DNA of 64,000 bases from Armatimonadota bacterium (GTDB lineage: Bacteria; Armatimonadota; SYMT01). This document shows positions 1 through 64,000 of the stretch, one piece after another. Positions within the stretch are counted from its first letter, which is position 1. Every line of letters starts with the position of its first letter. The translations under genes were made by a program, and so were the position numbers. The stretch spans positions 160,001 to 224,000 of the forward strand of contig JAWLHY010000009.1 of assembly GCA_041690135.1 (NCBI GenBank). Direction: 5' to 3'. The notes under the pieces are model-generated. The model made no database searches and was not told the origin of the DNA. It was given only the letters and a program-made list of their open reading frames with translations.

Positions 1-77
1 GATCCCGGCAACGACAGGTGACCTACCAACGGCGGATGGATCAGGACCGGGATAAGGATAAGGATTTGGAGGTCCGG

Positions 78-920
78 GTGGGAAAGCCTGCGTTGATTCG
101 AACTTGGCAGCTCGGCACGGTGACGATCGGGCTGCGGCTGGATCGGGCTACGGTGCGCTGGGGCGAACCCCTGGAGGGGGTGTGTCAGGTCGAGACCGTC
201 GATAATGGCGTGTGGCTGGCGTGGGTCGAGTGCCGCATGACGCTCCTGCGTGGCTACGAGCACGCGGAGAACTCTCCGGTGCCCCACGGGGAACCGATCC
301 GGTGGGCGGACGTGCGGGTCGGGGTGCGCGAGCGGGTGGAGTTGCCGTTCCGGCTGCCGATCGCGCCGGGGAGCGGCGTGGGAGTGGTCGGGCAGTTGGA
401 AGCGAGGGCCTGCGGGAAAGGGACGGGCAAAGAGGCGGCGGTGACCGTCCTCTTCGAGATCCTGCCACCGGCGATGTGCACGGAGCTGGCCCGCGTGCTG
501 GGAGAACTCTCGGGGCTCACCGAGTTGGAATGGCTCCTACCCCTGGGCTCCGAGCCCGGTGTGGTGCTCGCGCGCCTGACCACCCCTGACGGAACGCAGC
601 CTTCTCCCCTGGAGTGGATGGAGTTGCGGGCGCATCACGATGGGAGTCTCCTGCACGGACACCTCCGGGTCCGGGTGCGGTCTCGCCCACGCGGCGGTCT
701 CCTGGCATGGCTGGGCCAGAGCAAGCTGCGGACCCTCTCCTTCTCTTACCCCGCGCACAATCCAGAGGCAGGTTTCCGGATGGTGGAGGAGCAGTTGCGC
801 CCCTTTCTCACGGGATCCGTGGACCTGCCGATCCCGTCGGGGAGCGCGTCGCTACCGGCAGAGTCGGGACTGCCGATTCCGGCGGAGGGTGCGGAGCGGG
901 ACGGGGCGGTGGATCGATAA
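78..920 (+). CDS. Spo0M/arrestin-like hypothetical protein
   Basis: ORF 18-920; likely GTG start at 78 after GGAGG (68-72); beta-rich 'RLDRATVRWGEPLEG...VELPFRLPI' pattern resembles Spo0M; C-terminal double LPIP motif. Confidence 0.5.
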   Translation: MGKPALIRTWQLGTVTIGLRLDRATVRWGEPLEGVCQVETVDNGVWLAWVECRMTLLRGYEHAENSPVPHGEPIRWADVRVGVRERVELPFRLPIAPGSGVGVVGQLEARACGKGTGKEAAVTVLFEILPPAMCTELARVLGELSGLTELEWLLPLGSEPGVVLARLTTPDGTQPSPLEWMELRAHHDGSLLHGHLRVRVRSRPRGGLLAWLGQSKLRTLSFSYPAHNPEAGFRMVEEQLRPFLTGSVDLPIPSGSASLPAESGLPIPAEGAERDGAVDR

Positions 921-1105
921 GGATCTGGACCGATAAGGATAAGGAGTACCGTAGGCACCTTTCCGGAGTGATATCGAGGCAAGGGCTTTGCGATGGGCAG
1001 ATTCTCTGGCCCCCCCGGAAAAGTCCAATAGAATGAAGTGAGCGGCTACTCGACAGGTGAGGGTGAGACCGCGCGGAGATGCGTTGGATGGGGGGCGGAT
1101 TCACG

Positions 1106-1420
1106 ATGAAGAACACACTCATTGTCCAGTTTCCGGCTGGCAAGGTCCCATCCTACGACCGTGTCATCGAAATCGAGGATACGCTCATCCAGGCATTCGC
1201 GCAGAATCGTGCGGCCATCGTTGACGGTCACGACTTCGGGTGTGCCGCAAACATCTTCATCTTTCCGAAGGGCCCATGGGACAGGTGCATTGAGATCGCT
1301 ATGGCCTACCTGAAGTTGAAGAAGGCGCTGGACGAGGTTCTGGTGATCAAGCGCCTCAAGAATGAAACTTACGAGGTCGTCTGGCCCAAGGGGTTCACCG
1401 GCGAGTTCGAGCGCGTCTGA
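1106..1420 (+). CDS. hypothetical protein
   Basis: Compact ORF MKNTLIVQF..., globular composition, lower GC than flanks. Confidence 0.65.
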   Translation: MKNTLIVQFPAGKVPSYDRVIEIEDTLIQAFAQNRAAIVDGHDFGCAANIFIFPKGPWDRCIEIAMAYLKLKKALDEVLVIKRLKNETYEVVWPKGFTGEFERV

Positions 1421-1539
1421 AGGCGAGGTGTAGACAACGTCCGCTGGCGCTCTCCCGATAGCAGCGCTTCCGGCTCCATTCCCCCAAACCGTTCCTTCCG
1501 TGCCACCGCTCTTGCCGCCGCAGGTCGATGGGAGACGTG

Positions 1540-2256
1540 ATGAGCCTATACCGGTCGCGCTGGGTGGTCCCGGGTCTCGTAGGGCTGCTGCTATCAGCCG
1601 GGGCGAAGCTGGGGGCCACGGCTCCAACCTCCCTGTATCCTCCCGCCATCCTGCTGGACATGGAGCGGGGCGATGTGGATACTCTCGGCCGGGCGGAGGG
1701 GATCACGGTGCTTCGCATCGATCCCGACGACGACGGCGCGGGGCATGCCGGCTGGCCCAAGTACCTGGTGGGGCGGGCCGCGAACGGCAAGTTCGTCTGG
1801 CGGTTCCCACGCCGGCTGATCTTTCCGGGCACGGGCGAGCACTCGGAGGCGGAGATCCGCGCTCACTATGAGAGCCTCGATCAGGCCTGCCTGGTACCCG
1901 AACGTGCCGCCGTGGTGGCCATCGGGCGGCGACAGTACGGCCTGCGAGCGCGGGACGGCTCCGTGCTCTGGCGGAAAGCCGGTCCGCGCGTTCCCGTCTT
2001 ATCCCTTCAGCCCCACCGATCCGGCTGTTTCGCCCTGGTGATACCGGACCACCACCTGGGAGACAACAACCCGGACGGTCCCGAATTGCATTCATCTCTT
2101 GCCTTTATCCAGGCCCGCACGGGTGAATGGCGGTGGCTTCGTCGCGTTCCCGCAGCGAGCCGGCTGGTTTTTAGGGATGGCATGCTCTTCCTCTACAAAG
2201 GGGAAACGCTGGTCGAGCAGTTTCAGCCCGCATCGCTGTTGGACGGAGCGAAGTGA
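1540..2256 (+). CDS. secreted hypothetical protein, PQQ-like beta-propeller motifs
   Basis: N-terminal hydrophobic signal; 'ARDGSVLW', 'ARTGEWRW', 'NGKFVW' PQQ-type repeats. Confidence 0.55.
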   Translation: MSLYRSRWVVPGLVGLLLSAGAKLGATAPTSLYPPAILLDMERGDVDTLGRAEGITVLRIDPDDDGAGHAGWPKYLVGRAANGKFVWRFPRRLIFPGTGEHSEAEIRAHYESLDQACLVPERAAVVAIGRRQYGLRARDGSVLWRKAGPRVPVLSLQPHRSGCFALVIPDHHLGDNNPDGPELHSSLAFIQARTGEWRWLRRVPAASRLVFRDGMLFLYKGETLVEQFQPASLLDGAK

Positions 2257-2280
2257 GAAGACGCCCAGCCGCTTTGCCGG

Positions 2281-2454
2281 GTTGATGAAGATAAGGATAA
2301 GGATAAAGAGATCCGAGTAAAGACGGGTGTCCTGACCAGGGGCGGAGTGGATAAGGACGAGATTGATGAAGATAAGGATAAGGATAAAGAGTCCTGCTCC
2401 AGAACGACTTCCCTGACCAGGGGACCGCACCATTCGGGGAGCGATGGTGCGTAG
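2281..2454 (+). repeat. composite intergenic repeat array (GATAAG hexamers + CCCTGACCAGGG palindrome), 2 units plus CGCACCAT/ATGGTGCG hairpin
   Basis: Palindrome cores near 2331 and 2411; GATAAGGATAAGGATAAAGAG tracts; terminal hairpin module repeated at ~3624-3657. Confidence 0.85.
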
Positions 2455-2571
2455 CCGTCGCAATCAACACACGGCAAATGCTGCAACAAACGGTCCGGCA
2501 ATGGTTCCGGGTTCCGGCGCTTCGACGGGAGTGGGGAAATCAGATAGGATCGAGGTAGGAGGAGTTCCGCG

Positions 2572-2859
2572 ATGACGAGAACGGCACAGGTCCTGGAAGG
2601 CACCTGGGAAGAAATCCAGCGGCAGGGAGAACATCTGGCGGGCAAGAGACTCCGCGTTCACGTGCTTGAAAACGGTCTGGGAGGCGAGACAGGGCCGGGA
2701 GACGAAACCCATCCTTCCCAACCCTTCTATGCCACAGCCACGCCGGCGGAGCGCGCGAGAGCTTTCCGGGAGTGGGCCGAGAGCCACAGCCGGGAAACGC
2801 CCGTGCTCTCGGATGATGCGATCAGCCGGGAGAGCATCTACTTCGGCGAGCGAGACTGA
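2572..2859 (+). CDS. putative antitoxin of the VapC toxin
   Basis: Small acidic ORF with AGGAGG RBS; stop overlaps toxin ATG; C-terminal 'LSDDAISRESIY' typical of PIN partners. Confidence 0.75.
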   Translation: MTRTAQVLEGTWEEIQRQGEHLAGKRLRVHVLENGLGGETGPGDETHPSQPFYATATPAERARAFREWAESHSRETPVLSDDAISRESIYFGERD

Positions 2860-3299
2860 TGGCGTACCTGGGAGACTCCAACCTCTTCCTCCGCAGCGCC
2901 GAGCCCGCCCATCCCATGTATCCGGAGGCGGTGCATGCCATTGAAACGCTCCTGGAACAGGGTGAAGAGATCTTCCTCGTTCCGCAGAACCTCTACGAGT
3001 TCTGGGTCGTGGCCACCCGCCCCCTGGAGAGGAATGGCCTCGGGATGACCGCTGCCCAGGCCGAAGCCGAACTGGACCGTATCGAGAGCCAGTTCCCCGT
3101 CCTTCCCGACACTGCCGCAGTCTATGGCGAATGGCGCCGCCTCGTCACCCGGTACGGCGTTATTGGCGTGCGCGCTCACGACGTACGACTGGTAGCAGCA
3201 ATGTTGGTCCACAAGATCACTCACCTCTTGACCTTCAACGTGGACGATTTCCGGCAGTTCCCGGAGATCACGGCTGTCCACCCCCAAGCAGTGCGTTAG
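2859..3299 (+). CDS. vapC: PIN-domain toxin (VapC family)
   Basis: 'YLGDSNL...QNLYEFW...HDVRLVA...LLTFNVDDF' conserved acidic PIN motifs. Confidence 0.9.
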   Translation: MAYLGDSNLFLRSAEPAHPMYPEAVHAIETLLEQGEEIFLVPQNLYEFWVVATRPLERNGLGMTAAQAEAELDRIESQFPVLPDTAAVYGEWRRLVTRYGVIGVRAHDVRLVAAMLVHKITHLLTFNVDDFRQFPEITAVHPQAVR

Positions 3300-3340
3300 C
3301 CGCACTCTGTCTTGGTCTTGAAGCGGATAAGCAGTCGGCT

Positions 3341-3525
3341 GCCCTGACCAGGGGCGAGTGGATTAGGACGAGGATAAGGATAAAGAGTCCCGTCACAGAA
3401 CGACTTCCCTGACCAGGGGGATGGCCACGTCGCTGATGGGTTTTGCCTCTGGAGGCTGAGCGCTTCGGCGGGAGGCTCATCTGGGCCGGGGATGTTGCTG
3501 CTGGTTTATCGCTCCTCGCCATGAC
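3341..3525 (+). repeat. composite intergenic repeat (CCCTGACCAGGG x2 + GCCACGTCGC...TATCGCTCCTCGCCATGAC module)
   Basis: Same modules as 5165-5535 and 26578-26828. Confidence 0.85.
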
Positions 3526-3777
3526 CTACCGTGTTTATTGCCTCATGTTGATCGTGGGCATTGGCTGACGGCCTGGCAGTACGGGTGCCGGCGGTGCAGG
3601 TCGGTTACGGCTGGCTTGATCGGGGGACCGCACCATTCGGGAAGCGAAGGCGCGTAGGTGACGGAAGCCACTCCGGCTGCTGGAAGGTGAGGGCAACGAG
3701 CACACGATCGTTTTCCGCCGGGGCGAGATGGTGGACATCCTCTGCCCGCAGGCAGAGAAGGGCAGCGCTTCAGGCGC

Positions 3778-3865
3778 GGTCGGACAGTCACTGCACCTGA
3801 CGGAATGGACGGCGACTATCGTTTCGCAGAGGCGGAGTTCGCCGTGGGTAGGTTTGGGGTTAGGC
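3778..3865 (+). mobile_element. degenerate attC-like site
   Basis: ACTGCACCTGAC left arm (~3790) and GTTAGGC core at 3859-3865; internal GACGGCGA/TCGCCGT stem. Confidence 0.45.
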
Positions 3866-3903
3866 CACATTGACGGGTGCTTGGTGGTGAACGGTGATAT
3901 AAG

Positions 3904-4275
3904 ATGCGCCTTCGACGGATCCTCGGAATGGGGGCACTGCTTGTCCTGGTTCTACTGGCTATCGGCCAACTGCATTCGCGGCTGATGGCATCGATTCCAC
4001 CGCCTCCTCCGGCATTCGTTGGTGAATGGCTCGGCACCGGGAGATTCCGTTCGTTGGAGTTTCACAAGAACGGACAGTGGGGTGGTGATACGGCAAATTC
4101 CACCACCATCGGGCCCTGGAAGCACCTGGGGGGAGAGGCCGTCGTGATAGAGTATCCAGCACAAGATGGTTCGCCGCGTGAGGCCACATGGCATTTGCGT
4201 GTGCAGCCGGATCAATCGCGGTTGCGGGTTCGCTTTCCGAATGGGAAGGAAGAAGTCTTCTCTCGGGTCCGATAA
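3904..4275 (+). CDS. membrane-anchored/secreted hypothetical protein (probable gene cassette)
   Basis: N-terminal TM/signal; bracketed by GTTAGGC (3859) and complementary GCCTAAC (4305). Confidence 0.65.
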   Translation: MRLRRILGMGALLVLVLLAIGQLHSRLMASIPPPPPAFVGEWLGTGRFRSLEFHKNGQWGGDTANSTTIGPWKHLGGEAVVIEYPAQDGSPREATWHLRVQPDQSRLRVRFPNGKEEVFSRVR

Positions 4276-4304
4276 GCCAGCGGTGGTGTGCGTTCTGTAA
4301 AGCC

Positions 4305-4356
4305 GCCTAACCTCTGCTGCGCCGGATCCGTAGAGACGGGGTGCCTGGCGTTAGGC
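4305..4356 (+). mobile_element. attC-like site
   Basis: GCCTAAC...GTTAGGC perfectly complementary ends; internal GATCCGT...ACGG similar to site at 21810-21866. Confidence 0.55.
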
Positions 4357-4382
4357 CGCGTCGTGTCCCGGGAGGAGATCCT

Positions 4383-5183
4383 GTGCCCGAGAGGCTGAAG
4401 CATCACCACGAGATTTGCGAGTTACTGGGAGTCCAACCGGTCGCCTCTCCGGAGCGCCTGCAGGTCCTTGCGGCACGGGAACAGGCGTGCGGGGTGCGCT
4501 TTCCGGAAGCCGTGAGGGAGTGGTTCCTGGTCGAGGACGCCGAGTGCTTGTTCCACGAGAACACCAACGAGGATCACCTGACCCGCCTCGCGGAGCTGGG
4601 GAACCCGGCGGAGACGGCGCAGGGTTGCCTGTGCGTGGCTACCGAGAACCAGGCGGCCGTGGCCTGGTACGTGCGCCTGGATGAAGGCGAGGACCCTCCG
4701 GTCTACGATAACCAGGACCACTGGAACGAAGACCTATCGAGCACTCCCTGGCAGCGGGTCTCCAGGACCTTCAGCAACTTCCTCTTTGACATGATCGCCG
4801 GCAACCGTTTTGGCGGCTGGTATTCCGGGACGTATCTCACTGCCCGTGATCTGCTGCCGGACCAGGAGGCCCTGGAGGTCCTGCGGCAATCCTTTCGGGA
4901 AGGGCCGACGACGGACGAGGCGGAGGTCCGGGTGCTGCGCTTCTATGACCCCGGCGGTGTGGTGCTTATCCAAAGCGCGACCGCAGAGGAGATCGCCCAG
5001 GGGCTAGCGGAGTGGACGATCGATGCGGCCTCCCCGGAAGCGCTCTACCGGCTGGCGAGGACCGTCTGGCCGATTGGGACGCTCTCCCGCACGCTGAGGC
5101 CGGACGGGACCAACGGGTACGAAGCGGAGAAGGTGCTCCGCCGGCTGCGGTCGGAGGGACGGGGTGGATGTGGATCCGGATAA
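4383..5183 (+). CDS. SMI1/KNR4 (SUKH)-like immunity protein
   Basis: GGAGGAG RBS + GTG; 'EQACGVRFPEAVREWF' and 'ENQ...WYVRLDEGEDPPVY' SUKH-like motifs. Confidence 0.7.
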   Translation: MPERLKHHHEICELLGVQPVASPERLQVLAAREQACGVRFPEAVREWFLVEDAECLFHENTNEDHLTRLAELGNPAETAQGCLCVATENQAAVAWYVRLDEGEDPPVYDNQDHWNEDLSSTPWQRVSRTFSNFLFDMIAGNRFGGWYSGTYLTARDLLPDQEALEVLRQSFREGPTTDEAEVRVLRFYDPGGVVLIQSATAEEIAQGLAEWTIDAASPEALYRLARTVWPIGTLSRTLRPDGTNGYEAEKVLRRLRSEGRGGCGSG

Positions 5184-5535
5184 GGATAAAGAGTTCCGGG
5201 TAAGGGCGGGTGCCCTGATCTGGGACAGGGGCGATTAGGACGAAGACTACGATTAGGATGAGGATTCCGGCGAGGACAGGTGCCCTGACCAGGGGGCGGA
5301 GAGGATAAGGACGAGGATAAAAAGTCTTGTGTAAGGGCAACTTCCCTGACCAGGGGGGCGGGTGGATAAGGATGAGGATGAGGATGAGGATAAAGAGGCT
5401 CGCTCCCTGACGAGTTCCCTGACCAGGGGGCTGGCCGCGTCGCTTGTGAGATCAGGTTCGGGTGGTTGGGCGCTTCGGCGCGGGGTTCATCAGATTCAGG
5501 GAAGTTGGTGCGGGTCTATCGCTCCTCGCCATGAC
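5165..5535 (+). repeat. composite intergenic repeat array, 4 tandem units of ~60-75 nt plus terminal module
   Basis: CCCTGA(C/T)C(A/T)GGG at ~5213, 5283, 5344, 5417 separated by GA(T/C)(A/G/T)AG hexamer tracts; ends TATCGCTCCTCGCCATGAC. Confidence 0.9.
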
Positions 5536-5580
5536 TGCCGTTTTCATTGCCCGAACGCCTGACTGCCTGAAAGCCTGAAC

Positions 5581-5833
5581 GATGCTGTTGGGAAATTTGA
5601 TCGCGGGCAGTTGCACTGCCCGCGGAAGCCTTCGTCCCGCAGGCCTACGCCCCGTATGGGTGGCACTGCGGAAGCCTGTGGTCTCGCAGCCGTCTCGGAT
5701 TACCGGGATCGCCAATGCCAGGCCCCAGGACGGGGGCGGCGCAGTGCAACTGCGCACGAAGTGTTCCGGCTGCAGTCCAATCCATACGGACGCATGCGCT
5801 GCAGCCGATCTCGGAGGATTTACCAACAACATC
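5581..5833. mobile_element. MITE-like element with imperfect terminal inverted repeats
   Basis: GATGCTGTTGGGAAAT vs reverse complement of right end GATGTTGTTGGTAAAT (14/16); flanked by CTGAAC on both sides; internal TGCAA-loop hairpins. Confidence 0.5.
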
Positions 5834-5967
5834 CTGAACGCCTGAAAGCCTGAATGCCCCACGCCCAACGCCCGAGCCCCTCCCATCTTCATCTTCATCT
5901 TTCAAATCTGCGTCATCTGTGGACTTCCCCTGCCCATCGGCGGACGGGACGTCCGCGCTCCCCAGGT

Positions 5968-6258
5968 CTACCTTGCCCGCTGTTCGAACCACTGGTTGCC
6001 GAGGCGGTCGTGGAAGAGGGTGAGGACTTCGCCGTTGGCGAGCTCCAGCTCGTAGTAGGTGCGGCTGACGGGCTGCTCGGTCCACCAGCGGTCGTCGATG
6101 CGCCAGCAGTCGCGCAGGCCCGCCACGGGCTGCAGGCGTTTGGCCATCCATACGGACCGCGGTTCTCCCCGGGCGCCGACCTTCACCTGGATCGGCCGGG
6201 GGGTGTTCAGGGGTCGTAGCGGATCAGTCCGAAGTTTTCTTCCGGTAACAGGGACCAC
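5968..6258 (-). CDS. small protein equivalent to the ImuB C-terminal domain (DUF6504-like)
   Basis: 'WRIDDRWW...RTYYELELANG..LTLFHD....WF' is the ImuB-C signature; GGAGG RBS + GTG at 6258 overlapping upstream gene. Confidence 0.8.
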   Translation of the reverse strand: MVPVTGRKLRTDPLRPLNTPRPIQVKVGARGEPRSVWMAKRLQPVAGLRDCWRIDDRWWTEQPVSRTYYELELANGEVLTLFHDRLGNQWFEQRAR

Positions 6259-7445
6259 GGGTCTACCTCCACAATCCGAAACAGGGCCGGGCGGCCGCGC
6301 AGCCGCCGGCGCTCGCGCAGGTGTTCGAGTTCTTGCTTCAACTGCTCCTGGCGCTGGACGCGCTCGTCTTCGAACAGTCGTTGCTGCCCGTCCAGCCGGG
6401 GGGCCAGGGCGGTGAGCTCGACGGTGAGTTGGGTCAGCACGCCGGAGGGGAGCACGCCCTCCAGGCGGCGTTTCAGCTCGGCGAAGGCGTTCCGGGGGCA
6501 TTCGGTGGGCCGGCGTAGGGTGAGGCGTCGCTCCCAGACTTCGCCGCTCTCCAGGGCGACCTCCATCCGGACCTGCCGCACTCCCCGGTCGCCGCGCTCC
6601 GGCCGGGCCCAGGCACGGCGCAGTACCTGCTCCAGCGCCAGGTGGAATAACTCGGTGGTGGGGGGATAGCGGAACGCCCACGTTTCCCGGACCACCGGCG
6701 CCGGACGGTAGGGAACCAGCGGCTCCCGGTCTTCGCCGCACGCCAGGCGGTGGAGGCGCTCTCCCGGCCGCCCGAAGCGGGCCAGCATGGCCGACCGGGG
6801 CAGCCGCGCGACCCGGCCGAGGGTGCGGAGGCCCATCAGGTCCAACTGGCGCGCCACCTCCGGGTCGGCCGGCAGCAGGGTGCTGGGGGCCTCGCGCAGG
6901 AAGAGGGTCTTGGCTTCGTCGCTTACAGCCACCGGGCGGGCCGGGGTGGCCTGGTGCGCCGCGACCCAGGCGGTGAACTTTCCGGAGGCGAGGCCCAGGC
7001 GCGGCGAGAAGGGCGGGGGTACCACTGTGCACACCGCCGCCGCCAGCTCTTCCGGACGCTCCGGGTCCAGGTGCGGCAGGCCGGTGAGGTCCAGGTAATA
7101 CTGCTCCGGGGATTCCGTCTCGATGCTCGGGCTAAGGGTGTCCAGGGCCTCCAGCAGCCGCAGGTGCCACTGCTGGTAGTGGAGGACGTCGAACGGGAGC
7201 ACCGCGGCGCCCGGGCACCGCTGCGGGACCGTATCGGCCGGGGATCCGGGCTCCAACCCCGCCGCCCGCGCCTCGGGGGAGCAGTCGCGCACCCGGGTGA
7301 TCTCCCCGCTCTTTCCGGATTCCGCCGCGATCACCACCAGGGGTCGCCCGGCGAGATCCGGCCGCCGCGCGCGCTCGGCACAGATGGCGAAGTGGGGGAG
7401 CCACACGCACGCCACGGACTGGGGAACGGCGAGAGAGCCGGACAC
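6207..7445 (-). CDS. imuB: Y-family DNA polymerase-like protein, ImuB type (probably inactive)
   Basis: 'ACVWLPHF...ERARRP', 'SPEARAAGL', 'GKFTAWVAA', 'LGRVARLP' IMS fold; lacks the canonical acidic DxDxF catalytic start; AGGAGG RBS. Confidence 0.85.
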   Translation of the reverse strand: MSGSLAVPQSVACVWLPHFAICAERARRPDLAGRPLVVIAAESGKSGEITRVRDCSPEARAAGLEPGSPADTVPQRCPGAAVLPFDVLHYQQWHLRLLEALDTLSPSIETESPEQYYLDLTGLPHLDPERPEELAAAVCTVVPPPFSPRLGLASGKFTAWVAAHQATPARPVAVSDEAKTLFLREAPSTLLPADPEVARQLDLMGLRTLGRVARLPRSAMLARFGRPGERLHRLACGEDREPLVPYRPAPVVRETWAFRYPPTTELFHLALEQVLRRAWARPERGDRGVRQVRMEVALESGEVWERRLTLRRPTECPRNAFAELKRRLEGVLPSGVLTQLTVELTALAPRLDGQQRLFEDERVQRQEQLKQELEHLRERRRLRGRPALFRIVEVDPWSLLPEENFGLIRYDP

Positions 7446-7506
7446 GGGAATGGGTTCCTCCTGGGTCGATGTCGCCTGCCTGTAGTTCTTACCGGCAAAG
7501 GGGGCT

Positions 7507-7526
7507 ATGCAAACTCATGTTTGCAT
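7507..7526. promoter_or_regulatory. candidate LexA/SOS-type operator
   Basis: Perfect palindrome ATGCAAAC-TCAT-GTTTGCAT ~60 nt upstream of imuB; resembles GAAC-N4-GTTC boxes. Confidence 0.55.
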
Positions 7527-7801
7527 GAAGTGGCGGGGGTTGACCAGCGTCCGCGTGTCAAAAAGTGGAGGGGACAGATCTCGCGCAAAGACGCAAAGGA
7601 GCAAAGGAGAAGAGAAGGAGAGCGGGTTGGGAGTAGAGGGGGGAGGGTGGAGAGATGCGATCACGATTACGATAAGGACTGCAATTAAATCCCTGGATGA
7701 TTCGTGAACAATACGGGTGTGACTGCCAGGCTGGCTACCGCCAGTTATGTCCGCCGTGTATCGGCCGGCGCGGTTCGCCGCCGTTGATATGCCCGCACCA
7801 C

Positions 7802-8160
7802 CTAGCTTCCGTCCGATGGGGAGGATGCTTCTTCCAGGCGCAGGCGAAACGAGAAGGTGGAGCCCTCCCCGGGGGTGCTCTCCACCGAGATGTCGCTGCC
7901 GAAGAGCTGCATCAGCTTCTGGCTGATCGCCAGGCCCAGGCTGGTTCCGCCGAACTTCGACATGATTTCGGGAGAGGCCAGGGTGAACTCCTCGAAGATC
8001 GTTCCCAACTGGTTGGCGGGAATGCCGATTCCCGTATCCCGGACGGAGACCTCGACCAACACGGCACCGGGATACCGCTCCACGACTGCCGCATCGATCC
8101 GGATACAGCCGCTGTCGGTGAATTTCACCGCGTTGCCGGCAAGATTCGTCACTACCTGTC
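7802..8160 (-). pseudogene. histidine kinase HATPase_c remnant
   Basis: N box 'NLAGNAVKFT', G1 'DTGIGI', degenerate G2 'GGTSLGL'; no HisKA or sensor domain upstream. Confidence 0.8.
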
Positions 8161-8806
8161 CCCAGAGCTATACCCCATAGGCTCACGACACCTATCTTCG
8201 ACAAATCGAGCTGGGGGCGATGCGCGCTTCTGTTAGATAGGTAGCACCAGGTAAAGAGGAAACCATTGCTCCGTTGTTCGTTTTAGTCTGCTTGCCGGAA
8301 GTTGAAGAGGAAGTATGGTTGCTGGTGTAGAATAGTAGATACGGTAGGGTCCGACGTGCAGCCGAGCTCACGGCCGCCTTGTTATGGGGCAGCCGCTCGC
8401 GCCCCAAGCCGACAAGCGGAGCGTGCGAGGCGAGGAAGGCGTGGAAGGCTGCGGTCAGGGGCGTACCTGTAGGGTGCCGGGTGACCCTTCGACAGCGGGA
8501 GCTTCCTGCTTGCCGCCGATGAATGCGACCAAACGGCTTGAATTCGCATGGTTGCTATTTAGTTCTGCAAGCTAACGGCCGAACCTTAGTCGAGTGATCG
8601 CGAAGAAATAACCCACTGGATGGTTACTCTCGCCACTCCAGGTGCACTACTATTTGAATATACGAGGGCACGCAGGGCGCTTCCCGCCAGCCAGGACTTT
8701 TCCGACCCTTGCCAGCGCTCTCCACCTGGGGACGGACCCGTTAGACGGTCATCTGTAGCTACGCTCGCTCAACGGTGGGCGATCCGGATTACAAAGTGAG
8801 TGAGTC

Positions 8807-10699
8807 ATGTTGCATCGCTTGATCTCCGGAGGGGCACTCCTGTGCACCCTCACGGCAGTTTCCTCCGCCCCCGCGGTGATGGAGAGGATGAGTCGGGTGC
8901 GGCCCGCGCTGGTTCGCTCGGAATCGAAGCCGGCATCCTACCTGGGTGGCTCGACCTCGGGTGATGTGCGCTCCCTCATTGTTCGTGTCCGCGAGCCACA
9001 CCGAGGCGTACAGGCGCTGCGGAAAGCGGGTGCGACCATCACCCGGACGTACTCCCACTTCCCCCTGGTGGCGATTCGCGCCGATTCTGCGATTCTCCAG
9101 CGCGTTCGCGCCTCCCCGGAGGTGTTGCATATCAGCCCGGATGCAGCGGTCCAGCGGACCACGGAGTTCGCCCTCCCGGCGATCAGCGCGGACCTGGCCC
9201 AGCAGTCCGGCGCGAGCGGAAGCGGAGTCGGAATCGCGGTGGTCGACAGCGGCGTAGACCAGCACGAAGACCTCGGTGGGGGCGCTGGTCCCCGTGGCAG
9301 TCGGTGCATTGCCGGTCAGGACTTCCTCACCGGCTCCCAGAAGATGGTGAATAACGACCAGTGCGGTCATGGGACGATGGTCGCGGGTATCGCCGCCGGT
9401 AACGGTCTCGCCAGCACCTACAACGATGGGCGGCGCTGGACGACACGGCGCTTTGCGGGCGTGGCGCCCAAAGCGAACATCATCAATCTTCGGGTGCTGG
9501 ACCAGCACGGCCGGGGCGATGTCGCCACCGTCCTGGCGGCCCTGGACTGGTGCATCCAACATAAGAACCAGTACGGCATCCGGATCGTCAATCTCTCCCT
9601 GGGCCATCCTCCCGTGGAGAGCTACCGGACGGACCCGCTTTGCCAGGCGACCGAGACGGCCTGGAAGTCCGGCCTGGTGGTGATCTGCGCGGCCGGCAAC
9701 CGGGCCCGGGTCAACCAGGACAGCAGCACCGGCGGGAGCCGGTACGGAACGATCAACAGCCCCGGTACGAGCCCGTATGTGATCACCGTCGGCGCGGCGA
9801 AGGACCTCGGTACGGCCTCGCGTGATGACGACGGGGTGGCGAGCTACAGCGGGCGTGGGCCGACTTTGCCGGATCACATCCTGAAACCGGACCTGATCGC
9901 TCCCGGTAACCGCATCATCAGCTTGCGGCATCCCGGCAGCGCACTCGAACGCGCTGCGGACCGCACCAATCTCGTGCCCCTCGATTACTACTGGGTCAAC
10001 CCGATCGCGAAGGGCCGGGAACAGTATTTCAACCTCTCGGGGACGAGCATGGCCGCGGCGATGGTCAGCGGGGCGGTGGCGCTGATGCTCGAGCAGGATC
10101 CCGGCCTCTCTCCCGATACCGTCAAAGCGCGCCTGATGCTCACGGCCCGCAAGGTGTGGCGCGCGGACGGCACCACGCCGGATATCTTCAGCCGCGGTGC
10201 CGGCCTGTTGGACGTAAAACGGGCGCTGTTGTGTCCGGTTACCGCTACCCGCCCCGCCTTCTCCCCCTGGTGCGAGCGCACCGAGCACGGGATCCGGATC
10301 CGGATGCAGCAGAGCCTGACCGGCGAGCAGGCGTTGTGGTCGGACCAGGCGCTGTGGGCGGACCAGGCCCTGTGGGCGGATCAGGCGCTGTGGGCGGACC
10401 AAGCCCTCTGGGCGGATCAAGCGTTATGGGCGGATCAGGCCCTCTGGGCGGATCAAGCGTTGTGGGCCGATCATCACGTGCGCTCGGATCAGGCGCTGTG
10501 GTCGGACCAGGCGCTCTGGGCGGACCAGGCCCTGTGGTCGGACCAAGCCCTGTGGGCGGACCAGGCCCTCTGGGCGGACCAGGCTCTGTGGGCGGACCGC
10601 CAGATACAGGCGGATCAGGCGTTGTGGTCGGATCAGGCGCTGTGGTCGGACCAGGCCTTGTGGGCGGATATCTTCCGCGCATGTATCAGTGGTGATTGA
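8807..10699 (+). CDS. secreted S8 (subtilisin-like) serine peptidase with C-terminal DQALW(A/S) repeats
   Basis: Signal peptide, prodomain, catalytic D (VVDSG), H (GHGTMVAG), oxyanion N (AAGN), S (GTSMA). Confidence 0.95.
   Translation: MLHRLISGGALLCTLTAVSSAPAVMERMSRVRPALVRSESKPASYLGGSTSGDVRSLIVRVREPHRGVQALRKAGATITRTYSHFPLVAIRADSAILQRVRASPEVLHISPDAAVQRTTEFALPAISADLAQQSGASGSGVGIAVVDSGVDQHEDLGGGAGPRGSRCIAGQDFLTGSQKMVNNDQCGHGTMVAGIAAGNGLASTYNDGRRWTTRRFAGVAPKANIINLRVLDQHGRGDVATVLAALDWCIQHKNQYGIRIVNLSLGHPPVESYRTDPLCQATETAWKSGLVVICAAGNRARVNQDSSTGGSRYGTINSPGTSPYVITVGAAKDLGTASRDDDGVASYSGRGPTLPDHILKPDLIAPGNRIISLRHPGSALERAADRTNLVPLDYYWVNPIAKGREQYFNLSGTSMAAAMVSGAVALMLEQDPGLSPDTVKARLMLTARKVWRADGTTPDIFSRGAGLLDVKRALLCPVTATRPAFSPWCERTEHGIRIRMQQSLTGEQALWSDQALWADQALWADQALWADQALWADQALWADQALWADQALWADHHVRSDQALWSDQALWADQALWSDQALWADQALWADQALWADRQIQADQALWSDQALWSDQALWADIFRACISGD
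10325..10666 (+). repeat. coding 18-nt tandem repeat: 17 x (D/E)QALW(A/S) plus 2 in-register spacer hexapeptides
   Basis: 342 nt = 19 x 18 nt; blocks of 8, 6 and 3 units split by DHHVRS and DRQIQA. Confidence 0.97.
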
Positions 10700-10793
10700 T
10701 GCGTGGGATAGGTAGCTCGTCGCTGCCTCTCCCCACAACTCAGCAAGTTCAAGCTCGCCCCGCACTCGTTGCCGCGGCTTCGGCTTACCTGTA

Positions 10794-10823
10794 GCCTGCC
10801 GGATGGAAGAGCATCCGGCAGGC
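10794..10823 (+). terminator. GC-rich hairpin after S8 gene
   Basis: GCCTGCCGGATG-gaagag-CATCCGGCAGGC 12-bp stem; no clear U-tract. Confidence 0.45.
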
Positions 10824-10970
10824 GTCTACCCTAGCTTCCTTCAATACCGACCGTAGTTTGGCCGGAGAATAGCTGGCAAGGCCGCATCGTTCCCACGGGG
10901 TGGTGCGAGGTGTTTCCTAGCGTAAGTGCGCCTCGCTCTGTACCGGCCATTCGCTGAATCAGCAGAAAGA

Positions 10971-11738
10971 GTGCCGTCAGTGAGATTCCGAAAAGCATTT
11001 ACTTTGATAGAACTGCTGGTTGTTATAGCGATAATTGCTATCTTGGCCGCAATTCTTTTCCCGGTGTTTGCCCAGGCCCGCGAGGCGGCACGGAAGGCGT
11101 CCTGCCTTTCCAACCAGAAGCAAATCGGGATGGCGATCTTGATGTATGCGCAGGATTATGAAGAGGGAATCGTTCCGTGGCTCGCGCCGTCCAATGGCAC
11201 CCCGGCCAGCCAGCGAATCTGGAGCACCCTCCTACAGCCGTACATCAAGAACGGCGCGAACTACTCCAGCACGTCCAGTGGGGTGATGCGGTGCCCCTCG
11301 TGGAGTGAACAGCGAGTGTTGCAGGCGGCCCAGGCATGTGGCACCACCGCCAACGTTGCGCCGATTTTTCCCGCGACCGAGCTCTACTCCAGTTATGGGA
11401 TTGCACTTCCCATCTCTGGAGGCGACGGCTCCGCCGCCAATCCCTACTTCCGGCAGCCAGGCAGTGGCGGCACGGTGGTCACCATCCTCCCTGCGGTGAC
11501 ACGAACCAGTGAAACGGCCATTGTCGCGGATGGCTTCACCGGATTCAAGCAAGGACTGAGCCCGGGCAGCGTGCGGATCGTCTTCGGGTGTGAGGCCCAA
11601 CGCGCGCATAACGAAGGGGGCAACCTGGTCTTCCTGGATGGCCATGCCAAATGGATTAAGGGAAACCCGGAGTCCTACGTATCGCAAAGCTTTAGCGGAT
11701 TGCATTACCAGCGGTACTTCTCCTACGACATGGAATAG
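10971..11738 (+). CDS. prepilin-type N-terminal cleavage/methylation protein (DUF1559-like, H-X9-DG)
   Basis: '[31 protein letters not shown]' and C-terminal '[15 protein letters not shown]'; exact start uncertain (10926/10971/10980). Confidence 0.92.
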
Positions 11739-11845
11739 GGACGTGCTGCGGGTGTGCCACCTTCGGTTCGACAGCGCGCTAGTGCCGATGGAGCCGGCTC
11801 ACGAGGCGTCGCCAGCCAACAGCAGTTGGACTTCTGGGGATCAAC

Positions 11846-14377
11846 ATGCGTTTTAGCGACCTGCCTCCCCGCCTGAAGTTGTTTATCGCTGGGCATCTGT
11901 GTGTAATTCCGCTGGTCTTCCATGCTCTAGCCAGCGCGCATCTGCGACCGGATTGGTGGTTGGTCGCATTGCTCCTGCTCTCCACGCTGGTTTTCAGCAT
12001 GTGGAAGGTGGAGCTCACCATCTTGCAGGGGCGCATGACCCCGACCTTCGCGGTGGTATGCCTGGCGTTGCTGCTGCAGGGGTTGCCGGCGGCCCTTCTG
12101 TGTGCCGCATTTGGTGCATTGGTTGGAAGCTTCGTGCGCTCGGAACGGGGTGGCTGGACAATCACACTGCTTCGCCCCCAGGCATATCGGGTGTGGTTCA
12201 ACGTAGCCAACTGCGTGCTGGCCTGTGTGACCGCGGCGACCGTCTTCGCCCTTGTAGCGGGATTCCTCCACCACACCGCGTTAGGTAATGTTCTGGGACT
12301 GCTCGCTTTCACTTCCGTCTACTTCGTGATCAATACGGCGGGAGTTGCGACAGCCCTGGCACTCCGAGAGCAGGAGTCATGGGTCTCGATCTGGAAGCTT
12401 AACTTCCTTTGGACGGCTCCCGGATTCTTCGCCTCGGCCTCCGCGGCGGCGGGAATCCGGGCAGCATATCAATACCTCGGGGCCTGGTCCCTTTTGCTTC
12501 TGCCGCCACTCTACCTCGTCTCCTATTCCTACCGGTTGTACATGGACCGGCTGCATCTGTTCTCGGAGAAGATGCAGCAGGACATGGCTCACATCAAAGA
12601 GCTGAACAAGCTTAACCAATCCATCATCGCCTCGCTGGCCACCGCTATCGACGCAAAGGATCACTACACCTGCTCCCACATCAACCGGGTCCAGTGTTAT
12701 GCACTGACGCTCGCACGCGCCGCCGGGCTCGCCGAAGCGGATGTGGAGGCCGTAAAAACAGGGGCGTTGGTGCACGACATCGGGAAGTTGGGAGTACCCG
12801 ATCACATCCTGAACAAACCCGGTAAGCTGACCGCTGATGAGTTCAAACGCATCCAGGCTCATGTAGCGATTGGCGCCGAAATTCTAGAGCCCGTGCCGTT
12901 TCCCTTTCCCGTGGTGGACGTGGTGCTTACGCATCACGAGCGCTGGGATGGGCTGGGTTATCCCAAGGGACTCAAAGCCGAAGAGATCTACATTGGCGGA
13001 AGAATTATTGCGATTGCGGATGTGTTCGATGCCCTCACCTCCGACCGACCCTACCGGCGGGGTCTCTCGGAAGAAGAGGCACTGCGAATTCTGAAGGAAG
13101 GCGCCGGAAAGCAGTTCGATCCGTCCTTGGTGGAGCTGTTCGACCAGGTACTCCCGGAAGCCATCCGGGAGATTGCGGCCATGGAAGCCCAGCACGCCCT
13201 CCAGGCATCCGAGCCCGGAGTCGCGCCGGATGGTCCCTCCGCCTGGGTTCAGATCCGGCAGGCGGCCGTGGAAATGGCTGCCGTTAAAGACGTAGCCCAA
13301 CTCCTGGCCGAGCAGGAGACGGTAGAGGACTTGATGGGAGTTCTGCTCGACCGCACGCTGAACTTGCTACCGGTGGATACCACGATTTGCTACCTGATGC
13401 CACCGGGCGAGACTCAACTGACGGCGACGGCGGTAGCAGGCAAGTACGCGGAGAAACTCACCGGGATGGCAATTCAGCTGGGGGAGGGCATGGCCGGCTG
13501 GGTGGCCGAGAAGCAACAGACGCGGATAAACGTGTCTGCCTCCCTGGACCTGGCGCGGCGGTTCACGCCGGAGGAGGTTATGGAGCTGAGCGCCGCTACC
13601 GCCGTTCCCCTAAAGTCCGACACCGGTACTTTCGGGGTGCTGGCAGTGTACACGATGGCCTACAGCGTTCTTTCCGAGCATCACCTTCACCTGCTGAGCG
13701 TGCTTGCGGAACATGCGGTCCCCGCCTTCCAGAATGTCCAGCGATTCGAGGCACAGCGACAACTCGCGCTTAAAGACTCCCTCACGGGGTTGTTGAACAG
13801 TCGTGCCCTGCTTTCCCAACTGAATCAATTGCTGGGAACTGGCGAGAGACAGGCGAAGGGAAGAGAGGAATGCTTCAGCCTTCTGGTGCTCGACCTGGAC
13901 AATTTCAAAGAGGTTAATGACCGGCTGGGTCACCTGCGGGGCGACGATCTGCTGCGAGCGGTTGCCGCGACGCTGGAAGGGGTGCGCCGGAGTGGGGATG
14001 TGGTTTGTCGCTATGGAGGCGACGAGTTTGTCCTCTTGCTCCCCGGAACGGCAAGAGCACAGGCGGAACAACTGGTGATGCGACTGCGAGAGACTTTTGC
14101 GGCGTTGCCGCCGGTCGATGGGCAGGTGCGAGTGGGTTTGAGCGTGGGCGTGGCGAGTTTTCCGGAAGACGGAGCTACGGGCGACGTACTGCTCCACGTG
14201 GCGGATCGCAGGATGTACGACGACAAACTCCAGCGACGCTGCAGGGTTAGCCGGACACAGGTGCGCGTCCGAAGTCAATCTCTTGCACGGCCCAAGCAGG
14301 CCCGTCCTGTGGGATGCGGCATGGGTGCTCCTTCGCCAGCCCCCCGAACCAGCGGTTGGCATAGTGGACCTGGATGA
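11846..14377 (+). CDS. multi-TM sensor with HD-GYP, GAF and GGDEF domains
   Basis: About 8 hydrophobic segments in first ~230 aa; 'HDIGK', 'HHERWDGLGYP'; GAF 'GEGMAGWVA'; 'DSLTGLLN', 'RSGD' I-site, 'YGGDEF'. Confidence 0.93.
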   Translation: MRFSDLPPRLKLFIAGHLCVIPLVFHALASAHLRPDWWLVALLLLSTLVFSMWKVELTILQGRMTPTFAVVCLALLLQGLPAALLCAAFGALVGSFVRSERGGWTITLLRPQAYRVWFNVANCVLACVTAATVFALVAGFLHHTALGNVLGLLAFTSVYFVINTAGVATALALREQESWVSIWKLNFLWTAPGFFASASAAAGIRAAYQYLGAWSLLLLPPLYLVSYSYRLYMDRLHLFSEKMQQDMAHIKELNKLNQSIIASLATAIDAKDHYTCSHINRVQCYALTLARAAGLAEADVEAVKTGALVHDIGKLGVPDHILNKPGKLTADEFKRIQAHVAIGAEILEPVPFPFPVVDVVLTHHERWDGLGYPKGLKAEEIYIGGRIIAIADVFDALTSDRPYRRGLSEEEALRILKEGAGKQFDPSLVELFDQVLPEAIREIAAMEAQHALQASEPGVAPDGPSAWVQIRQAAVEMAAVKDVAQLLAEQETVEDLMGVLLDRTLNLLPVDTTICYLMPPGETQLTATAVAGKYAEKLTGMAIQLGEGMAGWVAEKQQTRINVSASLDLARRFTPEEVMELSAATAVPLKSDTGTFGVLAVYTMAYSVLSEHHLHLLSVLAEHAVPAFQNVQRFEAQRQLALKDSLTGLLNSRALLSQLNQLLGTGERQAKGREECFSLLVLDLDNFKEVNDRLGHLRGDDLLRAVAATLEGVRRSGDVVCRYGGDEFVLLLPGTARAQAEQLVMRLRETFAALPPVDGQVRVGLSVGVASFPEDGATGDVLLHVADRRMYDDKLQRRCRVSRTQVRVRSQSLARPKQARPVGCGMGAPSPAPRTSGWHSGPG

Positions 14378-14566
14378 AGCGAGTAGGAGGTAGGCAGCCG
14401 GTTCCCACCCGGGGAGGTCCAACCCGAAGCAGGATGCAGCGCTCCCTCGGCACAACTCTCGACTATACATATGCGCGATGGCGGAAAGCGCGCCGTATCG
14501 CAACTTCCAGAGGAGACCCTGGAGGTGAGTACGCGGATGGATGGGCGGGGTGAAGGAGGCGTGCCA

Positions 14567-15574
14567 ATGGAGATTCCCGCAGAAACGATGAACGCGGAGA
14601 CCCTCCCCCGGGAAACGGAAACCCTTCGGGTGCTGGCGGTAGACGACGATCCCGCACTTCAAAAGCTCGTGCAGGCCGGGCTGGGTGACCTGGGGTATGA
14701 CGTGGACCTGGCGGGGAGCGTACCTGAAGCCCGGGCCTGCCTCCGGAACCGGCCGTACTCCCTGGTCCTTTCGGACTACGACATGCCGGGCGCCAACGGG
14801 TTGGACCTGCTGGCGTATGTTACAGAGGTCTATCCCGACCTGCCGTTCATCATGCTGACCGGTCACGACGCAACTTCGCTGGCTCGCAGCGCCATCGGCT
14901 CGGGCGCTCTCGACTTTCTCGCCAAGCCATTCGGCATCCAGCAACTGGCGCGGGCCATCGAGCAGAACCGCGCTCGCCTCCAGCGAGAGCGGGCGCGCAC
15001 TGCGGAGCTAACGAGCGAGATCCTCACGGGAACCATCCGGGCGCTGGTGGCCGCCGTGGATGCCAAGGACCCCTACACGGCGTGCCATTCCGAACGAGTC
15101 ACCCGGCTGGCGTTTTGCCTGGGAGAGGCAGTAGGCCTACCTCCCGACCGGCTGCGGGTGCTGGAGTTCGCCACGCTGCTGCACGACGTCGGCAAGATCG
15201 GCGTTCCCGATGCCACGCTGCTCAAGCCGGGTGCATTGGACGAAGCGGATTGGGCTTTGATGAAACAACACCCTATTCGCAGCGCCCAGATCGTGAACCA
15301 GGTGGGCCAACTGGCGGAGGTGGCCAACGTGGTCCGCCACCACCACGAGCGTATTGACGGCAAAGGCTACCCGGACGGCCTGGCCGGCGAGGCGATCCCG
15401 TGGCTGTCGCGTTTTATCGCGGTGGCGGATGCCTACGAGGCCATGACCGCCGACCGGGGCTACCGGCGGGCCCTGCCGGTGAAACAGGTGCGGGAGATCA
15501 TCCGGCAGAACCTGGGCACCCAGTTCGATCCGTACCTCGGGGAGGTTTTCCTCGGTCTTACGGACCTGCCTTGA
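14567..15574 (+). CDS. response regulator with HD-GYP phosphodiesterase domain
   Basis: REC 'LAVDDD...SDYDMP...LTG...KPF'; 'HDVGK', 'HHERIDGKGYP'; AAGGAGG RBS before ATG 14567. Confidence 0.93.
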   Translation: MEIPAETMNAETLPRETETLRVLAVDDDPALQKLVQAGLGDLGYDVDLAGSVPEARACLRNRPYSLVLSDYDMPGANGLDLLAYVTEVYPDLPFIMLTGHDATSLARSAIGSGALDFLAKPFGIQQLARAIEQNRARLQRERARTAELTSEILTGTIRALVAAVDAKDPYTACHSERVTRLAFCLGEAVGLPPDRLRVLEFATLLHDVGKIGVPDATLLKPGALDEADWALMKQHPIRSAQIVNQVGQLAEVANVVRHHHERIDGKGYPDGLAGEAIPWLSRFIAVADAYEAMTADRGYRRALPVKQVREIIRQNLGTQFDPYLGEVFLGLTDLP

Positions 15575-15579
15575 GGTGT

Positions 15580-15698
15580 GTTGGGCGTTCGGGCGTTGGG
15601 CATTGGGCCACCCCTCGGGTGGTAAACATTCAGGCTTTCGGCCACCCCTCGGGTGGTAAACATTCAGGCCCACCTGCGGGGGGGGGGTAAACGTTGGG
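15580..15698. repeat. short tandem repeats (GGGCGTT-type) plus 30-nt direct repeat
   Basis: GGCCACCCCTCGGGTGGTAAACATTCAGGC twice (~15606, ~15640) and a degenerate third copy; CATTCAGGC/CCTGAA motif shared with 5553-5580 and 5833-5875. Confidence 0.75.
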
Positions 15699-15853
15699 AA
15701 TATTTCGTTAGCTGAAGGCCCACTGGTCCGAAGCGCCTCAGGGTACTTGTCAGCGCCCGGTTGGTGGCGTCGGCACGACCCACTCGGGCAGTGAACGACC
15801 CGGCAGTTTTTCGCGGGCGCGCCATTCCCGGAAATTGAGAAGATTAACTAAGA

Positions 15854-16276
15854 ATGTCTGCAAGAACTCGACGGCTCGTTGAACACAGCCTCCTGGCCGC
15901 CTTTTTCGTTGGGCCTTTGCTACACTACTGCGCCGCGATTCTGCTCTTTGGTATGGGAGCCGTCAGCAGTGCGGCGTTCACTTCCGGGGCAGTCGGTAAT
16001 CTCCTCATCGGCGCAATCGCAGGGGTTCTTGCAGTGGCGATTGGCCGGGGACGCCGTATCCATCCCATGCACGTGGCCAACCGGACCAGCATGGTCGCGC
16101 TTTCACTCTGGGCCATCCCCTACTTCGGCATTGCCATAGTGAACAGAGTCGCCCCACAAGTCTACGGCACACTGGGGACGATTGTCGTCGTAATGACTGC
16201 GACAGCCTGGTTGACCGGCTTTCTGGGCATCACGCTTGCGGGCCGCGCATTCCCCCAAGACTGGGATAGTGAGTGA
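15854..16276 (+). CDS. 4-TM membrane hypothetical protein
   Basis: Four hydrophobic segments, ATG start. Confidence 0.6.
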   Translation: MSARTRRLVEHSLLAAFFVGPLLHYCAAILLFGMGAVSSAAFTSGAVGNLLIGAIAGVLAVAIGRGRRIHPMHVANRTSMVALSLWAIPYFGIAIVNRVAPQVYGTLGTIVVVMTATAWLTGFLGITLAGRAFPQDWDSE

Positions 16277-16286
16277 GCCCACTTGA

Positions 16287-16377
16287 TCACGCGGAAGGTT
16301 CGCTGAGCTCCCGCTCCAGTTCTTCCACCGTGGGCAGGGCAGTGCGGATTTCCTCGGGCAGGGTGGCGGTCAACTCA
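16287..16377 (-). pseudogene. C-terminal remnant of YhcG/DUF1016 PDDEXK nuclease family gene
   Basis: Manual translation ELTATLPEEIRTALPTVEELERELSEPSA* matches the typical DUF1016 tail; no upstream body. Confidence 0.6.
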
Positions 16378-16379
16378 CA

Positions 16380-16400
16380 TTTGCAAGCACTGCTTGCAAA
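16380..16400. promoter_or_regulatory. perfect palindrome, possible operator
   Basis: TTTGCAAGCA-C-TGCTTGCAAA ~200 nt upstream of the 1548-aa gene. Confidence 0.35.
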
Positions 16401-16600
16401 ATTGACTCATCCGGCCAGGGCTGAGCGAAGGCACGCATGGAGTCGAGGTTCTGCCGGCCAAGAGTAATATAACATCCTCTATTTGGGATGGCGAAGACAC
16501 TTACGCCCGCCTGATGGCGAAACTTCGGCCCCGCCGCTGTCTCATACGCTTCTAAACTCCCTCCGCCCTGCCCTTACGCCTTCTGATAAGATTTGTTTCC

Positions 16601-19600
16601 ATGCCCGACCGCCGCGTCTACCGCCCCACCGCTCTGCTAGGAACTTCCTGGGTCGTCGCTCTCCTGGCCCCAGGCATGGCAGCCCTCTCGCTAACTGCCG
16701 CCCCTTCGCGACCCACCGCCAGACCCGCCCCGCCAGCGGCGAAAGCCGTGTCCCCGCCAGCGGCCGCAAAGCCGGGATCCGGCACCGTTTCGCTTTCCGG
16801 ACCCTGGCGCAAGGGGTACCGGCTGGCCGCGGGCGAGACCGTGGAGATCTCGGTGCACCTCGACCGCCCCTCTGCTCTCCCTCCGAACGGTCGGGTGCGG
16901 GTGGAGTGGACGCTGGAGCGGCCGGACAATCCGGCGGAGGTCGTCCGCACTCCCGAGAAGGGCGGGCCTCGCCCGGTGGACGCGTTCGAGATCTACACCG
17001 CCCCCACCGCCAACTGGCAGAAGGTCCTCCACGCCCTGGACGGAGATGTCTATCTCCTCTACCGCGCGCCGGTGAGCGGCGCCTATAGCCTCAAGCTGGC
17101 GCCCGTTACCGACGAGAAGTGGGTGGGCGACGCGCCCCGCTGGCGAGAGAAGGGTCTGGCCGCGGAAATCTTCCCGCTGCCCCGGCGCACCCCCTGGCCC
17201 CGGGGGGCAGCGGCTTCCGTCTCTCTCTCCGTCCACCGCATCGCCCTCGGCACGGCAGAGCAGGCCCAGCGTCTCGGGAGTGTGGTAGAGGTCGAGCCGA
17301 ACGATACCCCGGAACAGGCGCAGCCGCTCGCGCTGCTGCCGGATGCCCCTCCAACTGGGGGCCAGGGGACCGGGGTCCGCACCTACGAGATCACCGGCAC
17401 TTCGGACGACCTCGAGTATTTCGACAACGGGCGTACCGGCCGCTCCGGCGACGACTGGTTCCGGGTGGAGTTGCAGGGGACCGAGCCCCGGCTGGTGACG
17501 GCGCAGCTCAGCATGCCGGGGCAGTTCCTCGCGGCGCGCATCCGGTGCTATCAATTGCAGAACGGGGCCAGCCCCCGCGTCCCGCTGGGCGCTCTCCTGC
17601 CGATCGCCGAGTACGTGGGGAAGGTCAACCCAGAGCGCCTACCGTGGCAGGAAGGCAAACAGATCCAGTTCCCGGAAGCGCAGGACCCGAACGAGCGGGC
17701 CCACCGGCAGGACGAGCCGCACAGGGCGAACATCAACCGGATCCTGGAGCCGGGCAAGGTCTACTACTTCCGAGTGGAAGCCAATGCCCCCGCCTACCAG
17801 TTCCAGATCCGCGTCTTGAAGCCCGCCCCCTATACCGACCCCCGGATGGCGGTGCGGCAGGCGATGTACACCCAGATCGGGCAGGTGGATGCCTGGCTGA
17901 CCAACCGCCCGCGCGGCGCCAGCCTGGAGCGCCGGATCCGGGACACCGGCAATCTCCTCGGCACCGGGTGCATGAGCTGCCACACCCAGTCCGGGGTCTG
18001 GGGCCCGGCCGTCCCGATCCAGAACGGGTACCGGGTGGAGAACCGGCAGAACTACGACCACCTCCTCAACGTGATGTACGAGTGCCTGCGGCCGACGAAC
18101 GAGTTGAAGGACGCCGCCAACAACAACAGCGTCCCCCCGCTGGATCTCGGCGACGGTCCCGCCGGAACGCGCGTAGCCGGCTTCAACATCGCCACCGTCG
18201 AGCGGGTGATTCCCCCGCGCAAGCTGCACGCGAAGCAGCAGATCCGCGCCGCGAACCACGTCCTCCTCACGGGCGATCCGGACGGGATCAACGCCGCCGG
18301 GCCCGGTTCGAACGTGGGCGAGGCGATCGTCCAGCTCTTCGGCGCGGAGAGCCTGGGCGCCGCCTGGAAGCAGACCGGCGAGCCCCGCTACTTCCGCGCC
18401 CTGGAGACGCGGGCGCGCGAAATCTTGAAGGACGTGCCGGCCTACACCGATGACATCGCCGTCCGGCTCGATTTCTTCGGCCGCGTTTTCCCGTTGGATC
18501 GTTATGCCGAGCAGGCGCGGAAGGCGGCCGAAGCGGAAAAGGCGGCGGGACAGCCCCAGAAGGGCGGCCCCGCGGAGGTCGCGGCACTGATCGAGCAGGC
18601 GCGGGCCCAGGTTCTCCTCGACGAACACCGGCTCCGGCAGATCCAGAACCCGGACGGCTCCTGGGGCTTCCACCCCGGCTCCAGCCCCGATGATGGGAAA
18701 AGCTGGGCCCGCGGCAACAGCGATTGGGACCCCGCGCCCACCGCGCTCGCGATCACCGGCCTGACCTCCCTCGGCCGGACGAAAGATGATCCGGCCATCG
18801 CGAAGGGTGTCCAGGCGCTCCTGCGGATGCAGGACCCGTCCGGCCGCTGGAACAAGGCGGCGATCACCGGCTTCGTCACCACGGGCTATGCCTTGCACGC
18901 GCTGGGCCGTCTCTACCCAGAGAAGCCGCGCACTCCCATGCGGAGCGAGTTCATCCCGCCGGCCGGCGAGACCTTGCCGGCCGCCGTGCGGCGAGTCCAG
19001 GCGCTCGCTCTCACCGGCGAGCCTCGCTTTGCCGACCTGCTGCGCCAGGCCGCCGCCCATCCCAGCCCGCTCGTGCGCTATTGGGCCCTGGTCGGCCTGG
19101 GCACGATCCATACCGACGCCGGGGTGCCGCTCCTGCTCGGCGCACTGAAGGACAGGGCGAAGCCGGTCCGCGACGCCGCCGTCTGGGGACTCCGGCAGAC
19201 TCTCCTCGACGACCGCGGCTGGCCCGCGCTCTTCGCCGCTTACGAAAAGGGCGACGATTATACCCGGGAGGGAGTCCTCCAGGCGCTCGGGATGCGAGCG
19301 GACGCCGTGCTGCCCGGCTCCTCGCTGGATTGGAAGCGCCTGGCGCGGACGCTCGACCGGGCGATGAACGACGACCCGCACCCGGCCGTCCGGGCCTGGG
19401 CGAGCAAGGCCGCCTGGCAGTGGTGGATCTGGAACCCTCCCGTCCGGCCGGCGGTGAATGCCGCTTGGATCCGGATGCTGGCGCGGCCGGAGCCGAACGC
19501 CCTGGTGGAGCACAACAACCGCTACTCCAGCCAGGCGCTCTTCATCGCCAACGGACACCGGGCCAACGGCTCCCAGGAGCACCAGTACCGGGAGCTTTCC

Positions 19601-21247
19601 GCCCTGTTCGAGGCGCTGCGCCAGCGGCTCGAGACCGCGGACCCGCCCACCAAGTCGCGGCTGGCCCGGCGGCTGGTTGCCGTGGGGGCCACCTTCTACC
19701 AGACCGGCGAAGGCGACGGCGGCAGCCCGGGGCAGATGGGCTACGCGACGCCGGGATCCGGCGCCCTGTTCGGGCAGGCGGTCCTCGTCTACCTGCGGGA
19801 AGTGGAGCCTACCCGGGATATCCGCGCCATCACCGCCGGCCTGGAAGGGGCCGCGAACATCCCGCACGGCCCGCTTCAGGAGTTCCTCATCGACTATGCG
19901 CTCAAGGCGCCCGAAGAGCTCCGCCGCACCGCCGCGGAGGCGGTTTCAGACCCCCGCTCCGCAATGCTGGAGGCGGCGCCGGAGCGGGTCGGTCCGCTGA
20001 TCGCCCAGGTGCAGCGGGGCGCGGCAGACCCCGCGCGGCGTCCTACCCTCTCCGATCCGGTGATCAAGCTGTTCGGCTCAATCAACTGGCTGGTTTCGAA
20101 AGACCCTGAGGCGCAGCGCCACTTCCTCGACCTGATGATCCCGAGGTTTGAGCGATACATCAGCCCTGAAGAGATCCGCTCCCTCTCCGATCCCACCGCG
20201 AAGGCGGCGGCAGAGCGGGAGATGGAGGCGGCTTGGTACCTGGCGGATGAGATGGGCGAGGTTTTCGACTCCAATCCGGACCTTCGCCTGGATATGGTCT
20301 TCCGGAAGTACTTTCCGGCGGAGTTCCGGAACCCGCTGGAGCGTCACTTCTGGGTCCGCAGCGTCACCTGGATCCTGGAACACAAGCACGCCCCACCCGC
20401 GGCAGTACCGGCGGGCGAGCAGCCGGGCCCGCCGAAGAAACCGGTTGATCTGAAGGCGGACCCGGGTCTGGTCATCAAGGACCGTGCCCTTCAGCTCTAC
20501 CTCGACGCGCTCCGTCCGGACGCCCTCCCCCAGACCCGCGCCGTCGCCGTGGGGATCTCGAACCGCACGGCGGTCCGGCGCAACCCCGAGGTCCTGCTCG
20601 CGCTCTCCCGGCTTCTGGAGGTGGAGAAGGACGAGCGGCTCCGGAAGATCGCCGAGAACGTGGTCAAACAGGGCTCGGAACGGTTTGTTCCGGACCTGGT
20701 CGAGGCCCTGAAGCACGAAAAGCGGCCCGGCAACGGGCTGATGGAGGACGGAACTGTCAACCCGCTCTTCCTGGAGGACGTCACCTATTTCCGGGACTAC
20801 GTCATCCCCGAGTTCGCCCGGGCGAAGCGCTCCGACCAGAAGACGTGCATGGGCTGCCATGGGAACCCGGGAGCCGTTCCTTCCTTCACCCTGAAGCCGA
20901 CCGACGACTACGGCTACCTTTCCGTCGCCGACCTCCTCTTCAACTACCGGGAGTCGCAGGCGCGCGTCAACCTCGCCGACCTGGAGCGCAGCAAGCTCCT
21001 GCGCAAGCCGCTGAACGTCCAGGACGGAAAGGAAGAGGGTCACCAGGGCGGCCGGCGCTACCTTCCGCAGGACGAGGGCTACCTCATCCTCCGGAAGTGG
21101 GTGGAGAACCAGCCGAAGGTCCGCGCTGCGGTAATGAGCGCCCGCGAGCCGGGACGGCACCCACTAGCAAGCCTGCTTGCTCGACTGCGATCGCCCGCTC
21201 TCAAGCCGCGGGGAGCTAGAGGAGGTGCTCAAGCAGGTCCACGGTGA
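16601..21247 (+). CDS. large exported multidomain protein: PPC-like region, CxxCH, prenyltransferase/squalene-cyclase-like repeats, HEAT repeats, C-terminal cytochrome c
   Basis: Signal-like N-terminus; 'EVEPNDTPEQAQ'; CMSCH (17969-17983); 'QNPDGSWG', 'QDPSGRW'; HEAT 'HPSPLVRYWA', 'DPHPAVRAWA'; CMGCH (20846-20860) with 'SKLLRKP...GHQGG'. Confidence 0.88.
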   Translation: MPDRRVYRPTALLGTSWVVALLAPGMAALSLTAAPSRPTARPAPPAAKAVSPPAAAKPGSGTVSLSGPWRKGYRLAAGETVEISVHLDRPSALPPNGRVRVEWTLERPDNPAEVVRTPEKGGPRPVDAFEIYTAPTANWQKVLHALDGDVYLLYRAPVSGAYSLKLAPVTDEKWVGDAPRWREKGLAAEIFPLPRRTPWPRGAAASVSLSVHRIALGTAEQAQRLGSVVEVEPNDTPEQAQPLALLPDAPPTGGQGTGVRTYEITGTSDDLEYFDNGRTGRSGDDWFRVELQGTEPRLVTAQLSMPGQFLAARIRCYQLQNGASPRVPLGALLPIAEYVGKVNPERLPWQEGKQIQFPEAQDPNERAHRQDEPHRANINRILEPGKVYYFRVEANAPAYQFQIRVLKPAPYTDPRMAVRQAMYTQIGQVDAWLTNRPRGASLERRIRDTGNLLGTGCMSCHTQSGVWGPAVPIQNGYRVENRQNYDHLLNVMYECLRPTNELKDAANNNSVPPLDLGDGPAGTRVAGFNIATVERVIPPRKLHAKQQIRAANHVLLTGDPDGINAAGPGSNVGEAIVQLFGAESLGAAWKQTGEPRYFRALETRAREILKDVPAYTDDIAVRLDFFGRVFPLDRYAEQARKAAEAEKAAGQPQKGGPAEVAALIEQARAQVLLDEHRLRQIQNPDGSWGFHPGSSPDDGKSWARGNSDWDPAPTALAITGLTSLGRTKDDPAIAKGVQALLRMQDPSGRWNKAAITGFVTTGYALHALGRLYPEKPRTPMRSEFIPPAGETLPAAVRRVQALALTGEPRFADLLRQAAAHPSPLVRYWALVGLGTIHTDAGVPLLLGALKDRAKPVRDAAVWGLRQTLLDDRGWPALFAAYEKGDDYTREGVLQALGMRADAVLPGSSLDWKRLARTLDRAMNDDPHPAVRAWASKAAWQWWIWNPPVRPAVNAAWIRMLARPEPNALVEHNNRYSSQALFIANGHRANGSQEHQYRELSALFEALRQRLETADPPTKSRLARRLVAVGATFYQTGEGDGGSPGQMGYATPGSGALFGQAVLVYLREVEPTRDIRAITAGLEGAANIPHGPLQEFLIDYALKAPEELRRTAAEAVSDPRSAMLEAAPERVGPLIAQVQRGAADPARRPTLSDPVIKLFGSINWLVSKDPEAQRHFLDLMIPRFERYISPEEIRSLSDPTAKAAAEREMEAAWYLADEMGEVFDSNPDLRLDMVFRKYFPAEFRNPLERHFWVRSVTWILEHKHAPPAAVPAGEQPGPPKKPVDLKADPGLVIKDRALQLYLDALRPDALPQTRAVAVGISNRTAVRRNPEVLLALSRLLEVEKDERLRKIAENVVKQGSERFVPDLVEALKHEKRPGNGLMEDGTVNPLFLEDVTYFRDYVIPEFARAKRSDQKTCMGCHGNPGAVPSFTLKPTDDYGYLSVADLLFNYRESQARVNLADLERSKLLRKPLNVQDGKEEGHQGGRRYLPQDEGYLILRKWVENQPKVRAAVMSAREPGRHPLASLLARLRSPALKPRGARGGAQAGPR

Positions 21248-21675
21248 CCTGGATGCGGCGGTGCTCGCTGCCTACGGCTGGCTGGTGACGCTGACCGACG
21301 AGGAGATTTTGGAGCGGCTGGTGGCCTTGAATGCGGAGCAGGTGGCGGAGGAGCATCGCAGCCTGGTCCGTTGGTTGCGGCCGGAGTTCCAGCACCCGCA
21401 GGGAGCGGCGCGAACGGCCCTGGATAAGGCGGAGGGAACGGAAGCGGTGGCAGCGGTCGACCCACTTGCAGCAAACCGTGTGGCGGGCGGGAATGCGGGA
21501 GCAGGCCAAAGCAGTGCGGACGGCGCTGTCGGCGGCGGGGAGCCGTGATGACTGCGGAGCAATGGGAAGGCGTTCAAGGGGGCGCGGCAGAAGCGGGTGG
21601 GGACGCTGCTCTCCACGCTGGTGTCGCTGCGCCAGGCGCGACAGGTAGCTGAAGGGCACTACACGGCCTCAGGGT
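21215..21675 (+). pseudogene. C-terminal remnant of MmeI-like type IIG restriction-modification enzyme
   Basis: 'LKQVHGDLDAAVLAAYGW...DEEILERLVALN...VRWLRPEFQ' then frameshifted 'EQAKAVRTAL' and 'FKGARQKRVGTLLSTLVSL'. Confidence 0.8.
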
Positions 21676-21809
21676 GTGCACCGTTTAAGGACCCTTTTCA
21701 ATAGCGTTCGTGAACCCGCCTGGGTGACGGTACATTCGCTGTGCATAAAAGAAGCTATGTTAACCCACTACCCGGGCCGCGGCCAGTGCAGGATATTCCG
21801 ACTCGATGC

Positions 21810-21866
21810 GACCAATTGGTCGCTGCAACCGATCCGTTCAGATGACGGTTGTGCTTAGGGTTAGGC
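21810..21866 (+). mobile_element. attC-like site (57 bp, degenerate R'')
   Basis: GACCAAT-tggtc-GCTGCAAC...GTTGTGC-ttagg-GTTAGGC: canonical R''-5-L''...L'-5-R' spacing. Confidence 0.65.
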
Positions 21867-21879
21867 CAGTGGAGACGAG

Positions 21880-22614
21880 TTGCTAGTGTCCGAGACTTTT
21901 GCTGAACTTGACATTCCATTCCCCCTTTTCGAAGGACCGTCCGACCAGGCGACCGAATACTGCGGCTTGGGCGCCTGCTCCTTGTGTAGGAGTGACCAAC
22001 AACACTGTTTCACGCTCGGTATCGGCTGTGCCGTCATGTTGGCTTGTCCGAATTGCGGGACGCTGAATGGCCTGGACGCTGATGATCGTGAGGATGGCCC
22101 ATGCCGCCAGTGCCAGGCCACCGTACCGTTTCCCGCTATTGCGGACGAGGAGATCCAGGCGTGCTACTCTTGTCTCCGTGCCGGTAGAGCAGCCATCACG
22201 AAGGACACGGAACTGGGAATGATCTCGTGGGAGCAGGCGTTCGAGGGGGTCACCCACGGCCGTCCCGGGCTGCACCGGCCTGATTTCGAGATGGTCCCCA
22301 AAGAGAGCGATTGGGTCGGTGTACGGTTACCTCAGGAGATAATGTTCGAGCTGTTGCGGACGCCGACGTACAGCAGCATCCAGGGTGAGCAGTGGCAGTT
22401 CTGTTGCGGGCAGCCGATGGTGTTCGTCGGCGAGTGGAGCCAAGAGGCGTTTGCTCGGCGTGCTCCGGACGGAAACGGTCAGCGGTTCTTTGAAGAGATC
22501 GTGCAGGACAGCAAGCCGGGTCTGTGGGAAGATCGGCTGGACGACGTCATTGAGGTTTACGTCTTCCGCTGTGCGCTGTGCGAGAGACTAACGGCGCACT
22601 GGGATACTGATTAA
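21880..22614 (+). CDS. CbrC/UPF0167 family protein (gene cassette)
   Basis: Multiple CxxC; 'ELLRTPTYSSIQGEQWQFCCG' and 'YVFRCALC...HWD' resemble CbrC. Confidence 0.8.
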   Translation: MLVSETFAELDIPFPLFEGPSDQATEYCGLGACSLCRSDQQHCFTLGIGCAVMLACPNCGTLNGLDADDREDGPCRQCQATVPFPAIADEEIQACYSCLRAGRAAITKDTELGMISWEQAFEGVTHGRPGLHRPDFEMVPKESDWVGVRLPQEIMFELLRTPTYSSIQGEQWQFCCGQPMVFVGEWSQEAFARRAPDGNGQRFFEEIVQDSKPGLWEDRLDDVIEVYVFRCALCERLTAHWDTD

Positions 22615-22616
22615 CG

Positions 22617-22707
22617 GGCCCGATCTCCGCTGCACCTGACCCGGCACGGGTGCTTCGGGTGCGAAGTCATCGGTCGGCGGCCGGTCCGTTGAGCTTGGTT
22701 GTTATGC
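22617..22707 (+). mobile_element. attC-like site
   Basis: GCTGCACCTGAC left arm (22629) and GTTGAGC-ttggtt-GTTATGC right arm (ends 22707); R'' decayed. Confidence 0.65.
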
Positions 22708-22724
22708 ATCGCCCGGGTGATTTC

Positions 22725-23402
22725 ATGCCCCTTACCAAGTCGCAGATTGCCACACTCAAGCGCAAGGCGGCCGACAACTCGTTAGAGGTCGAGTACCTGC
22801 TGAAGATCGCCAAAACCGCCGATGTCTCGGCGGTTCCGTTATTGAGCGACTTGGCTGCACGGCACGGTTGGTCCTACACCGGCTGGGAAGGCGAGGCTCG
22901 GGTTGTTCCGTTCGCGAAATGGGTCGAGGCGATCTCCGTCTACCTGACGGACGGGTGCGACGGACTGGTAAGCTACGCCCAGCGGCCGCCGGAGACGTCG
23001 TGGTCGTTTGCCCTTTCCGTCCTCAAATCGCTGCGCACGCCCGCCGCGCTACTTGCTATTGCGGAGCTGGCGGATCTCGTTCGCGATCATATCGATGAAC
23101 GTCCAGATGACGCGCAAGAGGTTGTAAACGCGGTGGACAATACCGTTGGTGGGAGGGATGCCCCAGAAATCTCGGAAGCAGCTCGCATGCGGCTTAGAGA
23201 CTTCCTGCACGCCGTGCTTTCTTCATCGCTTGCGGAAGTTTGGGTGGGTTCGGCGATCTTCGCGCTAGGCAAGGTGGGCGATGCGTCATCGTTGTCGATC
23301 ATCAGGAATGTGCGCCCGCTCGGCGGGTTCTGGCGCACAGTGCCGAAGCAGGCAATACGAGAGATCAAGAACCGTTCCGGCGGCTCGGCGAGCGATGCAT
23401 AA
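22725..23402 (+). CDS. HEAT-like helical hypothetical protein (gene cassette)
   Basis: Stop TAA lies within GCATAAC (23397-23403), complementary to the upstream GTTATGC; 'AIFALGKVGD' HEAT-like. Confidence 0.75.
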   Translation: MPLTKSQIATLKRKAADNSLEVEYLLKIAKTADVSAVPLLSDLAARHGWSYTGWEGEARVVPFAKWVEAISVYLTDGCDGLVSYAQRPPETSWSFALSVLKSLRTPAALLAIAELADLVRDHIDERPDDAQEVVNAVDNTVGGRDAPEISEAARMRLRDFLHAVLSSSLAEVWVGSAIFALGKVGDASSLSIIRNVRPLGGFWRTVPKQAIREIKNRSGGSASDA

Positions 23403-23460
23403 CCCGCCGTTGCATTGGACCGCGCTGCGCGCTCTGATCAGCAATGGAACTGCTTCTACT
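23397..23460 (+). mobile_element. truncated attC-like site
   Basis: GCATAAC-ccgcc-GTTGCATT-GGAC left half intact; no GTT core on the right. Confidence 0.55.
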
Positions 23461-23585
23461 TCCGGAGCCTAATCGAATGGGCTCCTCCACATCCGCACGA
23501 GTTGGATGGAACGGCTTACCTATGTGTAAGTTCTAGGATTGCGCCGCGTAGAATCTCTAGAGTTATCTGGCATGTCTGTTAAGGA

Positions 23586-23912
23586 TCATACTTGGCCAAT
23601 CCCCAGGCTCTCGCGGGCGCTTTCGACCACGGCGCATGTCACCCGCTCCAACTGGTTGGCGTCCAGCAGCCGTTCCAGATGCGCCAGCAAGCGGTGGAGC
23701 AACCGGAAGTTGCCCCCAGTGACGCGGACGACGGTCTCGATCACCTCCACGTTAAAGGGTGCGGCATCCGCTAGCACCACGCCGGCCGGCGTCAAGCGCG
23801 CCTCGACGCGGCGCCGTGCGGAACGGAACGCCGGTTTCACGGGCAACTTGGACTAGCGGCGCCCCCTGCTCCAGGTGCAGTTGGAGTAAGCGGAAGCGCT
23901 CCAACTGCTCGT
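23586..23912 (-). pseudogene. fused remnants of a Mu/TniA-like transposase N-terminus and TniB-like AAA ATPase C-terminus
   Basis: 'LERFRLLQLHLEQGAPLVQVARETGVPFRTA' (HTH) joined to 'RVTGGNFRLLHRLL...VVESARESLGIG'. Confidence 0.75.
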
Positions 23913-24147
23913 TGGCGGTGCTCTTCGGAGACAGAGGTGTGCTCGTCCATCGACGGCGTGGACCCAGTGGCGCGGGAAGATTACGCCACTTACCGCCGAA
24001 TTGACACCGGTCCATCGGGATCGGTTCGGCAGCAATCGGACCCTAAGGTGATCGTGAAGAACACTCTTTGTGAGTAGTGCGCCAGAATGGCAAGGACCCA
24101 AGCATTAGCGGCAGACCTACTGCCGGTCTTCTGAAAGCAGGCAAGGT

Positions 24148-25365
24148 ATGCGCACTCCACCTAACCGTGTCCACCAGCCTGGCAGCCACCGGGCATGGTG
24201 GGCCTCGCTTTCTTTGCTGGCCGCGGTGGTTGTGGCGCCGGTCCCGGCGCCTGCGGCCGGGCTGCGCGGCGACGGCCTAGCGGACGACACCGCAGCGCTA
24301 CAGAAAGCACTGGATACGCGGAAAAGTCTGCATCTGGGGCCGGGCCGCTACCGCATCACCCGGCCGCTGCGCCTGCCGGCCGGCGCCATCGTCACCGGCA
24401 CCGGCACCCTCCTGGTCGACTTCGACAGTGGGAAGATGGATGCGTCCAACGCCGCCCTCTATGGACAGGGAAAGGACATCCGCCTGGAGGGGATCACCAT
24501 CTCCAAGCGCTTCCGCGACGGCTCTTATGGGGTCGGCGTGTTGATCGGCGCGGGCAGCCGGAACGTAGTGATCCGCAACCTGGAAATCAGCGGCTACAGC
24601 GCGCGCTACGGCATCCACCTGGTTGAGACGGAAAACTTCGAGATCACCGGCTGCTACATCCATGACTTTCTGATGGACACTGCGGCGGACATGATCCTGG
24701 ACTCCCCGGCGGGCATCCGGATTACGCGTTGCAAGGACGGCATCCTCAACAGCAACCGCATCCTTCGGATCGAAGTGGGCGCGCAGGGGTATGCCTCCCT
24801 CTCACCCGAGCGGCCCAAATACGGCCGGCAAGGCTACCAGTCTGACTGCATCACGGTGATGCAGAGCCAGGCCATCACGGTGATCGGCAATGTGCTGGAC
24901 ACCAGCGGCGAGGGGATTGATCTACTCCTCTCGTCCGAGTGTGCGGTGAGTGCCAACCGCATTCACAATATCTGGCTGCAGGGCATCAAGATGCTGGGTG
25001 TACGCTACACCTCGGTGACTGGGAATGTTCTGCGAGCGTGCTTGCAGGGCATCGGGCTCGCGGAGCATGTCTCCATGAAGACGGACTGCCTGGGTAATAC
25101 GGTGACGGGGAACACTATTCTAGACTCGGGTGCGCCCGGAGCCTTTCGCGTGCCTGACCTGATGCGGAGGGGTCTTGCCGGAGCCTTCGGTATCGACCTG
25201 AGCGATCGCTGCGTGGACAACCTCATCGCCCACAACACAATCCTCGATACCCAGGCACAAAAAACGATGACTCATGCGGTGCGGCAGGAGAAGAAGCTCC
25301 GCAACATCATAGAGGGCAATAATACAGGCGCCGAGTCAGAGCCGCGGCCGGGCCAGCCCCAGTGA
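24148..25365 (+). CDS. secreted right-handed parallel beta-helix protein (pectin lyase fold)
   Basis: Signal peptide; 'GDGLADDTAALQKALD'; Asn-ladder repeats 'VIGN', 'VSAN', 'VTGN'. Confidence 0.88.
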   Translation: MRTPPNRVHQPGSHRAWWASLSLLAAVVVAPVPAPAAGLRGDGLADDTAALQKALDTRKSLHLGPGRYRITRPLRLPAGAIVTGTGTLLVDFDSGKMDASNAALYGQGKDIRLEGITISKRFRDGSYGVGVLIGAGSRNVVIRNLEISGYSARYGIHLVETENFEITGCYIHDFLMDTAADMILDSPAGIRITRCKDGILNSNRILRIEVGAQGYASLSPERPKYGRQGYQSDCITVMQSQAITVIGNVLDTSGEGIDLLLSSECAVSANRIHNIWLQGIKMLGVRYTSVTGNVLRACLQGIGLAEHVSMKTDCLGNTVTGNTILDSGAPGAFRVPDLMRRGLAGAFGIDLSDRCVDNLIAHNTILDTQAQKTMTHAVRQEKKLRNIIEGNNTGAESEPRPGQPQ

Positions 25366-25379
25366 TATCGCTTCTGCAC

Positions 25380-25530
25380 TGGAATGCAGTAGGGCAGTGG
25401 CGCAGCGGGAGAGCCGCGGCTCCAGTCCCGGCATTGCCATCAGGATGAGGCCCGACCTTGTCCGGTCGAAGAGGTTACGGAACTCCTCCAGGCTGGGCAT
25501 CTTGAGCCGGTCCGCCTCATCGACCACGTT
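25380..25530 (-). pseudogene. Walker-B fragment of transposon AAA ATPase
   Basis: 'VVDEADRLKMPSLEEFRNLFDR...LILMAMPGLEPRLSR'. Confidence 0.75.
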
Positions 25531-25650
25531 CTGCACGTTCCTTACGCAAGACGGATCATAAGATGCCGTGCAGCCCGCAGCCGGCGACCCGCTCGAACGG
25601 AGGCGCGCTGTGGTGATGCTGTCCTGTTGGGAGAGATAAGCCGTGGCGCC

Positions 25651-26172
25651 TCACACTTGCGCAGGGGAACCGCTCTCCCCCGTCCCCAATCCGGCACTGG
25701 TGCGGTTGATAAGGGCGGCCAGCGCATTCACCTCCGCTTCACCACCGATGTAAATGGCACCTGTGGTAGGGTTGGTATCAAAGCGAAGTTCAAACGCTCC
25801 CGTTTTCCCGATTGGATTTGCCACCGCAGTACCGGTCCAGTGCTCACTCCCAAGCTTCCTTCCGAAAGCTTCACGGATCACGTCGACACCTTGCGACGTG
25901 ACGAGAATGCGAAGAAGGGTGTTTCGGTCAACGACAGCATACGCTAAGAATGCGCCTCCCACGATGAGCGCGTTGAGCTGGAAATGGTGTTCCAGAACGG
26001 CACGCCAGGCGAACGTGCCGAGAGCGAGACACCCGAAGCCACCTACCAACCAGACCCGCCCAGATTGCGACTTGCGCGCCAAACCCTTTCGCTTCAGCGG
26101 CGCCCTCAGTTCTAGGGTCCCGTCGGTGTCTGAGAGCACCGTCCAGCCGTAGGTCGTCAGTGTACTATCCAT
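25651..26172 (-). CDS. 2-TM membrane hypothetical protein
   Basis: ATG ORF with two hydrophobic segments. Confidence 0.6.
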   Translation of the reverse strand: MDSTLTTYGWTVLSDTDGTLELRAPLKRKGLARKSQSGRVWLVGGFGCLALGTFAWRAVLEHHFQLNALIVGGAFLAYAVVDRNTLLRILVTSQGVDVIREAFGRKLGSEHWTGTAVANPIGKTGAFELRFDTNPTTGAIYIGGEAEVNALAALINRTSAGLGTGESGSPAQV

Positions 26173-26296
26173 AAGTCAGCATCCACCTGCGTTTCAGTCA
26201 CCCACGGGGAGCAGGCGAAGCAACGAATAGCGCCCATTGACGGGCATAGGGCGGGGAAGGGGAGGCGGGTGAAGAACGATGCGAGAGAGGGGCAGA

Positions 26297-26368
26297 TGGG
26301 CCCAACAGGATTCGAACCTGTAACCAAGGGATTATGAGTCCCCTGCTCTGCCGTTGAGCTATAGGCCC
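26297..26368 (-). tRNA. tRNA-Ile2 (anticodon CAT, lysidine type); CCA not encoded
   Basis: GGGCCTATAGCTCAACGGCAGAGCAGGGGACTCATAATCCCTTGGTTACAGGTTCGAATCCTGTTGGGCCCA; cloverleaf; anticodon arm resembles ileX rather than tRNA-Met. Confidence 0.92.
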
Positions 26369-26390
26369 GCGGAGCGCTGCCGACGAGGGC

Positions 26391-26399
26391 ATTCTACCA
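26391..26399 (-). promoter_or_regulatory. extended -10 promoter of tRNA
   Basis: TGGTAGAAT on minus strand ~22 nt upstream of the tRNA 5' end. Confidence 0.55.
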
Positions 26400-26577
26400 T
26401 GCTTTGGCCTCCGGGCGGAGGGGTTCCTCCCGGATCTCCACCGGAAGCCGGCACCCGACCCCTCGAGATCGCCATCGGGATCGGGATCGAAGCCGGTTCG
26501 GGTCTGGCGGGGCTGGGAACCGTGGGACGCCGGTTCACCGGATGCGGGAGCGTGCGGTGTGGGTTCCGTGCGGGGCG

Positions 26578-26828
26578 ATCTGACCAGGGGGCGGAGTGGA
26601 TTAGGATCAGGACAAGGATCAGGAGTCCCGGGTAAGGACGAGTTCCCTGATCAGGGGGCGGAGTGGATTAGGACGAGGATAAGGATAAAGAGTTCCGGGT
26701 AAGGACGACTGCCCTGATCAGGGGGCTTGCCACGTCGCGTGCTGGTTCTGTTTCCGTGGTAGAGTGCTTCGGCGGAGGCTCATCCGATCCGGGGAAGTTG
26801 GTGCGGGTCTATCGCTCCTCGCAATGAC
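26578..26828 (+). repeat. composite intergenic repeat array, 3 palindrome cores plus terminal module
   Basis: (CC)CTGA(C/T)CAGGGGG at ~26580, 26645, 26712; GATTAGGACGAGGATAAGGATAAAGAG; ends TATCGCTCCTCGCAATGAC. Confidence 0.9.
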
Positions 26829-27002
26829 GATCCTGGACAGCACCTGGACTCGCAACCACACGCCTGGGAAGCTAAGGATCCGTCAAGGAATAACGGCTAC
26901 GTCGTTCCCAGCCGACGGAGGTCGGCTTCGCCTTGTGTAGCCGGGGCACCCACTTGTGGGTCGTCACTCGCCCAACCGTAGCGGTTATCGTTTGGCAGTC
27001 CC

Positions 27003-28205
27003 TTAGCCGCCGAGGGCGTAGGTTTCGAGGCGTTCGATTTCCTGGGCGGCGGGGACGACGTGGATGGTGAACTGGGGCGCTTCTTTCCAGTCCAGGACTC
27101 GCTCCTTCTCCAGGGCCTGGTTGACGTGCATGTCGGGGGCGTCCCAGAGGAGGTCGCCGTTGCGGAAGGTGAGGTAGCGGCCGAGGTACTGGTCCACGTA
27201 GCGGTCGCGGTGCTCCTGGTAGGCCTCCACGCACCGGATACCGGCCTGGAGCTCCGCTTCCCGGGCGGCATTCCCCTCGCCGTAGGGCTTCACCTCAAAC
27301 GGCTGGCGGACCGCGGCAGGGTCTTCGCCGAGGACCTCGATCCCGGCGGGGTCGGCGATGCCGACGCCGGCGTCGTGGGCGAGGCGGATGCTGTTGCGGC
27401 GGTACCAGTGGGGGTGGTCGGGATAGTCGCCCAGGGGGTTGAAGCCCATCACCTGCATGCCGACGCTGTCCGTGGAGACGCAGTTGTCGCCGGCCAGGAG
27501 GACACCGGTCTCGATGGGGGTGCCGCGCCACTCGCCGTGGTTGGCGGTCATGATGCCGTCCACCACGCAGAGCGCGGGGCGGAAGAACATGGCCAGGTCC
27601 ACCTGCACGCGGGGGAGGCGGATGAGGCGGTCGTGGAGGTAGTGGCGGGGCTGGCCGTAGACTCGCCAGGGGGTGAGACCGAAAAGGTTCTTGATGGTGA
27701 GGGTGCAGCCGAGGGAGACGTGCGCCTTCATCTTGGCGACAGAGACGCAGGCGTCGGCATCGGCGAGATCCCGGTGGAGGCGGTACTTGCGGAACTGGAG
27801 CGGCTCTCCCGGCACCTCGACTTCCACGAAGGGGCCCTGGCCGAAGTCCACCATCCGCACGTTCGGGTAGCGGGCGGCCATCTCGAAGTAGCCGAGCTTC
27901 TCGTAGAGGGCCTGCGCGGTGTCGTCCGTGGGGGCATCCCCGATGACGATCTCCGCGTCCGTGACCTCCCGCAGCGAGCGGATGACGCCTTCCACCACCG
28001 CCGGCTCGGTCAGCTCGGTCTGGCGGCCCTGGGTGAGGCGGACGCGGTCGATGCCGATGTTCGGCTTCAGGGCGATCTTCCGCTTGCCGGCGAACCGTTT
28101 TCGCAGTCCCCCGACCATGGCGATGGCTTCCTGGGTCCGGTCCGCGATGGCGGCCTCGCTGGCGGCCGCCGGGCAGCGGAGGAGGGCGACTCTAGGCGCG
28201 GGCAT
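27003..28205 (-). CDS. DUF362 domain-containing protein
   Basis: 'ALKPN', 'VAKMKAH...TLTIKNLFG', 'VVDGI'. Confidence 0.88.
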   Translation of the reverse strand: MPAPRVALLRCPAAASEAAIADRTQEAIAMVGGLRKRFAGKRKIALKPNIGIDRVRLTQGRQTELTEPAVVEGVIRSLREVTDAEIVIGDAPTDDTAQALYEKLGYFEMAARYPNVRMVDFGQGPFVEVEVPGEPLQFRKYRLHRDLADADACVSVAKMKAHVSLGCTLTIKNLFGLTPWRVYGQPRHYLHDRLIRLPRVQVDLAMFFRPALCVVDGIMTANHGEWRGTPIETGVLLAGDNCVSTDSVGMQVMGFNPLGDYPDHPHWYRRNSIRLAHDAGVGIADPAGIEVLGEDPAAVRQPFEVKPYGEGNAAREAELQAGIRCVEAYQEHRDRYVDQYLGRYLTFRNGDLLWDAPDMHVNQALEKERVLDWKEAPQFTIHVVPAAQEIERLETYALGG

Positions 28206-29187
28206 TGCGCAGCTCCTGTTTCTCCATGGTCTCCATGCGCGCGATGGTCCGCTGGTAGGGCGCCAGGTCTTCCATCAGGCGGGTCATCGCATCGGTGTGG
28301 AGCACGACTTCCTCGATGTCTTGGATGATCTGGTCGGGCGCACAGGCCCGCACCTCGTCTCCCACCAGGGCCACGGCATCCTCCAGCAGGCACAACTGGT
28401 GGTTGAGGTTGACCAGCACCCGGCCGATCTTCTCCATGCCTTCCCACCGGCGCTGGAGGATGGTGAGGCGTTTTTCCAGCAGTTCTCGGGTATCGGGGTT
28501 CGCCTCCGCGGCGATGCGCGCCTCCAGGCGGTCCATCTCTTCCCGGTAGTCCCGCTGGATTTCGTCGACCATCTCTTCCGCCCAGCGGTCCGCGGCATCC
28601 AGGTGGGGGTTCACCGCGCCGCGAGGGGGCGTCTCCGCCAGCACCACCCGCAGCTTCCGCTTGCCCTCGCGCTCCCCCGTGACCTCGACATGATGGCGGG
28701 GAACCCGGGGCCCGGAGCCCCGGGCCAGCTCTTCGACCCGGTTTTCGTGGACCAACGAGAGGAGGTAGTTGCGGTACTCCGCTTCCGTGGCCGCAAAGGA
28801 GAGGAAACGCTCCAGGAGCGAGTCGACCTTGCGAACGACATTCGGAAGCCAGGTCTGGCGCACGGCCTCGCGCCCAGCAAGGTGGTCGCGGATTTCCTCC
28901 AGCCGGGTGTAGCGGTCCTGCATCTCGGGGCGCAGCTCCGGGAGTAACTGCTGCTTCAACCGCTCTCGCTTGCGGTCGGCCGCGGCCTGGACACGTCCTT
29001 CCAGGCAGGTGCGGTACCACCGGGAGCGCGGCAGGAACGCCAGGTAAGCCGTTTCCAACCCCAGGACGAGGAGCGCGGGCGCCGGGTGCTGAAAGACGAC
29101 CGCCAGGCCCGCCGCCGCCAGGAGCGCCGCCAGGTTCAGCGGTTCACGCAGTGCCTGGAGATAGGGGTGGGGGACCGGTTTTTCCAT
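28192..29187 (-). CDS. membrane-anchored coiled-coil hypothetical protein
   Basis: Two N-terminal TM helices then long helical region; overlaps DUF362 start. Confidence 0.75.
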   Translation of the reverse strand: MEKPVPHPYLQALREPLNLAALLAAAGLAVVFQHPAPALLVLGLETAYLAFLPRSRWYRTCLEGRVQAAADRKRERLKQQLLPELRPEMQDRYTRLEEIRDHLAGREAVRQTWLPNVVRKVDSLLERFLSFAATEAEYRNYLLSLVHENRVEELARGSGPRVPRHHVEVTGEREGKRKLRVVLAETPPRGAVNPHLDAADRWAEEMVDEIQRDYREEMDRLEARIAAEANPDTRELLEKRLTILQRRWEGMEKIGRVLVNLNHQLCLLEDAVALVGDEVRACAPDQIIQDIEEVVLHTDAMTRLMEDLAPYQRTIARMETMEKQELRNARA

Positions 29188-29332
29188 GGGCGGTGTGGGG
29201 AACGCACCGGCGCCCAAGAGCGGCCGGAGACCGGATCTCCTTCCGGAGAAGGTGGGGAACACCCGGAGTGCAATGATCCGAGCTAAGTTCCCCGCCGGGG
29301 CCGTGGGTGCCTCCCTGGTTGGATGGGGTCCC

Positions 29333-30340
29333 CTAATCGCAGGCGATCGTCCTGCCGGAGCGGGCGCTTTCGTAGGCGGCTTCGATAATACGGCTGGCTT
29401 GCATGCCGCCCGATCCGTCATAACGCGGCGGCTCGCCCGCCAGGAGGCGCCGGGTGAAGTCGTCGAAGAGGGGGAAGTGGACGTTGTCGTGCTTCGGAAG
29501 CTCCCAGAGCTGCTCTTCGCCGTTCCGGATCAGGTGCAGCTCCGGGCCGTCGACCGGCGTGGCGCAGAGGGTGCCTTCCGTGCCGGTGATCTCGAATCGG
29601 TCGGGGGAGTGGGTCCGGTAGCCGTGGCGGGTCACGACGTGGACGCCCGAGTGCATCCGGATCAGCAGTGATTCCATATCGGGGGCCGCGATGGGCAGCT
29701 CGCGGCACTCGGCAAAGGCCGCTATCCGGTCCGGCTCGCCCAACATCCAGCAGAGGAGGTCGAGGCGGTGGCTGCCGGTGTCGACCAGGGCGCCCCCACC
29801 GGACTGCTCCGCCTGGAGGCGCCAGTTGCCCGGCTGGATGCGCGCCGGGTCGAGACGGCTGCAGAGATGGATCTCGGCCGAGACCGGCTCCCCGATGGCG
29901 CCCTGGTCGAGCAGCTCTTTCATGCGGATCAACTTCGGATAGTAGCGCCGGTAGTAAGCGACCTGAAGTGCGACCCCGTTCGCGGCGCAGGCGTCGATCA
30001 TCCGGCGGCAGTCGGCCACGCTGTTGGCCATCGGCTTCTCGCACAGGACGTGCTTGCCCGCCTCCGCCGCGGCCAGGACGTCGTCCACGTGCCGGTGGTG
30101 CTCGGTGGCCACGTAGACGGCCGTGATCTCCGGGTCGGCGAGCACCTCGGCGCGGTCGGTGGTCCAGCGCGGAGCACTGTGGCGCCGGGCGAAGTCCTGG
30201 GCCAGGGATGCGGTCCGGCTGTGGAAGACGACCGGCCGGCTCTGTTCCTGCGCGTTGATGGCGGGCGCACCGCGCTTGTCGGTGATATCCCCGCAGCCGA
30301 GGATCCCCCAGCCGACGGAGGGAATGGAACGGGAGCTCAT
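29333..30340 (-). CDS. Gfo/Idh/MocA family oxidoreductase
   Basis: 'WGILGCGDI', 'AGKHVLCEKP', 'GGGALVDTGSH'. Confidence 0.95.
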   Translation of the reverse strand: MSSRSIPSVGWGILGCGDITDKRGAPAINAQEQSRPVVFHSRTASLAQDFARRHSAPRWTTDRAEVLADPEITAVYVATEHHRHVDDVLAAAEAGKHVLCEKPMANSVADCRRMIDACAANGVALQVAYYRRYYPKLIRMKELLDQGAIGEPVSAEIHLCSRLDPARIQPGNWRLQAEQSGGGALVDTGSHRLDLLCWMLGEPDRIAAFAECRELPIAAPDMESLLIRMHSGVHVVTRHGYRTHSPDRFEITGTEGTLCATPVDGPELHLIRNGEEQLWELPKHDNVHFPLFDDFTRRLLAGEPPRYDGSGGMQASRIIEAAYESARSGRTIACD

Positions 30341-30440
30341 CGTGAGGGTTCTCCAGATAACAGCCGGAGAGGCCCCCGGCTCGGGTGCCGGGAGCCTCTT
30401 TAAGTTGCGGTCTGCGTTACGCGGCCGGACGGGCTGCGGA

Positions 30441-31865
30441 TCAGGCGGTGTTCAGCTCTTTCAGGGCGGCCTGGACTTCCGGGTCATCCGGCACCAGGGT
30501 GGCGGCATGTTCCAGGGTCTCGCGGGCGGCGAAGCGGTCGCCCTGGCTGTTCTGAATCCGGCCCAGATCTACCAGGAACGCCGGGTTCTCGGGGTCCATC
30601 TCCAGCGCCTTGCGGATCGCGTCTTCCGCCGGGCGCCACTGTTCCCGCTCGGCCAGGGTACGGGAGAGCTCCCACCAGATGAAGGGCTCCTGCGGAGCCA
30701 GCCGGGCCGCGCGGCGGAGGCAGCGTTCGGCCTCTACCGGCTCGTTGATGCGACGGTAGGCCGCGCCCAGCGGGAACCAGATTTCGCCAACGTCGGGATG
30801 AGCGTCGGCCAGCGGGCGCAGCAGCTCGATGGCCTGGGCCGGGTCATCCCCAAAGGCGAGCTGCATGCCCTGCTGGAAGATCATTTGTTCTTCGCTGGGA
30901 GCTTCCGCCTGCTGGAAGCCGTGCACCAGCGCTTCCTCCACCATTTCCCGCTGGTCGCCTTCCGGATACCGGCGCAGGAAGTGGTGCAGCACCTCCTGGG
31001 CTTCCTCGGGAGCGCCCAGTTCCGCCAGTACCCGCGCCAGGCTCCAGTGAGAAAGACCGGCTTCGGGGCGCAGCTCGATGGCCCGGCGGAAGAGCTCCTC
31101 CGCACTGGCGAGCTGATCCTCGCGCTCTTCATCCTCGACCCCCTCCTGCGACGAGAGCGCGAGGTGGCACATGCCGGCGTCCTGCACGGCTTCGTAGAGC
31201 TCGTCGTCCAGCTCCATCGCGAGTTCGTAGTGGAGCAGAGCCGATTCGATATCCTCGTTCAGCTTCTCGCGGGCGATGCGGCAGAGGTGCTCGGCCGTGC
31301 CGGGGTTCCACCCCATCACGAGATCCCGGAGCGATTCGCTCCGCTCGGCGTCGGCGGTCTCCGCCAGCTCCCGGAGTGCGCCGTAGTATACGTGGCAGAA
31401 GTTGATCTCGAGCTGGACCTGGGCGCCCTCTTCCACCCCCTGCTCAGTGAGGGGCGGATAGATCAGGACAGGCAGATCGCCCTTGAAGCTCGGGGGCAGG
31501 AAGTCCGGCCGTCCGCCCTGCAGCGGTACGACCTGGAGGTCTCCCTCGAACAGGAAGCGACCCGCGCCGTAGGATTCGAGCACCAGTCGCTGAAGCATGC
31601 CGGCCCGCTCGGGGTCTTGCGTCTGGCCCAGCTCCCGCAGGGCGCCATAGAAGATGTGCGCGGGGCTGATCTCCAGGTTGACGTTGTCGCCTTCCTGGAG
31701 GTTGCGCTCGCTGAGCGGCGGATAAACGAGGACGGGGATCGGCCCCTCGAACCACCCGGGAATGAACGGCGGGCGCTGCTCGCCTTCCGGGGCGGGAATC
31801 TGCAGGAGATCTCCGTCGTGGAGGTGCTCGGCTAGAACTTGTGCTTCGTCGACAGGTTCACTCAT
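30441..31865 (-). CDS. TPR protein with duplicated N-terminal domain
   Basis: C-terminal TPRs; two copies of 'P.F.P..F.G..PVL.YPPL.E....EG..V.LEI...H..YGALREL'. Confidence 0.88.
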   Translation of the reverse strand: MSEPVDEAQVLAEHLHDGDLLQIPAPEGEQRPPFIPGWFEGPIPVLVYPPLSERNLQEGDNVNLEISPAHIFYGALRELGQTQDPERAGMLQRLVLESYGAGRFLFEGDLQVVPLQGGRPDFLPPSFKGDLPVLIYPPLTEQGVEEGAQVQLEINFCHVYYGALRELAETADAERSESLRDLVMGWNPGTAEHLCRIAREKLNEDIESALLHYELAMELDDELYEAVQDAGMCHLALSSQEGVEDEEREDQLASAEELFRRAIELRPEAGLSHWSLARVLAELGAPEEAQEVLHHFLRRYPEGDQREMVEEALVHGFQQAEAPSEEQMIFQQGMQLAFGDDPAQAIELLRPLADAHPDVGEIWFPLGAAYRRINEPVEAERCLRRAARLAPQEPFIWWELSRTLAEREQWRPAEDAIRKALEMDPENPAFLVDLGRIQNSQGDRFAARETLEHAATLVPDDPEVQAALKELNTA

Positions 31866-32113
31866 GGTTTCTAAAGGACGAAAAGTTGCGGGAACGGTTT
31901 CGGCGTACCCTATCGCGAATCGCGAGGAAAATCACGTCGTAGTTCATTCCCCGCCCGGGGAGTTTCTACCCGGGAGTTTGAAAGGGCCTCCGACCGGAGG
32001 CCACAGTCGTGTCAACTCTGAAGGTGGCCGCAGTGGCCGCACCAGAACTTTCCCCCGCTCACGCGGCGCAGAGCGGGCTGGGCGCAGATCTCGCACACCG
32101 GCTCGGGCATGGT

Positions 32114-33736
32114 CTACCCCTCTTGCGCGGCCGGTGCCGGATCGAGGGTGGCACTCTTTGAGGAGGTTCCGAAGAACCGTTCCACCAGGGCTTCCTTCGG
32201 GGGCGTGTCCATGAGGCTGACGACGATCCCGGCCACGGCGGAAGCCAGCAGGCCCCAGACGAAGGGGGCGATGCCGAACAGGTAGACGGGATAGAAGTTG
32301 CCCTTCTCGCCGATGCCGGGAGGCGCGCCGGTACCGGTGGCGGTCATGTACCAGCCGGGGATGTAGAGCGCCAGCACCGTGAGCGCCCCGCCCAGCATGC
32401 TGGCGATGGCGCCCCGCGCGGTGGCGCGTCGCCAGAAGCAGGCCATCACCGCCGGGAAGAGGTAGGTGCACGCCGCCGCGCCGCCGGTGAAGACGATGAT
32501 TGCCTGGAGGAAGGTTGGCGCCTTCATCGCGCCGGCCATGGCGATGGCGGCGACCACCACCATGCTCACGTGGGAGAGGCGCTTCAGCGTGGCTTCCGAG
32601 GCGTTGGGGTTGATCTGGCGATGGTAGATGTCCTGGACGAGCGCGGAGGAGATCTGGACCAGGAATCCGCTCACGGTGGCCATCACCGCCCCGAACGGAG
32701 CCGAGAGGATGATGCCGGCAACGATGGGGTGGGCGATGGTGAGCGCCATCCGCGGCATCACTTCATCCGGCTTTTCGAGGCCGGGGAGGATGGCCCGCGC
32801 GCAGACGAAGATCATCACCAGCGGCAGGTAGATCATCGTGTTGTAGACGGCCAGCAGGAAGATCGCCTTCCGCATGGTCTTCGTGTCCCGGAAGGCCATG
32901 AGGCGCACCAGCGTGGCGGGCTGGCCCATGCCGGCGATCGACCACATACAGAAATAGGAGATCGCCAGGCTGATCGGTAGGAACTGCCACTCACCGCTGC
33001 CGCCCGGGGCCGCCGCGAAGCCGGGCCCCACTGCCTGAACACCCTGCTGGGTTGCGGGGCCAAATCCCCCGGAGAGCTTCAAAGCCAGCGGGAACATGAT
33101 CAGCACGCCGATGGCCATCAGGATGCTCTGGAAAACGTCGGTCCATACGGCCGCGAGAAAGCCGCCGTAGATGGTGTAGCTCACCACAACCAGCCCGAAG
33201 ATCACCAGTCCGTAGACGTAAGCGGGAGATTGTCCGAGGATCTGGGCACTCGGGTCATCCCAACCGGGCGGCTTGGGGAGTACGTGCTGGAGGATGATGG
33301 CGCCGCCCTTGAACTGCCCGATCAGGCTGAAGGCGAGGATGCAGATCATAAATGCGGAAGCCGCGAGCCCCAGGCCGGGGCTGGAGAACCGTTCCCGCAG
33401 CATGTCCGGAAGGGTGACGGCGCCGGTCTGGCGGGAGATCTGTCCCATTCGCTTGCCCAGCACGGCGAAGGTGCAGAGCGGCACCATCATGTAGCTGGCG
33501 ATCCAGAGCGCGAGCACCCATCCATACTGGTACACCAGCGACGGGAAGCCCATGAAAGTGCCGCCGCTCATCACGGTGGCGGTCAGCGCCATCGACCAGG
33601 AGCCCAGCCCGCGGTTGCCGAGGAAGTAGCCCTTGAGGAACCCACCTTTCTCGGAAGAGCGATTGGCGACCACCCCGATCGCCATGGAAGCGGCCATCAG
33701 GATGATGAGGCCGACGAGGGGAGCGAGACTATCCAT
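32114..33736 (-). CDS. sodium:solute symporter (PanF-like)
   Basis: 'YFLGNRGLG', 'SGGTFMGFP', 'GGFLAAVWTD'; many TM helices; preceded by YhdT-like gene. Confidence 0.92.
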   Translation of the reverse strand: MDSLAPLVGLIILMAASMAIGVVANRSSEKGGFLKGYFLGNRGLGSWSMALTATVMSGGTFMGFPSLVYQYGWVLALWIASYMMVPLCTFAVLGKRMGQISRQTGAVTLPDMLRERFSSPGLGLAASAFMICILAFSLIGQFKGGAIILQHVLPKPPGWDDPSAQILGQSPAYVYGLVIFGLVVVSYTIYGGFLAAVWTDVFQSILMAIGVLIMFPLALKLSGGFGPATQQGVQAVGPGFAAAPGGSGEWQFLPISLAISYFCMWSIAGMGQPATLVRLMAFRDTKTMRKAIFLLAVYNTMIYLPLVMIFVCARAILPGLEKPDEVMPRMALTIAHPIVAGIILSAPFGAVMATVSGFLVQISSALVQDIYHRQINPNASEATLKRLSHVSMVVVAAIAMAGAMKAPTFLQAIIVFTGGAAACTYLFPAVMACFWRRATARGAIASMLGGALTVLALYIPGWYMTATGTGAPPGIGEKGNFYPVYLFGIAPFVWGLLASAVAGIVVSLMDTPPKEALVERFFGTSSKSATLDPAPAAQEG

Positions 33737-34031
33737 AGCTTGGCTCCTCTCCGTGACCGTCCGTATTCTCTTCTCCCAGGTCTTCGTCCTGGATGCCCCA
33801 GAAGGAAGCCCAGATGGTGACCAGGGTGCAAACCCCCCAGGGAGCGAAGACGCCCCAGACCACCCAGGAGGGAATGCCGTAGATGAGATGGTTGGCGGCG
33901 TCCGGCCGGTAAGCGTTGAGGTAGGCGTAAGTACAGGTGTAGATGCAGCAGGCTACCCAGAGGAGCATCACGAGGATGGCTTCGCGGCGGGTCGTCTGCG
34001 AGAGAACGGGTGAGCGGTCCATAACTTCCAA
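33729..34031 (-). CDS. YhdT/DUF997-like small membrane protein
   Basis: 'RREA..W', 'GIPSW', two TMs, 'DEDL' tail; coupled to symporter. Confidence 0.8.
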   Translation of the reverse strand: MEVMDRSPVLSQTTRREAILVMLLWVACCIYTCTYAYLNAYRPDAANHLIYGIPSWVVWGVFAPWGVCTLVTIWASFWGIQDEDLGEENTDGHGEEPSYG

Positions 34032-34040
34032 TGAGGGCGG

Positions 34041-34604
34041 TTAGCCTCCGACGAGGAGGAGGTTGGCGTAGGGGGTGGAGTCTCCGGTGCGGATACACCC
34101 GACAGCGTGCCGGGCCAATCGCTTCAATTCCAAATGGGGTATAGCCTCGATCCGTCCCGAACCTTCACGGTGATAGACCCACCGCACGGGCGAAGCGAGT
34201 TGCATTTCGTGGGCCAGAATCATTCGATCCAATGGTAAGTCCGGCAGAATGGCGTCCAATACCTGCGGGATCGTCGGAATATTCGCCGTAAGCGAGAGAT
34301 CGACGACCGTGGAGAGCGACGGAACGGGATAGCCGCGGTCGGCGATGAGCAACATCTGGGTGTGGTTCACGCGCCGAATCAGGGCGGCGACTTCGGGGTT
34401 CAACAGGTGGCGAGTAGCCGACTGGTGCGCGCCAATGTCTTCGATGGCCGCCGCGCGCTGTTCCAGGGTGAACCGCTCCGCGGGGTCCGGCTCGGGGCGC
34501 TTGAAGATCCATTCGCCATTCTCGATGGCGACGAGTTCCCAACCCTCGCGGCCGAGGGTGTTGAGGTCAGCAGGTGCGGGGGTGCGGTGGTACTGCCAAC
34601 TCAC
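34041..34604 (-). CDS. RbsD/FucU family pyranase with N-terminal DUF4177-like domain
   Basis: 'WQY...LNTLGREGWELV...IFKRP' then 'LLNP...HTQMLLIADRGYP...IRTGDSTPYAN'; AGGAG RBS before GTG 34604. Confidence 0.82.
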   Translation of the reverse strand: MSWQYHRTPAPADLNTLGREGWELVAIENGEWIFKRPEPDPAERFTLEQRAAAIEDIGAHQSATRHLLNPEVAALIRRVNHTQMLLIADRGYPVPSLSTVVDLSLTANIPTIPQVLDAILPDLPLDRMILAHEMQLASPVRWVYHREGSGRIEAIPHLELKRLARHAVGCIRTGDSTPYANLLLVGG

Positions 34605-34747
34605 GTTCTTGAACTCTCCTTCACGATCACGAAGAGAGGAAGCGGGGCCCGGTGATTGTTCGCGAAGAGACCCCGCATCCACCTACCCCGTATCGCGTGA
34701 TACGCTTAACGGTGGACTTCGGAGTGTGACGAAGGAGAGACAGGCGA

Positions 34748-35806
34748 ATGGAGAACGCGTCCTACGAATTTCTGCGGTCCCTGGTGGAGGCCGGCGGGCC
34801 CTCGGGTTATGAGCAGCCGGTCCAGGCGATCTTCAAGAAGCAGGCCGAGGCCTACGGCGCTGAGGTGGAGATCGACGTCCTGGGTAACGCGATCGCCGTG
34901 CTGAACCGTTCGGGCTCCCCACGGGTGATGTTGGCCGGCCACGCCGACGAGATCGGATTTCTGGTCCGGTGGATCGACGAGAACGGCTACATCTACTTCG
35001 GCCCGGTGGGGGGATGGGATGCGGAAATCGCCGTGGGGCAGCGGGTGACGGTCCATACCGCGGCGGGGCCCGTAGTTGGGGTGATCGGCAAGCGCGCGAT
35101 CCACCTGATGGATGAAGAAGACCGGAAGAAGAAGAGTGAGCTGCACAAGCTCTGGATCGACATCGGCGTCACCAACCGCAACCAGGCCGAAGAACTGGTG
35201 GCCATTGGCGATCCGGTGACAATGCGGGTGCCGCTCGAACGCCTCCAGGGCGATCTCGCCACCGCGAAGAGCTTCGACAACCGGATGGCGGTGTGGGTCT
35301 GCGCGGAGACGCTGCGTCTCCTGCGGGGCCAAACCTTCAGCGCTGGGGTCTACAGCGTCTCCACCGTGCAGGAAGAGATCGGCCTTCGGGGCGCAAAAAC
35401 TGCGTCATTCGGTGTGAACCCGCTGGTGGGGATCGCGCTGGATGTGTGCCACGCCACGGACTACCCGGAAGCGGACAAGCGGAAGGTAGGGGACGTCCGC
35501 CTCGGTGGGGGACCGGTCGTATCGCGAGGCGCCAATATCAACCCGCGGGTGTTCGACCTGCTGGTCCGGGCGGCGCACGAAGAGCAGATTCCCATTCAAA
35601 TCGAGGCGGCTCCGGCGGGGACCGGAACGGACGCGAACGCGATGCAGCTCAACCAGGCGGGAATGGCGACGGGGCTGGTCTCCGTGCCGCTGCGATACAT
35701 GCACACCCCCTGCGAAACGCTGTCGCTTTCGGATCTGGAGAACGCCGCGCGTCTGTGTGCCGCCTTCATCAAGCGCGTCACCCCCGAAACGAGTTGGGCT
35801 CCCTGA
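34748..35806 (+). CDS. M42 family metallopeptidase
   Basis: 'GHADEIG', 'FDNR', 'QEEIGLRGA', 'GTDA', 'RYMHTP'. Confidence 0.95.
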   Translation: MENASYEFLRSLVEAGGPSGYEQPVQAIFKKQAEAYGAEVEIDVLGNAIAVLNRSGSPRVMLAGHADEIGFLVRWIDENGYIYFGPVGGWDAEIAVGQRVTVHTAAGPVVGVIGKRAIHLMDEEDRKKKSELHKLWIDIGVTNRNQAEELVAIGDPVTMRVPLERLQGDLATAKSFDNRMAVWVCAETLRLLRGQTFSAGVYSVSTVQEEIGLRGAKTASFGVNPLVGIALDVCHATDYPEADKRKVGDVRLGGGPVVSRGANINPRVFDLLVRAAHEEQIPIQIEAAPAGTGTDANAMQLNQAGMATGLVSVPLRYMHTPCETLSLSDLENAARLCAAFIKRVTPETSWAP

Positions 35807-35870
35807 GAGGCAAACGTCGAGGGGTAACAGGGCAATCAACCTCCGGTGTCGAATATTAGGCCGGAGGTTG

Positions 35871-36914
35871 ATGATGCACCCGTGGAGTCGACGGCGTCTG
35901 CTCGGGGTGAGCGCGGGCGCGGTCACCCTGATTCTCACGAACCGGCAGGTCGCCTGGTCCCAGGATACGCCGGGGCAGGAGGCGACGGATGGAGCGCGCA
36001 TCCCCGCGGCACTCCAGTCGTTGTTACCGCCCTTTACCGCCACACTTTTTGATCCGCCCCCGGCCGGTCAGGGCTGGGGGCCGGTGATGCTCTCCCCGAG
36101 CGGCAAAGCCATGCTCGCGCAGCGGCGAGAGGGAGGGCATGTCGCCGTGTTCCTGCTGGACCGTAATGGGGAACCGGTTAAGGACCTCACCTCCGAGCAT
36201 TACCCGCTGGCGGAAGGCGTTTGGGGGCCGGACGACACCCAGATCTTGCTGGAGTGTCGCCGTGAGGAGAACGGCCGGGCGGAGTTCATGAAGGTCTTTC
36301 CGGCTTCGGGGCGCTTGCTCCCGGCTTCCGTGGCTGGGCTGCCGACCTGGGCCGCGGGGGGGAAAGCATATTTTCTCGAAACTGGGAGAACCGATTCTCC
36401 CAGCGGCGGCCACACTGCAGCCGGTCATTTCCAGCGGTTCACGGCTTCCAACATGGCGGTGGGGACTCCGTTGCTCGTGACGCAGCCGGTATGGAGCGGG
36501 GACGGGCAGTGGCTCGCTTTCCTACGGGAACGACCTCGACCCGCGGAGGCGGATGACAAGCGTTTCTCCCCGGTTCGCGAGGTCCGCGTGATCCCGGCCC
36601 GCGGGACGGTACAACGCGTCGTTCTGCCGTTCGCGGCGTGGGACCGCCTGATCAAAGAGCGTGGGTGGCGTTGGGCCAGCGGTCCGGAGCGCCTGTTCTG
36701 GGGCCCGTCCGGGGAGGCGTTGTATGGCTTCTGCACCGCGCGGACCGACAGCGAAGAGACGCGCTACCTGATGCGAATCGACCTGAAGGAGCCGAAACGC
36801 GACGTGGTGGCGGTGGACGATCTCACCGATCTCGTCAGCGCCTCGGCCGATGGTCGGCACTGGCTGCTTCAACTAGGCGACCGGCACTACCGGTTGGATC
36901 TCGCAGACAGGTAG
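35871..36914 (+). CDS. Tat-signal exported protein, TolB-like beta-propeller
   Basis: 'SRRRLL' twin-arginine signal; 'SPSGK', 'WGPDD', 'WSGDG', 'WGPSG' repeats. Confidence 0.75.
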   Translation: MMHPWSRRRLLGVSAGAVTLILTNRQVAWSQDTPGQEATDGARIPAALQSLLPPFTATLFDPPPAGQGWGPVMLSPSGKAMLAQRREGGHVAVFLLDRNGEPVKDLTSEHYPLAEGVWGPDDTQILLECRREENGRAEFMKVFPASGRLLPASVAGLPTWAAGGKAYFLETGRTDSPSGGHTAAGHFQRFTASNMAVGTPLLVTQPVWSGDGQWLAFLRERPRPAEADDKRFSPVREVRVIPARGTVQRVVLPFAAWDRLIKERGWRWASGPERLFWGPSGEALYGFCTARTDSEETRYLMRIDLKEPKRDVVAVDDLTDLVSASADGRHWLLQLGDRHYRLDLADR

Positions 36915-38449
36915 GCCAGGATGCCCTCTCCGACCCCTTCCGCGATCTTCTGACGGTAGTCCGGTCGGGCGAGGAGCTTCGCGGTACCGGCGTGGCTGAT
37001 ATAGCCGGTCTCCACCAGTACGGCCGGCCGTTCCGCACAGCGCAAAATGTAGAATCCGCGGTCGTAGCGGGTGTAATCGCTGCGCACACCGAGGTCCGGC
37101 GCCCCGGTCGCCCGCACCAGGTATTGCTGAACCTTTTCGGCCAATGCCCGGCACGCGGACTGCGCCCGGTGGAAGTAGGTGGTCGCCCCGGTGACATTAG
37201 GTCGTCCGGAAACCGAGTCGCAGTGGATGCTGACCAGGACATCGGATTGCGTCTGCTGGACCCAGGCGCTGCGGACCGGCGGGGGCATGGAGACATCGGA
37301 GCGCCGCGACAACCGCACCTGGCAGCCCCGCTCTCGCAGCCACCGGGAGAGTCGCAGCGCCACGTCCAGGGTGACGTTCTTCTCCAGGATGCCGCCGGGT
37401 CCCAGGGCACCGGGATCGCCACCCCCATGCCCGGCGTCGATCGCAATCACCTTGCCTTCCCCACCGGTGGGATCGACCGGAGGGGAAGGGGGGAGCTCCG
37501 GCAGGACCGGCAGCGGGAGGGGGCGGCCTTCGGGTCCGACCAGCACCGCGGGTTCGAACCCTTCCGCGAGGAACTCCTCTTCACGGGTACCGGGCTTGAG
37601 GTCCAGCACGATACGGGCCACCGGGGGGTTGGTACTGTTCTGACCCAACCGGACGGCCTTCACCAGCGAGCCGGGCGGGAGGGTGGCGGGAGCCTTCAAT
37701 CCACCCAGGAGGGCGCCTTCCACGTCGATGAAACAGCGTGGGGTCGTGCCAGGAAGATACCCATGCCGGACCCGGCACGGTGAGCTGGCGGTCAACTTGA
37801 GCTGCAGCCGTTTTCCCTGGGGGAGGACGGCGAGGCGCAGCAGGCGGGCCGTGCGAGTAGGAGCCGCCGGGGGAGAAGGAGGACCCACCACGCGCGCGGG
37901 GCCGGACGGAAGCGCTGGAAGGGTTTCCCGGGGTTGTATCACCAGTTCCGGCCGGTCCTCCCGGGGGGTGGGTACGGCTTCGGGCGGGAAGGGGGTGAGC
38001 GTACTGGGACCCGCGGGACGGGAGAAAAGTCCCGGTCGCGGGCTCTCCTCGCCGATCTCGAGGACCAGGTCGCGCGCGCCGGTCCGAGAGACGAGCCGGA
38101 CTTTGACGGGGCGCTCCAGATCCAGCTCCAGGCGGACCCCTGTGGCCACGCGCCGGACCCGGAGGGAGCGAACCCCGCCAGTATCAAGCGGCAGCTCCGG
38201 CGGCAGCGATCCGGGGGTTGTGCCGGGCAACTCCAGGTGGACCTTCCGCGCGCCCGTATTCGTGAGGGTTGCGCGAATCGCAGCGGAGGTGCGGAGGGTC
38301 AGGCGGCTGACGCGCTCGCCGGGCTCGATGGTGACGCCCAGGATTTCGCTGGTTGGCGAGTTTTGTGCCGCAAACGGAATTGCCCCGGCCAGGGAAAGGC
38401 AGCCGGCGAATACGAGATAGAGGTGGAAAACCAGGCGCCGGAGACCCAT
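36887..38449 (-). CDS. N-acetylmuramoyl-L-alanine amidase (Amidase_3) with AMIN domains
   Basis: 'IDAGHGG.DPGA', 'EKNVTL', 'VSIH', 'PAVLVETGYI'; signal peptide from ATG 38449. Confidence 0.93.
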   Translation of the reverse strand: MGLRRLVFHLYLVFAGCLSLAGAIPFAAQNSPTSEILGVTIEPGERVSRLTLRTSAAIRATLTNTGARKVHLELPGTTPGSLPPELPLDTGGVRSLRVRRVATGVRLELDLERPVKVRLVSRTGARDLVLEIGEESPRPGLFSRPAGPSTLTPFPPEAVPTPREDRPELVIQPRETLPALPSGPARVVGPPSPPAAPTRTARLLRLAVLPQGKRLQLKLTASSPCRVRHGYLPGTTPRCFIDVEGALLGGLKAPATLPPGSLVKAVRLGQNSTNPPVARIVLDLKPGTREEEFLAEGFEPAVLVGPEGRPLPLPVLPELPPSPPVDPTGGEGKVIAIDAGHGGGDPGALGPGGILEKNVTLDVALRLSRWLRERGCQVRLSRRSDVSMPPPVRSAWVQQTQSDVLVSIHCDSVSGRPNVTGATTYFHRAQSACRALAEKVQQYLVRATGAPDLGVRSDYTRYDRGFYILRCAERPAVLVETGYISHAGTAKLLARPDYRQKIAEGVGEGILAYLSARSNR

Positions 38450-38560
38450 GGAGTAGCTCCCAAGGCGGGCACGATCATGCAAAAAGGCCCGCCTGATGCG
38501 TGGTCTGTCCACCCCAGTGGCGGCAGAGCACGGCCCAGGCGGGCCTTCTCCAGCGGATGA

Positions 38561-38913
38561 TGGAGGCGCCGGGAGTTGAACCCGGGTCCAAAGGGTCACG
38601 ATATCGAACGTCTACGAGCGTATCCGGTGATTTGTATTTCGCGCCGGGACCCCCGCCGGTAGGGTTCCGATGACGCTATCTCGCTTATACCAACGGAAGA
38701 CCACGAGCCCTTCTTCCGCGGTGGCCAGGTTTTTCATCGCCCTACGCCGCGCCCCTGGCCGGGCTCGGATCGGACGGGCCGCCTTTGTTAGGCAGCCAGA
38801 GCGTAGCTCTGAGTGTTGTTCGCGTTTATGCGTTTGCCGCTTTTTACGAGGCCAGCGGCGCCTCGGCTCGCAGTCCGATCCGTAAAACTCCTCTGTCGAC
38901 ACCCATCGCCCCC
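38561..38913 (-). ncRNA. ssrA: tmRNA; tag peptide ANNTQSYALAA (38823-38788)
   Basis: 5' GGGGGCG...TCGAC and 3' GGTTCAACTCCCGGCGCCTCCA tRNA-like ends with G:U pair; tag ORF ending YALAA. Confidence 0.96.
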
Positions 38914-38934
38914 TTAACGGGCTTCGGTGACCTC

Positions 38935-38963
38935 ATGCTACCCTGTCGCCAGTGGGGTGTCAA
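38935..38963 (-). promoter_or_regulatory. sigma70-type promoter of ssrA
   Basis: TTGACA-N17-TAGCAT on minus strand. Confidence 0.8.
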
Positions 38964-39146
38964 TGTCCCACGCTCCGATTCTCGGTCGGAAGGCCACGTT
39001 CCCCAACCCCGATCTCAGGGCGCCATGAGAAAGACCCCCGGGATTGCGGACGGGTTCCCGAAATCTCCCAACGAGTGGTGAAACCGTGAGGAGGGGCGTA
39101 GGCAACCCGACACCGGGCGGATGCCTGCACAGGAATGCCCCAGGGC

Positions 39147-39179
39147 ACCCGGTCCGGCAGTGCAACTGCCGGACCGGGT
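39147..39179. terminator. hairpin with TGCAA loop downstream of LptD-like gene
   Basis: ACCCGGTCCGGCAG-tgcaa-CTGCCGGACCGGGT 14-bp stem. Confidence 0.55.
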
Positions 39180-39203
39180 AGGTAATGTTTGCGGGTTTCC
39201 GCT

Positions 39204-41165
39204 CTAGAAGCGGGAGGCGCCGAACTCGATGATGAACCGGTGCTCGCGCCGGGACCAGTAAAGGCCAAGGTCCCGTCCGCCGAATGGCCGGGAGATGCCG
39301 AACTGGAAGTCGTAGTCGCCGAACTGGCCGTACTGGAAGAGGGTGTGCAGAACCTCCAGACGCCAGATCTTGGTGGCCTGGTAGCTGAGCTGGAAGATGC
39401 TGTGCCGGCTCGGCGCGTCGAGCGCCATGTTCGCGAGCGCGGTGAGGCGCAGGCGGGAAGTGATCGGATAGTTGGCGCTGAGGGTGCTGTTCAGCCTTCC
39501 CTGGGTGGGGAGGAGGTCGTAAACGGTGGCAAGACGGTTGTAGTTGAGGCCCAGGGTGAGGGTGCCGTTATTCGGCAGCGCTTTCCGGAGTTGTGCATCG
39601 AAGGCCGGGCCGAAGCCGGCGTTGGTGTTGCCGGTGACCGCCTGGAGCGAAGCGCTCGTGTCCAGATCCAGCCCGTCCGCCAGCTGGATCGACTTGGGCC
39701 GCGCGCGCAGGCCGAAAGACTGGTATTGGGCTCCCGGCACGGAAACGAAGCGGCGGGAGTTGGCGAGGATGCGCGTTTCGGCGGCATCCCGCCGGTAGAA
39801 GCTGGTCGTTGCCGTGAGCGCCACCTTTCCGTCGGCGATGGGCTTCGGCTTGCTCTCGAAGTTGAAGGAAAGGGTCTTCGCCAGCACGCCGGTGCGCGCG
39901 GGACGCGCCGCCGACATCGCGAGGTTGAGTACCCCGATCGGCAGGCCGCTCGTCAGGTTGACCTGGCCGTAAAGATCCCGGTGGTTGGGGAACTGAAGGT
40001 TGGAGACGAGGCGGGTGGACCGGGTCAACTGCTGGGTGTGGTTCCAGTAGAAACCCCACTGATCCAACGACGAGATGTTCGTCAGCATGGCCTCGCCTTC
40101 GTTCCGGCCGGAGAACCCGTACTTCTGCACCAGGTCGACGCTTAGGCCCTGGTTGCGGGTGAAGTAGCCGAGGCCGCCGGTGCGGGCGCCATAGCCCACC
40201 CGCAGTGCGGTGCTGGAATCCGGCGTCATATTCAGGTAGAGGGGCAGGTCCAGCGTAAGGCCCGCGGTTCCGACGCCCACGTAGCGATCCGTGGAGTTGA
40301 ACCCGTCTTTGAGGTTGGCCTCGTGGAACGGCATCCGAATGCTCTTGATGCCGCCGACAAAGGCCCGGCCACCCTGCACCTGCACGCGCTCCCCCGCGAT
40401 GTAGTTGGCGGATTTGCTGACCCAGATCAGCTTGCTGTCGGAAAGGTCGACCAGTTCGAAATCGGGGTTGAGGTTCTTGGGCCGCTCGGGGAGCTCCGTG
40501 AGACCGTAGGCGCTGAACCACTTCCTCGCTTCTACCGCGACGATGTAGCCTTCAAATGTCTTCAGATCCAGCCAGAGGCGGTCCCCCACCAGCGTCTTGT
40601 CGTCGCTGATGATGTTGACCTTACCCAGGGCCTTGATGTTGTCCCGGTCGAGGTCGATCTGCACGGAATTTGCTTCGATCTCCACGCCCCGGTAGCGCAC
40701 CCGAACCTGCTCATCCGCCTGGATGAAGTGCTTGTCTTCGCTGAAAGCGACGTACTTGCCCGTGATCTTGAGCACGCGCCCGCCGACATTCGCCTCCACC
40801 AGCTTACTGACCATCGGCACGGTGAGCACGGTCTGGTCCAGGCCGACCGACACACTGATGTTCGCCGCCTGCGGAATCGAGGCCGCAGTCAGCGTGGCCC
40901 GCGCCACCCCCGCTGAGGTGAAGGCCACTTGCGTGATCGAGCCGGCGGTGGTGTAGAAGCGAACTTCCGTGCCGTCGCGAGCCGGACGACCACTGCTGGT
41001 CCGCACCTCCGCCGTAACGGTTGCGGTACTGGCCCCATCCGCCAGGAGCACGTTCGGGCTCACCGAAACCCGGATGGACCCCGTCGCCGCAGCGACCGGG
41101 GAGGGGGACAAAACGCCCACGGCGATCAGCACGGTGGTGAGGAATAGTAGGAAGCGGGAAGTCAT
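39204..41165 (-). CDS. exported protein: Ig-like (Big_1) domain + OstA/LptD-like region + probable beta-barrel
   Basis: Signal peptide; 'ADGASTATVTAEVR...DGTEVRF.TTAG'; beta-jellyroll-like 'VEIEANSVQIDL'; alternating strands and terminal Phe. Confidence 0.65.
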   Translation of the reverse strand: MTSRFLLFLTTVLIAVGVLSPSPVAAATGSIRVSVSPNVLLADGASTATVTAEVRTSSGRPARDGTEVRFYTTAGSITQVAFTSAGVARATLTAASIPQAANISVSVGLDQTVLTVPMVSKLVEANVGGRVLKITGKYVAFSEDKHFIQADEQVRVRYRGVEIEANSVQIDLDRDNIKALGKVNIISDDKTLVGDRLWLDLKTFEGYIVAVEARKWFSAYGLTELPERPKNLNPDFELVDLSDSKLIWVSKSANYIAGERVQVQGGRAFVGGIKSIRMPFHEANLKDGFNSTDRYVGVGTAGLTLDLPLYLNMTPDSSTALRVGYGARTGGLGYFTRNQGLSVDLVQKYGFSGRNEGEAMLTNISSLDQWGFYWNHTQQLTRSTRLVSNLQFPNHRDLYGQVNLTSGLPIGVLNLAMSAARPARTGVLAKTLSFNFESKPKPIADGKVALTATTSFYRRDAAETRILANSRRFVSVPGAQYQSFGLRARPKSIQLADGLDLDTSASLQAVTGNTNAGFGPAFDAQLRKALPNNGTLTLGLNYNRLATVYDLLPTQGRLNSTLSANYPITSRLRLTALANMALDAPSRHSIFQLSYQATKIWRLEVLHTLFQYGQFGDYDFQFGISRPFGGRDLGLYWSRREHRFIIEFGASRF

Positions 41166-41428
41166 GCCTGCTCTTCGACGTTCGTGGATTGCGGCCTGGC
41201 TGGAGCGAAGGAGTCGGGAGAGGGGTCGCGGCGCTGTGGAACGACATCGTCCGGGCCGACACTTATCCCGTTGGACGGGCATCACCCTCCTGGTGTTCCT
41301 ACAGCCGGTTGGGTTATTCCTCCCCAGGCAGGCGGAAATTGACTCCAGGACGGAAAATTCTCTCCCGTCGAAACGGTCCGGCGACTGCAACTAGGAAGCA
41401 GCCGGGTAGGAACTGTGAGGATTCTGGA

Positions 41429-42118
41429 ATGAGTGTCGTTCGGGGAGGGATACTTCTAGCAGCACGCGCCTGCCGCATGCTGGCCCGGCAGTTGGGCAAA
41501 ATGGCGCCTGGCGGCGAGGTCTGGTTGGACGTGGGAGCTCATTACGGAGAAACGACCTTCAAGCGGGCCTATCGGGACCCATCCCTGACGGTCTACGCCT
41601 TCGAGCCCAACTTTCAGATCGCGTGCGTCCGGGTGGGGGTGCTGCCTAACTACCATGTTTTCCCCTTCGCGGTCTCCGAAGAAGAGGGATGCGCCACCTT
41701 CTACATTAACGATTACGAGGAAGCCAGTTCTCTTCTGCCGATCGACGAAGACTGCTTGAAGGAGTGGGTGGACGGACACGTGTTGGAGAGAATGTCGTCC
41801 ACCGTGGTGCCGACAGTGCGACTTGACACGTTCCTGGCGGCGATGCGTATTCCCTGGGTGGACTACCTGAAGATCGATACCCAAGGTGCGGATTTTGCCG
41901 TAATCCGGTCCGCCGGGGACCGTCTCAAAGACATCGGGCGGATTCGTCTGGAAGTGGCAACGACGGCCACCCCGCTTTACAAGGGGGGGACCGTGCGTGC
42001 GGAAGTAGAGGCTTACCTGCAGGATGCCGGTTTCGAACTGGTGGCGGAAGAGCCGCAGCACCATGGCCAGGAGACGAACTTGACATTTGCCAACCGTCGC
42101 CGGAAGAATGCTGCGTAG
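41429..42118 (+). CDS. FkbM family methyltransferase
   Basis: 'LDVGAHYG', 'AFEPN', 'LKIDTQGAD'. Confidence 0.9.
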   Translation: MSVVRGGILLAARACRMLARQLGKMAPGGEVWLDVGAHYGETTFKRAYRDPSLTVYAFEPNFQIACVRVGVLPNYHVFPFAVSEEEGCATFYINDYEEASSLLPIDEDCLKEWVDGHVLERMSSTVVPTVRLDTFLAAMRIPWVDYLKIDTQGADFAVIRSAGDRLKDIGRIRLEVATTATPLYKGGTVRAEVEAYLQDAGFELVAEEPQHHGQETNLTFANRRRKNAA

Positions 42119-42281
42119 GCTGGCCCGCCCTATAAGCATTTTACCGCCCGGCAACATTGACCTCGGACGAGCGGGACGCGACGTAGATAGGGGTCGCCAG
42201 GTTTGTGTCGGTGCGGGGTGGGTATAGCTGAACGGGCCGAAAGGCACACTCTTACTTGACTACGGCGGGACGGAGTAGCAA

Positions 42282-42584
42282 ATGAGCGAGACAATCGACG
42301 TGACCCGGAGAGAGGATCTGGCGACGACCAGTCCGGAGCGTGCGCCCTCGGCGCCGGACTCTAGCCTGCTGCATCCCGCGGAACGCCCCATCGATTTGTG
42401 GCCGGAGGGGGTGCTTGCAGCGTTGGCGGGGATTACCCTCGTGGTGATCGGCTTCCGGCATCGCTTGTATCTGCAGCGCAAAGCTCAGGAAGTCCAGCGG
42501 ATGGTGGACGAGTTTCAGCGCGAGGGTGGAGTGGAAGAGATCAAGCAGGTCGCACGGCAGGCCGCGGAATTGCTGAAGGGTTGA
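42282..42584 (+). CDS. small single-TM hypothetical protein
   Basis: GGAG RBS, one TM followed by amphipathic helix. Confidence 0.65.
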   Translation: MSETIDVTRREDLATTSPERAPSAPDSSLLHPAERPIDLWPEGVLAALAGITLVVIGFRHRLYLQRKAQEVQRMVDEFQREGGVEEIKQVARQAAELLKG

Positions 42585-42624
42585 TAAGGGGCCAACCCCC
42601 GAAGATACCGGTCCCCGAAATTAG

Positions 42625-42681
42625 AGGAAAGGGAGACGGGGAGCCGCCACTGCAAGTGACGGCTCCCCGTCTCCCTTTCCT
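42625..42681. terminator. long hairpin between convergent genes (TGCAA loop)
   Basis: AGGAAAGGGAGACGGGGAGCCG...CGGCTCCCCGTCTCCCTTTCCT 22-bp stem. Confidence 0.7.
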
Positions 42682-42732
42682 GTCGGGCTCATGCGCAACC
42701 AAGAGAGCCCGGAACACAGGGATTGAGACGCG

Positions 42733-44229
42733 TCAAATTGGTGAACCGGGGCCATCGGGGCGTGCCATGGCGCGGGTGTCCACGGGGGCTTCCGACGGCT
42801 CGCCTTCCCCACCCTCACCTTCGTCAGTGGTCCGTGCCGCCAGTGTGTCGGTGCCGCAGATGGTCACCAGGGCCACCCAGAGACTTTCCGCCAGGCTGAC
42901 GCCGGCCACCCGCATCACCCCGAAGACGCCCTCTCCCCGTAACTTCAGCGTGACTGCGAACGCCCATGCGAGCACTCCCAGAGCGCCGCCCACCACCACC
43001 CCCACGGCGAAGATGAGCGCGAGGTGCATCCATGTCCGCTTGCCCGCCATGGTCACGGCTGTTCGGAAGGCTTGCCAACCCCCCGGGCCCTCATTGATGG
43101 CCATCACGAGGGCGGGCGCCAGGAGAGCATGAAATGGCGCGGCCAATACGAGCCCCATCAGCAGCAGCACATCCGCGCTGAAGCGACTTCGCAGTGCCAG
43201 CAGGATCCCGAAAACTCCCAGCGTGACCAGCGAATAGCCTAACGTGACCGGAAGTCCCCGAAGCAAACGCGCTGGGATGAGTTCGCGGTCCACGGCGAAT
43301 ACGCGCCCGTGGAACCACTGATCGGCCATCGCGATCATCGCCGGAGTCGCTCCCACGCCCAGAGCTACGGTCCAGACCAGCAGCCCCAGCCACTGGTGGT
43401 CGCCTTCCAGCCCGCGCAACGCCTGCGCGAGGAGCAGCGCGCCGATATTGGGCAACGCGAGCAAGGCGATCCACACGAGCGGCTGCTGGCCCCAAAGGTA
43501 GAGCGTGGCCCGGAAGAGACCCAGGAACCCGGGAAGTTGCTCCGGCTCCCAGCCTGGAAGGGGCGGAGGGGCTGGTAAGAATTCGTCCGCCTCTCCCGGA
43601 ACGTTGAACGGGTCGAAACGGGTCGCCGGCCGGCGGCGGAAGGCTGGGCGTGTATCCGTCTCTGCCGGCATGCCTTCCGGCAGGGACGCCGATCGACCGG
43701 CCAGGGCGGTGCCGGGCTCGGTGCGGGCTTCCGGGGAAGCGGGTACCGTCTCATCCTCGGAGAGGGGGGGACGTACGTCTGTGTTCGAGGCTTGCTCTCT
43801 GTCGCGGGGACTGGTTCCAACCGCGAACGTTCCCGGAGCGCGGGTTTCCCCCTGGAAAGAGGTGCTGCTCGGGGCCGATGCCGAAAGCGCGGCCAACTGC
43901 GCGCGCGCGCCCGGGAACTCCGGTTCGAGACGGAGTACCGCCTCGAACCGGAGGCGGGCCTCCCGCGCACGCCCCGCAGCCTGAAGAACCCTTCCATACT
44001 GGAACAGGATGTCCGCGCGATGGGGTTGGAGATAGTGCGCGGCCTCCAGCACTTCCAGCGCCTCCTCCGTCCGGCCCGCGCGGGCGTGCACCACTCCCAG
44101 AGCGGCCTGGAGATCCGCATTGGAAGGATCGAGGTCCAGATGCTCCCGCAGGCGGCTGGCCGCTTCCTCCGGCGCGAGCTTATCTATCAGCCGGAGAGCG
44201 CGACTGAATACGGTGTCGTGGTCGGACAG
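42733..44229 (-). CDS. TPR-containing multi-TM membrane protein (probable CTG start)
   Basis: TPR frame continues 45 codons upstream of GTG 44094 to CTG 44229 preceded by GGAGAA; ~6 C-terminal TMs. Confidence 0.75.
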   Translation of the reverse strand: MSDHDTVFSRALRLIDKLAPEEAASRLREHLDLDPSNADLQAALGVVHARAGRTEEALEVLEAAHYLQPHRADILFQYGRVLQAAGRAREARLRFEAVLRLEPEFPGARAQLAALSASAPSSTSFQGETRAPGTFAVGTSPRDREQASNTDVRPPLSEDETVPASPEARTEPGTALAGRSASLPEGMPAETDTRPAFRRRPATRFDPFNVPGEADEFLPAPPPLPGWEPEQLPGFLGLFRATLYLWGQQPLVWIALLALPNIGALLLAQALRGLEGDHQWLGLLVWTVALGVGATPAMIAMADQWFHGRVFAVDRELIPARLLRGLPVTLGYSLVTLGVFGILLALRSRFSADVLLLMGLVLAAPFHALLAPALVMAINEGPGGWQAFRTAVTMAGKRTWMHLALIFAVGVVVGGALGVLAWAFAVTLKLRGEGVFGVMRVAGVSLAESLWVALVTICGTDTLAARTTDEGEGGEGEPSEAPVDTRAMARPDGPGSPI

Positions 44230-44560
44230 GGAACTTTCTCCGTGGTCGATGCATAGAAACCGCCGTCAACTGCGGCGGCCCGGCTCAGGCCATGTTTACG
44301 GCCGAATGGCGGCCGGTTCCTTCCCACGGTTCATGCCGGCGGGAATGTAACAAATGAAATCTTACCGTTCCGAGTCGAGTCGAGGAATCCGGATGCCGAC
44401 ATAACCCTTGGATCGCTGGAAGCCCGCGATGTGACATTTTCGGTCAAGTAGGGAGTGGAGTCGCAAGGCTCTTGACCGGCAGCGAGGGAGACACCTATTC
44501 TTAATAGATAGGTAAACTTACAACCACCCGGAAACCGGCCAATCTCCAGCGGACGTTATC

Positions 44561-45073
44561 ATGAGTAGTGATTCTGCAGCATGGTATGCGTTGTACACGC
44601 GCAGCCGCCATGAGAAGCAGGTCGCCGCATTCCTGGAACGGCAGGGAATCGAAACCTATCTGCCACTACGTCGGGTCTGGAGTTCCCGCCAGGACCGCCG
44701 GGTGACTATTCAAATTCCGGCGCTGCCAGGCTACGTGTTCGTCCGCTGCACTCTCTACGCGGAAACCCGCGCAATGATCAAGCGCGCATCGGGGGTGTTG
44801 CGCCTGGTGGAGAACGCAGGACGCCCCGCGGCGATTCCCGATACGCAGATCGCCTCACTCCGGAAGGCGCTGGCGAACTCCTTCAACGCGGAAGGACATC
44901 CCTACCTGAAGGTTGGCGATCGCGTGCGGGTGGCCCGAGGGCCGATGGAGGGGGCTGAAGGGTATCTCGTGCGGGTGGCGGAGAACAAGCACCGTTTGGT
45001 GATCGCGGTGGACTACGTCAATCAGGCTCTGAGCGTGGAGATCGACAGTAGCTGCGTGGAGGCTGCCGCGTGA
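44561..45073 (+). CDS. UpxY-family NusG paralogue antiterminator
   Basis: 'WYALYTRSRHEKQV', 'LPGYVFV', KOW 'GDRVRVARGPMEG'. Confidence 0.92.
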   Translation: MSSDSAAWYALYTRSRHEKQVAAFLERQGIETYLPLRRVWSSRQDRRVTIQIPALPGYVFVRCTLYAETRAMIKRASGVLRLVENAGRPAAIPDTQIASLRKALANSFNAEGHPYLKVGDRVRVARGPMEGAEGYLVRVAENKHRLVIAVDYVNQALSVEIDSSCVEAAA

Positions 45074-45474
45074 GCCTCGGCACGGTGTGCGAATACCGGC
45101 CGGCCGGCACTTCTGCGGAAGAAAAGCGCGAAAACACTCGCCGAATCGGGCGGTGGCTGCATTCGGATGCATGGTGTTCCCACGAGCCGTCGCCGGGTAA
45201 TAGGGCATCCAACCGCCATCAATGCGACCTCCATGGAAACTACCGCGACTCCTCGACGCAGGCAACTATACCAGGGGGCAGCGCCGGTTGACCTGGCATA
45301 CGGACGTGACCGGAGTTGCCTGGTAAGCCGCGCCGAAGGCGGGAGGGGTAGCGGCGGTTCGTTCCTTCATCGGGGACTCCCGGTCGTGTGATCGAGAGTG
45401 CTGCGCATTGTACGCAACGGCATGGGAGTCAGCGAGGATGGGAGCTGGCTCCCTTTCATCACGAGGTAGTTCGC

Positions 45475-45738
45475 ATGGGTGACACAGGTAGCCTGCAGGG
45501 AGCCGCAGTGGAGCTCTCGCCGTGCCCTTCTTCCGGTCAGTCGCTCGAAGGCGTATTGTTTGAGCTCGAGGAGCGATACGGTCGGTTGTGCGCAGAACTG
45601 GCGACGGTCGAAGCACGCCTTCGCCAGTTACGTACCGCCGCCGAAGTATGTCCGATGTGCGGCGGGTCGGGAGAGCGTTGGGTGCGAGGCGGGCTCTATG
45701 GTGAGTTGCAGCAGCGTCCCTGTCCTTGCCAGGGCTAG
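45475..45738 (+). CDS. small coiled-coil + Zn-finger protein
   Basis: GAGGT RBS; heptad helix then 'CPMCGGSG...RPCPC'. Confidence 0.65.
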   Translation: MGDTGSLQGAAVELSPCPSSGQSLEGVLFELEERYGRLCAELATVEARLRQLRTAAEVCPMCGGSGERWVRGGLYGELQQRPCPCQG

Positions 45739-45821
45739 ACCTCTGCCCTCACCCTTTCAAGTGCTTTTCCAATTCGCGTCGATCGCTATAGACAACCCCG
45801 CATCAGGAAAGGGGAGACAGC

Positions 45822-48236
45822 ATGCCAGCTAACCTGGAAGAAGAAAGCTCCGGCCCCGAGTTTTCCATCCGTGACATCACGGATACACTCCGTCGCCGGA
45901 AGTGGGTGATTATCCAGGCATTCGTCATCGTGAGCGTCATCGGCCTCGTGACGGCCGCTCTCTCACCACCGGTCTACAGCACCGCTGGTCGGATGCTGGT
46001 GGAAACCCCTTCGAACAACAACTTTATCCTGACGCAGTTGGATGCCAAGGACCCGCTCAGCGCGCTGACCGTCCTGCGACAGAAGCAGAACGTTGAGACC
46101 CAGCTCGCCATTCTCCGCAGTTCCGAGTTCCGCCGGCGGGTGAACAACCGGCTCGGTGACATGGCGGGTGAGGCCGTGAGCCTGTCCTACCAGCCGCAGG
46201 AGGGCACCGGCATCATTATCGTTGCCGCGGAAGGCACCAATCCCAAGGCTTGCGCGGAGTGGTGCAACGTCTCCGTTGCCGAATACGTGGACTTCACGGC
46301 GGAGACGAACCGCCGCGCCATTCGCCAGACCCTCAAGTACCTGCGCGAAGAGCGTTCCAAAGCGGAGACCGCCCTGGCGGCCGCCGAAAAGGAATTGACC
46401 GCTTTCAAGCGGCGGACCCAGTATTCCGACAGCGACGAGGAGCGGGTCCTGCGCTTGAAGGAAGCCCTGGAGGCGCGCCAGCGTGCCGGGGCCGCCAAGC
46501 AAGAATTGCTGACGCTGGAGACCAAGCTGGCCGGAATCCAGGCGCGCCTGGACGCCGAGCCCGAGTCGTTGAATGAAGTGCGCATCATTCCCAATCCGGA
46601 AGTGGAAGCCTTCCGCGGTCGGATCGCGTCACTGAAGGCCGAGCGTGCCGTAAAGCTGGGTGAATATCAGGAGACCAGCGCCGTCATTATTGAGCTCAAC
46701 GCCCAGATTGAGGAATTGGAGAAGCAACTCGAAGGGCGTCCTCTGGTCATCAAAGAGACGTATGAAAAGCCCAACCCGAGGCTCCTGGAACTCCGCTCCC
46801 AATTGGATGACCTCCACCTCCAGAAGGCGACCTTCGAAGCGCAGTACAAGCAGCTCGCCTCGATCGCCATCCCCGCGGTTCAAAAAGTGGAGCAATTCGC
46901 GCCCTGGCAGGTGGAGCTCGGAAAGCTCGAGCGCGAACGCGCGATGTCGGAGAAGACGTTCATCGACTACGACACGAAGTTGCGCGAACTGGAGGTCCGT
47001 CAGGAACTGGTTGGAGCGACCGCGCAGTTGATGGAAGAAGCACCGGTACCGGGCGTTCCTATCCGTCCGCAGAAGGCGCAGCAGGTCGCCATGGCGGCGA
47101 TGATGGGCCTGCTGCTCGGCGTGGGCTTTGCGTTCCTCCAGGAGTTCCTCGACGACCGGGTGAACACGTCGGAAGACATCGAGCGGATCACGGCCCTGCC
47201 GACGCTCGGCGTGGTGCCAACGATTCCGGAGAGCCACAACCGCCTGCTGATCGGGCACGATGCCCTTTCCCCAGTCACCGAGAGCTACCGGTCCCTGCGA
47301 ACGAGTGTCCTCTATTCCTCGGTGGATAACCCGATCCACACGATGATCGTGACCAGCGCGCATCCGGGCGAAGGCAAGTCGATCACCAGTGCTAACCTGG
47401 CTATCGCGATGGCCCTGCAGGGCAAACGCGTCATCCTCGCCGATGCCGACCTGCGGCGCCCGAGCGTGCACCGCATGTTCCGCCTGGAAGGGGAGCCGGG
47501 TCTTACTTCCGTGCTGGCCGGTGAAGTCTCCCTGGAAGATGCGCTCCATCCAACGGCAATCGAGGGGTTGACAGTGCTCTGCTGTGGGGCATTGCCGCCG
47601 AACCCGCCGGAACTGCTGAACAGCCAGGCCATGATGGACCTGATGGCCCTGATGCGCGAGCACGCCGATCTGATCGTCTTCGACACCCCGCCGACCATTC
47701 CGGTGACGGACGCTCAGGTGCTGGCGAGTGTCACGGATGGGGCGGTGCTGGTGGTGGAAGCCGGCCAGTCCCGCAAAGCGGCGGTCAAGCACGCGCGCGA
47801 CCTGCTGGCCCAGACCCACTCGCGAGTGCTGGGGGTGGTCCTCAACAAGATCGACCAGAGCAGCAAGGGTTACTACTATCACTACTACTACCGCAGTGGG
47901 TACCGGCGCTACAAGAAGTACGGCTATGGGCGCAAGGGCTACGGCTACGGCTATGGCGGTGGCCAGGGCTACGGCAGCGGCAAGGGGTACGGCTACGGCA
48001 GCGGTGAGGGCTATGGCCAGAGCTATGGCTATGGCGAGGGTTACGGCTACGGACAGAGCTACGGCTACGGCGAGGGCTATGGCGAAGGGCGAGGGCGGCA
48101 TCGCCTGGGGGCTGCAGGGGTCGATACCGAGACTCTCTCTCCCCACGAAATGGCCGGAGGTGACTTCCGACCGGAACAGGCGGAAGAACAGGAAGAGCGG
48201 CCGCGGCTGCCCGACCGCCTGCGAGACTGGGAGTAA
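45822..48236 (+). CDS. wzc: polysaccharide co-polymerase/tyrosine autokinase (Wzc/GumC family)
   Basis: Two TMs flanking coiled coil; Walker A 'PGEGKS', 'DADLRRP', 'DTPP'; Tyr-rich tail. Confidence 0.93.
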   Translation: MPANLEEESSGPEFSIRDITDTLRRRKWVIIQAFVIVSVIGLVTAALSPPVYSTAGRMLVETPSNNNFILTQLDAKDPLSALTVLRQKQNVETQLAILRSSEFRRRVNNRLGDMAGEAVSLSYQPQEGTGIIIVAAEGTNPKACAEWCNVSVAEYVDFTAETNRRAIRQTLKYLREERSKAETALAAAEKELTAFKRRTQYSDSDEERVLRLKEALEARQRAGAAKQELLTLETKLAGIQARLDAEPESLNEVRIIPNPEVEAFRGRIASLKAERAVKLGEYQETSAVIIELNAQIEELEKQLEGRPLVIKETYEKPNPRLLELRSQLDDLHLQKATFEAQYKQLASIAIPAVQKVEQFAPWQVELGKLERERAMSEKTFIDYDTKLRELEVRQELVGATAQLMEEAPVPGVPIRPQKAQQVAMAAMMGLLLGVGFAFLQEFLDDRVNTSEDIERITALPTLGVVPTIPESHNRLLIGHDALSPVTESYRSLRTSVLYSSVDNPIHTMIVTSAHPGEGKSITSANLAIAMALQGKRVILADADLRRPSVHRMFRLEGEPGLTSVLAGEVSLEDALHPTAIEGLTVLCCGALPPNPPELLNSQAMMDLMALMREHADLIVFDTPPTIPVTDAQVLASVTDGAVLVVEAGQSRKAAVKHARDLLAQTHSRVLGVVLNKIDQSSKGYYYHYYYRSGYRRYKKYGYGRKGYGYGYGGGQGYGSGKGYGYGSGEGYGQSYGYGEGYGYGQSYGYGEGYGEGRGRHRLGAAGVDTETLSPHEMAGGDFRPEQAEEQEERPRLPDRLRDWE

Positions 48237-48303
48237 CGAGTTGCTTACACGACGATTTCTCCGCACGGAAGGTGCTTGGGTCCAAGGAAGGAGGGGGAAC
48301 GGA

Positions 48304-49569
48304 ATGAGCTACTTCGCATCCACCTGGCGCTACGCGGTGGCGGCCGCATGCGTCATCGGGACGGCAACCGTCGCTCCGGCGCGCGCGTTTGCCCAGCAGG
48401 CGGCTCCGGCTCCGGTGGCTCCGGTGGCTCCGGTCGTCTCGAATGAAATCCCGGACCGCGACCATGTTCTCGGTCCCGGCGATGTCATTGAGATCACCGT
48501 CGAACGTTACCCAGACCTTAGCCGCACGGTCACCCTCTTCTCCGACGGCACCATCGATCATCCCACCATCGGAGCGGTGCAGTGCGCCGGCTACAAGACG
48601 GGCGAGCTTGCGCTGCGTCTGGTGGAAGCCTTCAAGAAGGAACTGCGACGTCCCACCGTCCATGTAGCGCTACGCTCCAAGTACGTACCTCCGAAGGTGG
48701 AGGTGAAGGTCGAGATCCCCAAGATCACCGCTCTCGGCGCCGTCTCGCGGAAAGGTATGATCGAACTGCCCCAGCCGAAGCCCCTACGGCTGGTACTCGC
48801 GGAAATCACCCCAACCGCCGACGCCGATCTCACCAAGATCTGCGTCCGCTATCCGGATGGAACGCGCCGTTTTGCGGACTTCAGCCAGTTCGACCTTAAA
48901 GGTGAGTCCGAGGACGACTTCCTGATCAAAGGCGGGGAGGAGATCATCCTGACCGAGCGGCCGGCGGTGCAGAAGCCGGATCCCATCAAGTTCAAGGTAT
49001 TGGGGGAAGGGGTCAACAAGCCGGGCGAAATCACCACCGAGGGGAACATCTCGATCCTGGAAGCCATTGAACGAGCCGGCGGTTTTAAACCCAGCGCTGA
49101 TCTGGAACTGGTGGAGGTCTTTGGCCCTAACCACAAGCAGACGAAGATCGTCGACGTCGAGAAGTACATGTTCGGTGACGTCACCGCCAACTACGTGGTC
49201 CAGGGGACGGACGTCATCAAAGTGCCGCTCAAGAAGCTGGAAATCAGCGTGCTCGGTGAAGTCGGCCGGCCGGGAGTGATGAACATCCGGGAAACGGAGA
49301 CACTCCTGAGTGTCTACCTGGCGGCCGGGCGGTCCACCGGTGGGGATGCGACGAAAGCCCAGTTGATCCGCCGGGGGAAGGACGGGAAGGCGGTATTCAA
49401 GGTGGTGAATATCCGCGAAATCGAGAAGCAAAAGAAGCCGGATCTTCCGCTCATGGCGGGAGACGTGGTCTTTGTTCCCCACAAGAAGACCAAACGCGGC
49501 CTTGTGTACTATCTGCAGGCGATCGCCACTCCGCTCTGGTTGGCCAGGTCGATTTCGCCCGTTCCCTAA
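48304..49569 (+). CDS. polysaccharide export protein with SLBB domains (Wza-like)
   Basis: 'LGPGDVIEITV', 'DGTIDHPTIG', repeated 'VLGEV..PG' SLBB motifs. Confidence 0.9.
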   Translation: MSYFASTWRYAVAAACVIGTATVAPARAFAQQAAPAPVAPVAPVVSNEIPDRDHVLGPGDVIEITVERYPDLSRTVTLFSDGTIDHPTIGAVQCAGYKTGELALRLVEAFKKELRRPTVHVALRSKYVPPKVEVKVEIPKITALGAVSRKGMIELPQPKPLRLVLAEITPTADADLTKICVRYPDGTRRFADFSQFDLKGESEDDFLIKGGEEIILTERPAVQKPDPIKFKVLGEGVNKPGEITTEGNISILEAIERAGGFKPSADLELVEVFGPNHKQTKIVDVEKYMFGDVTANYVVQGTDVIKVPLKKLEISVLGEVGRPGVMNIRETETLLSVYLAAGRSTGGDATKAQLIRRGKDGKAVFKVVNIREIEKQKKPDLPLMAGDVVFVPHKKTKRGLVYYLQAIATPLWLARSISPVP

Positions 49570-49590
49570 GTCCGTTCGGAAGAAGAGCTC

Positions 49591-49638
49591 CACGCGCGCC
49601 CGTAGCCGGTCCTTCGCGCTCGGCTACGGGCGCGCGTG
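49591..49638 (+). terminator. intra-operon 18-bp hairpin
   Basis: CACGCGCGCCCGTAGCCG...CGGCTACGGGCGCGCGTG. Confidence 0.55.
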
Positions 49639-49645
49639 CGGTTAG

Positions 49646-51157
49646 TTGGTTCCTGGTGGGGAGATCCTGTCCTTGAGTATCGCAGCAACGAGTGGAACTG
49701 GAGTCCGGCGCAAAGCCCCGGGCAGCGGGACATCCGCCCAGGCGCCTACGGCCAAAGTGATCGGCGCCTTGCTACTGGGTGCGCTGCCGGCGTTGATCCT
49801 GGCGGTCATTGTTGCACGAGAGGGCTTCCGGCACCCGCTGGTGTTGCCGTTGGCCGTCGTCGTTTTTGCGGTCAACGCGGTCATCGTTGTTCAGGACATC
49901 CGCAACGGTGTTGCCCTCTTCATCCTGGCGGCAGGATTATCTCCAAAGCTTCCGGGTCTCTACGAAAACCTGCGGGTTGAGGACTTCATCTTCGTTGTAG
50001 TGTTCGGGTTGTGGTTGTTCCGGCAAACCCCTGCCACGCGCCTGGCGAATCTCCGCAGCCCCATCGTCCAGCCCTTTATCGTCCTGACGGTTGTGAGTCT
50101 GCTGTCGACCATTTGGGGTGCGGCGCTAGGAAGGGTTCCGGACCTGGCTTACTCCGCACTGCTGCAGTTCAAACGGGTGGAGTACTTCCTGATTTTCTGG
50201 GTGGTTGCGACCACGGTCAAGAGCGAGCAGTGGCTGCGCATCCTGACGCTGCTCTTTGTGTTTAGCGGCGCGGGATGCGCGATGTACGGGTTCTTAAATC
50301 CTTCCGTGCCCGACTACACCAGCGCCGGCGAGACCCGGGTGGTTGGTCCGGAAGGGGAGAACTACAACACCCTCTCGGGCTACCTGGTGGTCTGCATCGG
50401 CGCCGGCGTGGGCGTGCTTCCAGATTTTCGTAAGGGTTTTGCGCGCCTGCTTTTGATCGCCTCGATCTCCCTGGCGGCGCTCGGGGTGTTGTTCAGCTTC
50501 TCCCGGGAGGGGCTGATCATGTTAATGGGCGCTCTCTTGTTCTTCGGCTTCACCCGCTATCGGATACTCCTGATCGCCGCGGCGGTCGCCTTCGTCGTGG
50601 CCCTCGGGGTGGCCGACCCCGTCCGGGAGAACCTGTCCGAGACCTTCAATCTGATCCAGAATTCCCGCGAGGCGGATCCGGGTGCCAACTCGCTTACCGC
50701 CCGGTACCGCGCGTGGGAGTATCGCTGGAACGGCTGGTTTGTGCAGCAGCCTCTGTTCGGCAACGGCGTCGGTTCCGTTGCACTTTCTGTCGACAACGAG
50801 TACTTGCTGCGTGCCTGTGAGACGGGCATTTTGGGATTTGGGGTCTTCATCTGGTGGCTTACCGCAATCGGCAAGCAGGTCGTGATCTTGCGTCGCAAGA
50901 AAGGGCTTGTGCAAACGATGTCGTTCGGGCTGGCATCGGGATTCGTGGGACTTCTCATCCAGGCGCTCGTTGCCTGCTCGTTCACCACTATCCGCACCAT
51001 GGAGGCCTTCTGGTTCTGGTTGGGGTTGGTAGCCGCCGCCAACCTGATTCAGACGCGTGCAGATCGCGAGGCCGCGGAGGCGCAGCGGCGGGCGGAAGAA
51101 CTGGCATCCAAGCAGAGCGCCACTCCGCGCCGGCGAGTTCCTTCCGTCGGTTGGTAG
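49646..51157 (+). CDS. O-antigen ligase/polymerase family protein
   Basis: Many TMs; 'FSFSREG', 'QPLFGNGVG', 'DNEYLLRACETGILG'; start uncertain. Confidence 0.85.
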   Translation: MVPGGEILSLSIAATSGTGVRRKAPGSGTSAQAPTAKVIGALLLGALPALILAVIVAREGFRHPLVLPLAVVVFAVNAVIVVQDIRNGVALFILAAGLSPKLPGLYENLRVEDFIFVVVFGLWLFRQTPATRLANLRSPIVQPFIVLTVVSLLSTIWGAALGRVPDLAYSALLQFKRVEYFLIFWVVATTVKSEQWLRILTLLFVFSGAGCAMYGFLNPSVPDYTSAGETRVVGPEGENYNTLSGYLVVCIGAGVGVLPDFRKGFARLLLIASISLAALGVLFSFSREGLIMLMGALLFFGFTRYRILLIAAAVAFVVALGVADPVRENLSETFNLIQNSREADPGANSLTARYRAWEYRWNGWFVQQPLFGNGVGSVALSVDNEYLLRACETGILGFGVFIWWLTAIGKQVVILRRKKGLVQTMSFGLASGFVGLLIQALVACSFTTIRTMEAFWFWLGLVAAANLIQTRADREAAEAQRRAEELASKQSATPRRRVPSVGW

Positions 51158-51241
51158 GCCATGGCGACGCCCTTCCTAACCGCCGCTCTAACCGGGCGGG
51201 TCGGCACCTTCCGGCCGTCCACAACCTCAAAGTAACGCCAC

Positions 51242-52654
51242 GTGGTAGCCTTCACTTCTGATGGGATCCGGCGGTTTCGCCGCGCGCCGGTCGCCACGGC
51301 GCTACTGTGGATAGCAGCGCCCACCGCACTCCTTGCCGTGGGCCTCGCCCTCGGTGGTACCCGCGATCAGAGCGGTTTCGAGCCGTGGGAGGTGGTGTTC
51401 GTCCTGGTAGCCTGGCTGGCCGTGACCCTGGCAACTGTCATCGATTTGCGATGGGGGCTCGGCGCCTTCGTTTTGGCAGCCGGAATCTCCCCGGAGATTC
51501 CCCTCCTCAACTACACGGTGCGGTTCGAAGATTTCATTTTTGTCCCGGTGCTGACCTGTTGGGCGATGACGTGGTTCCGGCGCCGGCGAATGCCACCGGT
51601 TCATCCCCTGTTGATCTGGCCGATTCTGGCGGGCCTGGCGGTGAGCGTGTTGGCCACGGTGCGCGGCGCGCACCTCGGGCTGCTGCCCGACCCGGTCTTC
51701 TCCTGGCTGGTGCTTGCCAAGCGGGTCGAGTATTTTCTGATCTTCTGGGTGGTGGCCACCAGCATTGATGAGGAGCGGAGTGCGCGCGCACTGGTGCACT
51801 GCCTGCTGGTGGGCGCCGTGCTGTCGGCCGCCTACGGTTTGATGGTGCCGGGAGAGTGGGGCGGCGAGTCGCGAATCTTTGCCGAACGTCGGGTGTTCGG
51901 TCCCGCCGGTGAGAATTACAACACGCTGAGCGGCTACCTGGTTGTTGCCATGTGTCTCGGCCTGGCGCTTTTCCCCACGTTTTCCGATCGTCGGGAACGC
52001 GTTTGGATCGGCGGAGCGGTTCTCCTTTCCGCGGTGGGGGTCTTGCTGAGTTTCTCGCGCGAGGGTCTCATCGTACTGGTGGTGGCACTGGTCATTATCT
52101 CGGCTATGGCTGCCGTCCACCGGTTCCGGAGCATCCTGGTGCTGGCACTCGCGATCGTGCTTCTGGTGGGCGTGGTTCCGCCAGTGCGGGACAACGCGAC
52201 CTACACCGTGACCCTCATCCAACGCGCGGCGGTGGATGCTCCGACGCAGAACTCCCTGGCGGCCCGTTATCAAACTTGGGCCTATCGCTGGAATGGTTGG
52301 GTGCGTCGCGAGCCGATTATAGGGAGTGGCGTTGGCTGTGTCGCCCTCTCGGCGGACAACGAGTATCTCCTTCGTGCGTGTGAGACCGGCTTCGTCGGGC
52401 TTGCCACCTTCGCCTGGCTTCTTGCAGCCGTGGGCGCACTGATCCGCCGCGAACTGAACAAGCCCGGGTGGTCGCATTACCTGGCGTGGGGAATGGCTGC
52501 CGCGTTCGCCGCACTACTCGTTCAGGCCACCGTTGCCGTTTCCTTCACAACGATCCGCACAATGGAACCGTTTTGGTTCGCCCTCGGTTTGCTCGCGGCG
52601 CTGGCTGTGCCGCAGTCGTCTTTCCCAGGAAAGCAAAAGAAATGCGCGTCTTGA
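51242..52654 (+). CDS. O-antigen ligase/polymerase family protein (paralogue)
   Basis: Shares 'KRVEYFLIFWVVAT', 'GENYNTLSGYLVV', 'YRWNGW', 'FTTIRTME' with upstream gene. Confidence 0.85.
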   Translation: MVAFTSDGIRRFRRAPVATALLWIAAPTALLAVGLALGGTRDQSGFEPWEVVFVLVAWLAVTLATVIDLRWGLGAFVLAAGISPEIPLLNYTVRFEDFIFVPVLTCWAMTWFRRRRMPPVHPLLIWPILAGLAVSVLATVRGAHLGLLPDPVFSWLVLAKRVEYFLIFWVVATSIDEERSARALVHCLLVGAVLSAAYGLMVPGEWGGESRIFAERRVFGPAGENYNTLSGYLVVAMCLGLALFPTFSDRRERVWIGGAVLLSAVGVLLSFSREGLIVLVVALVIISAMAAVHRFRSILVLALAIVLLVGVVPPVRDNATYTVTLIQRAAVDAPTQNSLAARYQTWAYRWNGWVRREPIIGSGVGCVALSADNEYLLRACETGFVGLATFAWLLAAVGALIRRELNKPGWSHYLAWGMAAAFAALLVQATVAVSFTTIRTMEPFWFALGLLAALAVPQSSFPGKQKKCAS

Positions 52655-53658
52655 TCACGGGGGGTGCCGGTTTCATCGGTACCAATCTAGCGGATGCCCT
52701 CTGCCGGCAGGGTCACCAGGTCACCGTCTACGACAACCTTTCCCGCCGGGGGGTGGAGAGCAATGCCCGCTGGCTGCGTCAGGAACATCCTCAACTCGAA
52801 TTCATCGAGGGCGACGTGCGCAATGTCGCCGACCTGGAGAGCGCATGCCGCGGAGTACAGCAGGTTTACCACCTCGCCGCGCAGGTGGCGGTGACCACCT
52901 CCGTGCAGGATCCGCGTTCCGACTTCGATGTCAATCTGCTCGGCACCTTGAACCTGCTGGAAGCGGTCCGGCGAGGCGCGCCGGAAGCACCCGTGTTTTA
53001 CACTTCCACCAATAAGGTGTACGGCGGCATGGAAGATCTTCCGGTCGAATTGCAGGGGGAGCGATATGCCTATGCCACCCTGCCCGAAGGCGTTTCCGAA
53101 CAGCGACCCCTCGACTTCCATTCCCCTTACGGCTGCTCCAAAGGCGGAGCCGACCAGTACGTGCGGGACTACGCTCGTATCTATGGCCTGCGCACGGTGG
53201 TCTTCCGCATGTCCTGCATCTATGGCCCCCATCAGTGCGGGAACGAAGATCAGGGTTGGGTCGCCCATTTTGCTCGCTGCGCCCTCCAGGGTGCGGGTGT
53301 GAACATCTACGGGGACGGCAAGCAGGTGCGCGACATTCTTTACGTCGAGGATCTCGTCCGTGCATTCCGGATGGCGGCGGAAGCGATCGATCGCACGGCC
53401 GGCCACGTGTACAACATCGGCGGCGGGCCCGAAAACACGGTTTCTCTGCTGGAGCTCCTCTCCGTGCTGGAAGAACTGTGCGGGCACAGCATTCCCCGCT
53501 CCTTCTCGGACTGGCGGCCGGGCGACCAGCGGATCTATGTCACCAACGTGCAGAGCGCCTGCAACGACTTCGGCTGGCATCCGGAAGTATCGCGCTTGGA
53601 GGGGATCAGCCGCCTATTCCAGTGGCTGAAATCCGCTGAGCGGGTGTTGGTGGGATAA
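52642..53658 (+). CDS. NAD-dependent epimerase, CDP-paratose 2-epimerase (RfbE)-like
   Basis: 'GGAGFIG', 'AAQVAVTTS', 'STNKVYG', 'YGCSKG', 'EDQGWVAHF'. Confidence 0.88.
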   Translation: MRVLITGGAGFIGTNLADALCRQGHQVTVYDNLSRRGVESNARWLRQEHPQLEFIEGDVRNVADLESACRGVQQVYHLAAQVAVTTSVQDPRSDFDVNLLGTLNLLEAVRRGAPEAPVFYTSTNKVYGGMEDLPVELQGERYAYATLPEGVSEQRPLDFHSPYGCSKGGADQYVRDYARIYGLRTVVFRMSCIYGPHQCGNEDQGWVAHFARCALQGAGVNIYGDGKQVRDILYVEDLVRAFRMAAEAIDRTAGHVYNIGGGPENTVSLLELLSVLEELCGHSIPRSFSDWRPGDQRIYVTNVQSACNDFGWHPEVSRLEGISRLFQWLKSAERVLVG

Positions 53659-53671
53659 AGGGGAGGGTCGG

Positions 53672-54538
53672 ATGAGCGTGATTGAAGAACCCGCGTCCAT
53701 GCCGTTACAGCCGAGTCCGGTGGCGGTGACGCGCATCCGGCCGCAACAGGGGCTACTGGGTCTGGACCTCCACGGTATTTGGGAGTACCGGGAACTGCTC
53801 TACTTCTTGATCTGGAGAGATCTCAAGGTCAGGTACAAGCAGACAATTCTGGGGTTCGCCTGGGCGATCATTCCGCCGATCGCGCGGGTGCTGTTGTTCA
53901 CCATCATCTTCGGCCGTTTCATCAAGACACCGACCGAGGGCGTGCCGTATCCGCTTTTTGCATATGCGGCGCTGCTGCCCTGGAGCCTGTTCTCCGGAGC
54001 CGTCAATCGTTCCGGGACCAGCCTCGTCCAGAGTGCGGGCCTGATCTCCAAGGTGTATTTTCCACGCCTGGTCGTCCCTCTCTCCGCCGCTCTCGGTGCC
54101 CTCGCGGACTTTGCCATCTCACTCTTGGTGCTCGCCGGTTTGATGGTGATCTTCGGATATGTTCCCACCGCCGCCATGCTCACCCTGCCTCTCTGGGCCG
54201 GGCTCGCCCTGGCGTTGGGGTTCGGTGTGGGCCTGGGGCTCTCCGCAGTCAATGTTCGGTTCCGCGACGTGACCTTCGTGATGACACTTCTGGTGGAACT
54301 CTGGATGTATGCTTCCCCGGTCGTCTACTCGCTGGAAGTCGTGCCGGAACAGTATCGCTTCTGGTATGACCTCAACCCAATGGTCGGCTGCATCCAGGGT
54401 TTTCGCTGGGCTATTCTCCAATCCGCCACCCAAGTGGATGTGCCGTGGATTCCCGCGGTGGCACTGACCGGTGTCATTCTTGTCGCGGCGACCTTCTACT
54501 TCAATCAGGTAGAGCGTTCCTTCGCGGATGTTATTTGA
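53672..54538 (+). CDS. wzm: polysaccharide ABC transporter permease
   Basis: 'RDLKVRYKQT.LG..W', 'LISKVYFPR', 'LNPM'. Confidence 0.93.
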   Translation: MSVIEEPASMPLQPSPVAVTRIRPQQGLLGLDLHGIWEYRELLYFLIWRDLKVRYKQTILGFAWAIIPPIARVLLFTIIFGRFIKTPTEGVPYPLFAYAALLPWSLFSGAVNRSGTSLVQSAGLISKVYFPRLVVPLSAALGALADFAISLLVLAGLMVIFGYVPTAAMLTLPLWAGLALALGFGVGLGLSAVNVRFRDVTFVMTLLVELWMYASPVVYSLEVVPEQYRFWYDLNPMVGCIQGFRWAILQSATQVDVPWIPAVALTGVILVAATFYFNQVERSFADVI

Positions 54539-54582
54539 CGCGGATGTCATTTGACGCGCATGTTATCTGATCGGTTAAGCAT

Positions 54583-55848
54583 ATGAGCGAACTGGCAATC
54601 CGTGTGGACGGACTGAGTAAACAGTACCGGATCGGCATCGGTCCCGATCGGTCCGCCAACCTGCAAGAAGCTTTGCTGCGCGCCATCACCGGCCCGGTCC
54701 GCAGGCTCCGAGACGGGAAGCGGAGCAACCAGGAAGAGGTTCTGTGGGCGCTGCGCGACGTTTCCTTCGACCTGCGACAGGGAGAGGTACTCGGGGTCAT
54801 CGGGCGCAACGGGGCCGGCAAGAGCACCCTGCTCAAGATCCTTTCCCGGATCACGGGGCCGACCAGCGGTGAAGTGGAAGTGCGGGGCCGACTGGCTTCG
54901 TTGCTGGAAGTCGGAACCGGATTCCATCCGGAACTTACCGGCCGCGAGAACATTTTCCTGAACGGCGCGATGCTCGGCATGCGGCGGCGCGAGATCAGCC
55001 AGAAGTTCGACGCCATCGTCGATTTCTCGGGAGTGGAGCGCTTCCTGGAAACGCCGGTCAAGCGGTACTCCAGCGGCATGTATATGCGACTCGCCTTTGC
55101 TGTGGCGGCGCATCTGGAGCCGGAGGTCCTGGTGGTGGACGAAGTCCTGGCCGTGGGTGACCTGAGCTTCCAGAAGAAGTGTCTCGGCAAGATGGGAGAG
55201 GTCGCTCGGGCCGGTCGCACCGTGTTGTTCGTCAGCCATCAGATGAACGCCGTACGCCGGCTTTGTCATCGCTGCCTCTGGCTGGAGCAGGGCCAGGTGC
55301 GAATGTTGGGGGACACCGCACACGTTGTCAGCTTTTACGAGGCCGCGGCGACGGCCACGAGCGATAGTGCCGACGGCACGCGCAACGGGGGACCCGCGCG
55401 GTTTCTGCGCTGGGAAATTCGGGGAGCGGACCCGGATGAGCCCAATGTCCTGCGCCGCGACGGCAACACGGAACTCGTGTTGCACGTTCAAGTCAACCGG
55501 CCTATCCGTTTCGGCGAGCACGGCATCGCCCTCTTCAACGGCGACGGTCAGTTGATGTGGGCCAACGCGGCACGGAACCTGCACCTGGAGCCCGGACACC
55601 ACGAAATCTGCCACGCCGTACCGTACCTACCTCTGCGTCCGGGAAGCTATTCGCTGCAGGTTAGCATCTACGAAGACCGAGAATTGCTCGATTTCTGGCA
55701 CGCCACACCGGAACTCATCCTGGCCACCCCGCCGTGCGGGCATCCCTCGGATGAGTGGGCAGGTGTGCTCAACCTCCCCGCAGAGGTTCGAATCACTTCA
55801 AAGGCGCCGGCGGTGTCCGACGCGGAGCAGGTGCTGCTGCAAACTTGA
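54583..55848 (+). CDS. wzt: polysaccharide ABC transporter ATPase with C-terminal Wzt_C domain
   Basis: 'GRNGAGKST', 'YSSGM..RLAFA', 'DEVLAVGD'. Confidence 0.95.
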   Translation: MSELAIRVDGLSKQYRIGIGPDRSANLQEALLRAITGPVRRLRDGKRSNQEEVLWALRDVSFDLRQGEVLGVIGRNGAGKSTLLKILSRITGPTSGEVEVRGRLASLLEVGTGFHPELTGRENIFLNGAMLGMRRREISQKFDAIVDFSGVERFLETPVKRYSSGMYMRLAFAVAAHLEPEVLVVDEVLAVGDLSFQKKCLGKMGEVARAGRTVLFVSHQMNAVRRLCHRCLWLEQGQVRMLGDTAHVVSFYEAAATATSDSADGTRNGGPARFLRWEIRGADPDEPNVLRRDGNTELVLHVQVNRPIRFGEHGIALFNGDGQLMWANAARNLHLEPGHHEICHAVPYLPLRPGSYSLQVSIYEDRELLDFWHATPELILATPPCGHPSDEWAGVLNLPAEVRITSKAPAVSDAEQVLLQT

Positions 55849-55923
55849 GAGGCACCCTACCGCGTCTCCGCCCAGTCGTCCGCAATCGTTTTCCCGTCCA
55901 GCATTCCACCGGAGTCCACAACC

Positions 55924-56721
55924 ATGCCTGATCCATCCGTTTTCGATTATCCTGGCGCCCTTTCGATTAACGCCGCGCGCCAGGACTGGGTGCGCTCGGT
56001 GCTCAAAGACCTCCAGCCCCGCCACCAGTACAAGACCGCGGCCGACATCGGTTGCGGTGTCGGGTACTTCTCCGGCTTCCTCAAAGATTTCGGCTATACG
56101 GTGCGCGGTTGGGACGCGAGAGAGGAGAACATCGAGGAAGCTCGCCGGCGCCACCCAGGGATCGAGTTCGACACGATTAACGTGGAAGACCAGAACTTCT
56201 CCCGGTTGGGCAAGAACGACCTGGTGCTGTGTTTCGGCTTGCTGTACCACCTGGAAAACCCCTTCCTGGCGGTGCGGAACCTTTACTCGATCACGGGTCA
56301 TACGCTGCTGGTGGAGTCGATGGTGGTGCCCTCCGACACTACCTCGGCGGTCCTGGCGGATGAGTGCCTGGGTGATAACCAGGGAGTGACCTATATGGCG
56401 CTCATTCCCTCGGAAAAGTGCCTGATCAAGATGCTGTACTGCGCGGGCTTCAAGAATGTATACGGCAGCCGGGTGATGCCCGATGACGTTAACTTCCGGC
56501 CCACCGAACGCTTCGTGCGGCGCCGAACGGTGCTGGTGGCTTCCGATCACGTGCTGGAATCCCCCTACCTCGAGCTGGCCGAGCGGCCGGTGCAGTGGCA
56601 TGAGCCGATCTGGCATCATCCGACTGCAACCACCCCGGCGCCGCTTCCGGTGCGTGCCTTGCGCCGTGTCAAGAATAGTGTGAGCTATCGCTTCCGCCGC
56701 TGGATGCCCGCGGAGAGATAA
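55924..56721 (+). CDS. class I SAM-dependent methyltransferase
   Basis: 'DIGCGVG', 'GLLYHLENP'. Confidence 0.9.
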   Translation: MPDPSVFDYPGALSINAARQDWVRSVLKDLQPRHQYKTAADIGCGVGYFSGFLKDFGYTVRGWDAREENIEEARRRHPGIEFDTINVEDQNFSRLGKNDLVLCFGLLYHLENPFLAVRNLYSITGHTLLVESMVVPSDTTSAVLADECLGDNQGVTYMALIPSEKCLIKMLYCAGFKNVYGSRVMPDDVNFRPTERFVRRRTVLVASDHVLESPYLELAERPVQWHEPIWHHPTATTPAPLPVRALRRVKNSVSYRFRRWMPAER

Positions 56722-56842
56722 CTTCCCCCTTCCTGCCACAGGAAATGAGGAAGGTCATGCGGGCGAGAACTGCTTCCCGCGTAACGCAGCGCGAGTTCCC
56801 CCAAATCGCTTGACCGGTGACTGTTCGTATTGAGGAAAGCCC

Positions 56843-57691
56843 ATGTCAACATCCAGCAGTGCAGCCCCTGCCTCCATTGAGCAGGTGCGCGAGTTCTGGG
56901 ACCGCCGGCCATGCAACATCCGGCACTCCCCGGCTCCGGTCGGCACCCGTGAATACTTCGACCAGGTCGAGCAGCGGAAGTACTTCGTAGAGCCCCATAT
57001 TCCGGCGTTCGCTGATTTCGCCCGATGGAAGGGCAAGAAAGTGCTGGAAGTCGGCTGCGGGATCGGGACGGATACGATGAACTTCGCCCGGGCCGGCGCC
57101 CAAGTGACAGCGGTCGATCTTTCGTCCAGGTCCCTGGAGGTCGCCCGCAAACGAGCGGAGGTCTACGGTTTACAGGACCGGATCCAGTTCTATCAAGCGA
57201 ACGCGGAGAAACTGACCGACTACGTGCCAGTGGACCGCTACGACCTCGTATACTCGTTCGGAGTAATCCACCACACTCCGAACCCCAGTAACGTGTTGGA
57301 GCAGATCCGGGCCTACATGGGGCCGGAGTCGACCTTTAAGTCGATGGTGTACCATCATCATTCCTGGAAGGTGGCCTGGATCGTCACCAGCCTGGGCCAG
57401 TGCCAGTTCTGGAAAGCAAAGGACCTGATCGCCACGCACGCTGAAGCGGCCACAGGGTGCCCCATCGCTTACACCTACACTCGCGCCGGCGGCCGGAAGT
57501 GGTTGGAAGAGGCGGGCTTCACCGTAACAGACCAGTTCGTTGACCACATTTTCCCTTACCGCATCGCCGACTATGTCAAATACCAGTATGTCAAAAACTG
57601 GTACTTCCGCATCCTGCCCCAGCCCATGTTCCGCGCGCTGGAACGGAACTTCGGGTGGCATCTTTGCATGACCGCTCGCCTGGGCAAATGA
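56843..57691 (+). CDS. class I SAM-dependent methyltransferase
   Basis: 'VLEVGCGIG', 'YSFGVIHHTP'. Confidence 0.92.
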   Translation: MSTSSSAAPASIEQVREFWDRRPCNIRHSPAPVGTREYFDQVEQRKYFVEPHIPAFADFARWKGKKVLEVGCGIGTDTMNFARAGAQVTAVDLSSRSLEVARKRAEVYGLQDRIQFYQANAEKLTDYVPVDRYDLVYSFGVIHHTPNPSNVLEQIRAYMGPESTFKSMVYHHHSWKVAWIVTSLGQCQFWKAKDLIATHAEAATGCPIAYTYTRAGGRKWLEEAGFTVTDQFVDHIFPYRIADYVKYQYVKNWYFRILPQPMFRALERNFGWHLCMTARLGK

Positions 57692-57722
57692 GCTTCTCCG
57701 ACTACCGCTACCGACTAAGGCC

Positions 57723-58658
57723 GTGACAGCACCCCTCATCACCCTGTTTACCGTCTGTAAGCCGTTTCATGGCCACATCCGGGTCATCCAGCGGAATGCG
57801 ATCGAGAGTTGGACGCACCTGCGACCGCATTGCGAGGTGATCCTCTTCGGCGACGAGGACGGGATGGCGGAAGCGGCGGCCGACTTCGGCGTGCGTCACG
57901 AGCCGGAGATCGGCAGGAACGAATTCGGCACGCCATTGATGCGAGACCTGTTTACGCGGGCGAAAGCCATGACGCAGAGCCCGTACCTCTGCTACATCAA
58001 TGGCGATATTATGCTGACCAGCGATTTCGTGCGTTCCGTGCAGCGGGTGAGCCCCCGCCGCGCGCTGGTGGCGGGACGTCGCTGGAACGTCGATATTACG
58101 GAGCGGTGGGAGTTTGACACCCCAGGCTGGGAAGACCGGTTGCTGCGCACGGTCCACGAGACAGGGAAGCTCTACGACGTCGCGGCCATCGACTACTTCG
58201 CGTTCCACCGGAGCATGTACGACAACATTCCGGAATTCGCGCTGGGGCGGACCGCTTTCGATAACTGGATGATCTACGGCGCGCGGGCGGCCGCCAGGCC
58301 GGTGATCGACGCCACGGAAGCCATCACGGCGATTCACCAGAATCACGACTACTCCCATCACCCGGGCGGGGCTCATTACCTGTGGAACGGTGAGGAAGCC
58401 CAGCGCAACCGGAAGTTGGCGGGGATCGATAACTGGGGCGACGCGTTTCTCTTCACCATGAAGGACGCGACTCACCGGATGTCCGGCCAGGGGATACGCC
58501 CCATCCTCACCCAGGAAGCGTACCAGCGCCATTGCGTCACGGCTCCGGTGCTGTATCCCTCTCTGCGTCCCTGGTTCCGGACCGTCAAAGAACTCAAAGG
58601 CGTGCGCAACGGAGTGATGAGGCGGTTGGGCCGGCTGGTGGCGCCGCGCGGCAAGTGA
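57723..58658 (+). CDS. GT-A fold glycosyltransferase-like protein
   Basis: 'IQRNAIESW', 'CYINGDI', position in glycan operon. Confidence 0.7.
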   Translation: MTAPLITLFTVCKPFHGHIRVIQRNAIESWTHLRPHCEVILFGDEDGMAEAAADFGVRHEPEIGRNEFGTPLMRDLFTRAKAMTQSPYLCYINGDIMLTSDFVRSVQRVSPRRALVAGRRWNVDITERWEFDTPGWEDRLLRTVHETGKLYDVAAIDYFAFHRSMYDNIPEFALGRTAFDNWMIYGARAAARPVIDATEAITAIHQNHDYSHHPGGAHYLWNGEEAQRNRKLAGIDNWGDAFLFTMKDATHRMSGQGIRPILTQEAYQRHCVTAPVLYPSLRPWFRTVKELKGVRNGVMRRLGRLVAPRGK

Positions 58659-58785
58659 GAACGCATTTCTTTCGCCGTTCCGGGTTACGCCCTTGCAGAC
58701 CGGGACGGACGCTCCTCAGCTCCTGATCGAAGGGGCGGCGCGCGTACGGCGCCCCTGCGTCGGAGCAGTCCGAAAGGAACAGAGT

Positions 58786-60147
58786 TTGGATAGCTATCGC
58801 GATAAGAAGCCGGTCCTGGCGGTTATCGGCCTGGGAAAGCTCGGCGCACCCATGGCGGCCTGCCTGGCGGCCCGCGGCTATACGGTCGTGGGCTGCGACC
58901 TGAATCCCGAAACGGTTCGCCTGATCGGCGAGGGGCAGGCGCCGGTACAGGAAGCGCAGTTGCAGGAGATGCTTCTCGAAGCCCGAGCCCGGCTCACGGC
59001 GACCACGGATATCGAGGAAGCGGTCCGGGCGGCAGACGTCACCTTTGTGATCGTGCCGACCCCCAGCGATGAGCAAGGGGCTTTTTCCCTTCGCTTCGTC
59101 GTGCCGGTGATGGAGCGGGTCGCCCGGGCCCTCCGGGACAAGCAGTCGCGACATCTGGTCGTCCTCACCAGTACGGTCATGCCGGGCGCGACGGATGCCG
59201 AAGTGCGTCCGCTGCTGGAGCGGATCTCGGGTAAGCGATGCGGCGTGGAGTTCGGACTCTGTTACAGCCCCGAGTTCATCGCTTTGGGGACGGTGGTGCG
59301 GGACTTCCTGAGCCCCGACTTCATCCTAATTGGCGAGTCCGACCCGGAAGCGGGGGAAGTATTGGCGTCGATCTACCGGGAAGTTTGTGAACCCGAACCA
59401 CCGGTAGCGCGCATGAACTACGTCAACGCCGAGATTGCGAAGCTCGCGGTCAACACCTACGTGACCACGAAGATCACCTTCGCAAACATGCTCGCCTCGC
59501 TGTGCGCGGCGGTGCCCGGCGGCGACGTCGATTCCGTGACCGGAGCGCTGGGACTCGACAGCCGGATCGGCCGGAAGTGTCTCAAGGGCGCCGTGGGATA
59601 CGGTGGGCCATGTTTTCCCCGGGACGTCGTTGCCTTGAGCTACCTGGCGCGCTCGCTGGGAGTCCCGGCCGCGCTGGCGGAAACGGTGGACACGCTGAAC
59701 CGGGGGATGATGCCGGAACTGGTGCGGAAGCTTGCGGCGCGCCTGCCCGCCGGGGCGCGGGTGGGCATTCTGGGGCTTTCCTATAAGCCGGGCACGCCCG
59801 TGATCGAAGAATCGCCCGGCATCGCCCTCGCGCAGGCCCTGCATGCCGCCGGGTTTCCCGTGGTCGCGTACGATCCTCTTGCGATGCCGTCGGCAAGAAA
59901 CACTTTAGCCGGCGACGTGACATTTGCGGAGTCCGCCGAAGATTGTGCTAGGCAGGTGGATGCGTTGGTGGTCACTAACCCGGAGGCCGAGTATGCCTCC
60001 CTGTCGCCGGAGGTGTTCCGGCGCGACACGGGGCGGGTGTTGCTGGTGGATTGCTGGCGCATCCTGGGGACCCCGCCTTACACCGAGTTGACCGAGTATG
60101 TGGCCGTGGGGGTGGGTCCCGTGGCCGGAGACAGGGCTCGTGAGTGA
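58786..60147 (+). CDS. UDP-glucose/GDP-mannose dehydrogenase family protein
   Basis: 'GLGKLG', 'YSPEFI', 'GYGGPCFPRD'; AAGGA RBS + TTG. Confidence 0.93.
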   Translation: MDSYRDKKPVLAVIGLGKLGAPMAACLAARGYTVVGCDLNPETVRLIGEGQAPVQEAQLQEMLLEARARLTATTDIEEAVRAADVTFVIVPTPSDEQGAFSLRFVVPVMERVARALRDKQSRHLVVLTSTVMPGATDAEVRPLLERISGKRCGVEFGLCYSPEFIALGTVVRDFLSPDFILIGESDPEAGEVLASIYREVCEPEPPVARMNYVNAEIAKLAVNTYVTTKITFANMLASLCAAVPGGDVDSVTGALGLDSRIGRKCLKGAVGYGGPCFPRDVVALSYLARSLGVPAALAETVDTLNRGMMPELVRKLAARLPAGARVGILGLSYKPGTPVIEESPGIALAQALHAAGFPVVAYDPLAMPSARNTLAGDVTFAESAEDCARQVDALVVTNPEAEYASLSPEVFRRDTGRVLLVDCWRILGTPPYTELTEYVAVGVGPVAGDRARE

Positions 60148-61096
60148 TTTCTGGACAGGTAAACGCGTAACGGTGACGGGCGGCGCGGGCTTTCTCGGCA
60201 GCCACCTCGTGGACCGGTTGGAAACTCTGGGGGCGATGCCCCTGACGCCGCGGCGGGCTGCTTACGATTTCACCCGGCCGGATGACGCCACTCGCTGGTT
60301 CGAGGAAAATCCCAGCGACATGGTGATCCACTGTGCCGCGTTCTACGGCGGAATCTGGATCAACCAGCTCTATCCCGCCAAGATTTACTACGAAAACCTG
60401 GTGATGGGCGCGCACCTGATGGAAGCGGCCCGGCTGGCAGGGATCCAGAAGTTCGTCGGCATCGGCACCGCGTGTTCCTATCCGGGTTACCTCGAAGGCG
60501 AGTTGAAGGAGGCCAACCTGTGGGACGGCATTCCCCACGAGACCGTGCGGAACTACGGCCTGACCAAGAAGATGATGGCGGTCCAGAGTTGGGCCTACAA
60601 GAAGCAGTACGACTTCAACTCCATCCACCTGATCCTCACCAATCTTTACGGGCCTCGGGACACCTTCAACCCGGACCGCTCGCACGTCGTTTCCGCCCTC
60701 ATCCGCAAGTGGGTAGAGGCCTGCCAGGCGAACGCACCGGCGGTGGAAGTGTGGGGAACGGGACGGCCGATCCGTGAATTCCTGTACGTAGAAGACTGCG
60801 CGGACGCCATTTTGCTGGCCGCCGAGAAATACAACGATACGGAACCGTTGAACATCGGCACGGGTGTCGGCACTTCTATCCGGGAACTCGCCGAGACGAT
60901 TCACGACGTGACGGGCTTCCAGGGAGAGATGACCTGGAACACCAGCAAACCGGACGGGCAACTCCTCAAGGTTCTGGATGTCTCCCGGATGCGGAGCGCC
61001 CTGAATTGGACCCCGCCGACCTCGCTGCGGGACGGTCTCCAGAAAACGATCGAATGGTACATCGCCAATAAAGAGGCGGCCGACGCTCGCTTCTAA
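60140..61096 (+). CDS. GDP-L-fucose synthase-like epimerase/reductase
   Basis: 'GGAGFLG', 'GTACSYP', 'SHVVSALIRK', 'WGTGRPIREFLYV', 'SKPDG'. Confidence 0.88.
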   Translation: MSDFWTGKRVTVTGGAGFLGSHLVDRLETLGAMPLTPRRAAYDFTRPDDATRWFEENPSDMVIHCAAFYGGIWINQLYPAKIYYENLVMGAHLMEAARLAGIQKFVGIGTACSYPGYLEGELKEANLWDGIPHETVRNYGLTKKMMAVQSWAYKKQYDFNSIHLILTNLYGPRDTFNPDRSHVVSALIRKWVEACQANAPAVEVWGTGRPIREFLYVEDCADAILLAAEKYNDTEPLNIGTGVGTSIRELAETIHDVTGFQGEMTWNTSKPDGQLLKVLDVSRMRSALNWTPPTSLRDGLQKTIEWYIANKEAADARF

Positions 61097-61120
61097 TCTG
61101 GCTTTAAGGGAGTTACTGCT

Positions 61121-62062
61121 GTGCCGAACTTTAAGAATGTGCTGGTTACGGGTGGCGCCGGCTTCGTCGGGTCGCTCCTGGTGCCGGCCCTGCTCGAAAC
61201 CGGCCACCGGGTGCGCGTGGTGGACAACCTGATGTACGGAGGGATGACCCTGCTGCCCCTCTTCCGGCATCAGAATTTCGAGTTCGTCAAAGGTGACGTG
61301 ACGGACCCCCAGATCGCAAAGCAGGCCATGGAGGGGATGGACGCGGTGGTGCACCTCGCCGCCATCGTCGGCTATCCGGCCTGTAAGCGGAATCCGGAAC
61401 TGGCGTGGGCGGTCAACGTTGAGGCCACCCGGAATCTCTACCGTGAGCGACGGGCGGACGTACCGATCTTTTACGCATCGACGGGTAGCAACTACGGCAA
61501 GGTCGACGGTGTCTGCACGGAGGAGACTCCGCTGAACCCCTTGACCGAATACGGGGAGACCAAGACTCTCGCGGAACGCGAATTGCTGGAGGCCGGCAAC
61601 GTCGTCTGCTACCGGTTTGCCACCGCGTTCGGCCTTTCCCCTCGTCTCCGCCTGGACTTGATGCCGAATGACTTCGCCTATCAAGCCATTCACAATAAGC
61701 AGTTGATCGTGTACGAACGCCACGTCCGCCGGACCTTCATTCACGTCTGGGACATGGCCCGCAGTTTCCTCTTCGCGTTGGAGCACCACGACCGCATGCG
61801 CGACGAAGTGTTCAACGTGGGTCACGAGTCGATGAACTACACCAAGGAGGACATCGCCAAGCTGATCCAGGAAAAGGTCCCGTACTATCTCCACTTTGCG
61901 GAAATTGGCGAGGACCCCGACAAGCGCGACTACGAAGTTTCTTACGCCAAGATCCGCAAGGCCGGTTTTGAGACGGCGGTCACCATCCAGGATGGCATCG
62001 ACGAACTGATCCGGGGCATGGCCGTCCTGAAGATCTCCAACCCTTACTCGAACGTCGTCTAA
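61121..62062 (+). CDS. NAD-dependent epimerase/dehydratase
   Basis: 'GGAGFVG', 'HLAAIVG', 'YGETK'. Confidence 0.9.
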   Translation: MPNFKNVLVTGGAGFVGSLLVPALLETGHRVRVVDNLMYGGMTLLPLFRHQNFEFVKGDVTDPQIAKQAMEGMDAVVHLAAIVGYPACKRNPELAWAVNVEATRNLYRERRADVPIFYASTGSNYGKVDGVCTEETPLNPLTEYGETKTLAERELLEAGNVVCYRFATAFGLSPRLRLDLMPNDFAYQAIHNKQLIVYERHVRRTFIHVWDMARSFLFALEHHDRMRDEVFNVGHESMNYTKEDIAKLIQEKVPYYLHFAEIGEDPDKRDYEVSYAKIRKAGFETAVTIQDGIDELIRGMAVLKISNPYSNVV

Positions 62063-62071
62063 CACCCGGCC

Positions 62072-63013
62072 GTGAAGACCAGCATCATCATTCCGACCCA
62101 CAACCGGTCCGCCATGGTCCGGGAGGTGATTACGAGCGCCGTGGGCCTGGATGGTCACGAGGATCGCGAGATCATCGTGGTGAATGACGGGTCTACCGAC
62201 GATACCGCGGAGGTCCTGGCTTCTTTCGGGTCCAGGATCCGGGTCGAGCACGTCGACCATGGTGAGCGCTCACGGGCGCGGAACCGGGGAGCGGAGCTGG
62301 CCCGGGGACAGTACCTGTTCTTCGTGGATGATGATGATCTGTTGTTGCCGGCTGGTCTTCCTGCCCTGGAGCGTGCCGCTGAGGAGAGCAGCCCGGAAAC
62401 CGGAATGGTTTACGGGCTGCCCCGCTACTTGAAAACCCATTCCGCCAGTCCCCTCTGCGGAACTCTCCCGGACCGGATTGGAACCTGTGGTTGGATCTAC
62501 CCAACGCTCCTGGGTCTGAACTTTATTGTTATGGGGACCGCGTTGGTGCGCCGCGAAGCGTTCCTGGAACTCGGCGGCTTCCGATGCGATCTGGTGGAAT
62601 TGGAAGACTGGGACTTCTGGCTACGGCTGTCACAACAGTGGAGTGTTGGGTTCGTGGATATTCCCGTGTCGGAGATTCGCCTCCACGGAGCCAACTCGAC
62701 TGCCGGTATTGAGAGGGCCGGTCGAGCCACGGAATACGTGCGAGAGTGGCACCTCCTTTCACCGGAACTCCGTGAGTACGTCCGGCGCCGGTCCCCGGTC
62801 GACGGTCCGTCCGTGCGAATGATGTTGGCACAACGGTGTGTCGACCTGGCTCGCCGGCGTTGGTGGGAAGGAGAGTACCGGACCTGCCGCCTCGCCATCT
62901 ACCAGAGTTTCCGGCTGGCGCCACTGATCGCCATGGCGGCCTTACCAGCCTGCTGGCGGGCATGGATACCGCTGCAGCGGCCACCATGGATGCGTCGCCG
63001 CCCTACGAACTAA
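62072..63013 (+). CDS. family 2 glycosyltransferase
   Basis: 'IIIPTHNR', 'DGSTD', 'FVDDDD', 'EDWDFW'. Confidence 0.93.
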   Translation: MKTSIIIPTHNRSAMVREVITSAVGLDGHEDREIIVVNDGSTDDTAEVLASFGSRIRVEHVDHGERSRARNRGAELARGQYLFFVDDDDLLLPAGLPALERAAEESSPETGMVYGLPRYLKTHSASPLCGTLPDRIGTCGWIYPTLLGLNFIVMGTALVRREAFLELGGFRCDLVELEDWDFWLRLSQQWSVGFVDIPVSEIRLHGANSTAGIERAGRATEYVREWHLLSPELREYVRRRSPVDGPSVRMMLAQRCVDLARRRWWEGEYRTCRLAIYQSFRLAPLIAMAALPACWRAWIPLQRPPWMRRRPTN

Positions 63014-63019
63014 GCGAAC

Positions 63020-63970
63020 ATGGCCGTTGTCTCCGTTATCGTCCCCACTTATAACCGGTCGCAGGCTCTGCGACGGACATTGGACTCCGTGCTGGGACAG
63101 TCTCTCGAGGATTGGGAAATGGTCCTCGTGGACGATGGGTCCAGTGACGACACGGGGGAGGTCTGTCGCGAGTATGCGCGGCGGGATCGTCGAATCCAGT
63201 ATGTGCCGCAGCCCAACGCGGGGGGCGCTGCCGCCCGGGCTCGTGGGCTGGCGGCTACCACGGCGGAGTACGTGGCGTTTCTGGATCACGACGACCTCTG
63301 GCTTCCGTTAAAGCTGGCTTTGCAGGTAGAACGGCTGGCGCGGGCGGAGGCGGAAGGCTGGGTGTATGGTCGCTTTGACCTGGTGCACTCCGACAGCAAA
63401 GTGGTGGGAGACTTCCACCAGCTTTATGCCACGCTGCCTTACCAGGGCTGGATCGAGGCCGATCTGCTGCTACACCAGAATTTCATCGGCACCTACAGTA
63501 ACCCCTTGATCCGCCGGTCACTGCTGGAGCGAACGGGTGGTCCGCGGGCGGAGGCCGGGCTTTCGGACGACTGGGATCTGTTCATCCGGCTGGCGGGCGT
63601 TGCCCAGGTTGGTTTTCTGGATGAGACCCTTTTCCACTACGATGCCGGCAATCCGGAGTCGCAGTCCCGCGGCGACATGGAGCGTGCCTACCGGTGCGAA
63701 GAGCGCGTATTGCGGTTGAACCGGGCAGCAATTCAGCGTCTTTCCCTCGCGCAGCGGTGGGCGCTTACCTGCAACGCTCGCCGGCGATGGGGACGCTGGT
63801 TGAAGGATAAGGCCCTGTGGGCGCAGCGGGACGGCGAACTGCGCACCGCCGCTCACACCTATGCTTTGGCAGCCCGGGTGAACCCGCTGTTGTTTGCCAA
63901 CCCTACCGCGGTGAAAGATGTGCTCGCGCTTTTCCGCCGGATGGCGGTGGGCCGGGGAGCGGGAAGATGA
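63020..63970 (+). CDS. family 2 glycosyltransferase
   Basis: 'VIVPTYNR', 'DDGSSD', 'FLDHDD', 'DDWDL'. Confidence 0.93.
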   Translation: MAVVSVIVPTYNRSQALRRTLDSVLGQSLEDWEMVLVDDGSSDDTGEVCREYARRDRRIQYVPQPNAGGAAARARGLAATTAEYVAFLDHDDLWLPLKLALQVERLARAEAEGWVYGRFDLVHSDSKVVGDFHQLYATLPYQGWIEADLLLHQNFIGTYSNPLIRRSLLERTGGPRAEAGLSDDWDLFIRLAGVAQVGFLDETLFHYDAGNPESQSRGDMERAYRCEERVLRLNRAAIQRLSLAQRWALTCNARRRWGRWLKDKALWAQRDGELRTAAHTYALAARVNPLLFANPTAVKDVLALFRRMAVGRGAGR

Positions 63971-64000
63971 CGGTGTCGAACCTCCCGTCCAAGAACAACC

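Follow-up and report, generated by a model that had tools for sequence, protein, structure and literature searches.

A subtilase with a repetitive tail and a membrane sensor form a conserved gene pair in two phyla, Armatimonadota and Acidobacteriota, and we consider it fairly probable that the two make up a self-processed, re-imported hexapeptide signal, in which the protease tail is cut and the peptides bind an inward-facing, S-component-like pocket and shift c-di-GMP. The pair was followed up from a window of 64,000 nucleotides (the whole stretch of DNA analysed) from an Armatimonadota bacterium (Table 1). As we picture it, the protease, for which export is predicted, likely cleaves its own tail behind every Asp and would release QALWAD/QALWSD-type peptides, up to 17 per protease molecule; these are likely re-imported and likely bind the pocket of the sensor's S-component-like domain, cytoplasm-facing by prediction, and binding would shift the sensor's HD-GYP/GGDEF balance, hence c-di-GMP. 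The steps that we infer are export, the register of the cuts, the route of import, binding and the direction of effect. Peptide release would depend on enzyme maturation outside the cytoplasm, and the signal would report cell density, confinement or maturation-permitting conditions. An earlier note on this DNA had proposed a c-di-GMP unit of four genes, with the protease as both precursor and maturase of a signal for the neighbouring sensor. Gene linkage, unit register and mini-genes (see below) lend strong but indirect support to the second idea, with the peptide, the side of the pocket and the restriction to c-di-GMP output now changed; of the four genes, the protease and sensor are core, and the REC-HD-GYP and pilin-like genes are not.

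Table 1. Features of the protease–sensor locus and its flanks (positions within the window).
Feature	Position	Strand	Basis or remarks
Left-flank remnant of a histidine kinase, a lone HATPase_c fragment	7802..8152	-	stops upstream
S8 subtilase, 630 aa, core component	8807..10699	+	signal peptide, I9-like prodomain, catalytic domain, repeat tail
Putative propeptide autocleavage site V115-Q-R-T118 (P4-P1)	9149..9160	+	homologue column composition
Repeat tail, residues 508-621, candidate peptide signals	10328..10669	+	12 QALWAD + 5 QALWSD
C-terminal I-S-G-D, unit-end-like pattern (aliphatic-x-small-acid)	10685..10696	+	sequence
Perfect 12-bp hairpin 3' of protease gene	10794..10823	.	sequence
Prepilin-type DUF1559 (SBP_bac_10) protein, accessory	10926..11738	+	prepilin N-methylation motif + DUF1559
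MASE9-like membrane sensor domain, residues 1-232, core component	11846..12541	+	predicted S-component fold, one extra helix each end
Cytoplasmic HD-GYP (266-428), GAF (491-627), GGDEF (642-798), ORF 11846-14377	12641..14239	+	motifs + I-site intact
REC-HD-GYP response regulator phosphodiesterase, local passenger	14471..15574	+	motifs intact
Right-flank direct repeat of 34 nt in two copies	15599..15666	.	sequence

In the sample from the window's phylum, 31 of 70 proteases lie within 10 kb of a sensor domain (0.7 expected), as do 34 of 83 in an Acidobacteriota-centred sample (1.4 expected); a second phylum sample, which overlaps with the latter, was left out of the counts. The linkage of repeat-tailed S8 genes to the transmembrane sensor, raised in the earlier note as a check on its proposal, is conserved in both phyla. 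The remaining proteases (39 of 70 and 49 of 83) have no sensor within 10 kb, and many of the contigs are short. All 27 protease-positive genomes among 121 from the window's phylum carry the sensor subfamily, and 18 of 19 sensor-positive genomes among 101 in the Acidobacteriota-centred sample carry the protease, co-occurrence figures that are inflated because protease-linked sequences went into the sensor profile and the cut between strong and weak matches (1e-23) was chosen after the data had been seen. Across 78 protease loci the sensor is linked at 50, and the pairing is kept while output domains vary, one sensor subfamily being found across unrelated outputs. This persistence points to the input domain. 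The c-di-GMP output envisaged earlier is expected for the window, with its HD-GYP and GGDEF domains, but is not specific to the family, since the sensor domain elsewhere feeds histidine kinases or a SpoIIE phosphatase, or stands alone. On plasmids the S8 matches were all distant, from Bacillus and confined to the catalytic domain, with a single weak match to the sensor. A metagenome scan yielded one sensor-kinase locus, which lacks a protease over the 4.8 kb that lie upstream and ends at the contig edge.

The window has four co-oriented ORFs at 8807-15574, at the coordinates given previously, and the flanking kinase pseudogene and short repeats described with them correspond to the HATPase_c fragment and the 34-nt repeat. 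The REC-HD-GYP gene has both domains that had been assigned to it; it was rejected as a core part, being linked in one of 138 loci, the window's own. The pilin-like gene was likewise rejected, as its subfamily is present in 20 of 121 genomes, and of 34 matches just three adjoin a protease, all three among the sequences from which the profile was built. The true start of this gene may be a GTG near 10980, and the best paralogue of its product (121 matches in the genome) sits at a second protease/sensor locus, G000:C8. Our literature search on the DUF1559 family returned nothing. The hairpin behind the protease gene is a possible terminator or mRNA stabiliser; the locus had no Rfam match, and promoter and terminator predictions there did not exceed chance.

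The window protease matches Pfam Peptidase_S8 (E=1.5e-47, 162.8 bits against a cut-off of 21.8), with D147, H188 and S414 in order plus the oxyanion N298, positions 100% conserved in aligned homologues. The intact triad of what had been called a secreted S8 protease is thus borne out, and its export is a prediction: a Sec signal peptide is judged from sequence to span about residues 1-23, and a crude hydrophobicity check found a signal-like segment in 146 of 151 homologues. An I9 prodomain match falls below the cut-off (E=0.006), and the AlphaFold2 model has an alpha/beta prodomain. The source annotation labels the protein 'serine protease AprX'. Tk-SP/AprX-like subtilases (PDB 3afg, E=2.5e-82) share the prodomain and subtilisin catalytic domain, but their aligned part lacks the repeat tail, and the repeat-tailed family differs from them in that its residue equivalent to Gly128 is His or Arg and the one equivalent to position 158 is Arg.

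The earlier note had counted 17 copies of one Trp-containing hexapeptide. There are indeed 17 units, in its register 12 DQALWA, four DQALWS and one EQALWS, and they are therefore near-identical rather than a single peptide. Sixteen distinct DNA 18-mers code for them, and the 136 unit pairs differ at 301 synonymous versus 76 non-synonymous codons, so recent slippage is not their source; the repeats are conserved at the protein level, under purifying selection. Tails across the family have a median of seven units and a maximum of 35, and units are 77% identical inside one tail versus 40% between tails. The regularity of these tails could also mean that they stay attached, as a beta-solenoid or Trp-rich membrane tether, so that the intact protease or a tail polymer touches the sensor in the periplasm, a reading that we regard as unlikely. 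In left-handed beta-helices (PF00132) an aliphatic residue points inward every six positions, with a small inward residue four later. Six-residue periodicity (81% of 1,267 unit spacings are multiples of six) speaks for such a fold, as do degenerate units, which lack the Trp and retain the register with its aliphatic (70%) and small (83%) positions; two degenerate six-residue spacers in the window tail also retain the aliphatic position. Several Acidobacteriota tails without Trp (L159, L160, L165, L204, L222-L224) match the helix pattern, and an Atlas search returned weak Hexapep look-alikes (0.86 and 0.77). The Trp units themselves, however, fit neither register of the helix well, Pfam Hexapep has no match in the window protease, and the tail has no confident fold: five AlphaFold2 models score 70-75 overall, with pLDDT <50 over nearly all of the tail in the best. 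Spacings of 10, 11 and 13 residues, with a maximum of 121, would also be hard to fit into a solenoid; off-register spacers occur in 81 of 166 tails, and some are long and rich in Pro.

The propeptide junction and the C-terminus of the protease would fit a cleaved tail. Across homologues the propeptide junction has an aliphatic P4 in 87% and a mostly small P1, which we presume to lie where it does by analogy with subtilisin prodomains, and 71 of 204 homologues end in aliphatic-x-small-acid or one residue later. The motif [LI]-W-[GS]-D is the exact end of eight of 204 proteases (one residue earlier, none; one later, one). The aliphatic and small positions retained in degenerate units agree with this pattern. 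As judged from these sequences, a unit register of aliphatic-Trp-small-Asp fits the propeptide junction, the natural C-termini and the ends of the mini-genes described next, and the peptide is likely QALWAD/QALWSD, ending at Asp, in place of the DQALWA first proposed. Asp occupies P1 in only about a quarter of units, which otherwise have Thr, Ser or Asn.

Ten small frames ending in one unit lie within 700 bp of 158 proteases, where about 1.1 would be expected. They encode about 40-60 aa, their unit sequences differ beside each protease, six have a signal-like segment, and one of the ten is in the window genome; in that at L050, cleavage at a signal-peptidase-type Ala-x-Ala would leave exactly SAVWGS. 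The window locus itself has no mini-gene, and 40 additional loci gave no further ones. Among shorter proteins, a search for repeat precursors gave six matches, all on short contigs, three with S8 remnants. A single unit is incapable of forming a solenoid. It could be an inhibitor, and so could the tail: as bait or self-inhibitor it might time activation of a protease that cuts another substrate, with the sensor reading the products or controlling protease expression via c-di-GMP. We think this quite unlikely. An inhibitor would account just as well for the P4-P1 match and the product-like C-terminus, divergent sensor/protease gene arrangements are common, and motif and sensor do not demonstrably covary once shared ancestry is taken into account (partial r 0.12, versus 0.04 +/- 0.09 when protease columns are drawn at random; 56 pairs). 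Yet a self-inhibitor needs neither many identical copies under purifying selection nor separate mini-genes with different units, and expression control alone does not account for one sensor subfamily across unrelated outputs.

The sensor had been described as about eight transmembrane helices fused to HD-GYP, GAF and GGDEF domains, and a confident model (pLDDT 92.6) and hydropathy agree, with eight helices in the membrane domain of ORF 11846-14377 and two hydrophobic peaks over residues 190-226. Judged by motif, its HD-GYP (HDxGK, HHERxDGxGYP, DxxxAxxxDRxYR) and GGDEF (DxDxFK, GGDEF, RxxD I-site) domains appear complete. Against MASE9 (PF20972) the window protein scores 16.8-18.4 bits, below the cut-off of 24.3, which a paralogue (25.9 bits) and homologues (37) pass; the first Atlas matches are MASE9 (0.93-0.94; 22-32% of members annotated), and the domain has the MASE9 architecture, in which eight membrane helices, including a short hairpin pair, precede HD-GYP/GGDEF. 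We file it as MASE9-like. The family is large, the profile retrieving 8,061 proteins at 50% clustering.

Structure comparison of the sensor against 48,161 chains gave ECF S-components or their kin as all of the top 15 matches, the best being RibU (3p5n; Z 13.8, rmsd 3.3, 163 aligned), and from the model the domain is predicted to have the six-helix S-component fold. Its topology is predicted to be inverted, with pocket loops L1, L3 and L5 cytoplasmic, on the basis of helix count, cytoplasmic fusion and charge bias (across 172 domains, 1.7-3.0 Lys/Arg per sequence in the N-terminus, L1, L3, L5 and C-terminus, and 0.05-0.7 in other loops). A pocket on this side would need peptide import, and the idea that the sensor detects released peptide directly is changed to this extent. 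Residues K54, T65, N119, N163, T164, W183 and W189 are candidates for lining the pocket. The helix-1 AxxxA motif for EcfT docking is absent, with Thr47 and Ser51 in the window protein and mostly Ala47 and Ser51 in the family. An attached tail acting from the periplasm would find a conserved Glu (71%) at the outer end of helix 3, but the loops on that face are short and show little conservation, and it is the inner side that carries most of the conserved polar residues.

Opp-type importer genes occur in 19 of 78 loci, every one with the sensor; all 19 are Acidobacteriota and may represent a single inherited cassette. Reg_prop/Y_Y_Y kinases occur in seven of 78, none with sensor or Opp. Among solved structures, one binding protein has AppA, HbpA and DppA as its closest relatives; family-5 binding proteins also carry nickel or heme. 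The window genome has no import route at the locus and three unlinked family-5 binding proteins. At G000:C4, where the protease is a paralogue, and at L139, the protease lies next to a TPR histidine kinase that has no membrane helix. An attached tail leaves both the Opp link and these soluble TPR kinases unexplained. Opp-type importers are also general peptide feeders, and the system might serve nutrient foraging, the protease digesting outside protein, Opp importing the products and the sensor reading a peptide or amino-acid pool such as Trp, with the tail an activity probe or incidental. S-components do bind nutrients (PMC11109136), and some family members (L164, L235) lack the tail. We nevertheless hold foraging to be very unlikely: each protease has a homogeneous unit of its own, paralogous tails within the window genome differ (QALWAD versus QMTWGD), Trp-free tails are still paired with the sensor, and the S1 pocket appears narrowed by Thr, Asn or Gln at the Gly166-equivalent position, unlike that of a broad digestive enzyme.

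The self-processed hexapeptide signal has several partial precedents. The yeast alpha-factor precursor contains its peptide signal in many copies, which the subtilisin-family enzyme Kex2 excises; there, unlike in our proposal, protease and precursor are separate genes, the spacers are dibasic and the receptor is an outward-facing GPCR. The proposed route resembles the Rap-Phr/RRNPP systems of Bacillota, in which a penta- or hexapeptide is exported as a precursor, processed, imported and read inside; there, too, the peptide gene adjoins the receptor gene, and our mini-genes resemble Phr precursors (PMC3601957). The RRNPP precursor is separate and small, whereas here the main precursor would be the protease itself, with no small precursor gene at the window and RRNPP-like ones at about 10 other loci. 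RRNPP receptors are soluble TPR proteins, in contrast to the membrane S-component-fold domain predicted as the usual receptor here (the window's four proteins have no TPR), and outputs (c-di-GMP enzymes, kinases or SpoIIE) and hosts (Armatimonadota and Acidobacteriota) also differ. The best reading is that the system works like Phr but is not an RRNPP member. In S8-PTS polymorphic toxin systems an S8 peptidase is encoded with its substrate as processing enzyme (PMC9424270), as would be the case here; the window differs in having no toxin or immunity genes, its neighbours being pilin-like, sensor and REC-HD-GYP genes, and the probable substrate is the protease's own tail.

For the sensor, the passages describing MASE9 (Galperin and Chou, bioRxiv 10.1101/2021.11.05.467447) give no fold or ligand, and the main text does not contain 'protease' or 'peptidase'. 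ECF S-components and 5TMR-LYT kinases share with the predicted window domain a six-helix core with an L1 hairpin and a pocket from L1 and helices 4-6, and include receptors fused to kinase or GGDEF domains; their pocket is outside, whereas the domain here has one more helix at either end and a charge bias that would put its pocket inside (PMC11109136, the main text of which has neither 'MASE' nor 'inverted'). Literature searches, judged by their listings and the papers cited here, gave no description of peptide signalling of this build. What is new is the predicted inverted S-component fold of the sensor, the Opp link, always with the sensor, and the fit of the unit register.

We see an even chance that these loci represent a new and widespread class of peptide communication, in which a subtilase itself serves as the precursor of a pheromone in many copies, each paralogue has a hexapeptide of its own, and an inverted MASE9 vitamin-transporter fold, coupled to c-di-GMP enzymes, kinases or phosphatases, reads the re-imported peptide. 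The modulators or alternative receivers would then be the mini-genes, the stand-alone sensor domains, and the TPR and propeller kinases. If true, this would provide the first ligand for MASE9 and a peptide language for Acidobacteriota and Armatimonadota, and inward-facing use of an S-component would extend the known link from transporter to receptor. The question is directly testable, since the analysis specifies which peptide to order (QALWAD/QALWSD), where the tail would be cut, on which side the peptide would bind and which residues may line the pocket. The sensor columns of highest covariation with the repeat motif (63, 65, 115, 119, 167 and 194), though only a lead, lie on the pocket side.

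The four genes that the earlier note had described at the locus are borne out by the sequence of the window (see table), and the S8 protease has all of residues D147, H188, N298 and S414. Its tail does contain the 17 units reported, but three amino-acid units exist, not copies of one hexapeptide. These units come from 16 distinct DNA 18-mers and differ mostly at synonymous codon positions (301 synonymous versus 76 non-synonymous differences); the tail sequence is therefore under selection at the protein level. Among 239 related proteases, tails were parsed for 222 and at least three units found in 212 (consensus [DSTN]-[SQNR]-[AV]-[VIL]-W-G, median seven units).

The protease and the MASE9-like membrane domain (hereafter the sensor) are a real, conserved module. 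The sensor lay within 8 kb in 50 of 78 loci fetched by protease; in the 56 loci with at least 3 kb on each side, 39 had the sensor, five a Reg_prop/Y_Y_Y kinase and 12 neither. Wherever relatives of the two proteins are named, they belong to Armatimonadota or Acidobacteriota, which makes Armatimonadota the probable source of the window. Across the 121 genomes sampled from this phylum, the protease occurred in 27 and the sensor subfamily in 29, including all 27 protease-positive genomes; 31 of 70 proteases were within 10 kb of a sensor versus 0.7 expected, and a weaker class of sensor matches was linked in one of 30, by a profile built from protease-linked sequences and a strong/weak cut chosen post hoc. 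The second sample took an Acidobacteriota record as its centre and comprised 101 genomes; it shared only one genome with the training set, judging by handles, and had the protease in 25, the sensor in 19 and both in 18, with 34 of 83 proteases within 10 kb of a sensor versus 1.4 expected; in both samples related genomes are non-independent observations. The source genome holds four repeat proteases and four sensor copies, and three of the proteases adjoin a sensor, whose outputs are HD-GYP/GGDEF at the window and histidine kinases on contigs C1 and C8; the fourth, on C4, comes after a TPR histidine kinase that lacks a membrane helix. Elsewhere, two or three repeat proteases lie in tandem (L109, L118, L135, L137, L156), sometimes with a stand-alone sensor domain after each.

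HD-GYP-GAF-GGDEF is the commonest output fused to the sensor, others being kinases, GGDEF alone and SpoIIE, and in 27 cases the domain stands alone; thus the linkage concerns the input domain. Catalytic motifs are complete in both the receptor and the REC-HD-GYP protein, but the latter's proposed membership of the system fell away, as it was linked in one of 138 loci, the one in the window. The pilin-like gene has its closest paralogue (145 versus 48 bits) at the C8 protease–sensor locus, but its subfamily is mostly unlinked elsewhere, and the gene is rated accessory. Further pilin-like genes adjoin proteases in L116, L118, L121 and L143, and a capture role for such proteins (Pfam name SBP_bac_10) is conceivable. 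Stand-alone MASE9-like proteins (~240 aa; L009, L021, L031, L059, L063 and others) lie directly 3' of the protease, with predicted orientation unchanged and often Leu for W189 and Gln for N163; decoy, co-receptor and solitary transporter are possible roles.

Features in and around the locus and at related loci (window coordinates unless a contig or locus is named; G000, source genome; L, fetched loci)
Feature	Position	Strand	Remarks
ImuB-like Y-family polymerase gene	5968-7445	-	Pfam IMS; small frame downstream; within a likely SOS mutagenesis cassette
S8 protease with repeat tail	8807-10699	+	
DUF1559 pilin-like gene	10926-11738	+	
Pilin-like paralogue	G000:C8:117799-118605		Mutually closest pair with the window gene among 121 matches; both at protease–sensor loci
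Sensor domain	11846-12541	+	N-terminal in ORF 11846-14377
REC-HD-GYP gene	14471-15574	+	
Exported-looking protein, 1,548 aa	16601-21247	+	CxxCH motifs; prenyltransferase-like and HEAT-like repeats
Sensor-HD-GYP-GAF-GGDEF paralogue (L152)	G000:C1:1376100-1378640		Orphan, no protease nearby; could read another locus's peptide
TPR kinase, protease, mini-gene (L151)	G000:C4:58512-63308		Trio conserved at L139
Tandem two-domain MASE9-like protein	L154:3553-5211		~460 aa, as P0168-P0195; two domains in 36 of the best 150 representatives

We consider it probable that the tail supplies a self-processed, re-imported peptide signal. At the propeptide junction, inferred P4 is V/L/I in 87% of homologues and inferred P1 mainly Thr/Ser/Cys/Ala/Asn; by alignment and subtilisin numbering, the S1 pocket floor has Thr/Asn/Gln in place of Gly, with His/Arg and Arg close by. 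Tail units in a P4–P1 reading are [VIL]-W-[GSA]-[DTSN], and degenerate units lose Trp and retain the aliphatic and small positions. Proteases end exactly in [LI]-W-[GS]-D in eight of 204, and in aliphatic-x-small-acid, or one residue later, in 71 of 204 (ISGD in the window). This register is equally compatible with the tail as bait or inhibitor; we consider it quite unlikely that the tail is a bait or the protease merely a regulated enzyme. Within 700 bp of 158 proteases we identified ten short frames ending in one unit (mini-genes; ~1.1 expected), six with a signal-like segment (two near-identical), three leaderless with a Shine-Dalgarno-like site or nearby start, and one without a start codon; none occurred at the window or in 40 further loci. 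From sequence, the L050 mini-gene product would be exactly SAVWGS, and the window protease's likely products are QALWAD and QALWSD. In the source genome a 36-codon mini-gene directly after the C4 protease ends QILWSD.

Such single-unit genes, like the off-register spacers in half of tails and the unfolded tail of the predicted model, argue against an attached solenoid or tether, which the mainly sixfold unit spacing and the beta-helix-like pattern of certain Trp-free tails would favour; we regard it as unlikely. A Trp-free-tail clade (L159, L160, L165, L204, L212, L215, L218, L219, L222-L224, L228; types GVIAGD, GVLIGD and GLTLAE) lacks the conserved Lys54 in three paired sensors examined.

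The window sensor falls under the Pfam MASE9 cut-off, which its relatives exceed; the available part of the MASE9 definition has the same architecture and gives no ligand (10.1101/2021.11.05.467447). Its predicted structure (pLDDT 92.6) matched ECF S-components at ranks 1–15 among 48,161 chains (best Z 13.8, rmsd 3.3, 163 residues), as did Foldseek with weak E-values; the sensor has one additional helix at either end. Loops L1, L3 and L5, which form the pocket side, point out of the cell in both S-components and 5TMR kinases (PMC11109136). The sensor C-terminus has to be cytoplasmic because enzyme domains come after it; two hydrophobic peaks lie within residues 190–226; Lys/Arg per sequence (172 domains) are 1.7 in the N-terminus, 2.1, 3.0 and 2.2 in L1, L3 and L5, and 1.8 in the C-terminus, versus 0.4, 0.05, 0.4 and 0.7 in the remaining loops; and the inner half holds most conserved polar/aromatic residues (K54, S/T65, N119, N163, T164, W183, W189). 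From these sequence statistics and the structural alignment range, the fold is predicted to be inverted. Tandem two-domain sensors with a polar linker are consistent with both domain ends on one side.

A pocket facing inward would require the signal inside the cell. ABC genes of the Opp type, comprising two permeases, a family-5 binding protein and an ATPase in varying order, occur at 19 of 78 loci, all Acidobacteriota and all with the sensor; outer-propeller-sensor kinases occur at seven, none with Opp or sensor. The import model predicts such a division, and also soluble TPR kinases like those at C4 and L139. No importer genes were found at the window locus; the source genome has three family-5 proteins unlinked to it. 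Covariation between unit motif and sensor was no higher than control. That the pair is a foraging unit appears very improbable. In the L151/L139 trio the kinases (TPR-HisKA-HATPase) are 64% identical, protease spacers are Pro/Tyr-rich and the mini-gene ends Q[IV]LWSD; the kinase is a possible RRNPP-like reader of the same peptide type.

The proposed system would be export–process–import peptide signalling, a known kind built from different parts. Its mode of working would resemble Rap-Phr as far as the available part of that account goes (PMC3601957), although by the RRNPP tests the window locus falls outside that family; it shares the ECF S-component fold but differs in orientation and docking motif, and is not an S8-PTS as described in the accessible part of PMC9424270. 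No published account of the protease–sensor pair was found in the literature searched.

Third-codon GC is 0.66–0.70 in 10926-14377 and 15854-16276 versus 0.87–0.88 in the genes on either side (6207 and 16601), which suggests separate acquisition of the genes in those two intervals.
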